From: Convolutriloba macropyga
Lineage: Eukaryota
Assembly (NCBI RefSeq): GCF_964194025.1
Contig: NC_134478.1
Coordinates: 56,358,001 to 56,422,000, forward strand
Reading direction: 5' to 3'
Length of the DNA stretch: 64,000 bases
Part shown: piece by piece, positions 1-64,000 of the stretch
Position numbering within the stretch: position 1 is the first letter of the stretch
Layout: each line of letters opens with the position of its first letter
Position numbers and translations under genes: made by a program
The notes under the pieces: model-generated
Told to the model about the DNA's origin: nothing
The model's input: only the letters and a program-made list of their open reading frames with translations
Databases searched by the model: none

Positions 1-349
1 CTTTTGTTATCAGAGGAATCTCCCCGATTCGGTATTCCAATGACGTACACTTTTTTATTTGCAAGCCGAACTAGCTCGTTTGCTAGATTATTGAGTTCCT
101 CGGCTACTTCGTGAGGGTCTTGGGTTGACGGTACATCGCCTTTGAATAGGTCGTTGCCGGCAATGAAGATAACAATTCGGTCGTAGGAATGGCTGGTGGG
201 AAAAACTCTGAAAGGTGGCGAACTTGAGCACCGGGTAGTGACAAAATATTGAAGTTTGGGAAGTTGAGATGTTTTATTTGGGAGTCTCCGAGAATTATGT
301 TTTTTGAGGCCGAAGACGTGATAGCGCAAATGGGGATATACAGCAACAA
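1..349 (-). pseudogene. Frameshifted SGNH/GDSL-hydrolase-like fragment, runs off the window start
   Basis: ORF 349-104 gives IILGDSQ (block I) and SLPGA (block II). After a frameshift near 195-200 another frame reads YDRIVIFIAGNDLFKG...VAEELNNLANELVRLANKKVYVIGIP (block III GND), open to base 1. In-frame TAG at 367-365. Confidence 0.65.
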
Positions 350-538
350 AAAGTGCCCGTATTGCTAGGAACGACGGGTCTTTGGAATATAATCCTGTGG
401 AACCAATGCTGGCACTGGCGGATATGTTCAAGTCCCTAGCTCAATTTGATCTGAAATTACACAGTTTGTAAATTTGTTCAGAATCTATTTAACAAGTTTA
501 ATCTAAGCTATTTAATAAGTTTATCACAACAGTTAGGG

Positions 539-985
539 CATGCTCTTCATTGCCCAAAAGGTGGCTATACGCAAAGACAATATGGCTTCCATGACACTTT
601 TGTCAGCCTGCTCAATGAGATCTGCGATAATGTCGAAGTAAAGCGCTGTCGTCCACAAATAACTGAATTTTGTTATCTAATAAACTGAACGAAACAAACT
701 GGGGTTAATGTAAAACCCTTGGACTTTTTCCTAAATTCTGTTTTATTATTATTATAATAGAGGTATCACTACTGATGAGCACGTTTCAGCAGAATATTCT
801 TTGATGTGAAAGTGTTTAATTCGTATGCTAAGAGTTGCCCAAGAAGCATACCAAGAAGGATAATCGATTTCGAGAAAGCCACATTCTGTCAGTTAATCTC
901 ATGTACAGGAGGAGGAGCATCAAAAGCCATACCCAGATTGGCTTCCAGGATCAGCGACGGGAAAGAAGATTCATGTTCGGACGGT
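539..985 (+). mobile_element. Degenerate 3' fragment of a CRE-clade (restriction-like endonuclease) non-LTR retrotransposon
   Basis: 539-655 translates HALHCPKGGY...HDTFVSLLNEICDNVEV (zinc-knuckle/RHN region). 780-985 translates RFSRIFFDVKVFNSYAKSCP...IIDFEKATFCQLISCTGG...RLASRISD, recognisable as the RLE domain with internal deletions. Unrelated AT-rich DNA interrupts at about 660-775. Confidence 0.7.
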
Positions 986-1778
986 AGGGCATCACGTACA
1001 GTAGGGCAGAAAATGCGGGCTTTCGCGTTGCTGAATACACTGCCTCCGTGGCGCACGCTCCGTGGCGTGAAGTGCTGTACTTAGGCGCGAAGTGCTGAAC
1101 TTCAAGAGACATTAAATCCTCTCTGCAGCCTTTCCCTTTAAGCTTCTGAACCCTTCACTGTCAGCTACAAGAAGCTCATTTGTAGTTGGGTGATTGTCTT
1201 CTCCACAAGATGCTATGTTGGAAGATGAAAAGGTTTCTGCTTCTATAGTTATTCCAATATGTAGCGTGACGGGTTACCACTGGTAGCAAAGGCAGCTCTC
1301 TGATGCAAAAAATTCTTAGGATAAGTTACTGCAACCATTGGAACAGTGAGAACAAACAAATTAGACTGCAACTGTACCGGCTGCAACACAGCCATGTGTG
1401 AATGGCACAGAAGCCTAAACTCCCTCTGTCTCCATTGCAAGAATTTTGTTGATTAAAAATGTGACCTGTAGATTTTGAAAATGACTAACTACCGTAAATT
1501 AATAACTACCGTATCTAACAATATTTAGCAAAGAACGATATCGTTGATGTGGAGCTCACGTATTGGTAAAAGAACTTACTAACATTGTAGCAGTTCCTAA
1601 TCACTAAGCTGGCGCATGGCGTGATTTTTTGCTTCAAATAACCTGTTCGCTTTTAAATTTAAATAAAACAATTGATTTTGTTTAAATTATTTACACTTAT
1701 TGTATAGTTAGCGTCAGTCATGTCGATAATGTAGTATCTCTCTTTTTAAAATGAACCTTTTTTGGTTTCAGTTGACGA

Positions 1779-1823
1779 ATGAAGTGTTCACATAAACGTG
1801 TTCGCCTCAAAAACTGTGTTTGA
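1779..1823 (+). promoter_or_regulatory. 14-codon uORF (MKCSHKRVRLKNCV*) whose TGA overlaps the CLC start codon (TGATG)
   Basis: ATG 1779-1781 just after splice acceptor tttcag (AG 1770-1771); TGA 1821-1823; CLC ATG 1823-1825. Confidence 0.5.
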
Positions 1824-2195
1824 TGTCTAACGAAAACCAAACTGAAGACTTGCATGCTATTTTTATATCTGAATCTAATCCTAATTTTGATAGTTCCCAG
1901 CTTGCTTTCGCCCATCCGTTAGAGGAGGACGTTACCCCGACACAATTTTCCGTACCAGTCGAAGAGGACGAAACATCTGCTCCTAAGCCAATTAACGAAG
2001 GAACAAATCCCGAGCAAATCAATCAAAGCACGGCAAGTGCTGATCCCGGCAAGATTAAGTCTCCAATTAAAGCATTTTCCTCGGCTGCGGCTACCGCGCT
2101 GCCAAAAGTAGACAAGATGATCAATGGATCATCCAGCAGACATTACAAGACATTGGCCAGCACAACTAGTGAAGACGATGAAAGGCTTCTGCAAG
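1823..2195 (+). CDS. CLCN3: CLC exon 1 (acidic, low-complexity N-terminal extension)
   Basis: Acceptor AG 1770-1771, ATG 1823, donor CAAG|GTTCG. Phase 1 matches exon 2. No homology recognised, so less certain; ATG 4069 is an alternative start. Confidence 0.7.
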
Positions 2196-5100
2196 GTTCG
2201 ATCTTGGTTTTTGGCCCTGTTTTAATTTGGTAGCTGATGTTTGCTTAACGTTGCTAGGAGAATTGGCGGACAGGTCCTTTAGCTGACCAGGAAAAAATGA
2301 GAATCTTCGCCGACCGCAGCTTCGGAATTAATATACTACCGCATTTTACGTAATTTATCGGCTAATGTTCTCATTTTGTGGTCGTCGATACAATACATTT
2401 TTCAAAACGAATTACTTTGTTCACGCATGCTGATGGAAACAAAACATTTTGTGCTCATAGGAACAGGAATCAATTTTGTAAAAATTAGATAAACTCATGC
2501 ACAGAAATACTCGAATTATCTACTCGTAAGGAATGATTGTTTAAATTTTGGTGCTAAAATTGGAAACTAAAATAATCGAGACGGCTGGGAACCATCTCTG
2601 TGAGGTGGTAAAAAACAATCGGATGAGTCCAGATTGGTGCCCACCGTTTGCTCCGCTTAAACCGCAAAAATGTATTTTATGTGCATCTTCTTTTCTCCGC
2701 ATGGTGACCAGTAGTTTTTGATCTGTTGGCCTATCAATTAACTTTGCCTATACGCAAATAGAAATTTTGAGAAGGAGTTAGTCCACAGTACAGATATTTA
2801 ATAGCCGCACAGCGATAGCTGGGGCTATTATTGGCCTTCTCTTGGTTTTTTACAATTCAAAGAATTTGAATTGTATTGGGGCGCTGTCTTTTTTTTTAAG
2901 ATCTGTTCACACATTTTCATGATTTTTGAAGTCAAATTGGAGTAGTGATTTTGGTCACGCCGAAACAGGAAATGGAGCGAAAAAGCGAGTGGTTTGGCGG
3001 CGTGAATTTTTTTCGCTCTAATTTTAAAGTAGAGTGAGAAAATGGTGTTTGAACAAAAATTCGGTTTCTCGGTAGTGGTTTTTTGTTCACATGCGGCAAT
3101 TTCACTCTGATTTTTACTGTTTTTTCGATTTTTTGGATCGGTTTTTTTTCTAAATGGTTTTCCCAATCCATTCAAAGCTCATTCTAGGCCTAGTTTTTTG
3201 TGTGAATTAAATTTTCATTTCTCGTTAGTGGTTTTTTTGTTCACATGCGGCATTTTCACATTGATTTTCTGTTTTTTTTTCTTATTTTTTTATCAGAATT
3301 TTTTAAAAATGGTTTTCTCAATTCACTCTTAGTCCATTCTAGGTCTGGTTTTTCTGTTTAGTCATTGAAAATTTTTTGAATTGTACGTCAGGACTTGTCC
3401 TGCTGTTTTTTTATTTCGTCGTCATGATTTTTGTTACGACCATATGACGTCACAGCCACTTTTTGTTCATTCGTTCATGCAATTTCAACTGAATTGCATG
3501 TGTGACGTCATTTTTCGCTCTTAGTGGAGCGAGTTTTTTTGTTCATGCGCGTGATTAAATTTTTGGTCACACTTAACTCACTCTCAAAAATGATTTCCTC
3601 ACTTTGAAATCGACTTTTATTAACTTTAATTCAAAGAGATAAGGTCAAATGGGTGTGTGTCACTCTAAATGAATGTTATTAAAGAGCAGCTAATAGAGGC
3701 AGCAATAACTTATACAGATTTTTAATCAAAATATAACAGATCAACCTTCAATGAAAAGACGAATTTTTTTGATCTGTCTTTTTTAATGTTTTTTTTTAGA
3801 CTGCCGATCTGCGAATCTATTGCGGCTATTTTCTGGCAATCTGCCAGCTATGTTTTCTTATTGTGGTTTATCAAACTGTTTGGTTTATCCAAAGAAAAAA
3901 ACTTACATTGAATACTTTCACCATTGAGCAGCCCTTGGATTCAAAACACTTTATTTGGTCTAAACAACTATTTTGATACCAAAGATTAACCTGAAACGTT
4001 GATATAAGTTAAAGTTGATTTACCATAAATTCATCAATTTATTCAAGAAATTTCTTTTATTAACAGGAATGTCAAGCGAAGCCGCAGCTTACGACTTCAA
4101 GCACGTTGGAGATTTCTCTCAAGGGACTATATTTGGAAAAGATGAAGTTGATCCAAATAGTGGAAGAGAGGAAGAAACAGCGCCTATGAATTACAGTTAT
4201 GGCGATTTTCACACAATTGATTGGGTTCGAGATATTCAGAGAGATCGCATGAGACATCGACAGCTGATCAAAAGGTGTAATGCTGAGGGAAATGACTGGA
4301 GAAGCACATTAAGGAGATATTATGACTCTCTTAACGCCTGGATATGCGTATTTTTAGGTTAGTTATTTTGTGACCAGTTCTAGTATTTCATTTGACTAAG
4401 GTCGTCCAATGAGTTTTATCAAGCCATGTGAAAGAGTTGCTCTCTTGTTTTGACTATTGAATGAACTGTGGCCGGTCATCGTATTCAACTTGAAACACTA
4501 CGTGCAAGTTTAAAAATGCCAGATCTCCACAGTGTCAGTTTGCCAAGTGCATGTTTTCCCGGTAGACAGTATCAGAATTTGATACTAGTAGAGCGCAAAA
4601 GCAACCAAAAAAGCAAGATTAAGTAAATATAGGCTAATTGTTGGGATAAACTTATTAAATAGTTCCATAGTCTGCAATGACTAATGATGAAAAAACTGAC
4701 CTGGACAGAACTGAATCAACTTCAGCACCTGGAGGTTAAGAATACTACCCCTCAATAGTCGAATTACTGTACTAACAGTGAAAAATTCAAGAGACTCACT
4801 GGCAAACTAACGAAGGAATGGATCATCTGCGTTCTCAAAGATGCCGTATACCATGTACATCTAATATCTTGAATTCTATCGATGAAAAACATAAGCTAAA
4901 TAACTGTAAAGAAAATTCTGATTTTCCGAGCCAACTTCTTAACTCAATTAATGAAGAACTTATACTGCTAATGTAGTTCAACCAGGATGTTTGTATTCCA
5001 AGGCTAAGGACCAGAAAACTCATTAGTTACGCTTAAATTTTATTTGCGTTTTGGAGAGCAAACGAAGTCAAAACCTGCCTGATTTGGATGACAAAATTGC

Positions 5101-8100
5101 AGTTGACAGCATTATTGGTGACCTCGGCTTAGAAAACGTTTCTACGGACTGTATCGGACTTGGTAGACCAGCATCAGCTGGAGACTCTCCTAAAAAATCT
5201 CGCCCTCTTGCTGTTACCTTTAGAAATATCTGGAGCGACGAAAATGTTTGCAAAGTCTATTGAAATGCCTTCTTACCAGAGTAAAAAATCCAGATCTCTT
5301 ACCAAAAATACCAAAAACCAGATCTCTCAAGTGAGCCGTATAATTAAGCAATATATTCTGAAAAAGGAAAGAGAATTGCTTACTGATGCCACGCTTAAAA
5401 ATTCGCAAGCTCAAGTTATTTGCTGATGGCCAAGAACAAACTGCACAATGACTATCTACAGTAAATATTGAAGTGCTAAACTGCCGAGGTCTTATCAGTT
5501 TTCTTAAAACACTCTGTCTAACGAACCTAGTGCCACAACGATTTCCAGAAATCTTGTGGCTTATTGAAACTCGGCTTGACAAAAATATAGAGTTTCTGAA
5601 TATTTTAACCAACAAATATAGTATAGCAGCAAGAGCTGGTTGTTCTGATGGCTGGCACGGTGGAGCTTGTATTCTTTCTAAAACTTCCATCGCTTTTTCA
5701 CCGGAGAAAACTACGGAAGACCACGTCTGTTGTGCGTGCTTTCCCTTGACCCTCCATCTTCTGGTTTGTGTTTATCATCCACCATGCGGCAGTAACTTTC
5801 TGAACAATATTTTAGTTTGAACTGACTTGTGTTGACTGGGGCTCATTTCATGTGGTGATCCTGGACCCACTAAATTACTAGATTACTTAATTAGCTTTAA
5901 GTTAGAACAATTGACGAACCCACTAATAATGGAGGGAGCATTTTGGACCTCGATTTCAGTAATTCCGATGCGCTGCGCTGGCACCGTCATCTCTCTAAAT
6001 CTGTTTACTTGAGTGATCATAAGTTTATCACTCTCTGTATTGATGCTGAAACTGAATTAATTTCTGAAGAGACGCTTGTCTTACCATTGTCCAGTTCTCA
6101 GCCACTCGGCTGTCATAGTCTAGTCTTTTTGCGGTTAAAAGCAAAATTGAGCTCTATTTTACATTAATCGGTGTTTTGCGGATTTTTGTTCTATGCTAAC
6201 TCCCTTTTATTCCCAGAAGAGAAAGAATAGCCTGTTTTACCCTTCCTTTTATAGCTCTTATAATCTGTATTGTCGTAATAAAAGAGATGCGTACTCGAGG
6301 CGACAAGTGCTATCTTTATCAGAGCTGAAATTTCTCGCAGAATCATGCTCAGATGCCATCGAGCTCGATACAACCAACCACTTCATAGAAAAAAAAATCT
6401 TAACCGAATATTCAAATACTCAGCACTGCTTTAAAACTTCTCAAGATACTTAAAAGGACGGCTTCATTCCCAGCTCTTATGTTTCCAGTGATCAGGTTCA
6501 TTGATTACTCGAATAGAGACCATAACTTGTTCAGTTTTGGCATTGACAATTTAGAGGGTGCCTTGTCAAGATTGAGTCATGGTATTGGTCTTGACAATAT
6601 TCCAGGAAAATTTCCTTGCACAGTTTCTTAGAAAATTGTTTTTCCCGTTTTTAATTTTTTTCCATTAAGGTCAATTGCACGTTTCTATTGCATTACCCCT
6701 GCTGATTGCCCCAATACACAAAAAAACGAGAAAGTTCATCTATCAGCATATAGACCTATCAGTAACCTCCCAAAAGTTTCAAAGGCCTTTGACAGAATCA
6801 ATTACTCAAATCTCTACCCGAAATGCATCTTGGGTCCCTTGTTGTGTGTTTCATTAGTGAATTACCTGATGACTAATGATGGGCTGCTATTTTTATATGC
6901 GGACGACAGCAAAAATTGGTAACGGTTCAGTCTCTGCTCTTATATAAAGTTATCAAAATTGAAAACTAAATCAAAATGAAATCAAAATCCGGAACTATTA
7001 ATGGTCATTGGCAGATCTATTGCTGACACTCAAAATTCCTGTGGAAATAACACCGTAATAGCCTCGGAAGTTATATTGATCTGGGCGTTACCATTAGTGC
7101 TATTTTGAAGTGGAATAGCCATATCCTGAGGAAAATCGTTTATAGAATTTTTACTCTATGTAAAAAATCTTCTGAAAACTCCCGAAGACCACGAAAATAC
7201 GACTGTACAATTGCTATGTTCTGTCTGCATTACTGCAAGCCACTGAAGTTTGGCATCCGTCAAAAGCGTATGTATTTAAACTAGAGCTCTTTCAAACTGG
7301 AGCAACGAAGTTGTGTTCTCAAATCATCCTGTGTTGTGAGATTATGCGAATCTAGAATTCTACCAATAAGTCCACCTCTAGAAATGAAAGACATTCTTTT
7401 TCTGAAGAAACTGATAATTGGTGGATTTGATTTCGCTCTTGATCTTGTTTCAGTTGATTGTCCGAGAGGTGACTATTTTCTTCGACAAAAACCGCTAAAA
7501 GTCCCTAAGATTTCATGCAAGCTGGCCGACTCCGCTTTCGTGCGAGCTGTAATGTTTGGAAACTCCTAGCAACATTTTATAGAACTCGACGTTTTTTTTG
7601 AAGCTGAAGCGTTTAAGATGTAGCTGGAAAAACACTTAATGGCGTTTTTTGATTACAAATACACCCCGAACTCTCTAAAACTATGTTATGTGTTTTGTTA
7701 TTGCAGCTAATAAAGTCTTTTACTACTACTACAATAAGCAAAACCTCTGAACTACATCCCGTTAGCGGCGAATGCCAAATCTTTCTGTGACTTTAGCAAA
7801 GCCATGTCACTCATACATATTCTGCAGAGTGGATCATTAATATGAAAACTGCTAAACAAGAAAAACGATCACAGATCCAGAAGTTTTTCAGAAATAATTT
7901 TAAGAAGGACAAGTGCCAGCATCTGGTATAGCAGTACAAGATACCGTTATCCAGAAAAATACAGGGGGGCATTGCATGTTTAATTGCTCTCGAAATTGCT
8001 CTCAAAAACAAATTTAAGAAGGACAAGTGCCAGCATCGGGTATAGTAGTGTTCCCAATGACCTTGGAAACTCAAGAAAAGCATGACTTTTTTGCTGATGA

Positions 8101-11100
8101 TTAAAACTACCGCCAAAAACCTGAGAGTTACTCTTTCCCGAAAACATCTGACAAGAAGTCGCAACCAAATAAGAGCAACCAAAAGTCTAGAATATATGTT
8201 TCATTACATAAAATGGAGATCTACCCCCGTGATTAAGAAACATAGTCTACCTTCTGAAACGGATTTTTTTTAACAAAGAGGGTTACATCAACCCCGCCAC
8301 TACCAATGACAAAAAAACAGTACCAAGATTGTCTGACCACCTGTTACACAACACCTTCTTTTGATGAGAATTCAATCTGTGATGGGCGGTTTGCGTTGAG
8401 CACAATTACAGTTCCTTAGATCGATAATAGAGCAACAAGGCAATTTTGTGCCAAGTCAATCAGCAAGAAAAGCCCCCAAGAAGATTTTTTTTTGGTCTCA
8501 GACGTCACCAAAGACGAGGAGATTTTTTTCAAGGGTTCCAGACGTCACCCAATTCAGAAGGCCTGATTTTTTTTGTCGCAGACGTCACCAAAGACGAGGA
8601 GATTTTTTTCAAGGGTTCCAGACGTCACCCGATTCAGAAGGCCTGGTTTTTTTGGTCGCAGACGTCACCAAGAGATTATTGCCCGAGGTTCCAGACGTCA
8701 CCTCAGGAGTCCCTTCCCTGGTTAGACGTATCCAAAAACTGGAAGTTTTTTGCGACAAAAAATCTAAAAAAAAAAAACAGAAAATTTCCCCCAACGAGCT
8801 TTTGTGGATGATTTGTGAAAGAAATAGCCATGAGAAACTACATGTCGCACTTAGCAAAAGAAAAACACTCAAGTTGCACGAAAAAACGATATAGCGTTTT
8901 TGCATCGGAAAAATTCGAAAACATGTTTTTTTTAGATTTGTCGAAAAAAATCTACGACAGTATAATTACTAGTTGAATAGAACACCTCAGTTGGAGCTTA
9001 AATTGACTTTTTCTTAGTCTAGTTGTTTATGTGAAATTTTTGCTCAAAAAACAAAGTTGCAAAAGTGCTTTTTTAAGCGTCAAAAATCAAAAAACGTTAT
9101 TCCAACGTTTTAATGAAAACTTTTTAATAAATCCAAGAAAACCTAATGGTTGGGCCTTTCTCAGTTTGCTATAATACAAGTTTTAAATTTAGTTTATAGA
9201 TTTTGCAATTTAAAAAAGAGGCGAATAGTATTTAACAAAAATTGCATCTCTGACTTTAAAAATTCAGAAAACGTTTTCTTGACGTTATGATATAAACAAG
9301 TAGTAGATCCAAGAAAACCTATTGATTGGGTGCCCTCAGTTCGCTATAAAACAAGTTTAATAGTTAGTTTATGGACTTCGCGTTTTAGCAAAGAGACAAC
9401 TAGAATTTGGCAAAAATTGCATCTCTGACTTTAAAAATTCAAAAAACGTTTTCTTGACGTTGTGATATAAAGAATTAGTAGATCCAAGAAAACCTATTGA
9501 TTGGGTCCCCTCAGTTCGCTATAAAACAAGTTTAATAGTTAGTTTATGGACTTTGCGTTTTAGCAAAGAGACAACTAGAATTTGGCAAAAATTGCATCTC
9601 TGACTTTAAAAATTCAAAAAACGTTTTCTTGACGCTATGATATAAACAATTAGTAGATCCAAGAAAAACTATTGATTGGGCTCCCTCAGTTTGCTATAAA
9701 ACAAGTTTAATAGTTAGTTTATGGACTTTGCGTTTTAGCAAAGAGACAAGTAGAATTTGGCAAAAATTGCATCTTTGACTTTAAAAATTCAAAAAACGTT
9801 TTCTTGACGTTATGATATAAACAAGTCGTAGATCCAAGAAAAACTATTGATTGGGCCCCCTCAGTTTGCTATAATACGAGTTTAATAATTAGTTTATGGA
9901 CTTTGCCCTTTAGCAAAGAGACGATTAGAATTTTGCATCTTTGACTTTAAAAATTCAAAAAACGTTTTCTTGACGTTATGATATATACAATTAGTAGATC
10001 CAAGAAAACCTATTGATTGGGCCCCCCTAGTTTGCTGTAATACATGTTTGCAAGTTAGTTTGCGGACTTTGCTTTTTAGCAAAGAGACAACTATAATTTG
10101 GCAAAAATTGCATCTTTGACTTTAAAAACTCAAAAAACGTTTTCTTGACGTTTTGACATAAACAATTAGTAGATCGAAAAAACCTATTGATTGGCCCTCT
10201 TCAGTTTGCTATAATACAAAATTTAAAGTTAGTTTATGGATTTTGCATTTTAACGTAGAGACAACTAGAATTTGGCAAAATCGCAACTTTAACATTAAAA
10301 ATTCAAAAAACGTTTTCTTTACGTTTTGACATAACCAATTACTAGATCCAAGAAAACATATTGATTGGGCCCCCTCAGTTTGCTATAAAGCATGTTTAAA
10401 AGTCAGTTTATGAATTTTGCATTTTAACAAAGAGGCAACTAGATTGCGGCAAAATTGCATCTTTGACTTTAAAAAATCCAAAAACGTTTTATTGACGTTT
10501 TGTTATAAACAATTAGTAGACCAAAGAAAGCCTATTCATTGAGCACCCTCAGTTTGTTACAAAACAAGCTTCAAATACTGTTTATCCATTTTGCATTTTA
10601 ATAAAGAGGCAACTTAAAATTGGCAAAATTGCTTCTTTGACTAAAAAAAATTCAAAAAAAAAACTTTTCTTGACGTTTTGATAAACAATTAGTAGATATT
10701 AGAATACCTATTCATTGAGCCCCCTCAGTTTGGATTTAAACAAGCTTCAAATTTAGTTTTTCGTTTTTGCATTTAGTAAAGAGGCAACAGAACATTTGCA
10801 AAATTGCTTCTTTCAAAAAAAAACGTTTTCCCAACGTTTTCGTTAAAACATTTATTAAATCCAAGAGAACCTATTGATCGCAGCGCTTCATTTTATTTCA
10901 AAAGAAGTTGATAATTTTTTTTTATCTTTTTCGCAAAACTGCAAAGAAGCAACAGAAAAGTGGCAAAATTGCTTCTCTGACTTATAGAAACCAAAACACA
11001 TTTTTTTCTACCTTTTATTTAAAAATATCAACCGAGTTTAAAAAACTTATTGAATCAGCCTCCTCACTTCATTACAAAACAAGCTAAGAAATTTTGTTTT

Positions 11101-14100
11101 TTAAACTACTTCGCAAAACCGTGAAGAACGCAGAGAAAAGTTCCTAAAACGCTTCTTCAAAATAAACCTATAAAGGAATTTGTGTTTTCTTTGATCTTAA
11201 TTGCATACTAATAGCCGCGAGCCTAGTTAATGGGGTAGTATGTATTCTTAAGAAAACGAGACAATCACATTTTCTGTTTTCAAGTTATGCATACTACTAG
11301 CCGCGCGCCTAGTTAATGGGGTAGTATGCACTGAAAACTTCAAAAAAAGGAAAACTTAAGAACTCTTTTCTTTAGCTGAAAAGCAAGAAAATCAAAAGCT
11401 CGAAATATCTCCCCACTCAAATTTGCTCACTTAAATAATCCCTTTGAGTTGAAAAACTTAAACGTCTCTTCCTTTCTGTCCGCGGTCTCAGAAGTTGCCG
11501 CAAGAAGTCCGCTAGCCCCCTTTTCGGTCTCAGTAGTCACCAGATAGAAGGAGAGCTTTTTTGGTGTCAGTAGTTACCATTGTAAATGATCTTCAAAACT
11601 TAGTGTCAGCACTTACAAAAGCGTTTAGAATTTTCAAAGTAAAGATTTCAAAAGTTTTAAAGAAATCAAGAAGCAAGCAGTTCAACTTAAGGAGAAGGAA
11701 TTTCAAATGAGCTTCAGCACAAATCGAGTTGTCTTGTCTGCTTGTCTGTAGCTCACGTTGCCTATTCGCACCGCATAAAAAAAACGTTTTGATCTTTTTT
11801 AACACAGGGTCTAAGCAGTAGCAATCTCTAAGCAATTTTTATTCCCTCTTCAAAAAAAGTGTTTGTCCTTGTATAAGTTTGTAATAAAAACCATTCAAAA
11901 GCCATACACTTATTCTACTGAAGAGAAATTTTTGATTTTCTTGAGTTTAGCGATTATTTGGTCGTGTCTATTGTAATAACGAAACAAGCGCGCGCAAAAG
12001 GTTTTTTTCCTCTTTTTTAGAGATAAAACTAGCTAGATTTAGCACAACAAAACACAAGGATTTTATTTTTTTTTTCAGAAAAGTTGCGTCGTAGTTTTCA
12101 ACAACACAAAACCTGGGGCTGATTAGCCTCACGGTGCCATTAACATTGTTTTTTAACTTTGAAATTTGCGTCACTCCGGCTTCGAAGCCGTTTTTTACCT
12201 GTTAATACGAAAATGACCAACAAGAGCAAGATGACAAAGAAGAACAGTCAAAGTTGTCAATACGCGTTAAACAAATTCAAAATCGCAGAGCTCAGTTTGA
12301 AAAGCAAGCTGGACCTCTTAAAATCTGCTATCGATCAGCGAATGAGTTTCAGATCACTCACCCTGCTCATCAATAAAGCAAAAGCAAATGTTGACGAGCT
12401 GAAAACAACAATTGATGCCGTGTTAAAAGAAAGTCCGAACTCCAGCAGCACTTCATCTGTCATGGAATGACATTCAAACCTTCTGTCACGTCTAGAGAAA
12501 ATTGAACACGAAATTGACAGTTTAGATGACGGTGGACTACTCAGCAAATCTTCAACTAGGATACGCGATGATGTCAGTGTAACAACTCATACGACTGACA
12601 GATATCCAACCCCACAGAGATGCTCACCATCAATGAACGAGATTCCAGAAGCAAGCAACCCAGAACGTTCATCATTTTCCAACAAAACACCACCGAGACC
12701 GGAGAAAACATCACTGTTTTTGTCCGAATTCCACAGGACCAAACCAATGTTGTCAAAGTTTTTAAATGGCAACAACGAGTATCCCCTTTCTATTGGAATG
12801 AGTGCATCTAGTTCATTCAGAGCAATTAACATCAATAACACAGTTGAATCCAAAACACAAGTGAAACACTCGGATAAAAATTTTGCGAAACCTGAGACGA
12901 CCGTCGCAAAGACGACGATCGTTTTGCTCTCAGTGATACAACATTATCTGCTGTCGATAATTTTACAGTCAACCAGCAGCAGCTTAAAGCTGACAATGAT
13001 TCAATTCAGCCGCTTAGTTTTGTAAGCACGCAAAATAAGTTTCAAAACCATTTTCCTCAGGAAAACCTTAATAATCAATTTCAGTCAAAAAACATAATAT
13101 CTGAATTTTCTCGAGATTTCGCCGACGAACGTTTTCAGACACAAACTTTTGAACCAAAGAGCATAGGTTGTTCCAAATACCAAGGAACACATAATCCGCG
13201 TCTGATAAATCCCATTCCTGTCAAATATTACAGTCAACAAAACCCACAGAACCTAGATTTTGATCTGCCAAGGACAAAACAAACATTTGAACTGAGTAAC
13301 ACAATGACAAATTTTAATCAGTTCTATGAATGTTCCTGCCAAAACGCGAACAACTTTCAAACGTCTAACATAACTTCTTTACCATTGCATAATGGACATG
13401 AGTTGAAAAACACAGAGAATAAAATTTTGCCTGGAAGCTTTACTCAATTCCAGTCGCAGTCACACGTCGAAACCGTTGGCATTGAGCCTCTCAACCCATT
13501 TGGTGTTCAACAAACCACCTGTTCAAAACCATTAGCTGATAGTATTCCCATTGCTCCGTCAATCTCAACGTTTCCCTCACAAGCACTGCCTTCAGCAGAG
13601 CGAAAACCTGAACAACAATTTCCACATTCACATCAGATTTCCAGCGTATTACATCCAATATCAATTGAATGTTCCAAAAACCCTTCATTTGAAATCAATT
13701 CATTACCATGGACCTCAAACACAGCTCCATATTGGAAGAATCCAACAAGTAAACACTCAATCAAGTTACCACCTCTTACGATTCAAACTTTTAATGGCAA
13801 CCCATTGAAGTACCACGAATGGATAAACAATTTTTTTTGCCGACACGTTATTATAGCACAGCTTTAAACGAACTCATGTCATATTTTGGTGATCCTACTA
13901 TAGTGGTGAACGCCTTCATAAATCAATTGGAAAAGTGGAAATGAACTAATGACTATAACAAACAAAACTTTGTAGCCTTTGCTTCGTGCTTGAAACGTTT
14001 AGTGCAAGCTTTCCAATACTTGGGATACACAGTGGACCTACAGAGCTCAACACTTATGAAGACAGCTAAAGAAAAAGTCCCGCATAACGTCCTCCTCAAA

Positions 14101-17100
14101 TGGACAGAGCACACTGTTACATCAACCGAAACACCAACTACTCTAGTTGAATTCCAGAAATGGTTAGAAGTTCAAGCTCATGTGTACGATAGATAAACCG
14201 CGAAAACCTCCAGCAAAATAACCTTCATAGAAACAATTCTAATAATTCTGGGAACTCGAACGTCAGCAATAATCACGCAAGAAATTTAAGTACCCAAAGT
14301 TCAGGATTTTCAGCACAGCCGACTAACCGAAATCAGTCAACAACAATAAGCAGTAGCGGTACTGTGAAACCACCTAGCGCTCCGCCATTTCCACCCCTAA
14401 ACAACGTAAATCAATCAAAGCGTATTTGCGAGAAATGTCGTGGAAACCATATATTAGCCACCTGTCCCGATTACCAAAATTGTAGCCCAAGCCAGCGATT
14501 TGATATTGTAAGCAAGAGAAATCTTTGCTCGAACTGTTTGAGCAATAAACACAAGAAGCAAAACTGCCCATCAACAAAACGCTGCCAAACATGCAGCGGA
14601 TACCACCACACAACACTGCATGACCCTGGCAAAATTATCAAGCGTCAGCCAGCTGCTTTTTGCCACCAGCAATTCCACAGGATCAAATGTTACCAACCAA
14701 GAAAATCAGCGTGTCAAACAGCAATATGAACCAGGAAGTAACAACAACGCAAGCATCTCATCTAAATCACAAAACAGCCGCTACGGACAGTCTTTTGCAA
14801 ACAAAAATCAGAATCAATTTCAGCGCGCTAATTTGAACAATGCCAACCAAAATTTTAGCGTGAATCATCTACAGTCTACTCCAAAAGAATGGTTCGAACA
14901 ACTTCAACTTATCCCACTATCTTTTCTAAACGGCAAGAAAGCTTTCGATACGTACGCTCTGATCGATCCAGGAAGCCAATTTACTTTCATACTTGACAAA
15001 ATCACAGAGTTCCTTGCTCTTCCATGCGAAGATCAAGAAGCCACTACGCTTCAGTATCTTAACACAGAGCATGATATGCCACTTTCAAAAATTTTTGAAC
15101 AAGTGACAGTTGCACCCTACGAAAATTTGGATCAAAATTTTCAAATTACAACAACTTATAGCACTCCTTGTTTAAATGTAGCCCCAGCTAATTTATTTGA
15201 ACTCAACCCGCTTTTTGATGCATTCAAAGAATTGCGTCACATTCATTTCCCAGAAATAGCTGAAGGCAAAATTGGTGCACTTTTGGGAATAAACACTTTT
15301 GCTTTCACACATCCAGTTGAAGTCATCGCGGCAACTAGAAACCAGCCTTTCGGCGTAAAGACGAGGCTTGGATGGACCCTAGCTGGAGAGTACGAAAGAG
15401 TGCAATAGCAACCCAAACAAAGATTTCACCTGCAGAAACAGTACGTGTACCAGGTATCACGACAAAGCTCCGACGATCAGCCCCTCGATGAATTGCTTGA
15501 GCAATTCTGGAAAATTGAAGCCGAAGGAACTCAACCCGAGAGTGAATCTTCAAATCCCACTGACAAGGAAGCCCTTGACATATTGAAAAAGAGAATCACT
15601 TACAATGGCGAGAGGTACGAAATTGGACTCCTTTGGAGAAAGCCATTGAGGATAGAAAATAACTATTTCGCAGCTTTCAGCCAGCTGAAAAGTCTTCATA
15701 AGCGACTCAGTAATGACATCCAATTGAAAGAGTTATACGAGCAAACTCTCACAACAGATCTTCAAAAATTTTATGTCAAGCTAGTTGAAATGCAGCAGCC
15801 AGAACCCGAGAAAATTTGGTATTTGTCTCATCACCCGGTGTTTAATCCAAACGAGCCCGGAAAAGTGCGCAGAGTACCAAATGCTGCGGCCAAGTTTAAA
15901 GGCCAATCTTTGAACTCCAATTTGATCACAGGACCAGATTTGCTGAACAACTTGGTAGGAATCCTTCTGAGGTTTCGTGAAAATACAGTTGCTATTCTCT
16001 CTGATTTTGAAGGCATGTTCATGCAGATAGCAATAAGGCTTGGGGACCAATCTGCACTAAGCTTTCTCTGGCCCAATGAAGAGATTGTTAAACATTACCA
16101 GTTCACCAGATTAATTTTTGGAGCAACCTGCTCCCCCTTTTGTGCAATTTTCGTGCTGAACCGTTGCGCAGAAGATAATGCAATTGAATTTCCAAAAGCA
16201 GTTTCTGCAATCAAAAACAGTTTTTATATGGACGACTATATCCAATCTTTGCCGTCTATAGAAGAGAAGAAGCAATTGAAATCATTAACCACATTAACCA
16301 GACTAAAAGTAGCCTTCATAAAGGTGGCTTTCGCTTGTCAAAATTTGTGTCAAACAAACATGAAGCCCTAAGGTTCATTGAGCAAAAAGATCGAGATGAA
16401 CTGAAAGAGATTAATAGAGTCCTCGGTCAGAATTGGAATACCAGAACTGACTGTTTTCTAATGAAGTCATTAGAACAATTTCCCCGAAATGCAAGTGAGT
16501 ATACAAAGGAAAATGTTCAGCTTAGTATCAACCATTTTCGACCCCCTAGGAATTTTGTCCCCGCTCACAATAAGAATCAAAATGCTTTTACAACAAATCT
16601 GGAAGCTAGGCAAGAAGTGGGATGAAACACTTCCCACAGAACTTCATTCCAACCTGCAAAAAGTGCTCGATAGTTACTTTGCAATGCCTGATATCGAAAT
16701 CCCCAGATGGTTGAACTCTTCAACGAATAAGGAAAATAATCACCAGCTCCATGTCTTTATTGACGCCTCAACTTTTGCATTGGCAGCAGTTGCTTGCATT
16801 CGCACCCAAAAACAGGACGAAATCTTTCAAACATCTTTGCTTGGAAAATGCAAAGTTGCACCAATAAAACAAATTAGTGTGCCAAAATTAGAACTCGAAG
16901 CAGCCGTTTTAGGTACACGCCTCCGCACATTGATACAAACCGAAATGACATTAATATTTGAAAAAGTCTACTTGTGGACAGATAGTCGTGTTGTCTTAGA
17001 TTGGATCAGCTCAACTAAGAAACAAAACGTTTTTGTCTCGAATCGACTCGAAGAACTCGAAGAAAACAACTAAAACTGATTGGTGGAATCATGTCCCAAC

Positions 17101-20100
17101 TAATATTAATCCAACCGACCATAGAACGCGTGGACTTGAGCCATCAGAAATCCCCCCGAAATGGGTTACAGGTCCACAATTTTTGCAAGACACTGAAAAA
17201 TCTTGGGAAGATATGAAAAAGATTTCAACCGTGGGTGCCGTAACCAGAAAACCAAAAACAGCAACCAAACTTGTTCTAGACCCGAACCGCTTTTCAACTT
17301 GGAATAAGCTACTTTTAACCCTCGCAACTGTCTTCAATTTAATTTACAGAGCTAAGAAGAATCGTTCCAACAAATGTCAATACACTAAAGAGGATGTTTG
17401 TTTATCTCAAAATTTTCTGCTAAAGTTAGCTCAAAACAATGCTTTCTCTTCAACAATCAACGCATTAAAAAGAACACAAAAGTTGGACGCCAAGAGCAAA
17501 TTGAAAAACTTAAATCCAGTAATTGACAAAAATGGACTCCTACGATCTAGTGGCCGTCTCCTATTTGCTCCAACAGAATTGGAGATCAAAAAATGTCCAA
17601 TAATCTTGGACGCAAAGGAAAAGATCGCGATACTATACCTTGAACATGCGCACAGAAATTGTGCTCATCAAGCAACAGAACGGGTCAAAGCATTCGTACA
17701 ACAACGCTACTACGTCATCGGACTTCGAAAAACACTACTTTCACTAAAATACCGATGTTTTTTGTGTCGCCCTTTTGACCTTCAGAGTATTCAACCGGTA
17801 ATGGCACCACTTCCTGCATTCCGCTTCCCCACTGAAGAAACCAAATTTCCGTTTGCCAACACAGGACTGGACTTTTTTGGCCCGTTTTATATTGAAGACA
17901 AACAAGGCAATATCGAGAAACATTATAGACTTATTTTTACATGCCTCGTTACGCGAGCAGTCCATTTGGAAACATGTCCAGATTTAAATACAGACACCTT
18001 CCTCAATCATATCGACGGTTCACCTGCCGAAGATGCCAACCTATTTTTATTGTACAGCGACAATGGAAAAACATTTGTCGGCGCCTCCGAAGAGCTGAAG
18101 AAGTCGGTTAAAGCTTTAGACAAAGACAAGATTTATAAAGCCCTAGCTGCAGTCAAAACCACATTGAAATTTAACCCACCGTATGGCCCTCATTTTGGTG
18201 GCGTGTGGGAGCGATTGATTCAGAGCGCCAAGAGGACACTCTTGATCATTCTAGGATCTAAGCGTCTCTCCTTCGAAATCTTTGAAACAATAGTGGTTGA
18301 AGTCGAAGCAATTCTGAATTCCAGACCCTTGACAAACGTTGCTGATCAGCCTGAAAACGAAGAACCACTCACTCCTAACCATTTCCTTATCCAACGCCCG
18401 TACAGTTCCCTGCCACCCGGAAACTTTGGAGATCAACAGCCAGCTAGTTTCAAGAACTGGAAGCACGTGCAGCAGTTGATGAACCACATGTGGCGGCGCT
18501 TGATTAAGGAATACCTGCCGACATTACTCAAGAGACGTAAATGGACAGACAACAACCAGCCTCCTCTGAAAGTTGGAGATGTTGTGTGGGTACTCAAAGA
18601 CTTGACGCCGAGAGGAATCTGGCCCCTTGGAAGAGTTGTGGAAACATCCCCTGGGCGAGACGGGGAGGTACGAGTTGCCAAAGTAAAAAGGCTTACGGCT
18701 CGTTCTTGCGTCCGGTCGCCGGCCTCGCACAGGTTTTTTCTCCGTAGTTTTTTTTGTAATTCAAATTTTTCGCGCCGGCCTCAGGCAACATGAGCTACAT
18801 CCACCCCTTTGATGTTATTACCCTTACAGTATTTACATTTCCAATTATATAGGTTCACGATATCGGATCAAACGACAATCAAGATGATCTTCAACCCCTG
18901 CCCTCCTTCTTGGAGCATGTTCCCAATGACCTTGGAAACTCAAAAGCATGACTTTTTGCTGATGATTAAAACTACCGCCGAAAACCTGAGAGTTACTCTT
19001 TCCCGAAAACATCTGACAAGAAGTCGAAACCAAATAAGAGCAACCAAAAGTCTAGAATATATGTTTCATTATAAGTAGTACAAGTAGTACAAGATACCGT
19101 TATCAAGAAAAATACAGGGGGGCATTGCATGTTTAATTGCTCTCGAACGAAGTTTGATGCAATTAGTATGAGCATATGTTTCGTGTTACGACCCGAAGAG
19201 GAGTTTTGCTATTGTAATTTTTTTTTGTATTTTTTAGCTGAAGCAAACTTGTTAATGAATTCAACTTTGATTTCTTTCATTTCGAACATTAAAATGTTTC
19301 GGAACGTTTACTTGTGTTTTCGATCATTGGAATTTAACAATAGCTCAGTTTTTAATAAATACTAGTCTTGAACTGCTTTAATAAATACTTATCTTGAACT
19401 GCTAGCCAAACCACAAAGCCCCTCACTTCAACCTACCTACCTCCTTCCCCCAGCTACCTCCTACCTACCCCCTTCCCCCAACCACCTCCACCCACATGCG
19501 TAACCCCTCTCAACTCTATACTCCACAATAAACTATCTTCCCCCTACCTACCTCAGCCCCCCTCCGCAAACTGAAAATGTTTCTGCATTCGTAAATCGCT
19601 TTCCATAGTTTTTATTAGGCAACTATTTTTTGTTCTCTTTGGTTTTTCTGATTTGCATAAGGTTAGGTAAGAGTTTATATTGAACGGCTCTTGGAGTCGT
19701 TTCCCCTATTCGACTGGTTACGACTCGAAGAGGAGCATTGAGATTCTACAGGTTTTTTTAGCCGAAGTCATGACTTGAAATTTGATTTTTGTTTTGTTGA
19801 ATTTTGTTTTAGAACAATGGACTTTATAAGGAGCTTAGTTTGTAATGTATACTAATTAAGAACTGATGGTATTATTCAAGGTTAAAAGGTTATTTCGAGA
19901 ATTTGAGTCCATATAATTTCATCCAACCTATCTAAACTACTCAACTTGCCCTCACACATCTAGCCCCACTCCTACCTCCCCCAACTCGCCCTAACCAGCC
20001 CCTACCAACTCACATTTCTCACTAAAAATTGGTTTTTTAAACTGTATATTGCTTTTTTATTTCATTTTTCATATTTCTAAACTAGGTATGATTAGATAAG

Positions 20101-23100
20101 TTTTTATTGCACGACTCTTTGAGTCGTTTCTGGTATTCTGTCGGCTATTTTTATATTTTTGTTGCAAAACAATTGTTTTATCTTTTTTAATTTTTCGAAT
20201 GACTGTTCGCCCTTAACTATCAAAAATCAAGTTAAATGTTCATTGAAATCGGTGTCTTTTTAATCTTAAAAGTGGTATATAATAACCTCTAAGTCACTTC
20301 TGGAGCCGCTAGTCCCCCGTCCTCCAGGCTATCCCCCGCCCCGTCTCACACTGACTGCGGCAGGATGCTATTGATTATAGCTACCACCAGTCGTTCGAGA
20401 GCAATTATTCCGATGTTAGTCGGTTGTTTTAAGATTGGGTCTATCTTAAAACATGTAGTGCCCCCGCTCTATTTGATAAATTACGATACCATATACTACT
20501 AAAAAGCCAGCCTCTTTGGGTTGCCCTCCATGTAGCAATGTCAGAATCTTAAAATGATTTTGTGAAATCCTGACTCATCTTTGAAAAAATTTTTAATCTC
20601 TCATTTTCTCAATATATCAGTTTTGAGTTACAAGATAAAGTTCAGTTTTCTAGAGTTTTAATTTCGACTGATGGTTCTCAAGTGTTATAGAACTAATTTT
20701 TTTTACTTCGATCTGGAGTGCTCTTTTTAAAATGTTTTCTGATTTCTCAAGTTGGTCAATATCTGATTTTATAATATCTGGTACACTATCTCATTTTTTG
20801 TTAATGTATATATACACACACGAACAAATAACGTTACCTATATCAGTGGAATTGCTTCAACTTCTCTTCCGATATTTACTTAGGGGCAAACTACTTCTTT
20901 ATAATGCTTTGAATATACACTCAAAATTTTTGGGTTAGGGTCCCAGATGGAAATGCGAACCAAATTATGCCTTGAAATAATTTTGAAAATTGAATTTTTG
21001 AAAGGATTTTAAAAGCTTTTCACGGATAAGTTGGGAATTCGTTACGTAAAAATGAGTGGTGAGAAATGAGTGCACGACAAATAGTTCAGTAATCGTCAAG
21101 TATAGGTTACGTGACTTTGTTGAATTTGCTGAGATAATCTGGAATCGAGAGCCTGATTATCGATAACCTCATAGCAGTGTGGGATTAAAGTTAGAATTTC
21201 AAAGTGACATTGGCAAGTCACGTAACGTTGCTTTAAACACTCATTTGCGAGTTTTGAAGGATCTATTCTGCCCCCCCCCCCCCCGTGGCGTAGTGGGAAT
21301 GTATATTTTATGACCCCCAGGCGCATGTGCTCTTTTTACATAGTAACGTGCTATAAAACAACATATAATTTGTAATTGGGGGAGTAAAAAATACTGGGGG
21401 GGGGACAGAGTAGATCCGTTTTGAAATCAGACACTGTGTAGCAAAATATGGCACTGTAGGGTCTGAGATTTTAAAACTTGCACGTGCGTGTTTCAAGTAT
21501 TGCGAAATATCTATTTTTAGTCGGCTGTCTGGCAGGCATTGTTGCGTCTATAATCGACATTGGTGCCCAGTGGATGACAGATCTGAGATATGGACTCTGT
21601 GTGGGCAACAGTCCCACATTGAACGATGGCCCTCAGCTCTGGTTTGGAAGAGAGCAGTGCTGCTGGGCAGACGAGGGCAAGTTCGAGTCACTTGAAGAAT
21701 GCCATCAGTGGCAAACTTGGAGTGAACTCATTGGTCAGTCAGTTGCGATCTGTTCAGCCCTACCCGTCCCTCTCCGACTGTAATGGGATTATAACTTTTA
21801 CAAACCCAGCCGGAGATTATGTTTTTAAACAAAGCAACGTACTATATAACACAAAATGTGCAACTGGGGATCATAAAAAGCTTCGGGATAACTCCCGTAA
21901 TTGTTGCATCCCGCTGGAATTTAAGTGGGTTTTTAATTATAGTTGCGAAGCTGTAAGCTGAGCGGATCTATGTTGCGGTGCTCTTAGTTTTTACGACTCG
22001 AAGAGGAGTATTGGTTTTCTTAAGGTTTTTTTTACCGGAAGTACTATTCGTTCAGACGCTGTTTTGACCTGAAAGCGAAAGTGAGAAAAATTGCTGTGTG
22101 AACTATTTTTTTCTGAGCGAGAGAAATTTTTGATCATGCGCTGCGTTTAGTGAATGAAAATGCGTACAAAAATGGAATAAGTTACCACATTGGCTTCAGT
22201 TGGCAGAAAATGAAAACGTTTTTAAGAAAACGTTGAATGATTTCTCGCTCTCACAACATGAAAAAATTCCTTTGAATAGTAACGTAGGAGTTTTTAAAAG
22301 TTATTTTTATTTTTAGGAAGAAAAGAATCGAAAGAAAATTTTATAATGTGATTCTTTAAGAAAATTGTTGATGTTTATTATATTATTTTGTTTGAATGAT
22401 TTGAAATATTTTTTGTTTCAGGTATATTTAACCGTATGATTATAATTTTAATTTACTTGTTGCAAAAAAAACTTACCCTCTTAAAAAAAGTAGTTTTTGA
22501 CGGAATGGCACATATAGATGACCGTTTTTAGCCGTTTTTTCGTCGAAGTGGCCCAATTTTTTTGCTTGTAATTTGGTTTTTGTAGAAATGATTTTTATTC
22601 GATGCTTTTTTGGAAATGTAAACCTTGGAGTTTAATATCACCGTGTTTTGCAGAGCCTGAAAACGCGTTTCGAGTTCAAAATAGGCACCTATTTCTTTAT
22701 TTTTAAATTTATTTTTGGCATTTCTATTAATTTCTTCATTTTTGGATCTCTTAGCCGTCGTTTTGTCAAAAATCAGTTAATATGGCAACTTCCAGTTGAT
22801 AATTCATATGCTCCAAGCCTCTTTCTACCTCGTTGTATTTTTGTTTTTATAAAATTGTACATATGCTAATCAGATTTTTGCAGTTTTTTCAATTTTTCTT
22901 CAGTTTTTTGTCTGTAATTTTGTTTTAATTACAAGAATTAGTCTTTTCTGCAACATGAGGGGATTTAATTTTGTTTCAATAAAAACTTCAATAATTTTAA
23001 AGCGTTAAATTTTTGAAAAACAGTTAAAAATTTTTATAAATTCGGTCTTAAATATTTTTTGACAAAAATGTTTGCAAATTGTTTCAATGTTTCGTGTGTT

Positions 23101-26100
23101 TGCTTTCTGCTTTTTCTGTTTTGTTCCGTTCGGGGGATGGATCTTTGTCTCGGATGGGTCTTGGTCTTCTATGTCTCGAATGCTGAAAAATGAAATGTTT
23201 CGTTTTTCTTGTTTTTTACTTTGATTTTTTTTTACTTTCAAAAATCAAGAATTAGTCTTTGTTACGGTGTTCCTTACGTTGTGTTTATGTTGTTCACATT
23301 CTAGTCTGTTTGATTCTAGATCTGTCTTGGCACCTACATTTATATCGGTTTTTTTTCAGTTATTAAAGAATATAGTGATATCAGCTTTTTCTTAGATTTT
23401 CTTAATTTCATTGGTTTGCAATTATTTCATTGAACATAAGGCAGTGCTGAGTATTTGCTAGCAAGCCTTTTTCAAAAATTCCCACATCACTATTTTTGTA
23501 TTTTTTATTCTGGCCTTGGTATTGTTCTTAAACGATTTGTTGCCTTCGAAGGTTATTTTGTCGCTTTTCTTGGATTTTTTAATTAATTCTTGAAATCATG
23601 TTGTCTAGCATTTATACGATAAGGAAAAAGTTTTTGTGTAGTTTTTGTGTTAATTGCGAGGATTAGATTTCTTACTGTAGTAGTTTTCTGATTCTTAATT
23701 TTGAGTATTATTTTGAAAAATTTAACTTAGGTTCTTAAGTTATTATTATCTGCCGTTTGCTTTCGCGATCTTTTTGAGATTCGAATGATGAATTATTTGA
23801 GGGCAATTAATAGCCCTGTCAGCTTTTTCAGCGTATCAGTGTTTTGACCGTCCTAATTATGTTGCACTTTTTCTAACGTTACCAAACGTTTTCAATGATA
23901 TGTATTTTTGCTGCATTTTGTTTCTTTTGGTGACAGTGGTTTGAATTTCTCCAATTTTTGGATCAGACCGGGGGGATGAGTTTATGGTTTGATACATAAG
24001 GTAATGACTTCAGCTGCAGTTTCGGTTTTTTGTAAAGTTTTTACGCTTCGAGTCGCTTCCGGAATTCTCCCGGCTATGTTTTTACAATTCAAAGAATTTG
24101 AATTGTATTGGGGCGCTTTCTTTTTTTTTAAGATTTGTTCACACACTTTTATGATTTTTGAAGTCAAATTGGAATAGTACTTTTGGTCACGCCGAAACAG
24201 GAAATGGAGCGAAAAAGCGAGTGGTTTTGTGGCGTGAAATTTTTCGCTCTAATTTGAAATTAGAGTAAGAAGTCGCTGTTTGAACAAAAGTTTGCCTTTT
24301 CGCTAGCGTTTTTTTTTGTTCAAATGCGGCAATTTCACTTTGGTTTTTACTCTTTTTCCAATTTTTTGGATCGGATTTTTTTATCTAAACAGTTTTCCCA
24401 ATCCATTCTTAGTTCATTCCAGGCCTATTTTTTTGTAAGAATCAAATTTACATTTCTCGCTAGTGGTTTTTTGTTCTCCCTAGTGGCATTTTGACATCGA
24501 TTATCTGTTTCTTTTGGTTTTTTTGATCTGGTTTTTTAGAAATGTTTTTCCCAATTCACTCATAGTCCCTTCTAGGTCTAGTTTTTTGCTTAGTCAATGA
24601 AAACTCTTTGAATTTTACGTCAGGACTTGTCCTGCTATGTTTTTTTTGTTTCGTCGTCTTACGCTCTTTTTTGTTTTACCTTTGTTCACGCAGCAAAGCT
24701 GAAAGTCAAATTTTCTTAATGACTTCTTCCTCTCACTAACAGCTTTTGTGGTCGTGACGTCATTTCTCATTCTCTCTCTAGCAAAGGTTTTCAGCTCATT
24801 TGCGTGATTAGGATTTTTTCATAAGTGACTTGCCTCACTCAATAAAATGACTTTTGCACTTTAAAACATAAGTTTATTTTGAATTAGTTTAAGGTCAAAA
24901 GTCCGTAATAAAAGGCTTCTGTGGAATGAATTTCAACAAGTTTTATTAATTGATAGCTGAATGTTTTTGACCTAGCTTTTTGAGCGGCGTTGATTCTTCA
25001 ACTTATATCTGTATCTGTTTCTAACTCTATTAGATTGCACGCAAGTCTATTCTTTCGCAGCTATTCCGGCAATCTGCCGGCTATGTTTTTAAAACCCAAT
25101 ATATACACGCTATTTTTACATTAAAACAATATATTGAAGCATAATAACGCATAATATACAACACCGCATAATTTGGAACCCCGGGTCAATAGCATTTTAG
25201 GAACTCTCCGAAAACTTTTAATTGACAAAGGGATAATGCTGACTGAGTAGGGACAGAATAGCTCCATCATGATGGCCAGGTTTTGCTTAAGTTGCTGCGA
25301 TTGACGACTAAATGTGGTCCTAGTGTTCTTCGATTAGAGAGGGTATTTCTTTTAGATAAATTTACAGATAAAAAAAATTGTAGAATAAAAAAATTACTGT
25401 TGTTCCGTTTCAGCTGACACAAGATCTGGTTTTGGTGCTTCTCTGATACTGTTGATAGTCTTTATCTGGATAGCCCTCGTATTCTCCGGACTGGCAGCCA
25501 CTTTGGTGCGCGTGTTCGCACCCTACGCCTGTGGAAGTGGTATACCCGAAATCAAGACTATTCTGGGCGGGTTTATTATCAAGGGGTGAGTAGAACGGAG
25601 CAATTGTATTCGCGTTCTCATAAAAATGAGAAGATTCGTTTGTATGATTAATAGCCGCGAAGCGGTAATGGCTCCTATTGGGGTCATCGTGGTTTTTTAT
25701 TTTAATCCAAGAACTGGATTGTATTGGTGCTGCAAGAAGTGGGAAGGCTTTGAGAAGTGGGAAGAGTTTGACAATTAAAAGAAATGGGAAGAGTTTCACA
25801 ATTTAAAACTCAAGAGTTTGACAAATCAGTTGTACAATGACGATTTCAATAGATCTCATAAAAACTTAATTCACGCTGCTAAAAAGACAGAGAGAAATGG
25901 TTGCTGATTAATGAAATACGTAATTCCGACAAATTAAAGCCAAATATACAATGCATTAAAGATGTTTTCAATGATTTTGTTTCCGAACCCAGGAAAATTG
26001 CAAATCGCTTAATTACAGATTTTCCAATCTTGGCAAATAGACTGGTCCAAAAAGACAAATCCCTCAAAGTTCAATAATTACCCATAAAAATTTCGGTTCA

Positions 26101-29100
26101 TTAGTCTTAAAGAATGCAAAGGTGCAATTACATTGTTTGGTAGAAACAAGCCACTGGGAACGGCATCAATTACTTCATGGGCCATTAGAAAACAAATTAG
26201 ATTCTTTATTTCTGGAAATTTAAACAAGGGCTTCTACCGTCCTTTGATATTACACTTGGCCAACCACTCCCGACGTGGACAATCGCAGAAGCAAATAGAA
26301 CATAGAAACTTTTCTGCAAAGATAGCTTCAAAAGCAATATGTTGCGGTATGGATTTGTTCATTCTGCAATAAAAAGTCGGAATGACCTCCCGCATTCCAT
26401 AAAACGTAACGCCAATAAGAAAAAATCTCACCTAGTCAATTTTCAATTGAAAAAGTTTAATTCAAATCCAGAATATTGTTCATTAGGTACAAACTATCTT
26501 GGTTTGATTTTAAGTTCAAGAGCGTTTAATTTGCTGGGCTTAGTGACGCAATTTTTTTTAATTCGTCGTCTCCATCGATGATTCTTGCGACCATTGACTT
26601 TTTCCTTATCTGGGACTTCTAGTGCTTTGCAGTTAAAGTTTGGGTGCGTGACGTTATTTTTTCTGCTTTTAGGTAAATTGCGTGACTTACTCACTCAAAA
26701 AATGAATTCTTAGCTGACTTAATGAATTTTGAGTTTTTTGAACATTTACTAGTTAAAGATGAATTGTGTGCATCTAAGTAGTGCCAAAACGTTTATGCCC
26801 CAATTCTTCAGTATTGGAGTCTTGAGTTTTTGGTTTCGAATCTTAATTTTGAAAGGCTCTATTAGGGCTTTTTCCTTATGGAGTTAGGTGTCTCATTAAA
26901 TTGACAGTCCGAATCTAACCCAGAAAGTTTAGTGGTCTATTAAAAGATTGGCGGTCAATTTGTCTATCTTATTTTTTTGTTTCAATTCAATGAAGGCCAC
27001 AGATGTCTATCGCGGCTATTTTCCGACAATCTGCCGGCTATGTTTTTAATATGTTTTCACATTTTTTCATGACTTTGAGCGGGATAAACAGGAAAATCTC
27101 AGCTGGCATCATGTTTCTTTTGAGGTCCTTAGCCGCGATAAGCAGAATTTAATTGCTTGGAATGGTGAAGCTACTGGGAAAGTCGTAAGTCACGGTCAGA
27201 AGGTCATTTTAAGGAGTTTTTCAGATTTTTTTTCCTTTTTTCAACCTACGCGAATGGGAACCTCCTCTAGGGTTTGATAATATGTTACTGCTTGGTTTCT
27301 TGTGGCATTGGAGTGGTTTTCAACCTTTTTGTATAACCATTTTTTACAATTTTACGACAAAAGTTGCAATATTTTTGATTTTTGAAAATTTGACTTTTTT
27401 TTACTTTTTTGTGTTCAGGTGCCAAAGAACCTCGTCAATGGTTTTTATGTTAATTTACTGCATTGTTGTTAATGGCAATGGAGCGGTTTTCAACCTTTTA
27501 ATGTCAAACTTTAGCAACTTTTTGAAAAAGATTGAAATTTCAAGTTTTTCTGAGGTTGGTGTCATTTTTTTTACTGGTTTTAACCTCAGGGGCGAGAAAA
27601 CCTCCAATACGGTCTGATAATAATTTTCTGCTTAGTTTTCAATTGCAATGAAATTCACCATTATTTTAATATTACAAATTTTAGCAGCGTTTTTCATTTT
27701 TTGAAAATATTTGGCTTTCACTTTTTCTTGTCTCAGGGGTCAGGTAACCTCCTCCAGGGTTTGGTAGTTTGTTTTTGCATAATTGCTGGGAGAAGGGAAC
27801 TGTCGTCAACTTTTAATTTTACAAATTTCTGCAAATTTTGAAAGTTTTTTTTTGAAAAAATTTCAAAAAATTTTTGCCAAGTTTCTAGTTTATTGATCTT
27901 TTTGAGCCATTGCAGCTTTTTGAAGCTTGAAATTGGGTTACTGAATAGCATCTGGAGAGAATGAAATGGTTCTCAAGAAACTGATATCTAAAATTTAGAA
28001 CCATTTCATTAAAATTTGCAATTTTCAAATTTCTTGATATTTTGTCATTTTCGTAGTTTATCAATCGTTATCGGCCAGTGCTAATGAAACTTATTTAGGT
28101 CTTGCAGACAGGTTACTGGACAGATTTCAGAGAGAAAAAAAGATTTAAATTTTTTTGTATTGCGGAATTTAGAAACAATCTTGAAATCTTTCAGTATTTG
28201 GCATGTTTCGATTTTTGCTTTTTTGGCCGATAAACATCTTTCAAGGCTTGTGCTTGTGTAAATGGGTATGTTTAATTGTATCAAACTTGGCCTTCAGTGT
28301 AAAAGCTTCAAGACTTTTAGCATGATTATATTTTTTACTTTGTTCGATTTTAGTTTCTCAACTTTTGAATTGAACTGTTTTTCTTTTGGCTGGCGTGCTT
28401 CAACTAATCTTCTGGTCAGGTACAGTAGTTCATTTTATTCAATTCTTTGGATTGTATTTCAGGACTTGTCCTGCTTTGTTTTTATTATCTCGCTACCATT
28501 GATTTTTTCAATTTCATTGCCTTCTACTGCTTTGCAGTTAAAATTTGTGTGCGTCACTTTGTGTTCTGCTTGTAGGTCAATTGCGTGACTTCACTCACTC
28601 AAAAAAATGACTTCTGAACTCACTCAATGAACTTTAAGTTTTATGCACATTTACTTGTTAAAGGTCAGTAGTGTGCATCTAAGTAATGAGAAACGTATAT
28701 GCCCTAACTCTTGAGCATTAGAGTCTTTTGATTTCCAATATTAATTTTGAAAAAGCTCTAATAGGGCCTTTCCCTTATCGAGCGTGTGTGTCTCATAAAA
28801 ATGACAGTCCGAATCTAACCCAAAAATTTTAGTGGTCTATTTAAAGACTGGTGACCAATCTGTCTATCTTATTTCTTTAGTTGTTTCGACTCCATGGAAG
28901 GCCACATGCGTCTACCGCGGCTACTTTCCGACAATCTGCCGGCTATGTTTTGACAAAAGTGTAGGATGCAAAACAAAATCAATGCACTGTATGTTTTTCT
29001 TTAGCTTTAAAACCGTTGTCTTACGAGACCTTGTATTCAAACTTTTGCTCGCATTATATATAGAAATTGTTTTCATAACCTTGTGGGGTTGTAAGATGAA

Positions 29101-32100
29101 CAACTTAAACAACAAATAAGTGTCTGAAATGTATAAAAAGTTTTGGTGCCAACGTTCGATTTGTATTTGCCATTAGCTGCATGAATGAATGAAGTCTTTT
29201 CTGTCTGACTAGCTTTACCTGTTCTTTTCTGAAGTCGAATAGTTTTTGAAATAGGAAAATAGGGACTACAGTAATAGCAAGTCGGTTAACATAGTTGTAT
29301 TAATTTGGGCGTATTATATCAATTTTTTTTGGCGAGTTGGCTTTTTATCTGAGTTTTAGAGCAAATTTAATTTTTCTATTTGCACAGAATAAAATGGATG
29401 TGTAATCCATAATTTGCTTTATCTAATTCTAATATTGCAACTGATAATAATGTGTTACATGCATTTGATGAAAGAAAAAGCCGATCACTTTGAAAAACAA
29501 CCTTTGATGTGTACAGACTGAAGATTGGAGATTATGGCGGCAGGCAGTTTATGCCCGCTACAGAAGCTAAGGTACATATTGGGCAACATATGCTGCAATC
29601 TATTATGCTATTCTGAATTGAAGATAAAATTTGAAGCTGCACTTCTAAACGGCAATCTTGTTCAGGTTTTTTTTCTGACGACTGTAGCAGTACAAAATTT
29701 CCAGATAGACCTTTCTGAGCGTGAATTCTTGCGTTTTGTAAATGCTTCATTTATGAATTCTTTGTTTTCATATAGGGCTCATAAATGCAAACTTGGATCT
29801 CATGCAAGGATCATGTAGAATTTCTTTGTTTCATGGTAGGATCGTACTAGGAAATACAGTATGAGCAGTTTTAAACCTTATGTGGCCCTTGCATGTACTA
29901 AAGCAATGGGTTTTGGCATCGGCTGTGTTTTGCACAGGAACTGTTCCATCCTATGAAATAACTTATTTTAATAGTCGCCATGACTCAGATGCCTAGTATT
30001 TAGACGCTGTCGACTCAACGATTCGAGTGAGTTTTTAGGTCAATCTTCTGAACAGAAGTTTAAAAGAATAGAAATGGACTGTTTTTTGGTCTGTGCATTA
30101 CTTAATGTTGATCGAGAATTTTTTTTGGTAAAATTTTTTCAAGGTGAGGAGAATGAATTGTTCACGTGCGGCATTTTCTGACTCTGTTCTGACACTAAGT
30201 ATTCTAGCCCAAGTGGCTCTGTGTACTTTTTTCGATTAATAATTGTACGCTTAGGAAAATTTATGATTATTTTAAGCATTTATCAGACCTGTATAATGCA
30301 TTTTGTTTCATTCTTTTGTCCCAATTATTCAATTTCTTAATTCATGATTGGTTTGGCATAGTGGTCAGACGTATGTTGTTTAATTGCTCTCAAACGAAGT
30401 TTGAAGCAATCATATTAGTCCTGTCGGTCTTTTTTATGCGATTTTTCGCTTGACCGATTTTTTGTCTGATGCTTTTGACTTTTCGTCCTCAAAAACGGGA
30501 TAAACAAGTAGCGCCCTGCAGGTATTAAGTGCTCTTAGAGCCTTTCAGCTCTGTCTCAGCTCAAACTGTTTTGGAGACTTATACTTATGGTGTGGAAGGC
30601 GGTTCTTAGAGGTTGAAGACACCCCCACTGCGCTGTTGCCCCTCCAGCCCACTTTTGCCCATCCCCCTCCCTCCCCATCAGCCCCCCGGTGAAATTTTTT
30701 GTCGATTTTTAAGTTTAGCCACCCTCAAGAGCCGAGAAACACCACGAATTTCACCACGAATTTCAACAACACGAATTTCACCACGAATTTCAGCATTTTT
30801 TTTAAAAAAAAACTTGCCATTTTTTTTTCAATTTTTTAACATTGTCATTATTCACGTATTTCAACCTAAGAGAAAATTTCTGTTACGGTTTGATAATAAG
30901 TTACTGGAAAATGTTTTTGGCCATGGATTAGTTTTCAATTTTTTTTTATCACAAGTTTTAGCAGTTTTTTATGCAATTTTTTCAAGTTTTTTTTTGAAAT
31001 TTGTCATTTTTTAGTTTCTCCAGCCTCAAGAGCCACATAACCTCTTCTGGGCTTAATAATAGGTAACTGCATAACTTCTAGATGAAATGGAATGTTTTTG
31101 AAGATTTAAACGTCAGCAATTTTTAAAAAATATTTGCAATTTTTTCAAGTTTTGATTATTTTTGAATTTTTCAACTTTTGGCCGGCAACAGGGTCCTAGA
31201 GACCTCCTCCAGGGTTTGATGATAAGCTGTCGCATAGTTTCTATGGTTAATAGAATGGTTATCAATATTTTAATGACTCCAGCTTTAGCAATTTTTTGAT
31301 AAAGTTTTATTTTTAAATTTTCGGAAAGTTATTATCGTGTTCCAAGTTTATGGAGCTTAATGAGCCAGTGAAACTATTTAAAGCTTGAAATAGGGATACT
31401 GAATAGTCTCTTGGGACAATAAAATTGTTTTGAAGATGTGCATATCTTGAATTTTAGCAAGATTTTGTTAAAATTTGCGATTGTTTTCAATATTTTTGAA
31501 TATTTTTGATCTTTTCTGAGTTTAACGATCATTACTGGCCAACGAAGCCTTTCAATTTTTGCAGATGGTTTACCTGACATAACTTCCGAGAAAAAAATGG
31601 TTTTGAACATTTTGCCTTCGAAATCTTGAAGCTTTTTTTTTAACTTTTGCAGTATTTGGCAAATTTTTAAAATATGTTTTTTATTTATTTACTAACAAGG
31701 CTAGAAAACTAAAAGTTGCAGAGTGGAATCAAGCCTTACTTCGCCTCAATAAACTGTGGCTAGCTACTGACGAAGCCAACCGCTCGCCGGTCGTTGGAGA
31801 GCCATTCGCGCGACGTTAGTCGGTTACGTTTAATTGCTTCCAAACGAAGTTTGTAGCCATTATATTAGTCATGTTGGTTTTTTTATGCGATTTTTGGCTT
31901 GACCATTTTTTTCGAATGACGCTTTTGATTTTTGTGCTCAAAAACGAGATAAAGCGGTAGCGCTCAATGGGCTTTTGAGTGCTCTGAGAGCCTTTCAGCT
32001 CTGTTTCATCTCAAATTGTTTTGGAGACCTATACTTATGGTGTGAAGGGCGTTCTTAGAGGTTGAAGACACCCCCACTGTTGATCCCCTCACCCTCACCA

Positions 32101-35100
32101 ATGCCCCCCTCCGCGCTGTTTCCCCTCACCCCACTGTTGCCCCCCCTCGTGGCTAGCTACTGACGAACAACAGCACGCTAAAAATAACTTTTTTTTTCAT
32201 TCTTTTTGAAAGTTTTCGCCATTTTTTATGTTTTGTCAGCCCTAGGTGTCAAGGAACCTCCTCTGGAGTTTGATAGTAGGTTACTGCATAGTGTATAGTG
32301 GTAGTGGAATGATTTCATCATTTTACCATCACGAATTTTATCTTTTTTTGACAAAAAGTGGTTTTTTTTGACATTTTTCCTTATTCTCGTCTTCCCAGAC
32401 GCAGGGGCCAAAAAAACTGCAAATTTTAGCAATTTTTTGATAAATCTTTGAAAAACTTTAGGTCGTTTTTTAGGTTTTCAGCCTCACGATTCAAGAAACG
32501 TTCTCTAGGGTCTGAGAATAGGCTTCTGTATAGTTTCTTGCTGTAATGGAATCTTTTTTAAGAGTTTAGTATCACGAATATTAGCAGTTTCTTAAAAATT
32601 TTTTGCAATTTTTGAATCTTTTTCTGGAACCCGGGTCCTAGCGGCCTCCTCCAAGGTTTGATAATATGCTGTTGCATAGTTTCAGTTTCTAGAGTTAATG
32701 AAATGATAATGAATTTTTTAATGATTCCAGCTTTATCAATTATTTTTATAAAGTTCTACAAATTTTTTGGAAAGTCATTATCATGTTCCAAGTTTATGGA
32801 TATTTGAGCCAGTAAAATTATTTGTAGCTTGAAATAGGGATACTGGAGAGTCTCTTGAGACCATGAAATGGTTTTGAAGATTTTAGGAAGATTTTGTTAA
32901 AAGTTGCGGTTGTTTTCAAAATTTTTGAATATTGTCCTTTTCTGAGTTTGACGATCATTACTGGCCAACGACACTTTTTAAGTCTTACAGATGGGTTACT
33001 TGACGGAACTCCAGAAACAAAAATTGTTTTGAACATTTTTTCATTGCGAATTCTGGAAACTTTTGTTTTAAATTTTGCAATTTTTTGCAAATTTTTAAAA
33101 TATCAGTTTTCTATTTGATTTTTTTACTAACAAGGCTAGAAAACTTGAAGTTGCAGAGTCGAATCAAGCTAAAGCTAGCCTCACCAAATCGTTGCTAGCT
33201 ACTGAGGAAGCCAACCGGTCGATTGAGAGCAATTCGCCCGATGTTAGTCGGATATGTTTGGAACTTGAATTTCGGTAAATTTGCTATACACCAATCTTGT
33301 GGATTGATCACATAGTTTTCAAGTATATGCTGGTTTTCCGCTGGTTGAGAATTAATTAATTGCCGCGTCAGTGTTGCCTTTTTTAATGGAAACAAAACCA
33401 ACAGTGGAAATTTTTGTTTGTTGAAATCGTTTCAGACCTCTCTACAAGACGATTTAAAATTGATAGGTTTTTGGATTTTGGGAAGCTACCGTGAAAGCGT
33501 GTTTTTCCGAATCAAGTTTGAATGACATCACAAAATGACAGAGCATAAAACTAATCATAAATTCTTAGTGTCTTTCCACTAAAATTTTTGAGCAGTGTTT
33601 CAATTCTTTTGATATGATAACAACTCTTTTTGTTCTTGTTCATTCTTAAAGACGAGGCTAAATTTCGCATTATACTGTTCTGGAGAACTTACAAAAAAGA
33701 CTGGGAGAGTGAATTATTCGCAATCTGACTGCTTGAAAAGGCAGGAAAAGTTTTGGTTGTTTTTCGAAGGGTTTTCCAACGAAACCGCTTTATATCTCGC
33801 CGTAAGAGGTATCGAACGGTCAACTTGGACAAAAATCCAGGGTAGCTTGTTCCTAACCCCCAAATAATTTAGTTGGTTGGAACGAAATTTCAACCCGAGG
33901 TTCCAGATCTTTGCGGGATTTTTTGGTGCTTCTACTTGAGCTGTTTTATTTGAAATTAGCTATTGGAAAGCACTGGAGCTACATTACTTTTTTAGATACC
34001 TTGGATTTTGGACTCTGTTGATCAAAACCACCACGATGATGTTAGCAGTATCCGCAGGACTTAGTCTGGGCAAAGAGGGCCCACTAGTCCACATTGCAAC
34101 CTGCTGTGGCAATTTATTTGTCCGGTTCTTCCCGAAATACGGGCGAAACGAGGCTAAGAAACGTGAAATAATGTCCGCATCATGCGCCGCCGGAGTTGCA
34201 GTTGCGTTCGGGGCACCGATGGGCGGAATTCTCTTCTCCCTCGAGGAAGCCAGCTACTATTTCCCGCTTAAAACACTGTACAGATCATTTTTCTGCGCCC
34301 TGGTTGCAACATCGGTGCTGAGTTTTATCAACCCGCTTGGCACCGACCATGCGGTTCTGTTCTACGTGGAGTACAAGACACCCTGGTACATGTTCGAACT
34401 GGTGCCCTGTGTGATCTTAGGAGTGTTCGGGGGTGTGGTGGGTGCTCTATTTATCAAATGCAATATCGAGTGGTGCAGATATAGGAAGAAGTCGGCATTG
34501 GGAAGGTACCCGATTGCTGAGGTCCTAATTGTGACAGGTAAGTACATTCATTTGTTCCTCTTAGTAGAAAAGAAAAGTTAATCTTGCGAGACACATTTAA
34601 TCTGGTACGATTCTTGTAATCGCACGATTCTTTCGGAAAAACCGTGCCATCAGGGTCGAAAAAATCGAAACGTTCTAAAATGAGGAAATAATGGCAGTTG
34701 AAAACATCATCCCGTAGAAAAAGAAGTTTAATGTAGAAGTGTTTAAGACGTTGTAGAAGTCTTTAAGACTCTACAAATGTATAGACTTTGTAAAGAAGTG
34801 TTTTTTTAAAAAAAGATGATCAAATTGATAATTTTTGTTGAGAAGGGATCAGAAAAGGCTAATGTGAATTATTGATTAGTAGCTATAGATACCTTCTCAC
34901 GTTATCAAAACATCTGCAGAAACGTAATGCACAAAGTCAAGTTTACCAATTAAAATGCAGTCGTGAAAAAGTAGATAATTACGTCGGTTCCACGGCCACA
35001 GAAACAACCAAAGTGCTCTTACGAATCGCAATAAAAAGTTCAAAGAAATCGTCACTCAATGCGGCTTCAAGTAGTTTTCAGATATAACTGTTTATCGATT

Positions 35101-38100
35101 AACTTAAGTTCAGTAAGTGAAATTTATGCTCTTTTTTGAACCTGATCTTTGCTGGGCTATACTAGTGTGGGGCTATAAAAGGAAAGACAGAAAGTTAATA
35201 ATACAACAAAATGTACTGCAGGTGTGACGGCAATTCTGAGCTACTTCAACGAGTACACGTGGATGCCGACTAATCAGCTGATTTACAGACTGTTCAGAGA
35301 CTGTCCAGAGACAGACACCTCTGACTTGTGTGATTACGTCATCCACACCAACACAAACGCCACTGACCTCAATGCTACAACTGTCAACCAGAACGAACAC
35401 AGATACCCCAATGCACTTGCGGGGCCTGGCATCAGAACTGCCATCTGGAAGCTGATCATGGCGCTTATTGTGAAAGGTTAGGGGTTTTTTATCCACAAAA
35501 GAACTTAGCGATAAAGAGTGACGATGAGAATTTAATTATTCAGCAAGATGACCAGAACTTGTATCGTTCAGAACTTTAAAAAAAGGCTCTTTTTGATCAC
35601 CCGGCTGTTATGACGAGCCAAATATAGAGATTTTTTAGTTTCAGTTTGCAGTTATGCTACGCTGATATAAATGCATTCGTATTTGTACCTGTGACAATTA
35701 ACTACAGATGGGAGATGCAAAATTGGGCTAGACAGGTTTGATTAAGTGGGTGCAGTATTGTGTTCGTTTAACTCCTCGACTAACATTTCAAACAGTTCGC
35801 AGGTTTTTCTATTAACTTTGAAAAAGTACTACTGATACAGTGTCTCTCAAACGAAGTTTGTAACAACAAGGAGGCTCGTTAATGTGCGTTCGCACGTAAT
35901 ATTCCGAACCCGCTCATCCCCATTCGGCTTAATTGTCTACCAAATGAGGATGGGATAGAAAACTTTTAAAAAATTAAGTATTTTTCAAAAATAACTAGTG
36001 TATCAATAAAAATATGGGTCCAACTCAAATAACTGTGGACTACAAAATGCCGCTTTAGAAGGCCGAGGAGAGTTGCCTTTATTAAGATTACGAGCCAAGA
36101 CACACAACGAAATCAAATAACAACAACAATTATTAATAACATCTAAAATTCGACGCCTATCTGTAGAGAAACTTAACGTAGAAAAACTTAACGTATAGAA
36201 AAACAAAAACTAAATAGCGGCAGATAAAACCTAAACTAAACAAAATACTTAGTTCATTTTTCTTCAATGGAAAAGAATTGGAAGCAGTCCTTAATGAGAC
36301 TCGGTAGAAGTAGACAAAAAACAACAAAAACCGCTAACATAAAAAGTACGCTCATATTTTTTGAAGGCAATTGGTTCTCAAGTAATTAAAACACTTAGAT
36401 ATGAACTGAAATCATGAAATACGTTTTTAATACGATCAATTATAACGCCGTAAGATAACACATTGGGACCTCTCATTAATAAGATTTCATACGACTAGAA
36501 AAAACAACACAAGTATAGAAACACAAAAATTTTTGCGAGAAAACGGTGACGAAGCTGCTAAAACCATAATCTGTTCCCTAAAAAGAAGAAATTTGTCTTG
36601 TGCGGTTTTTCAATGCCATTAAAGTGATATGTGACTGCATTAATGAGACTAGATAACAAATCGACGGGAAAAGATCCATCTTAAAAATGTTTTGAATTTT
36701 TCGAAAACAATTAGAAGGTCAAGAGGATTAGCTATACATTGAACTAAAAAAATTAGTTTTATTTATTCCCCTAAACAAGAACATTCAGACTTTTTTGATC
36801 AGAATATGTCCTAAGTTTACAAAAAGAACGTCAAATACAAACAAAAAATCAATTTTTTTTTGGAATAACCTGTATCGAAGCCGTTAAAAACATATTGAAT
36901 TAGACGTGTTGGAATCGCTTAAAACATTAGATATGTTAAACATCGCCTATCGTCTTATTCAGCAACGTGATGTGTGACCTGTATTTAATAAGACTAGGTA
37001 GCAAATGGACAAAAATGAACAGAAGACGCAGAGTTAAAAAATGTTTTTTTTTAAATAAAAAAACAATAATTTTTTAAAGTCATCAAAACAATCAGCAATA
37101 AATAAATTAGAATTGTTAAACAGGTACTTTTAATCCTCCAAATGAAGCTATTGAGGTCTGTCTTTATCAGAAAATGTTATAGGGTAACAAAAATGTTGTC
37201 AAACACAGACGAATATAAAAAAGAGAAAATCCGAAAAACTGGTGTCAAACCCGTTGTAACCAAACCATTTCGCTGAAAAGTGCAGATATGTTCAACTGCG
37301 CTTTTTTTCTACACCAATATTGTGATATATGACGTGTAATTAACTAAAATATTTAATTAACCAAAATAGACAAAAAAGAACAGAAAACGCAAAGTTAAGA
37401 AATATTTAAAATTTTCTGAAAACCATATTTCAAGTCATCAAAACAGTCAGCTATCAGTTCAAGTCATTAAACTGTTTCCTTTCTTCCTCATACGGAAGCC
37501 ATTGAGACCTGTCATTAATCAAAAGATGTTATGCCTTCACAAGAAGAAACTCAAACACAAAAGTTAAAAATTTTGGCAAAAAGCCGGCGTAGAAGCCGTT
37601 AAATCCATAAATTTAGTTAAGCACTAGCTCTATTCAAATAAGTTTTCCTCAATGCCAAAAAAATGATATCTGACTTGTTTTTTTAAGACTGGGTAAGAAA
37701 AAGACAAAAAATGATTCAAAGCTAAACAATTTTTTTTGAAAACATTTATTTTCAAATTCATGAAAATCTATCAGCTGTAATATGAAATATTTAACATGTT
37801 ATTCCGTACAGAAGCCACTGAGACTTGTCAAATAGCAGAATTTGTCCAACGTTTAAAGAAGAACTTCAAATACGGACTAGAAGCAAAAAACAATTTAATT
37901 TTTGAAAAACCGTTGTCGAAGCTATTAAAACCAGAATTATTTCACTTAAAAAATGGATATCTCCAATTGCGGCTCCTTTTGACGCGAAAACGTGATATGT
38001 GACGTCTGATTAATGAGGGTAGGTAGCAAGTAGGCAAAAAGAACAGAAGATTAAAAAGAATTTAAAAAATCTTATACATTTGTTGAAAGATTTATCAACT

Positions 38101-41100
38101 TAAATCAGTAAATAGGCTCATATGTTCCTCCATCACAAGAGTCCATACCCTTGAGACCTTTCATTTTTCAGAACTTCTCTTGGGACTGCAAGAAGAAAGG
38201 CATTTAAAGACAAAATTGAAATAAATTGTTAAATTCTTCTAGAAAACGGCGTCGAAGCCGTTAGAACCATAATCTATTCCTTAAAAAATTATAAATTAAA
38301 TTGTGCCTATTTTCTAAACACCAACAGATCGATAAGTGTCCTATGGATAATTTAATATTGTGACAAAACCGGTGGAAATTGGAAAATGACCAAAAATCAA
38401 TTTATTCTGAAACTAGTAGTTTTGAAGCCAGAAAACATTTACTTAAACCGTAAAGCCGCAATAGAGATTAGAATTGAATTAACCTTAAGATGCATTCTTT
38501 GCTGAAATTAAGTTGGAAGTTAAACAAAAAGAAGTGAAAAATATAGGCAATGCTCTATAATCCCTTGTTTATTTTGAAAACAAATGAGTTTAAAAGTCAA
38601 AACGACTAGAAGCTTTCGACTAAAATGATTTAACACATTATCTGGCAGTCGTTCAGGAAACCAATTGGACCTGTCAGTAGTGAGCCTTGATATGATTTGT
38701 ACTGTTCTGTTATTAACATAAAAAAGTCGATTATTTTCTTCTTTAATCCGGATTATTATGAGTGGTCTTTTTTATGAGTTTCTTCGCTTGAGCAATTTTT
38801 GTCTAATACATTTGATTTTTCGTTCCCAATAACGGGATAAACAGGTAGCGCTCAGAGGGCATTAATGTCCTGTAGATCCTTACGCCCTACCAGTCTCTAA
38901 GATTGCGATTCACCAAAAATGTTTTTGAGGAGACAGTTTTATTGTATGAAGGGCGGTTACTTATCTTAAAAGTTGGAACCCCTCTCAATCACACCAGCCT
39001 CCTCCCCCCCCTCTCCCGTTCAACCGGCCCCACTCACATCAAGTCCCACCTTTAGACCACCCTCCTCCACCTGGCGCTTTGTACCCCCCTCTCGTCCATC
39101 CCTCCCATTCCTATCGCTCTTCTTGACCCCCCCCCCCCCCCCCACTCTTCTCACCCCCTCACAATGATATCATCTAAGCCCCAATTGGGTTCTATCGAAG
39201 CCAACACCTCGCTGATCGTTGGACAGCCATTTGCACAACGTTAGTTGGTTATGTTTTTTCTATTGCTATTATATAGTCTCCAGTGGTTCGATATGTCGCG
39301 ATAGCTTTTCGTCAAAATAATTTAATTGAATTTTACCTCGGATATTGAACTAAAGTGATTCTGAGGCTTGTGTCCATTCTTGGCCTTGAATTTGGTTTTT
39401 AACAATATTGCAACAACTATTTTTCTAAGACAATATTGTTAGCCTAAAAAAAACTGAAGAGCACTTGTGCAAACATCTTAAAACACTCACGTGCACATTT
39501 TAAAATGCGGAAAGTCTGCAGTGCCAGAAGTCAAAATGCCAGAAGTTGCTACGTAGCCAGAAGTTGACTTTGCTCAATTTTGTCATTTTTAAACGTGCGC
39601 GATTCGTGTTTTAAGCATGGTTAAGTGACTCTGCAGAAGTCACTTCGAAATTCTGACTTAATAAACGCCAGAGTCACTTAACCATTACTTCATCATATGC
39701 ATCTTTTTCTTGATTTAAATTGCTATCGCTCCGAACGAAATCCTTCAATCCCCACGAAAAACGAATATAAAACAAATGTGATCACCTGAAACGTTGGTTG
39801 GTTGGATTTTAAGCGACTGCGGTCGTTATTCAAATGCCTTAATGGTGGCTTATTCAAATGCTTGCAGCTATTTATTCTTACAGGAATAAAATCTCGATCC
39901 TTCCTAATTTGCAGCCCTATTCAAATATGTTTAATTGCTCTCGAACAAAGTTTGAAACGTTTATTGAAGAAGTATGTGTCTTTTTTATGCAAAATTTTTG
40001 CTTTTCCTGTTTTCAAGAACATTCTTTTGGTTTCACTTTTCGAGTGACTTTTTCACGCTTGATTTTTTTGATGTTTACGGGTTCGAACCCCTCCCTACCT
40101 TTTTGTAGAAGTTTTAGGCAAGTTTCTCTAGACTCGGACCCCTTTTAAATTGTTTGCCTCGCCAGTCGTCCGAAAGCAATTCATCCGACGTTAGTTAGTT
40201 TGTTTTGTTTTTGTAAGTATTGTCTCACCCAACGAGCGGAGAGAACGTAAATAATTTTCAAGTGTTCAATGAAGATTGAAAAGAGAAGAATTCTGAATTT
40301 TATGTAGAACAAGACTGATGATATAGAGAGCGATTGAGAAGAATGAAGAATTCTTCAACAAAACAAACACTTCCTTATTTGAACTTTTAATGAGCAAAAA
40401 CTTTGGATTCCGAATCAAAGTTTGATAACAAAGATTTGTATTAATCCATTATTTCTAAGTTCAAAGTTTTGTTTAGGATGTTTGACAGTGTTCACGTTTG
40501 GTATGAAAATCCCGGCAGGACTCTTCATTCCAAGCATGGCAGTGGGTGCTATTTTTGGACGGATAGTGGGCATCGCACTCCAGCAGATAGCTTACCACAA
40601 CCCTGATGTCTATCCATTCAACGAGGACTGCACTTCCACCTTTGATTGTATCACACCTGGCTTCTATGCTATGGTGGGTGCGGCTGCTGTCTTGGCTGGG
40701 GTGACTAGAATGACTGTGAGCTTGGTGGTCATCATGTTCGAACTAACTGGTTAGTTTGTGACCTTACAATGCACAGATGAAAAAGGCTGGCTAGAATTAA
40801 GATCTGAACTGTGGAGAAAATTTGCTATTTCCGAAGGCTTCCTTGGATGAATTCGCGTATTTAAGGTGCGAGTAAATTTACACGGATTAGTAAGAGAGAG
40901 ATCCGTTTTGCAATCTTAATACATAGGACGGTGTTGTTTTAAATGAGATTTTTCTTACTTTTTTCCGGGTTTAAGCAATTATTAACATGTAAGGTTATTG
41001 AGAATATTGCTTTTATATATTATGTAAGTGAAATCCAGGCTATTTTGGTAAAATCCGGTCCCTTAAATTCAACAGTTCTTACTTGGCAACGGCCGTTTAA

Positions 41101-44100
41101 TGTTCCAAATGTTGTACTACAGGTGGTCTGTTGTACATTGTGCCTCTGATGGTGGCCACAATGACAGCCAAATGGGTTGGGGACAGTATATGTAAACACG
41201 GCATATATGACGAACACATCCGCCTGAATGGATACCCCTTCCTGGACAACAAACAGGAGACCCACTCCCAACAATCTCTGGCTGCCGGTGACATCATGAA
41301 ACCCAGACCCAGTGATCCACCTCTGCAGGTAAAAATCTGTTGCCTTCAAAACTGTGGACACTTTTTTATGAGTTGATGCTAATCAAACAAAGCGTGTTTT
41401 TTATCGGTTATGTTACGTGACTCTACTTGGAGTCACAGAAGTTCTGGCGTTTATCGGGACCCTTTGGAGATAGAATTTCGAAGTAACTACTGAAGTGTCA
41501 CGTAAATAATACTTAAAACACTCACGTGTACATTTTGAAATGCCGAAAGTATGCAGAGGCAGAAGTTGAAATGTCAGAAGTTCCTATATAATTAGCAGGA
41601 AGTATGACTTCCAATTTTTGACATCTTAAAACGTGTAAATTCCGTTTTTTTTAAGTAATGGTTACGTGACTCTTATTGAAGTCACTGAGAATTTCTGGCG
41701 TTTATCGAGAACCGCGAAGCCATTCGAGATATTAAGTCAGAATTTCGAAGTGATTTCTGCAGAGTCACTTAACTATGCTTAAAACACGAAACGCGCACGT
41801 TTTAAAATGACGAAAGTCAACGAATGTAAACTTCTGGCTCAGTAGCAACTTCTGGTATTTTAACTTCTGGCACTGCAGACTTTCGGCATTTTAAAATGTG
41901 CACGTGAGTGTCTTAAGCAAGGTTCGATATTCTGATTTAATGTCTCAAACGGGTACGAGGTTCTCGATAAACGGCAGAAGTTTTTAGTGACTTCAAACAG
42001 AGTCACGTAATCGTTTCTTAAAACACACAACTTGAAGTTTGAAAAGCGTCAGAAGTTCATGGAAGTAATCTTTAGCTATGTATATAGGCTCTTCTAGCAC
42101 TTTAGGTTTCGGCGTTTTAAAACGTCCTGCAACTTATGATAATTGCCAGTTCTAAAAGGTTGTTATGCTTCGAGATAAATTAAGTATTTGAAAAGGAATT
42201 ATTTCCAATTTCCCCACGCGTAACTTTGTAATGTAAGCAACTTGAATTGCTGCTGTTTCCATCCTTAAAATTTCCGTCTCCAAAAAGAGGCGAAGCACAT
42301 TAGGGTGATTTTTAAATTTAAAAAATATGGGTTACAGGTGGTTATTCCAGCTGGAGTAGAAAAGACCCGCAGAATGATCAAGGTCATGTTTTTTTGTTGT
42401 ATTGTATTTTTGTAGCTCGCCTATGTAGCAGAGGGAACATTGATGGTCGATCTAGTGGGGGAGGGGATAAGAGTATGTTCTTAGATTGAATTTGGTTCTT
42501 CGTAGACTTCTCTTGAGTTTGTTGCGTACAAAGAGATCTGGAGTAGACAACAGTTTAATTGCTCTCAAACGAAGTTCGTGACAATTATATTAGTCCTGCG
42601 GTCTTGCTTAATGCGATTTTTTTGTCTGACCCTTTTAACTTTTTTGTCCATTAAGTGGGCTCTCTTAGAGCCTTAGGCCTTACTAGTCTCTAAGTGTGCC
42701 ATTCGCCAAATCTGTTTTGAGGAAACAACTTCATGGTGTGAAGGGTGGTTCTTTATCGTAAAAGTTTATCCACTTCTCCCTCTCCTTAGTCAACACTACG
42801 CTCCCCCTAACCCCTAACACGCCCCCCCCCCCCGTCAACCACCTACGCTTGATGCAGAGGGAATCATGGAAATTGTTTTGGAGAAAAAAATTGATTTTGA
42901 AGAGTGGTTTTTAAAGTGTCACCCCCGCACTTCAAGTCGCAACCCCCCTCCCAAAAAAAGAGTCTGCACACCCTGCACATCATTCCACCTGCAACCCTGC
43001 ACGCTCGACCCGACGACGTGCTCACTACCCCCATGCTCACCCCATGACCCACCAATGAAGCTAAAGCTAGCCTCCCTAAATGGTAGCTAGATATTGACAA
43101 AACCAGCCGCTTGGCAGTGGTTTGAGAGCAATTCGCCCATTTCTCACGTTTAAGTAACAAAAATAATCTAAAGGTTCTTGAGCAAATGAACATATACGAG
43201 AATGAAGAAAAAGAATTTGCTTCGGATTGAAAAAATAGTAATAAAAAGACAGGAATTTTGAGTTTTGCAATTTGTAACTTTGTCGAAAGTCTCACAAAAC
43301 TAAATTCTCACATCTTGAATTGACCAGAAATGGCACTAAGTTTTTCGTCTGAAATATTAGACTTTTCCTACAGAGAAGCGCCTGTGCAGTTGTCTTCTAG
43401 TTTAACTTGATCTCCACTATCACCAACTCTCCCACTTGCCAAAGCGATTCGTCCAATATTCAGGGCGCAAATTTTTTTACGCACTCTCCTTTATTACAGT
43501 TCAAAGAGTTTGAATCGTATGGGGCGCTGTCTTTTTTTAAGATCTGTTCACACTTGATTTTTGACGTCAAATTGGAGTTGTGATTTTGGTCACGGCGAAA
43601 CAGGAAGTGGAGCAAAAAAGCGAGTGGTTTTGTGGCGGGATTTTTTTACTCGAATTTAAATTTAGAGTGAGAAAACGGTGTTTGAAGACATTGGCTTTCT
43701 CGATTGTGATTTTTTGTTCACATGCGGCAATTTGACTCTGATTTTTACTGTTTTTTCTATTTTGTTCATTCTTTTTTTTCTAACAGGTTTTCCAAATCAA
43801 TTCATTGTTAATAGCCACGTCCTCAATTCTAGGCGGCTATTATAGCGCTCCTATTTTTTTTACAATTCTATTTTTTTTACAATTCTAAAAAAAACGACTT
43901 CTGAGCTCACTCATGAAACTTTAAATTTTATGAACGTTTACTTATTAAAGGTCAATAGTGTGCATCTAAGTAGTGCCAAACATATGCCCTAATTCTTGAA
44001 TATTAGAGTCTTGAGTTTTTGATTTCGAATATTAATTTTGGGATCTTTTCCGTTTGTGCCCCCCCCCCCCAAATGTTGCACGTGCATCTCTGGGAGGTGC

Positions 44101-47100
44101 AAATAATATGCGCCCACTAAGCTGAGGGGACACAAACGGAAAAGATCCTAATTTTGAAAAGCGCTATTAGGGCTTTTTCCTTATAGAGCTTATGTGTCTC
44201 ATAAAAATGACAGTCCGAAGCTAACCCAAAAAGTCTAGTGGTCTATTAAAGGACTGGTGGTCGATCTGTCTATTTTATAGACAGAGAAGCGCCTGTGCAG
44301 TTGTCTTCTAGTTTAACTTGATCTCCACTATCACCAACTCTCCCACTTGCCAAAGCGATTCGTCCAAAATTCAGGGCGCAAATTTTTTTACGCACTCTCC
44401 TTTATTACAGTTCAAAGAGTTTGAATCGTATGGGGCGCTGTCTTTTTTTAAGATCTGTTCACACTTGATTTTTGACGTCAAATTGGAGTTGTGATTTTGG
44501 TCACGGCGAAACAGGAAGTGGAGCAAAAAAGCGAGTGGTTTTGTGGCGGGATTTTTTTACTCGAATTTAAATTTAGAGTGAGAAAACGGTGTTTGAAGAC
44601 ATTGGCTTTCTCGATTGTGATTTTTTGTTCACATGCGGCAATTTGACTCTGATTTTTACTGTTTTTTCTATTTTGTTCATTCTTTTTTTTCTAACAGGTT
44701 TTCCAAATCAATTCATTGTTAATAGCCACGTCCTCAATTCTAGGCGGCTATTATAGCGCTCCTATTTTTTTACAATTCAAAGAATTTGAATTGTATCGGG
44801 GCGCTGTCTTTTTTTAAGATCTGTTCACACATTTTCACGATTTTTGAAGTCAAATTGGAGTAGTGATATTGGTCACGCCGAAACAGGAAATGGAGCGAAA
44901 AAGCGAGTGGTTTTGCGGCGTTAATTTTTTCGCTCTAATTTTAAAGTAGAGTGAGAAATCGGTGTTTGAACAAAAATTCGGTTTCTCGGTAGTGGTTTTT
45001 GTTCACATGCGGCAATTTCACTCTGATTTTTACTGTTTTTTCGATTTTTTGTTTCGAATTTTTTTAAATGGTTTTCCCAATCCATTCACAGCTCATTCTA
45101 GGCCTAGTTTTTTTGTTTAAATTATTTTTACATTTCGCGCTAGTGGTTTTTTGTTCACATGCGGCATTTAGACATTGATTTTCTGTTTTTTTTTCTTATT
45201 TTTTTTATCTGATTTTTTTAATGGTTTTCTCAATTCAATCATAGTCCATTCTAGGTCTAGTTATTCTGTTTAGTCAATGAAAATTCTTTGAATTGTACGT
45301 CAGGACTTGTCCTGTTATGTTTTTTTACTTCGTCTAACAGATTTTTGTTTCGTCTTACCGTGACTTCTTGGAATTGACTTTTTCAATGACTTACCTCACT
45401 AAAAAAACGACTTCTGAGCTCACTCATGAAACTTTAAATTTTATGAACGTTTACTTATTAAAGGTCAATAGTGTGCATCTAAGTAGTGCCAAACATATGC
45501 CCTAATTCTTGAATATTAGAGTCTTGAGTTTTTGATTTCGAATATTAATTTTGGGATCTTTTCCGTTTGTGCCCCCCCCCCAAATGTTGCACGTGCATCT
45601 CTGGGAGGTGCAAATAATATGCGCGCACTAAGCTGAGGGGACACAAATGGAAAAGATCCTAATTTTGAAAAGCGCTATTAGGGCTTTTTCCTTATAGAGC
45701 TTATGTGTCTCATAAAAATGACAGTCCGAAGCTAACCCAAAAAGTCTAGTGGTCTATTAAAGGACTGGTGGTCGATCTGTCTATTTTATTTCTATAGTTG
45801 TTTCAATTCATGTAACGCCACAAGCGTCTATCGCGGCTATTTTCCGGCAATCTGCCGGCTATGTTCTATTCTAGATCTAGTTTTTGTTTAGTCAATGTAA
45901 ATTTTTTGATTTGTTTGTCAGGACTTGTCCTGCCATGTTTTTTTTTAATTCGCTGTACCTTTTGATCACGTTTTTCGTTTTACATAAGTCAAGATTTTCA
46001 CGCTTCACTTCTGACTTACTTCACTCACGGTTTCAACTGAATGGATTTTAAATTTTTTCACGCATTGGTTTACGCAATGTACTGGATGCAGTCGAATTGC
46101 AAAATCAAAAGAAACGGTATAAACCGATTATGCCCGGTCTTTAAGTCATAGAGCATTAGGTTATCAAATTTTATTATAGTGATTGCTAGCTGACATTAGT
46201 GTTAAACTTTATAGCCTGCGGTTCAGAAGCTGAATTAAGAATAGTTTTAGGATCTAACTGAAACTGCACTCCAAATTAGAACACTTGAACTGAAAAAAAA
46301 CAGAAAAAAATTGGTCAATTTTTTTATCTTTTGTTTCAATCCCCCCGGTGTGCATCAAGTGCGTCAACGGCGGCTAATTTCAGACAATTTGCCGGCTATT
46401 TTTTATAACAGTTGAGGAGACTATTTTATGGTGTGAAGGGCCCACAATACTCCCGCCGTCCACCATACTCCACCTTGCGATTTGGATCACCCTCTCGTCC
46501 AGCATCCCCAACCGTACCACTCGCTTAATCCCTTTCCCCACTGCGCTCACCCCCTCCCTAATACTATTATCCCTAAGACCTAGCTGGCTGCTACCGAAGC
46601 CAACCGATCCCCGTTCGTTTGTGAGCATTTCGCCTGACGTTAGTCGGTTATGTTTAATAGCCGGCCCTCATCTTCTCAGCCGGCTATTATATCGGGACTA
46701 TTTTTCACAATTCACTCGCTAAATTTGTCATCACAATCAAGTGTTTCATTTTTACTCAGATGTTGTAAGTTGAACGTACGCTATAATGCAGCTCTTCTAT
46801 GTTTACCGTCACATGTTTACTCTCAGGTATACTTTTGGTATAGATGCTTCAGCACCCGTCGCAGTAAATTCAAATTTTTAGATTACATCCGGTTACTAAC
46901 ATGGTCAAGTTCAGCTACCTAATAACGTTTTAGCATGACTTGAACAAACTTGTGTTACAAATTTAACTTATATCCAGCCTCTCGCCCCTCCCTCCCCCCC
47001 GGCCCAAAAAACCTAATGTTCCCCGTTTTTCTACTCGTTGTCTTTGCCTTCTCTTAAGCTTACGTCTGTCTAGCTAAGCCAAAGCTAGCCACTATTGAAG

Positions 47101-47894
47101 CCAGCTACTCGCCAGTCATCCGAAAGCATTTCGTTTGACGTTAGTTGCTTATGTTTTATATTTTTGATTGGCGTATTCTTTGCACCATCAGCGTATTGAT
47201 TGTTTGACGTCAGCCATAATGTCTCAAGAAAATTGAGTATGGAATGGGTTGGAATTTAATGTCTCGATGTACATTTTTGAGTAACATCGGTAGACTTTTT
47301 GAAGCCAAAATTTCCTGTCCATAATTGTTCATTGTAAATTATAGGTCATGTTATTATATTCAGTATATCGGCTGTAACGTTAGTAGAATACGTAAAAATT
47401 TGAAGCAGTTTATGTTCCAATTGACATGTTTTCAGGTGTTGACTCTCGATGACATGACCTTCGAGCAAGTTAACGCGGTAGCTGAAAATACGAAATTCAA
47501 TGGATTCCCGCTTGTCCTGGACAGAGAAACCTATCGTCTCTGTGGCTACGTACTAAGACGCGACCTCAAACTGGCTCTCAAAAATGCCCAAGCTATCAAT
47601 CCAAACGTGGTGAGCCAATCAAAGGTTTTCTTTACTTCTGAGATACCTTACGACGAGTCACAAAACGTAGGACCTGCACCCCTGAAACTCCGAAGAATTG
47701 TGGAACTGAGTCCTTTCCAGATAACAGTGCAAACGCCAATGGATACAATTTTGGATGTGTTTGTCAAATTGGGTTTGAGAACGCTTTTGGTGACAAATAA
47801 CGGAAGGCTGCTCGGGATTATTACGAAAAAGGATGTATTACGTCATATTGCCCAAATTACAAATCAAGATCCAAGTGATTTTTTGTTTCATTAA
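1823..47894 (+). CDS. CLCN3: H+/Cl- exchange transporter, ClC-3/4/5 clade; join(1823-2195,4067-4357,21521-21733,25414-25585,33996-34537,35222-35476,40477-40749,41123-41328,47436-47894), 927 aa
   Basis: All 8 introns are GT-AG with matching phases (1,1,1,2,1,1,1,0); total 2784 nt. Motifs: [21 protein letters not shown] (gating Glu), LFSLEE (proton Glu), GLFIP, MFELTGGL, two CBS domains, C-terminus DPSDFLFH. The symbol denotes the CLCN3/4/5 co-ortholog. Confidence 0.93.
2797..3857 (+). mobile_element. Helentron-type non-autonomous element (family H2, subTIR ATAGCCGC) with a nested H3 element at ~2848-3410
   Basis: 5' tttaATAGCCGC...ggctatt; 3' GCGGCTAT + stem-loop ctggca-atc-tgccag + ctatgttt. 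Nested element runs ACAATTCAAAGAATTTGAATTGT ... TTTGAATTGT-acgt-CAGGACttGTCCTG. Confidence 0.7.
4067..4357 (+). CDS. CLCN3: CLC exon 2
   Basis: taacag|GA...TTAG|gttagt; [21 protein letters not shown]...AWICVFL. Confidence 0.92.
4560..7731 (+). mobile_element. Degenerate CR1/L2-type non-LTR retrotransposon (ORF1 + APE-RT ORF2) in CLC intron 2
   Basis: ORF1-like ...IGLGRP...[10 protein letters not shown] (5051-5263). APE motifs LNCRGL, IETRL, GGACI, VYHPP, LDL, SDH (5473-6030). RT remnants YRPISNLPK (~6750), LYADDSK (~6893-6913), DLGVTIS (~7078). Ends AATAAA + (TAC)4 at 7709-7732. Many stops and frameshifts; 5' boundary approximate. Confidence 0.85.
8049..8208 (+). repeat. 5' LTR of BEL/Pao element (160 bp)
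   Basis: TGTTCCCAATG...TTCATTACA; differs from the 3' LTR by 3 substitutions and 2 indels. Confidence 0.93.
8499..8733 (+). repeat. Array of CAGACGTCACC motifs (~40-bp spacing, ~80-bp dimeric unit)
   Basis: Six exact copies near 8499, 8539, 8579, 8619, 8659, 8692, plus a degenerate one at ~8723. Confidence 0.9.
9055..11160 (+). repeat. 175-bp tandem satellite, about 12 copies, inside the retrotransposon leader
   Basis: Anchor ATTGCATCT at 9241, 9416, 9591, 9766 (period 175), continuing with increasing divergence to about 11150. Confidence 0.92.
12212..18735 (+). pseudogene. BEL/Pao gag-pol polyprotein, disrupted by frameshifts and stops
   Basis: Gag [21 protein letters not shown] and three Cys/His knuckles (CEKC..H..C, CSNC..H..C, CQTC..HH); protease [11 protein letters not shown]; [15 protein letters not shown]; RNase [23 protein letters not shown]; integrase [26 protein letters not shown]; C-terminal WPLGRV. 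Confidence 0.92.
18918..19073 (+). repeat. 3' LTR of BEL/Pao element (156 bp)
   Basis: Near-identical to 8049-8208; terminal CA mutated to TA; followed by TSD AGTAG. Confidence 0.93.
19132..20430 (+). mobile_element. Helentron-type element (family H1, subTIR ATTGCTCTC) with nested family H4 copy at ~19718-20152
   Basis: 5' tttaATTGCTCTCgaacgaagtttgatGCAAT; 3' GAGAGCAAT + ccgat-gtta-gtcgg + ttgtttt; internal C-rich tracts. Confidence 0.7.
21259..21417. mobile_element. Merlin-like MITE (159 bp), 8-bp TSD GTTTTGAA
   Basis: TIRs GGATCTATTCTGCCCCCCCC / GGGGGGGACAGAGTAGATCC; GTTTTGAA at 21251-21258 and 21418-21425. Confidence 0.8.
21521..21733 (+). CDS. CLCN3: CLC exon 3
   Basis: ttttag|TC...ATTG|gtcagt; [27 protein letters not shown]...REQCCW...WQTWSELI. 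Confidence 0.92.
21988..24080 (+). mobile_element. Helentron-type element (family H4, subTIR ACGACTCGAAG), directly followed by an H3 element
   Basis: 5' tttttACGACTCGAAGaggagt; 3' CTTCGAGTCGc + ccgg-aattctc-ccgg + ctatgttt. Confidence 0.6.
24081..24650 (+). mobile_element. Helentron-type element family H3 (~560 bp); other copies ~2848-3410, ~43497-43800, ~44407-44712, ~44768-45325, ~51795-52175
   Basis: Shared body GGGGCGCTGTC...GGTCACGCCGAAACAGGAAATGGAGCGAAAAAGCGAGTGG; palindromic 5' end; 3' CAGGACTTGTCCTG-CTATGTTT. Confidence 0.8.
25414..25585 (+). CDS. CLCN3: CLC exon 4 (absent from the ORF track)
   Basis: tttcag|CT...AAGGG|gtgagt; ...[32 protein letters not shown]. Confidence 0.95.
25648..27047 (+). 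mobile_element. Helentron-type element family H2
   Basis: 5' ttaATAGCCGCG; 3' atCGCGGCTATtttccgacaatctgccggctatgttt. Its 3' body recurs at ~28500-28950 and ~45400-45865. Confidence 0.65.
30379..33259 (+). mobile_element. Head-to-tail dimer of family H1 Helentron-type elements (~30379-31830 and ~31829-33259)
   Basis: Two similar ~1.45-kb units, each starting ttaattgct...aaacgaagtttg and ending gagagc(a/c)attcgc..cgaYgttagtcgg..tgttt. Internal degenerate repeats, plus a 12-bp repeat at 30740-30792. Confidence 0.75.
33996..34537 (+). CDS. CLCN3: CLC exon 5
   Basis: ttttag|A...ACAG|gtaagt; [11 protein letters not shown]...[12 protein letters not shown]...[20 protein letters not shown]. Confidence 0.96.
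35222..35476 (+). CDS. CLCN3: CLC exon 6
   Basis: ctgcag|GT...AAAG|gttagg; LIYRLFRDC...LCDY...[19 protein letters not shown]. Confidence 0.93.
36400..38420 (+). repeat. Old, degenerate ~340-bp tandem array (about 6 units)
   Basis: Anchors recur about every 325-370 bp: GTCGAAGCCGTTA-like (~36550, 36875, 37245, 37590, 37915, 38250); TTGAGACCTGTCATT-like (~36465, 37150, 37502, 37820, 38151); GTGATATGTGAC-like (~36623, 36967, 37321, 37663, 37992). Confidence 0.65.
40477..40749 (+). CDS. CLCN3: CLC exon 7
   Basis: gtttag|GA...ACTG|gttagt; [15 protein letters not shown]...[33 protein letters not shown]. Confidence 0.96.
41123..41328 (+). CDS. CLCN3: CLC exon 8
   Basis: ctacag|GT...CAG|gtaaaa; [10 protein letters not shown]...KWVGD...[16 protein letters not shown]. 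Confidence 0.95.
41410..42120. repeat. Foldback-type repeat made of direct and inverted ~190-bp modules; a related module lies at 39477-39690
   Basis: 41511-41700 (CTTAAAACACTCACGTG...) is inverted relative to 41730-41917 (...CACGTGAGTGTCTTAAG). Confidence 0.75.
43369..45789 (+). repeat. Recent local duplication with A-B-A-C-B structure
   Basis: A ~43369-43868 = ~44281-44778; B ~43888-44278 = ~45401-45789; the copies are nearly identical. Confidence 0.88.
44041..44148. mobile_element. Merlin-like MITE (108 bp), 8-bp TSD TAATTTTG; duplicated copy at 45554-45659
   Basis: TIR GGATCTTTTCCGTTTGTG / CACAAACGGAAAAGATCC; TSD 44033-44040 and 44149-44156. Empty sites of the host repeat are visible at ~26845 and ~28742. 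Confidence 0.85.
47436..47894 (+). CDS. CLCN3: CLC exon 9 (CBS1/CBS2, stop)
   Basis: tttcag|GTG; FNGFPLV...GYVLRRDL...[27 protein letters not shown]...TAA. Confidence 0.96.
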   Translation: MLTLDDMTFEQVNAVAENTKFNGFPLVLDRETYRLCGYVLRRDLKLALKNAQAINPNVVSQSKVFFTSEIPYDESQNVGPAPLKLRRIVELSPFQITVQTPMDTILDVFVKLGLRTLLVTNNGRLLGIITKKDVLRHIAQITNQDPSDFLFH

Positions 47895-50800
47895 GTAACG
47901 ATTTAATATGATAAGTTTTAGAGATGAATTGAGCCATCATTCATTACCTTTGTTGATTTTTTTTCAAACGTTGCAATCATGACAGCTTTGTTCTGAATTT
48001 TACACGGTGAATTATTCAAGGTTGTTGAACTCACTTATTGTATGTTATTGAAATATTTTGAATTGCCCTCCCTACCCACCCCCCTCCCCCCACCCCCGTC
48101 GACATCCTTCCCTTGACTGTACACAAGTGTTACCGTCCTTCTCGAGTTTTGTTTTGTGTTGAGAGCCAATTATTCTTCTAATTGTAGCTAGATGGGATTT
48201 AGATGTTGATGTTCTAAGCTGGGATTTGTTTTGTATACAAGAGCTAGTCCCATATACGTGTTGCGATTTGTTTCCTTGCCCAGCCAAACCGCGGCTTGCA
48301 ATAACTATGCAATGGTTTCCACGTTTTTCGTTTTTTGTAATATTGGAATCTTGAGGTTGATAAGTTGTTGTGCCATCGAACAATATGAGCATTTTATGGA
48401 ATTGAGTCACAAATTAATTTGGTTTTTGCGAAGTTGCTATATGTAATGTATCGACTGGGTCGAAATACCTGTTTGTTAATTATTTTCTGACCAGGTTGCT
48501 AGTATAGTTGTTCATCAGAGCCTGTGAAACAAAATTTGGCCGGCAATGCGGTAAAAATTTTTTTGGCAATTTCTTGACGCTCAATTTATTGATGACGCTC
48601 AAAAAGGGGGGCTCAAATGTTAATTCAATGGACGAAAGGAAGCAATTCGATTAATTTGTGCTTTCAGCTCTTGAATTTGTTGAATGCTTTCAATTTCGAT
48701 TATTACTATGTACATTTTATCAATCAGTTGAATTGTATCTGTTCTACCAGTATTTTTTTTTCTGCTCAGAAATGTGGCACGTTTCTTTTTCCCATAAAAA
48801 TGGAACATTTTTTCGAAGTCTTAGTCAATTTTGGGAAATAATTAATGACCATAAAAGGACATTCAACTGCTATATACTGTAATCTATTTTCAACATCTGG
48901 GATTTGAAACACGCTAAAAAACCCTTTGTGTACCGCAGTACCCCCCATACAGCAAAAATCATCAGTGTTGTTTTCTTCTATAATAGTTTCTGCTATGTCC
49001 CACAAATTTACAACGTCGGCAAAGTTCTGGAAAGCGTCAAACATGCAAATGAGCCTCCATAGCGAGTATGCACGTCAATTCTTTTTCGATTTGCCAACCA
49101 ATTTATTCTTTTCTATTTTTCATAGTTTTCATTTTGATTGTTGATCTTTGAACTCTGTAAACTTTGAAACGTTGGTTCTTATTAAAAGATACATTACACC
49201 CGCGATAAGTATCATTAGCAACCAAAATATACAAACACATAATTTGCAAGTGAGGTCGTATCGCATTTTGTGAGATTCACAGAAAAGATGTGGAATTATT
49301 GGTACTAGGAATATTGGCCGACAAATAATTTAGCCGACTTAAATCAGTTAAATTTTTACTAGTTCGTCCAACCATTACAATTGGTGTGCGGCCCAGATAA
49401 AGTCTCATTTTCGATTGTCGGCTAAACCAGCTGTTTGTTAATTTGGCAATCACCGGAGTGATTGCTTGCGTTGTAAATTTATGACGGAACAGACGATAGA
49501 TAAATATTTTGTTTATCCACAAATTTGTCGCCCTTTGTTGTGCTTATTAGTGATTCATTGTCGATGTATTGCAGAAGTAGAAACCTGCAACACCTAATAG
49601 TTGTATAGTGATGATGATGATGACCATATACTGTAAATTCTGAATGAATATCTATTGTAAGTTAATGGAATGAATTCAAATTAGATTATTTTTAAAATTA
49701 CAATAGCTATACTTAGGGTTATGGTTAGGTTAGTTGTATTACGCAATTGATAGGTTTTTTTAATCAAGACTTTATATAAAGTAGTTCAAGTTTAATTGAA
49801 TGATTGCTCGACATTTTAGTTGCTCTTGAAGGAAGTTTGCAGCAATTATTAGAGTTGTGTATCTTTATTAATGCGCACTTTTGCCTTTTCCATTGACTTT
49901 TTCGTCCTTGGCTTAATTGCTACACTCATTAACCAAGTAAACATTCAATTCGCAAACTTAATTATTAAACAGCATATTTTTGAAGCGAATTTCTTAAGTT
50001 TTTTGTATTAATCAACTGCAAGTCGATTTCTGTTTTGCCCCCCCCCCCCCCCCCACGTCATTTGCACCCCCACTTATACATAGCATATTGTTTGTATTAC
50101 ATACACTTACATATACAATTATGCATAAACGGCACGTACAGTTTAATATGATACAGCGAAGTTTTGAAATTAACACTTTTAAAGTACTTCAATTTTGCTT
50201 ATAATATAGGCAGACAGATATTAATGCGTATTTTTTAAACTATTTTTGGGATTATCTGTCGTAGGATTGGCTTTATGGCACCAATTTTTTGACAAACGGA
50301 AAAAAATCATACAATCGTCCACCGATACCGGCAATTTATTGTTACTAAACTGAAGGATCTCTAAGGAGGAAGAAGTACATATTTGGGAGTGCAAACAGAC
50401 TGGTTGTATATGACTGTGGGTGGGCGGGGGGAGGGGGGGGGGTGGGATCCTTGCGAGTTGATGGAATTTTAACTGCTCTAAATTATACCTTCGGATAAAA
50501 TCTGGATAGAAGTTTGGGAATTTTTGGTAAAAGGAATAAGCTGAGTGCGACCTGAAATCTGTTCAACGTAGTCATAAAAAATTCACAACGCAGAAACATG
50601 CTTCAAATTATGAACACATGATCAAGTGGAACAGATTTCACTTGCCACTCAACTTTTTGCTTTTTACAGAAACTTCTATCTGAATATTATCTGTTAATAC
50701 TTTTGTCATTTTTCCGGAATATAGGGAGGGTAATCAAACGTCTAGTTTGCGTTCGATCATATAAACTCAAGGAAGACGGAAATCGTTTCAGAAAATACGC

Positions 50801-52422
50801 TTCAAAAACAGGCAGTTAACGTTGTAATTTTGCTGTTTGAATGTTTTTTTTTGTTATCGAGTGTTAATTTTTTTTGTTATTGTTAACTTATTAACAATTT
50901 TTAGCATCCGAATGCAAATGGCAGCAGTTAACTGTTAAAAATGATGCAAATGTGTCAAAATTGTGTTTTTTCTACAGTTTTTAAAAAATCATTTTAGGGT
51001 TCTATGAAGAGCATTATTTAGAGCCTCGCTGTTAAATAATTGCAGCCCCCGATTGAACAGTCTGTAATCGTCCGCATCTCTCAACCGCCTACAGTGATTT
51101 GTTATCTTTTTTCTGAGCTTTTAATCAAGAAAACATGTGTCAATAAAATTCAATGTTTTTATTTAAACTGCATAACGTTTTAAAGTGGGCACCAAAGTTG
51201 CTAGTGCTGCTTGCACTAAATTAAGTTAATTTTTTTGAATGTGGAATTGTTTTAAATTTTTTGAATTGTTTTAAATATGCCTCAAATAACGTTTCAGTTT
51301 CCTCCAAAAATTTAATTTAACTTTGTAGGTTAAGAAACTAAAAGATACGCAAAATTTAAAGCAAATGTTAAAAATGATTTTGCGGTCAAAATTTTAGTTG
51401 ATTAAGATGTCTCCCCCCAAAAGAAATTTTGACAAACAGGGTTATTGGTAGTGCTTTATAAGGAAAATGTTGAAACAGGCTCATGATAACAGCTTGCCTA
51501 TTTTTTACTACAGAATATTTGAATAAGGTGGTTCTGTCACCACTTGGGCCATTTTGCTGCTTGTACTGATTTTAAATGAAACTCAAGATTTACCTATTGG
51601 TTTACATTGAAAAATTTGTAATTAAATTATTTCTTGATTAAGCTGCTACAAATATTATACCAAATCTCTAAAAATTGCTTTTGCTATCTACATAAAAGAA
51701 TTGCTCTATTATCATTTTCGCCATTTTGTCTTGAAATCTGCCTTTACGGGCGGACACGTACAACCGATGTTTAATTTTTACAATTCAAAGAATTTTTACA
51801 ATTCAAAGAATTTGAATTGTATTGGGGCGCTGTCTTTTTTTGAAGATCTGTTCACACATTTTCATGATTTTTGAAGTCAATTTGGAGTAATGATTTTGGT
51901 CACGCCGAAACAGGAAGTGGAGCGAAAAAGCGAGTGGTTTTGCGGCGTGAATTTTTTTGCTCTGAATTTAAAGTAGAGTGAGAAAACGGTGTTTGAACAA
52001 AAATTCGCTTTCTCGCTAGTGGTTTTTTTGTTCACATGCGGCAATTTCACTTTGATTTTACTGTTTTTTTTCGATTTTTTAAATCGGATTTTTTTTTCTA
52101 AATGGTTTTCGCATTCCATTCATAGCCCGTTCTAGGTCTAGTTTTCTGTTTAGTCAATGAAAATTCTTGTCCTGCAAAACATAGCAGGACAAGTAGATAA
52201 TAAAATAATCTACTTGTCCTGCTATTTTTTTTAACTTCGTCAAAAAGAAGTTAAATTTGAAAGTTAGGTTTGAAAATAAAACCCCGTTTTAAAGTGAACC
52301 GTCTTTGTTGAAGTGATCTCGCTTTGTATTTATTTGGGATTATTTTGATTTCAGATATAAAATGGTGATTTAATCTTTGTTTTTGTGCCGAATGTTTTTG
52401 TGAATTCTTAACTAATGTTAAG

Positions 52423-53226
52423 ATGGCATCAGCATTATCTTCTTTTCGCAAAGCTGTCGCATTCATATCTGGAGGTGCCACTGGACTTGGACGTGCCACA
52501 GCTTCAGCCATTGTCCAGAACGGAGGAAAAGTTGCAATTCTAGATACAGATTTCAGCGCTGGCTCGAAACTGTCCGCAGAATTGGGTGAAAATTGTAAAT
52601 TCACTGAAGGTTCGGTGACGGATCGTGCAGTTATAAAACGAGCACTTCAATCTGGATCACAATCATTTGGCCAGAATTATAATTTGTGTGTAAATTGTGC
52701 TGCGAAAAGTGATTTTATCAAGATTTTCAACAAGAAGCACGGCAAAGCTACCAGTTTTGATGTTTTTTGGAAGCCATTTCAAGTTAATACTATTGGAACA
52801 TTTAATGTTATGACCCTTTTTGTGTCCGAAGTCCAAAGTTATCGTGAAGCTACGGAAGAAAATGGCGATGAAAATGACGCAGTTATAATTAATAAAACGT
52901 TTTTAATAGAAGGTACTGAGTTGGTTGCAGCTTATGCGTCGTCTAAAGGAGCGGTGAAAAGTATGACTTTGCCTGCTTCCAGAGAACTGTCAACATTAGG
53001 CATCCGAGTTTGTTCGATATCAACTGGATTTTTCAACACCGAGAAGTTGAAAGAAATTTGGTCGCCCAATACGAAAGTTAATTATATCACAGGAAGAATA
53101 CACCCGAAATTCAGGATGCCAGAGCCGGAGGAATTCGCACATGCAGTTGCGACCGTGTTTCAAAACAAACTTTTGAATGGTTGTGATATTAAGCTTGATA
53201 ATGCTAATTTCTTAGTGTATGCTTAG
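52423..53226 (+). CDS. HSD17B10-like: Divergent HSD17B10/scully-like short-chain dehydrogenase (267 aa, intronless CDS, catalytic Ser apparently lost)
   Basis: SGGATGLG Rossmann motif, VNCA, VNTIGTFNV, AAYASSKG (YxxxK), MTLPASREL..GIRV, LNGCDIKLD; collinear with HSD17B10 over the whole length. Confidence 0.88.
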   Translation: MASALSSFRKAVAFISGGATGLGRATASAIVQNGGKVAILDTDFSAGSKLSAELGENCKFTEGSVTDRAVIKRALQSGSQSFGQNYNLCVNCAAKSDFIKIFNKKHGKATSFDVFWKPFQVNTIGTFNVMTLFVSEVQSYREATEENGDENDAVIINKTFLIEGTELVAAYASSKGAVKSMTLPASRELSTLGIRVCSISTGFFNTEKLKEIWSPNTKVNYITGRIHPKFRMPEPEEFAHAVATVFQNKLLNGCDIKLDNANFLVYA

Positions 53227-54535
53227 ATTAAACTTCTGATGAACAAAAATTTACCACGTTGAAATGGAAATATGCAAGAATAATTGTTTGCTGCCGATTT
53301 TTAAACCATTAGAAAGAGTTGTGTATTCGTTCTCTGTATATTTTACCTCTAAGCGCCTGAAATATCGAGCGTTTCTCTAACATGAATATTTGTTTTGGTT
53401 AGTTTTCGGCTCTAAAAGTTTTTTTTATTGGACTGAGACGGTGTCTTATAACATTCCTTAGACATCTCTTTAAATAATTTTGGTTAATCAGAAAATAAAT
53501 TCTAATCATTTCAAATCATGACGAAATCAGTTCATCACCCACCTCGGATGCATTTTGAACGTGCAGCCCACCCAATGGGGTTTTCAATGCCAACAAATAT
53601 CTTTAAGATGCAGTATTCAATACCAGTGCAATTGTGCCCATTTGAGTTGTCCCCAGTCCAATTGAGACGACGACCCCTTCTTTTTTATTCCACGTTCCGT
53701 TGCTGTTTAACTATTCTCTACCGAAGTTTGAAGCAATTCCTGTTGTAGCCATGTGTGCTTTTCTATGCAGATGTTTTGTTTGACTGTAATGATTTTGGAT
53801 AGGATTTTTTGTCCTTGACCTCTGTCGTTTTGCGTGATTCGAATATTTCTCCGAATATGCCTGCCTCTTGTATGTCAATCAAGATTTCTCTTAAATGGCA
53901 AGTTTTCTGTTCTCGTCATCTTGCTTTTCATTTGAAAACCTTCGTATTAAGCACGCTGTTGCCAAAAAATGTACAATTTAAATGCCAATAGTTTTCGTTT
54001 TCTAATAATTTCTCCTTTCGCTTGTAACGTTCAATTGGTCTGCTGGTAAAAAAGCAATAGTTTGTCAGTCATTTCTTTGAACTATATTTCGGGACTTGTC
54101 TTGCAATGTTTTTTTTAAAAACTTTCAAATGTTTGTTTACTTTCAGGTGACTTGAAATCACTTTGAGTGTATAAGCTAAGGAATGGTATTTATATTCTTC
54201 GTATTCTTGCATTATCTTAATTGAAAAACTTTTGTCAACATATTTTAGTGTTTATTTAAACTTTTCTGTCGGATTTTTTGCCTGTATGGCTGATTGGCGA
54301 ATTTTTTGAATTGAAAGAAATGCGAGCTGTCATTTCAGAAGGGCTCGCATTCATCGGGCTTCCAGTTATAGGTTATTTCGTCGATCAATTCATCGTTTAG
54401 AATTAGAAATTTACACATATAGAAACACTATGAGGCAATGCGTATGTATCCATCCATGTTCAAAGAAAGATAGTTCGTTCAGGGATAGAATCTGGATAAT
54501 CATGATGTTAATGTGAGTTTTTTTCAGTTTCTACT

Positions 54536-56662
54536 ATGTCACTGTGTGGCTTGCACGAATGGATTCAGGAAAACTTCCCAAATATAATCCAAAAAGTCTC
54601 TCTAGACATAATACCCGCCCACTCATTCGACTATGTCCTGATAGATATGCAAAATGTCATCCTAAACTCCTCCCGAGTCTCGGCCAACAACGAGTTCACA
54701 AATCTGTTCTTAACAAACTCTGACGTCATAGATTACTGTCTTCATTATGTCGAGACTATTTTCACTCTTTTCAGACCCAAAAGGCGTCTGTACATCGCAA
54801 TTCCAGGTGTGGAACCCTTAGCATCGGCTGTCAGAACTCGCAAAAATGCGTACGTTAATGCTCAAAGGTTGCAGCAGCTCAAAAAGAAACTTTATTCAGC
54901 TAGATTAGACACTAATTTACCGCACGAAGTTTTTGACACAAACTGCTTGCTCCCTGGATCGCAATTTATGCTGGAATTGCAGAAAAATGTCGAATATTGG
55001 CTTGCAGATAAGCTAAACTGCGATGCTGATTGGCAAAACTTAGAGGTCATTTTATCAGCGCATGACGTGCCTGGCGAATCAAAACAGAAAATTGCCTCGT
55101 ATCTTAGACAGGAGGTCAAAATTATCGATAATAGTTCGACTTTTGCCGTTTTTTCAGAAGACGCTGAAATGGTTCTTTTAACAAGCTGTCTGTCTCTGAT
55201 CGATATTAATATTCTCTTCACCGATCGCAATAACTCCGAAATTCACCCTGAGAGAAAAACTTATCAAACATTGTCAATTGATTCGTTCAAAGGATGTTTA
55301 GCCGGTTATTTTCAGAAGGATTTCGAGCCAGGAAAGTGTAATGTTGCCCTAGATATTGGAAGGTTATGCGCAGATTTCGCATTGTTGTGCCACATTTCAG
55401 GAAGTTATTATTTTCCTCAGCTTCCGTTACTGTTTTCACGAAATTGTCTCGACCCGGTTTTAGACTGTTACAAGTCTTTTGTGCAATATATGAAGGATTA
55501 TATTATGACATTTGACAAGAAAGTAAACTTCACCGAGCTATCTGAATTCTTCGATAAGTTTTCCCTGCTTGAGGGGAAAGTTTTCGAGAAAACTATTTTT
55601 CCTAAAATGCTGAAATACAGGTCGGAGCTGATTTCCCAGAAAGGGTACGGTTTTAACGACGCTCAATTACGGGCTAGAAAGGATATTTACGGATTTGTTT
55701 TCGACACCAGGCCTTTTCCAGAAGACAGTGATGTTGCTTCCGAGTTTAGTTGTTACAGAATGGGGTTTTACAAGTATAAATTGAAGTTTGAAGAAGATAA
55801 TGATGTTAGAAAATCATGCATGGGCTTGTTAAAAACCTTCTGTTGGGTTATGGATGCCACCTTAAATAATAATGTCCCGTCGTGGGAATGGGCATACCCG
55901 TTTGACTACAGCCCTTTAATTTCGGATATTCTTGGCGTCGCCAGTTGCTCCTTCCGGTTCGCCCCGGACGCTCCAATGCCAAATTTTGCTTACTTAATGT
56001 TCGTACTTCCCCCGGAAAGCCAGCAATTGCTTCCAGAAATTCTCCGACCAGAAATTTCAAAAGAGGAAAAGGTCGAAATTGACTGCGTCCACTTTGAAGA
56101 CCAGAAAAAATTCACAATTTTGATTCCGCATCGAGATTTCAAAATCGTTAAAAATGTGCTTGACAACAAAATTGCCGAAGTTTCTGAAATCGAAAAGTTA
56201 CGCAACCATCAGGGGTCTAGAAGGGTTTTAAAAAGCGAGGAATTTGAGCAACCTGTTTTTAAGTCAGAGCTGAATAGAATTGCGTTTCCAGATATCAAAC
56301 CCTGTTTTGTATCTTGCAATACTCGTCCTAGTGAAATGGGCGCACATGTTGAAATCGACTCTCAACACATTTCTCAAACGCTTAAAAATGCAGCAGCTCC
56401 GATAACTGATCAACCGTTGCCTGTTAAATCACAAGGCAATGTGGACCAACTTTTACCCGGACAGGTACGACCGAATTTAACTCAACCAGAGCGAACAGTT
56501 CCGCCTCTTCCACCGCACCAAATGTTTCCACATAGAATTCCGCCTGAGTTCCAACAAAGAGCTCCACCTCCACAAAGATTGTCAAATGAAGCGCTTCTGC
56601 CTATACATGGAATGAATAGAAATATGGCACACGGGTTTCGAGACGGATTTGGAAACCGATGA
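54536..56662 (+). CDS. XRN1-like: XRN1-like 5'-3' exoribonuclease homolog, 708 aa, intronless CDS, degenerate active site, Pro/Gln-rich tail
   Basis: FDYVLIDMQ, FRPKRRLYIA, FDTNCLLPGSQFM, DVPGE, SWEWAYPFDYSPLISD, LMFVLPPES..LLP, ILIP..D match XRN conserved regions 1 and 2. Splice acceptor ttttttcag (AG 54526-54527) sits 8 nt before the ATG. Confidence 0.9.
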   Translation: MSLCGLHEWIQENFPNIIQKVSLDIIPAHSFDYVLIDMQNVILNSSRVSANNEFTNLFLTNSDVIDYCLHYVETIFTLFRPKRRLYIAIPGVEPLASAVRTRKNAYVNAQRLQQLKKKLYSARLDTNLPHEVFDTNCLLPGSQFMLELQKNVEYWLADKLNCDADWQNLEVILSAHDVPGESKQKIASYLRQEVKIIDNSSTFAVFSEDAEMVLLTSCLSLIDINILFTDRNNSEIHPERKTYQTLSIDSFKGCLAGYFQKDFEPGKCNVALDIGRLCADFALLCHISGSYYFPQLPLLFSRNCLDPVLDCYKSFVQYMKDYIMTFDKKVNFTELSEFFDKFSLLEGKVFEKTIFPKMLKYRSELISQKGYGFNDAQLRARKDIYGFVFDTRPFPEDSDVASEFSCYRMGFYKYKLKFEEDNDVRKSCMGLLKTFCWVMDATLNNNVPSWEWAYPFDYSPLISDILGVASCSFRFAPDAPMPNFAYLMFVLPPESQQLLPEILRPEISKEEKVEIDCVHFEDQKKFTILIPHRDFKIVKNVLDNKIAEVSEIEKLRNHQGSRRVLKSEEFEQPVFKSELNRIAFPDIKPCFVSCNTRPSEMGAHVEIDSQHISQTLKNAAAPITDQPLPVKSQGNVDQLLPGQVRPNLTQPERTVPPLPPHQMFPHRIPPEFQQRAPPPQRLSNEALLPIHGMNRNMAHGFRDGFGNR

Positions 56663-57106
56663 TTATAGAGCACCCTCCTTATCCTTATAAAGAAAACAAA
56701 TTGTTTTGGATGTTATGTTTGTTGTTGATATTTATCAGTTTAACTATTATGGAAATAGAAGTGCAAAATACGTTACGTGCTTGTAATTTATGTTCCATGT
56801 ATAAGACTTGTTCAAACAAAATTAAAATTATGACGCCGCAGAAGAATTTCTAAATTGAAATTGGCTTTTTCCCTCGATTTTTTTTTCTATTTTTGTTGCT
56901 TCGAATTTTGGAATGTAAGCTAATTTCTGAAAAAGTGAATACTGGATTTAGCAGATTTTCCGATTCTAAATTTAGTAGTTAAAGTCCCAGTCAAAATTGG
57001 TCGTGACTATTATTTAGGGATAACTATGCGGCGTTACGATGTTTTCACTGCCATGAGTTCAATAAGAGGTGTTTTTCTTTGGTTATCAAATATTGACAAT
57101 TGTGGA

Positions 57107-60100
57107 CTATTCGTCTTCCGTTTGGAAAGTTGGGTTCTGGTATGGTGAAAAGAGTATAAAACCCACTAGCAACCCAACGACAAAAATTGTAGCCAATAAA
57201 TATAGAAGAATTCTAGATCCATTCCAGTAATTGATGACGTCCACTTCCAAAAAGTCACATGGATCCACAACTAAGACGTCGTCAAGTTGACAGTAGGAAT
57301 TCTGATAGGCCGTCATGCACTTGATGTACGCTTTCTGTCTCCGAAAAGCAATCGCTGAAAATAACGATTTTCAAGCTGAGCAGTCCAGCCCTTGAGTGCC
57401 GTTTTGATATAGTTAATAGCTCTCTAAGACTATGGTTTTATTGTGACTTGTAAGAGAGCCGAAGTTAAAAAGAGTCGATTGAAAGAGCCGAAAATTTATT
57501 AAAATTATAAGATTCGATAAATTAAGATGAATTTTTACAGATGAATTAAGATAAATTGCCTTCTGAAATGAGACCACCAAATTCTCAACCAATCATAACC
57601 GAGTATTTAGGAAATGAAATTTTAAATGTTCTAGTAAAATAAACTGAAAGTGAATTATAATTATCTTGAATTTGGTGACGTCTTAACAAATAGACGTACC
57701 ACAATGTAGAATTTTCAACGAATTGGTTGAACAAATTTAAGACACTGTACCTTTATGCGTTCAATTAGCCTAAGTTGGCCATTGCCTAATTCTAGATTAT
57801 TTTACCCATACCTCAGCGGCCCGTGCAACTTTATATGAATCTATCACAACCAAACGTGAGACCAGTTTCCTACAAAAAGTATTATTTTTCTCTTTCGGGT
57901 TATCGCCTTTCTGAGTAAATTTACGTTAACATTCATATCCTATTTTTAAAAATGGAGAATTTGTTGAGCAATCAGCCAATCAGAAAACAATATTCCCATT
58001 TTTTCAATAGTGAATGACCAGCCATAAAATTTCTATATTTTGGTACGTCTGCCATTTTCGCTAGCGGCCTCGATTTTATTGTGGGCCATTTCCACTAGCG
58101 GCCTCGAATTTATCGTGGGCCTCAGCAGCGGTGACGTACAACAATGCCGACGTATAAGAGTGTCGAAAATTTATTCAATTTTTCAATCGATAAGTTTCTA
58201 AACCAATCAGATCACTTCAACTGTAATGAGCACAAAAATGCTGAACCAATTACAATGAAATGGTGAGATTTTTTATTTAGTAGGACAAGATAATTGGAGC
58301 GGGATAAATTTAGAGCAAACAGTAATAATTGAGGACCATGGCCATGCCTCAGAGGCCAGTGGTACTTGATATGAATCTATCGCAACCGAACTACTGATCG
58401 GCGTGCCCTGTTTGCTTTGAAAACAAATTCCGCAAGCATTTAATTGATAATTAATTAGTATTGGTGGTTTCAGCACTTATAACATCAGTTCGCGTTTTGG
58501 CACTCTTAAACGTCGGCATAGTATTGCGTCGGCATAGTTGTACGTAACCCTGAGCAACTTATGGGACTTGATATGAAACTATCACAACCGAACATGAGGA
58601 CAATTAACCCAATTAAGTACTTTTCTTGTCTTTAATCACCCTAAATTGTTAGTTGATTACCAAGAAAAGTACTTAATTGGGTTAATTGGCCTCATGTTCG
58701 GTTGTTATAGTTTCATATCAAGTCCCATAAGTCGCTCAGGGTTACGTACAACTATGCCGACGCAATACTATGCCGACGTTTAAGAGTGCCGAAACGCGAA
58801 CTGATTTTATAAGTGCCGAAACTACCAATACTAATTAATTATCAATTAAATGCTTGCAGAATTTGTTTTGTGTTCGGCTCATTTTCAAGTCAGTTTTCGG
58901 CGCTTTCTAACATCGGCTCTTTTACGCGTTATCGGTGTACTTATCTCTTCAAAACTAATATTATGAAGCCAAAAGCAAGAAAATAGTCACCATATAGCCA
59001 AACAAAAATCTCAGTTGGAGCCTGAAATCCAAAATTAAGAGCAAATGCAAAATTCACGCAAATAAGAGTTGGTGTTTGGGTTTCCATTAGCAATACCTCT
59101 TAAGTTCATTTAAAAACTACGATATGATTATATACGTGATTCAATGTAAGTTCCGTCTGTATGAAAAATTTTAAATGATTGTTTTTTTGAAGTTCTGCTT
59201 GCTAATTTGGGACGAGTTCACATTGAAATTTTTCTACATCGTCTATTTCAATTATAGTTTGCATATTGATCACGGGCAATTCTTAACCTCAATGGCCGAC
59301 CGGTGATGGTTGTTATTAGTTAGATTTACTCTAGCCGAGTTTGTTGTTCCATAGAAATAACTTTGGTAGAAATGAAATGCAATCTGTAGGTTCAACTTCC
59401 AATGCGGTCTATTTCAATCAGCGTTTCGGGAATTGGTTCGAATTTCTTACCAGTTGCAGTGCAAGAACTTAAATCAGTTGCATCTTGACCACAGTTGATG
59501 ACGTAACAGTTCGCAGTCTCCAGTTCAAAGTATGAAGTGTTTTGAGCGTACCCGAACCATGTTAGGGTTCTGTTTTCGTTGGGGTAAAGCTGTGGGCACA
59601 GTAAATTTGCTGCAAATCTAAAAAGCAAAAAAAACTTGATGGCATTTTATGAAGTACATTGCATTTGAATGTGAATTTCGACATTATGGACTGAAAAATT
59701 ATGACTTAATGTTTAAAATTATACAAAAACCGGAAAGTCGTAAATCAGCTTGCCAATCGCTACCGAAGGAATTGTGTACTAAGAGAGTTTTGAACAGACG
59801 CTAAGAGCTGATCGCGTATAAAAAAAGTTTAATTCAATTTTCTGGTCTTCGGTAGTTGCTAAAGACCATGTAGCAGTCCCAGCTTGCCTTTTAATTGTTT
59901 TGCCTTTTAATTGTTTTTAGAAATTAATTTCGAATGATGTTTTCATTTCTCTTTGATTTTTTGACAAGGTGCTTTTCTGAAACGTGATATTCTTTCGCAT
60001 ATGTTTAGTGGCAATCAATTAAATTTTGCTTCTGGAAATGCTCACATGCAGCTGATTGTCTGCTTTAGTTTGAGATATATGGAAATTGATTTAAAAAATT

Positions 60101-62685
60101 CGAATTGAGCTAGCCTTAAACAATTTTTTACGGCGAAATTGTATTCTAACTTATTTTCGAGTTTCTCGATTTTGAGCTTGAATGCAAAGAAAATACGGGC
60201 TTTTGTTATCATATTGAAAATTTAACATAAGTTTGAAATGTTAAGTTTTTATACCATGCAGACAAATGTTTTGCTTGACTGAAATATCACTGCTATTTCT
60301 GGTACGAAATTGTTCCCTCTGAATTTTTGTTGACTTTTGAAAAGATATCCTATGATACTTATAAACACGTGCTTAATCCATGAGCTCTTTCAAAACTATC
60401 AAGACCTGAAGACGTAAAATCTGTCAAACTTATCTGAAAGTCGTATTTACAGATATTTTGAGAATATTCATTTCCTCACTACCACAATTGCGCATTTTCA
60501 TGTTAAACATTATAGAATACAGTTATCGAGTTTTAAAGTTTTTGTGACCATCGAATGATGTTCTCTGTTTTTGTTATTTTTGAGCATTTTGTTCTCATTG
60601 TTTTATTATGCTGAAGCAATTTAACGCTGTAAATTATGCTATCATTCATTATTAATTTGACTTTGCTAAATTTTGGGTGATTTTGTTTTAAATAACGCTT
60701 TTTTCATAGACTTTTCTTCAAATCCGTTATTTTTTTAGCGAAAACTTGATACTGCTCTAGACTAACGCCTAAAAACTCGGTCAAATAATATTCATAAAGT
60801 ACAGCTACCGCTAGTTCAAATTTCAACTATCTAGCAAAGCGGTATGGATGGGACCTTCTGCCATGTTTTTGGTAATTTAAAGGTAATTTTTGTTCCTTTT
60901 GGCGTCACTTCTGATATTTTGGCAAAGTATGTTAATTTTATCAATAGTTTTTGTTATAAAATTAGGTTTTCAAGATCTCTCCTTTTTCGATTTCTTGTTT
61001 TGAATGAGAAGTGAAATTGGAGCAGCAATTTTATTCACGCCGAAAAAGTAGAGAGCGAAAAACTGACTTGTTTTTTAACCGTGACATTTTAAACTTTTTC
61101 CAGGGTTAAAAGTTAAGAAATTTTTGTTAAACATTTTTTCACGGAAATTTAAACCGTTCTGCCGTTCTCTGGATAATTCTCCTGACGGATGTTACTGTTG
61201 GTTATAAACGTCCATGGGCAGCTAATGATTTTTCTGACTTTGACACTGGTTTCATAAAATTATCGAATTTTTGGTTTTTGCTCGTATGTTGTGCACTTTT
61301 TGTTCGCTTAGCCTGAAGTGCCTTTAATGGCAGGTCACATTGACGTTTTAATGGGCTCAATATAAAATTTTCATGATTTTTAGACCATGAATTTCATGAA
61401 TTTGACAATGATCTTTTTTATTAAAAAATGGTGAAATAAATGGTAAAATATTTTCCTCCTTTTTTGTGTCTCCTTATTTTTCTGTCTTCAATTTTTTGGC
61501 AGGTCTTTTTGAAGTGGTAATGAGAACTAATATGTTTTAATTAATGGCTTACTATTTTAATGACTTTAGCTTTGTGTTTTTACAAAATGTTTTTTAATTT
61601 TTGAGGTTTGGAATTGTGGCTTTATATAATTATTGGCGAAGTTTTGAATTTTTTCTGTACTTTTTTCTTTCTGTCTGGTCTCCTATTCCCAGACAGGTCA
61701 AAAACGGTTTTTGTTTGAAATTAATTTGAAAATAGCGAAGCAATAAAACTTTTTGTTTTTATTGTTTCGCAAAATTGTTTATTTGATATAAATAGGTTTG
61801 TTTTCTACTTCAGAAATTGTATTAGCTGAATTGTAATTTTCAACAAAATGCTGTGCCCATTGTTTTTTTGTCCATTGTCGTGAAATAAAAAACCCTTGAG
61901 TTATCAATCTCACTAGAGTACGCGTCTGTCTGTATTTGAGAATCCATCTATGTTAAGATTTTAAAGCATAAATAGCTCTGTATTATTTTGAACCTCTCCC
62001 ATCTCTACTACATTTGGTAGACAATTAAGCCAACAATTGTCTTGAGCTTCTTGGGTTGGAAGAGGCTCCTTGTTTGACTTTGTTCTCATAGTATTGCCGT
62101 TCCTGATTGTTATTTTATTTCAGCTAAGTAACCGTGATGCGAAGTTCTTTTTCTGTAGGTTCCAATTTTGCCAATTTAGTCTCGACAGGAATTTGAGAAT
62201 GAATTCATAATTTTCAAAATCATAGATGTTTTTGTTTGATCGAATCAAAAGTGAGTTCACCGTGTCTGATTATAATAAAAAATATATCCCCACTGAAATA
62301 AACCCAATGTTATCATTGAACTTCGGTCGCAATAATTTGTTTGGTTGTTTCATAACAGTTTCATGTCAAGTCCCACGGCTTGCTATGGCATGAAAAAATG
62401 TGCAGCTCCTTAGCAGTCGAGTTGGGGTTTGTTTCCGGGGGGGGGGGGGGGGGGGTTCCGTAGGTTTTTTCAAAACCGAAGAGTTCACCTGTTGATTTCA
62501 CAGACTGGTTCCTGGTCACTTGATCCGGTCTGAGTGGCTGCCAGGTAGCCATGGTCATCAGTGAAGGGTCCTACCAGACTCAGCTCAATACCACTCACTG
62601 TTGCCGGATTTGAAGTTGTTTCTGTCGACTTAAATTGAACTACGCATACGAGTAATACATTTAATAAAAATGTTGTTAGTTTCAT
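57107..62685 (-). CDS. Small type I membrane protein with divergent SRCR-like domain; complement(join(57107-57354,59451-59617,62489-62685)), 203 aa
   Basis: Signal peptide MKLTTFLLNVLLVCVVQF. GT-AG introns with matching phases (2,1); 612 nt in frame. Cys pattern LSLVG..G.L...PVC....AANLLCPQL...INC......LSSC...AYIKC. TM helix ILLYLLATIFVVGLLVGFILF and a short acidic tail. Confidence 0.75.
58420..58869. repeat. Long near-perfect inverted repeat (arms 58420-58628 and 58661-58869, 32-bp spacer) in an intron of the minus-strand gene
   Basis: Arms are reverse complements over ~209 bp with about ten mismatches; partial relatives at ~57812, ~58120 and ~58345. Confidence 0.92.
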
Positions 62686-64000
62686 TTTTGGTTAGACGGT
62701 TTAAAACGAGTTTATTTGCGTGGAGTTCTTTTTTTATAACTAAATTTTGCTTAAGTTATTAATGGTTAAAACATACCACCGTTGATTTTTGCCGTGCTTC
62801 ACAATTTATGCGTACAGTTTATCAGAATATAAGCTGGTCGTAATTCAAGCTGCAACGCTAGTAAAGGTAGCTCTTAGAAATTTTGTTTTTAAAAATCGAA
62901 TGTTGGTAAGACTTGTATCCGATTTTCTCTAGAGTTATGGTTTGTTAGTTGTGGCCAGGTTGTTGAATACAATGATTGCAATACAGAATTTATGAGGTGG
63001 GGAAAGTTGTGATGAAAATAGACCATAGTTTGCGTATTAATGCAAATGGGTTATCCTTGGTGGTGATGTTATTCATTTTTATTTTTAAATATGAAATATG
63101 TAAGAAATAATAACCGCATGGTTATTGTAACATGCTGGAAAATACTAATGTTACATAATATACATCGATATTCTCTTAAATTAGAAAAACATAAGGTTCG
63201 GCGTTCTTTAAAATTCTGTTCGCTTTCTAACGAGCCATTAATTGATCGAAATTTCTCAGCAGAAATGAATTTTTCCTACCCCACTTTTAGTGGGGGAGGG
63301 GTAACTAAATACTCAACTGGTTTTTTTTTTTGTTCAGACAATTTTGGCCGATCGATATAATCATCGTAGAGAGTTGTGAGTGGTATCATTAGAAAGCCCG
63401 TCCAGCGTAGAATATGGAATTAAAAGATTTTTTGATTTTCGGTTTTTATAGGGAGTTATCGAGGTTTAAAGTTTTGTGAATAGTAGACGATATTCCGTTG
63501 TTTTCTTTCACATTTTCCTTATTGTTGACCAAATTTTCGTTAATTTTTGCTAAAATATGTTGAAATTATTAACGGTAATGTTATTGATTTTATGTTAAGA
63601 TACAGGGGGTTTGCTGAATTGTTGTATAAGAGCTATTTGGCTAAATTGTGTGCTGAATTTTTCAACATTCAGACTTTTTCGTCTAAAATGGGACCTAATT
63701 TGCATTTTTAGCCCATTTTCTCAGAATTCGCTCAAAGTAGACAACTTAAAACTGCAGCCAAATTTGTAGTATATATAGAAAGAGAGGTAGTTGCATTCCG
63801 GCTGGCTTTAGGTGTCTTCGGAAATTATAATTCTGACAGATTTTTGCAAATTTAATCTCGATAATTAAACGAAATGCACTATTTAATTATTTATTTTTGA
63901 TATATTGAAAAGTTTTGTTTTAAAATTGACATATTTCGCGACCATTTGAACCATTAAATGTTTTCGTAGCAGCGCAGCAATATCAGGGCTGATATTGATC

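Follow-up and report, generated by a model that had tools for sequence, protein, structure and literature searches.

An expressed, lineage-restricted XRN-family paralogue of acoels that has probably lost catalysis

Introduction

Few RNA-decay enzymes are as conserved as XRN1 and XRN2, whose 12 key active-site residues are all intact in 141 of 172 sampled homologues. In the acoel Convolutriloba macropyga we found a stop-free, intronless ORF of 708 codons which codes for an XRN-like protein with most of these residues replaced. We can then ask: Is this a decaying copy, an enzyme with changed chemistry, or a selected protein that works without cutting RNA? We consider it likely that the gene is an expressed, lineage-restricted acoel XRN-family paralogue, most probably derived from XRN1, whose product is catalytically inactive and acts non-catalytically. 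The window analyzed here is a stretch of 64,000 nt (NC_134478.1, 56,358,001 to 56,422,000), and all coordinates are positions within it (Table 1).

Table 1. Features of the XRN-like gene in the window.
Feature	Position	Strand	Evidence
AG trans-splice acceptor	54526..54527	+	X1 transcript contig with leader; pyrimidine tract then AG in genome
Complete CDS, probable XRN-fold pseudonuclease, 708 aa + stop	54536..56662	+	ORF, Pfam, alignments, X1 contigs
XRN_N, aa 1-227, contains degenerate active-site motifs	54536..55216	+	Pfam PF03159, E 4.2e-40
Codons 90-105: P90 for D86; S97/T101/N104/A105 for 5'-phosphate pocket	54803..54850	+	Alignments
Codons 181-211: E181, D209 retained; K183 for E179; E211 for D207	55076..55168	+	Alignments
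Codon 291: Tyr for seventh catalytic Asp	55406..55408	+	Alignments
Residues 361-440, peak conservation within pseudonuclease clade	55616..55855	+	Sliding conservation comparison
Best XRN_M (Xrn1 helical domain) match, aa 407-505	55754..56050	+	Pfam PF17846, E 4.6e-24
Codon 524: Lys for base-stacking Trp540	56105..56107	+	Alignment
Pro/Gln-rich, predicted disordered C-terminal tail, aa 602-708	56339..56659	+	pLDDT, composition, pN
3' UTR, end uncertain	56663..57200	+	Poly(A)-signal hexamers at 56821 and 57195

Fold and Domain Composition

Both Pfam domains of the XRN nuclease were recognized above their curated cut-offs, XRN_N with 138.1 bits (cut-off 22.9) and XRN_M with 85.6 bits (cut-off 23.8). 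Among solved structures, Drosophila Xrn1 is the closest relative (2y35, E 1.2e-47), and it is colinear with the acoel protein over query residues 8-502 and chain residues 8-509. The AF2 model has a mean pLDDT of 81.8, with the surroundings of the cleft predicted with high confidence. Its superposition on human XRN1 (9e70) gave a TMt of 0.89 at an rmsd of 3.2 Å, and all 27 top matches of the structure search were XRN1 or XRN2. Profile alignment and superposition, two of the checks proposed in the initial annotation of this locus, agree on the XRN fold.

No Pfam match was found C-terminal of XRN_M in the 708-aa protein. The tail has pLDDT below 50, is predicted to be disordered and contains 16% Pro and 10% Gln. 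A tblastn search of the window with XRN1 residues 641-1400 revealed no remnants of domains D1-D4. Hidden downstream exons for these domains are not present in the window, and the transcript contig passes through the stop codon. The initial annotation had described the C-terminal domains of XRN1 as replaced by a Pro/Gln-rich tail. Their absence and the tail itself are real, but "replaced" overstates the case, because a disordered tail merely follows the nuclease fold. A comparison of the fold with canonical XRN1 by net charge and pI was uninformative.

Active-Site Residues

Residues were mapped from alignments to 2y35 and 3pie and from a 34-sequence alignment; 31 canonical XRNs served for comparison. 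The seven acidic ligands D35, D86, E177, E179, D205, D207, and D292 correspond to D, P, E, K, D, E, and Y in the acoel protein. Thus D37, E181, and D209 (window-protein numbering) retain D35, E177, and D205, and E211 is a conservative change of D207, while D86, E179 (E178 in yeast numbering), and D292 are lost to P90, K183, and Y291. The 5'-phosphate pocket K93/Q97/R100/R101, whose residues were defined in PMC8850482, has become S97/T101/N104/A105. The base-stacking H41 and W540 are represented by L43 and K524, the N-terminal MGVPKFF lid motif is lost, and the SPIxDFYP segment of XRN1 is deleted.

Every motif string quoted in the initial annotation is present in the ORF, and its reading of them (three of seven metal-ligand acids lost and one conservatively changed, stacking His and Trp lost, 5'-phosphate pocket wholly replaced) was borne out by the alignments. 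Realignment, which had been named as a possible refutation, did not restore the acidic residues: phmmer against three solved Xrn1 chains and the 34-row and 173-row MAFFT alignments agree on the substitutions. No compensating conserved acid was found near the lost positions in the orthologue alignments.

Among the 172 homologues checked, the acoel clade alone departs from the canonical 12-residue signature, at 9 of 12 positions. The pattern of loss is common to the orthologues, with the exact residue varying at positions 43, 90, and 291 (Y, S, S, and A at the last), and none of the orthologues deviates at D37, E181, D209, or E211.

Transcription and Trans-Splicing

In one contig from run X1, position 54526 is preceded by 22 leader letters that do not match the genomic sequence there. 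This spliced leader (SL), joined at the acceptor, leaves an 8-nt 5' UTR upstream of the ATG and is not found in the genomic DNA at the 5' end of the gene. It is identical to the published SL of S. roscoffensis, and the C. macropyga genome has about 1,277 SL gene copies. Two stretches of the genome, 54526-55185 and 55200-57355, are matched colinearly by X1 contigs, and the second of these matches crosses the stop codon. X1 depth is about 150-750 over two genes, both with the spliced leader, versus 0-4 in intergenic DNA; the X1 record carries no RNA label, and its RNA nature is deduced from this exon-only coverage and from the leader. The orthologue transcript of a third species also begins with the SL. 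Absence of transcription, which would have spoken against a functional gene, is contradicted by SL-bearing transcript contigs in two species.

The 3' UTR reaches into the 3' end of a convergent gene on the minus strand. The transcript contig beyond 57355 was considered as a 3' exon of the XRN-like gene and rejected, since it is joined to 59452 across a CT..AC intron on the minus strand and belongs to the convergent gene.

Orthologues, Synteny, and Selection

Orthologues were found in four acoel species, C. macropyga included. The S. roscoffensis protein is 63% identical, and comparison with this species showed conserved CBS-SDR-XRN-orf125 synteny; the orthologues of the two further species are 46% identical. 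A gene next to the XRN-like one codes for an HSD17B10-like protein. Frames of about 700 aa are open over their full length in three species. In the fourth species four exons were detectable, all open, and residues 1-79 were not found. Introns are absent from the gene in two species, while the orthologue of the fourth has canonical GT-AG introns. A recent retrogene is unlikely because of these introns, because intron presence in the neighboring CBS gene also differs among the species, and because the genome has no SL at the 5' end of the gene.

How strongly is the protein constrained? Between orthologues synonymous sites are saturated (pS 0.80-0.91) versus pN of 0.23-0.36, and because pS exceeds 0.75 in every pair no numerical dN/dS can be given. 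In every folded region pN is well below pS, with the lowest regional value, 0.15, at residues 401-510. The tail is fast-evolving and the least conserved part (pN 0.48-0.63). Between two alleles of C. macropyga there are 16 synonymous changes in about 437 sites and 10 nonsynonymous changes in about 1624 sites. Per site, nonsynonymous changes are thus about one sixth as frequent as synonymous ones, and five of the 10 fall in the tail. The gene is under purifying selection and expressed, so it is not a pseudogene. The initial annotation, which had proposed a selected gene and a comparison with orthologues, is upheld by frames open across four species, low pN against saturated pS, the roughly sixfold allelic deficit, and the trans-spliced mRNA.

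The distribution of constraint has also changed. Residues 361-440 are the most conserved in the clade, and in canonical XRN1 the first half of this segment is a variable linker with gaps. The conservation profile correlates with that of canonical XRN1 at only 0.14, and active-site windows are less conserved than the remainder of the protein. By these alignments, the focus of constraint has shifted away from the active-site motifs and now lies at about residues 361-440.

Origin of the Gene

The C. macropyga genome has a canonical XRN2 on C13, with every catalytic motif retained, and a canonical XRN1 on C7, with N-terminal and CR2 motifs. The exons for XRN1 residues ~188-468 were found nowhere in the assembly, and a 200-N gap lies exactly within the missing interval; this XRN1 is only partly visible because of the assembly gap. 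The expectation that both canonical enzymes exist elsewhere was thus confirmed for XRN2 with all motifs and for XRN1 in part.

From which of them did the paralogue arise? It scores 166-155 bits against Xrn1 structures versus 125-104 bits against XRN2/Rat1. Query residue 8 is aligned with residue 8 of the Xrn1 chain, while query residues 60-65 are aligned with residues 72-85 of the XRN2 chain, and the N-terminal insert typical of XRN2 is absent. In four tree runs and three AU tests the signal was divided among XRN1, XRN2, and viral ancestry: the best tree without viral rows placed the acoel clade on the XRN1 side (SH-aLRT 99), grouping with XRN2 was not rejected (p-AU 0.60), a free quick tree with viral rows joined the acoel and viral clades (SH-aLRT 92), and a tree constrained to unite the acoel clade with cellular XRN1 had a lnL 12.8 above that of the free tree (p-AU 0.745). 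The acoel stem branch is very long, about 3-7 substitutions per site. The earlier label "XRN1-like" therefore stands on similarity scores and N-terminal colinearity, while the trees also accommodate an affinity to XRN2 or to giant viruses. Judged from the sequences, descent from XRN1 is probable.

Capture of the gene from a giant virus (Nucleocytoviricota) instead of duplication of a host XRN1 would concern its origin only and is compatible with a pseudoenzyme, but we disfavor it as unlikely. Besides the quick tree and the intronless state in two species, points in its favor are that giant-virus XRN clusters are nearest by language-model features (0.97) and that viral XRNs, at 510-600 aa, likewise consist of XRN_N and XRN_M without D1-D4. 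A Tetraselmis virus 1 XRN homologue is also among the viral structural matches, and the symbiont of S. roscoffensis belongs to Tetraselmis. However, all three orthologues tested by phmmer score 150-182 bits against cellular XRNs and at most 119 against viral ones; all viral matches, headed by one of 119 bits (cellular XRN1 176), stand at rank 178 or below among 206 rows. The XRN1-constrained tree is better than the free one, and attraction between the acoel and viral clades is expected because both are long branches. The GT-AG introns of the fourth species, the conserved host synteny, and the lack of viral neighbors at the locus also speak against capture.

Possible Function

Yeast Xrn1 is inactivated by E178Q alone, which abolishes both 5'-P decay and deNADding, a second Xrn1 activity that uses the same site and needs H41 (PMC8850482). 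The acoel protein is homologous to an active family and is missing individually essential residues, which strongly suggests a pseudonuclease without catalysis. From the loss of D86, E179, and D292, the 5'-phosphate pocket, both stacking residues, and the lid motif we infer that it has no processive 5'-monophosphate-dependent exoribonuclease activity.

Counting against inactivity, the four retained acids could still bind one metal. The protein might then be a nuclease or phosphodiesterase with altered mechanism or substrate, for example a PIN-like endonuclease that works with one metal, or an enzyme for ends other than 5'-phosphate. The invariance of these acids in all orthologues, the confidently predicted cleft, and the precedent of deNADding at the same site are in its favor. 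We nevertheless regard such an enzyme as improbable: D86 and E179, each invariant in 141 of 172 homologues, are lost, the latter position bears a conserved Lys, one substitution there suffices to abolish both activities of yeast Xrn1 and the His needed for deNADding is gone, the former active-site positions 43, 90, and 291 are free to vary among orthologues, and active-site windows are conserved less than the rest.

In the preferred reading, a non-catalytic paralogue, the complete nuclease-domain fold (about 600 aa) has been kept, with a disordered Pro/Gln-rich tail where XRN1 has D1-D4. Conserved Lys183 probably neutralizes the acidic cluster D37/E181/D209/E211 instead of Mg2+, and purifying selection has shifted away from the former active site toward what may be a new surface at about residues 361-440. 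The XRN fold would be a putative binding module for RNA or for mRNA-decay or translation factors, and the tail a putative interaction or condensation region. The canonical RNA-contacting residues are among those lost, which counts against an RNA-binding role.

There is a slim chance that the cleft was re-tooled and not merely disabled, as a reader or protector of another RNA 5' end such as the SL mRNA cap or a non-monophosphate end. The change from a bulky basic pocket to small polar S/T/N/A, the Lys in the metal site, and the newly constrained residues 361-440 would fit this. If true, it would be the first XRN-derived 5'-end-binding protein.

The initial annotation had named a decoy function, germline, small-RNA, or transposon control, or membership of RNA granules, as possible roles. 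These are doubtful: the points that agree with them, a disordered Pro/Gln-rich tail and a S. roscoffensis genome reported to be about 61% repeats, are generic, and within the protein conservation is lowest in this tail.

A duplicate that drifts neutrally toward a pseudogene, its frame open by chance, is hardly credible and already contradicted: a pN of 0.23 (0-0.06 for the housekeeping neighbor CBS) and the long stem branch would suit it, but not frames still open in four species despite saturated synonymous sites, pN far below pS in every folded region, the sixfold allelic deficit, and an mRNA trans-spliced in two species.

Significance

Full-text searches of a limited collection of papers found no description of an XRN-family pseudoenzyme, in agreement with the initial annotation, which knew of none in animals. 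A selected, naturally dead XRN fold would imply that this fold has a use beyond catalysis. Such a protein would be a natural separation-of-function variant, informative on what XRN domains bind when cutting is lost, and would set a 5'-3' case beside the RNase II pseudonucleases of fungi. The immediate impact is narrowed by its occurrence in a few acoels and by a function that is still putative.

Comparison with Known Systems

The closest known system is XRN1/Pacman (2y35, 3pie, 9e70). Both Pfam domains and the fold (TM 0.89 to the catalytic domain of human XRN1) are shared with the acoel protein, which aligns colinearly to residues 8-509 of Drosophila Xrn1 without the XRN2-type insert and reaches its highest similarity scores here. 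In contrast to XRN1, the acoel protein has no counterpart of the three catalytic acids, the 5'-phosphate pocket, H41, W540, the MGVPKFF lid, SPIxDFYP, domains D1-D4 (PAZ/Tudor, chromo-like, winged-helix, and SH3-like), or the long C-terminal region. Its linker is newly conserved in the acoel clade, and identity is 22-31%.

With XRN2/Rat1 the acoel protein shares the nuclease-domain fold (TM 0.64-0.77) and the lack of D1-D4. However, similarity is lower (125 versus 166 bits for Xrn1), the N-terminal insert and zinc knuckle are absent, and the XRN2 of the same genome retains all catalytic motifs.

The short XRNs of giant viruses have the same minimal architecture of XRN_N and XRN_M (about 510-600 aa) and are also fast-evolving. 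They differ in that P0103, the one viral-clade member checked, keeps the canonical catalytic signature, and the N-terminal MG start is kept in 20 of 20 sampled viral ORFs. The acoel protein is less similar to viral than to cellular XRNs.

The fungal Ssd1/Sts5 proteins (Dis3L2/RNase II) likewise keep an exoribonuclease fold without catalytic residues and are still under selection (PMC8097288, PMC8934651). Their fold is unrelated, their polarity is 3'-5', and they are fungal and experimentally characterized, while the acoel protein is known from sequence and models. Ssd1 became an RNA-binding protein through a new surface (PMC8097288, PMC8934651).

Domain content, fold and active site

The XRN-like gene encodes an XRN fold without the XRN active site, and it is both selected and transcribed. 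In the window protein Pfam matched XRN_N at residues 1-227 (E 4.2e-40) together with XRN_M (E 4.6e-24), and no other Pfam domain. The best solved relative by phmmer is Drosophila Xrn1 (2y35, E 1.2e-47), with residues 8-502 colinear with 8-509. The Xrn1 chains of yeast, K. lactis and human gave E values of about 1e-44 to 1e-45, and XRN2/Rat1 chains scored ~40 bits below the Xrn1 chains. The AlphaFold2 model, built from a 34-row alignment, is confident from residue 1 to about 600 (mean pLDDT 81.8, pTM 0.80) and predicts disorder for residues 602-708. Its top Foldseek match is the human XRN1 catalytic domain (9e70, TMt 0.89, rmsd 3.2 A), and matches 2-27 are exclusively XRN1 or XRN2 entries. Profile alignment and model superposition, two checks proposed in the initial annotation, place the protein in the XRN fold family; it qualifies neither as an active XRN nor as a protein of XRN1 architecture.

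The motif and residue losses listed in that annotation were borne out in every detail. The mapping is identical in three independent alignments (phmmer to 2y35 and 3pie, a 34-row MAFFT and a 173-row MAFFT), and realignment did not restore the acids. The stretch directly preceding W540, conserved across canonical XRNs, is deleted. In the 173-row alignment the full canonical signature is present in 141 of 172 homologues, and the acoel clade (the window protein and its orthologues) alone departs from it, at 9 of the 12 positions. The 5'-phosphate pocket and H41 have been defined for Xrn1, which E178Q on its own makes inactive in both 5'-P decay and deNADding (PMC8850482). At this position (yeast numbering) the window protein has Lys. 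The agreement of the alignments and this Lys confirm the residue losses, and on such grounds a catalytically dead protein, as first proposed, is strongly supported.

P0154, a 1,224-aa XRN homologue from the representative library, is changed at two key positions, H41>Q and E179>K, and keeps the remaining ten; it may be another partly degenerate XRN.

Positions of features in the window, of related loci in genome assembly G000, and of key residues (Xrn1 numbering) in the window protein
Feature	Position	Strand	Remark
CBS-domain gene, two parts	41149-41331 and 47430-47891	+	intron of about 6 kb between
SDR gene, HSD17B10/MRPP2 family	52423-53226	+	E 2e-42 to 1e3w
AG trans-splice acceptor, XRN-like gene	54526-27	+	leader junction in run X1, 8 nt upstream of ATG
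XRN-like gene	54536-56662	+	single uninterrupted 708-codon ORF
Convergent gene	57107-57354, 59452-59619, 62488-62622	-	orthologue of 125-aa ORF adjoining the S. roscoffensis gene
Spliced leader (SL) repeat arrays	G000:C9 about 23.14-23.74 Mb		leader then GT
Canonical XRN1	G000:C7 about 16.11-16.162 Mb	-	multi-exon
XRN2 copies	G000:C14 about 89-151 kb; G000:C13 29.79-29.87 Mb		near-identical exon matches
D35, metal ligand	D37		kept
H41, base stacking	L43
D86, metal ligand	P90
K93, Q97, R100, R101, 5'-phosphate pocket	S97, T101, N104, A105
E177, metal ligand	E181		kept
E179, metal ligand	K183
D205, metal ligand	D209		kept
D207, metal ligand	E211
D292, metal ligand	Y291
W540, base stacking	K524

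Canonical enzymes in the same genome

The expectation of canonical enzymes elsewhere held fully for XRN2 and partly for XRN1. A multi-exon XRN2 on contig C13 is intact in D35, H41, D86, the pocket, the E177/E179 motif, D205/D207 and the GNDF motif; its near-duplicate on C14 is probably an uncollapsed haplotig. XRN1 on C7 is intact in the N-terminal motifs, the W540 motif and the downstream domain exons. No part of the assembly yielded its exons for residues about 188-468 (PGEGEHK, DAD and GNDF motifs), and a 200-N assembly gap falls within this interval.

Orthologues and shifted constraint

A 99% identical allele is present in another assembly of this species (the second assembly). Among named proteins the closest is an uncharacterised one of S. 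roscoffensis, where the orthologue has 702 aa and 63% identity; a transcript contig of a third acoel species gave a 701-aa orthologue (46% identity), and a fourth species has an intron-containing orthologue about 75-80% identical to that of the third. The D86, E179 and D207 substitutions are common to all orthologues, as are those in the pocket wherever that exon is visible, and the ex-catalytic positions 43, 90 and 291 vary freely.

Between species pS is saturated (0.80-0.91), and pN is 0.23 for the window gene versus S. roscoffensis and 0.36 versus the third species. Residues 401-510 have the lowest pN (0.15-0.27) and the tail has the highest (0.48-0.63). Between the two alleles there are 16 synonymous differences over about 437 sites and 10 nonsynonymous ones over about 1624, a per-site nonsynonymous/synonymous ratio of about 0.17, with half of the nonsynonymous changes in the tail. 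These values support a living gene under selection, as had been claimed.

Where does the constraint lie? In canonical XRN1 the active-site motifs fall in the best-conserved 20-residue windows (1-20, 81-100 and 181-220); these windows are only average in the acoel clade, where conservation peaks at 61-80, 281-300, 321-340 and 381-440. Residues 361-400, gapped or variable in canonical XRN1, are also well conserved in the clade. The two profiles correlate weakly (r = 0.14), and this shift has the appearance of fold neofunctionalisation rather than retained catalysis.

The NCBI model of the S. roscoffensis gene (LOC134840274, 519 aa) drops 183 codons (about 187-369) from a continuous 702-codon ORF (contig L017:10001-12109) through an in-frame GTGAGC...AAG pair. 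In the window species the GT is missing from this position, and the excision is a prediction error or else a species-specific exitron. The fourth-species gene (contig L029:2157-11644) has at least 4 exons over 9.5 kb, with canonical GT-AG boundaries in at least two of three introns; a search of the available 2 kb of upstream sequence did not reveal its first exon (residues 1-79).

Transcription and locus neighbourhood

Public run X1 covers the HSD17B10-like SDR gene and the XRN-like gene only, with almost nothing in between; its record has no RNA label, and its RNA nature is deduced from this gene-only coverage and the leader patterns. Both 5' ends share one non-genomic leader, ending in ...GTGATAAACTTATTAAATAG, joined at an AG acceptor (52353-54 for SDR). 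The genome contains 1,277 copies of the leader followed by GT, mainly in arrays on C9 with repeats spaced about 1-2 kb. The third-species transcript starts with the leader end 8 nt ahead of its ATG. The leader matches the published SL of S. roscoffensis (PMC9911081) exactly, despite saturated synonymous divergence between the two species. Leader-bearing transcripts in two species argue against an untranscribed locus. In the 1.3-kb spacer (53282-54525) X1 contigs have a very low depth of 2-4, compatible with a putative outron or a shared, operon-like primary transcript.

The order CBS-domain gene, SDR, XRN-like gene and convergent small gene is syntenic with S. roscoffensis. Together with the nearest named protein and the identical leader, this relates the two acoels, and saturation of synonymous sites even in the 91-100% identical CBS gene indicates that they are deeply diverged. 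The CBS gene is one ORF in S. roscoffensis (L017:3258-3896), indicating intron gain or loss between them. SDR, with pN equal to that of the XRN-like gene (0.23), has a 2-residue gap at the catalytic Ser position and retains Tyr and Lys; two candidate pseudoenzymes from RNA-processing families would then adjoin, a curious pairing.

An intron of the convergent gene spans 57355-59450 (read as CT..AC along the + strand). The gene overlaps or adjoins the XRN-like 3' UTR with its 3' end, and the assembler merged both transcripts into one contig. In the second assembly (L045:2439-5121) an insert of about 3 kb separates SDR from the XRN-like gene, and the ORFs of this insert include a reverse-transcriptase domain (RVT_1). 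Its absence from the window indicates a polymorphic retroelement insertion. High-copy repeats flank the two-gene block at 52100-52296 and 57419-58000, with DNA-run word depth of thousands to hundreds of thousands and many small rearrangement joints.

Origin

The stem branch of the acoel clade is about 3-7 substitutions per site long. The best tree without viral sequences places the clade on the XRN1 side (SH-aLRT 99), and XRN1 ancestry seems rather likely; the AU test did not reject a tree that groups the clade with XRN2 (p-AU 0.60). Capture from a giant virus was suggested by a protein-language-model search, by the short XRN_N plus XRN_M architecture that giant-virus XRNs share with the window protein, and by a free quick tree joining them to the clade (SH-aLRT 92). 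However, for all three orthologues phmmer scores cellular XRNs at 150-182 bits and viral ones at 119 bits at most, and a tree constrained to join the clade with cellular XRN1 lies 12.8 log-likelihood units above the free tree. We would read the viral grouping as long-branch attraction and consider capture improbable. A recent retrogene is argued against by the fourth-species introns and the CBS-gene intron differences.

Hundreds of IMG/VR Nucleocytoviricota contigs (L051-L130) encode short XRN homologues with XRN_N and XRN_M only; the 20 giant-virus ORFs extracted have 510-600 aa. The viral structure library includes an XRN homologue of Tetraselmis virus 1; the algal symbionts of S. roscoffensis belong to the genus Tetraselmis.

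Possible function and comparison with known systems

With such an active site, 5'-P-dependent processive decay would not be possible. The invariant Lys183 probably stands in for the metal and neutralises the four acids that remain, and this would account for their retention. A binding role, with RNA or protein as the ligand, is probable; it would use the fold and the newly constrained surface at residues 361-440, and the fast-evolving Pro/Gln tail is a proposed interaction region. The germline, small-RNA and granule roles of the initial annotation are hypotheses.

Full-text literature searches returned no description of an XRN-family pseudoenzyme. The closest concept is that of the fungal pseudonucleases Ssd1/Sts5, which belong to the RNase II family (PMC8097288, PMC8934651).
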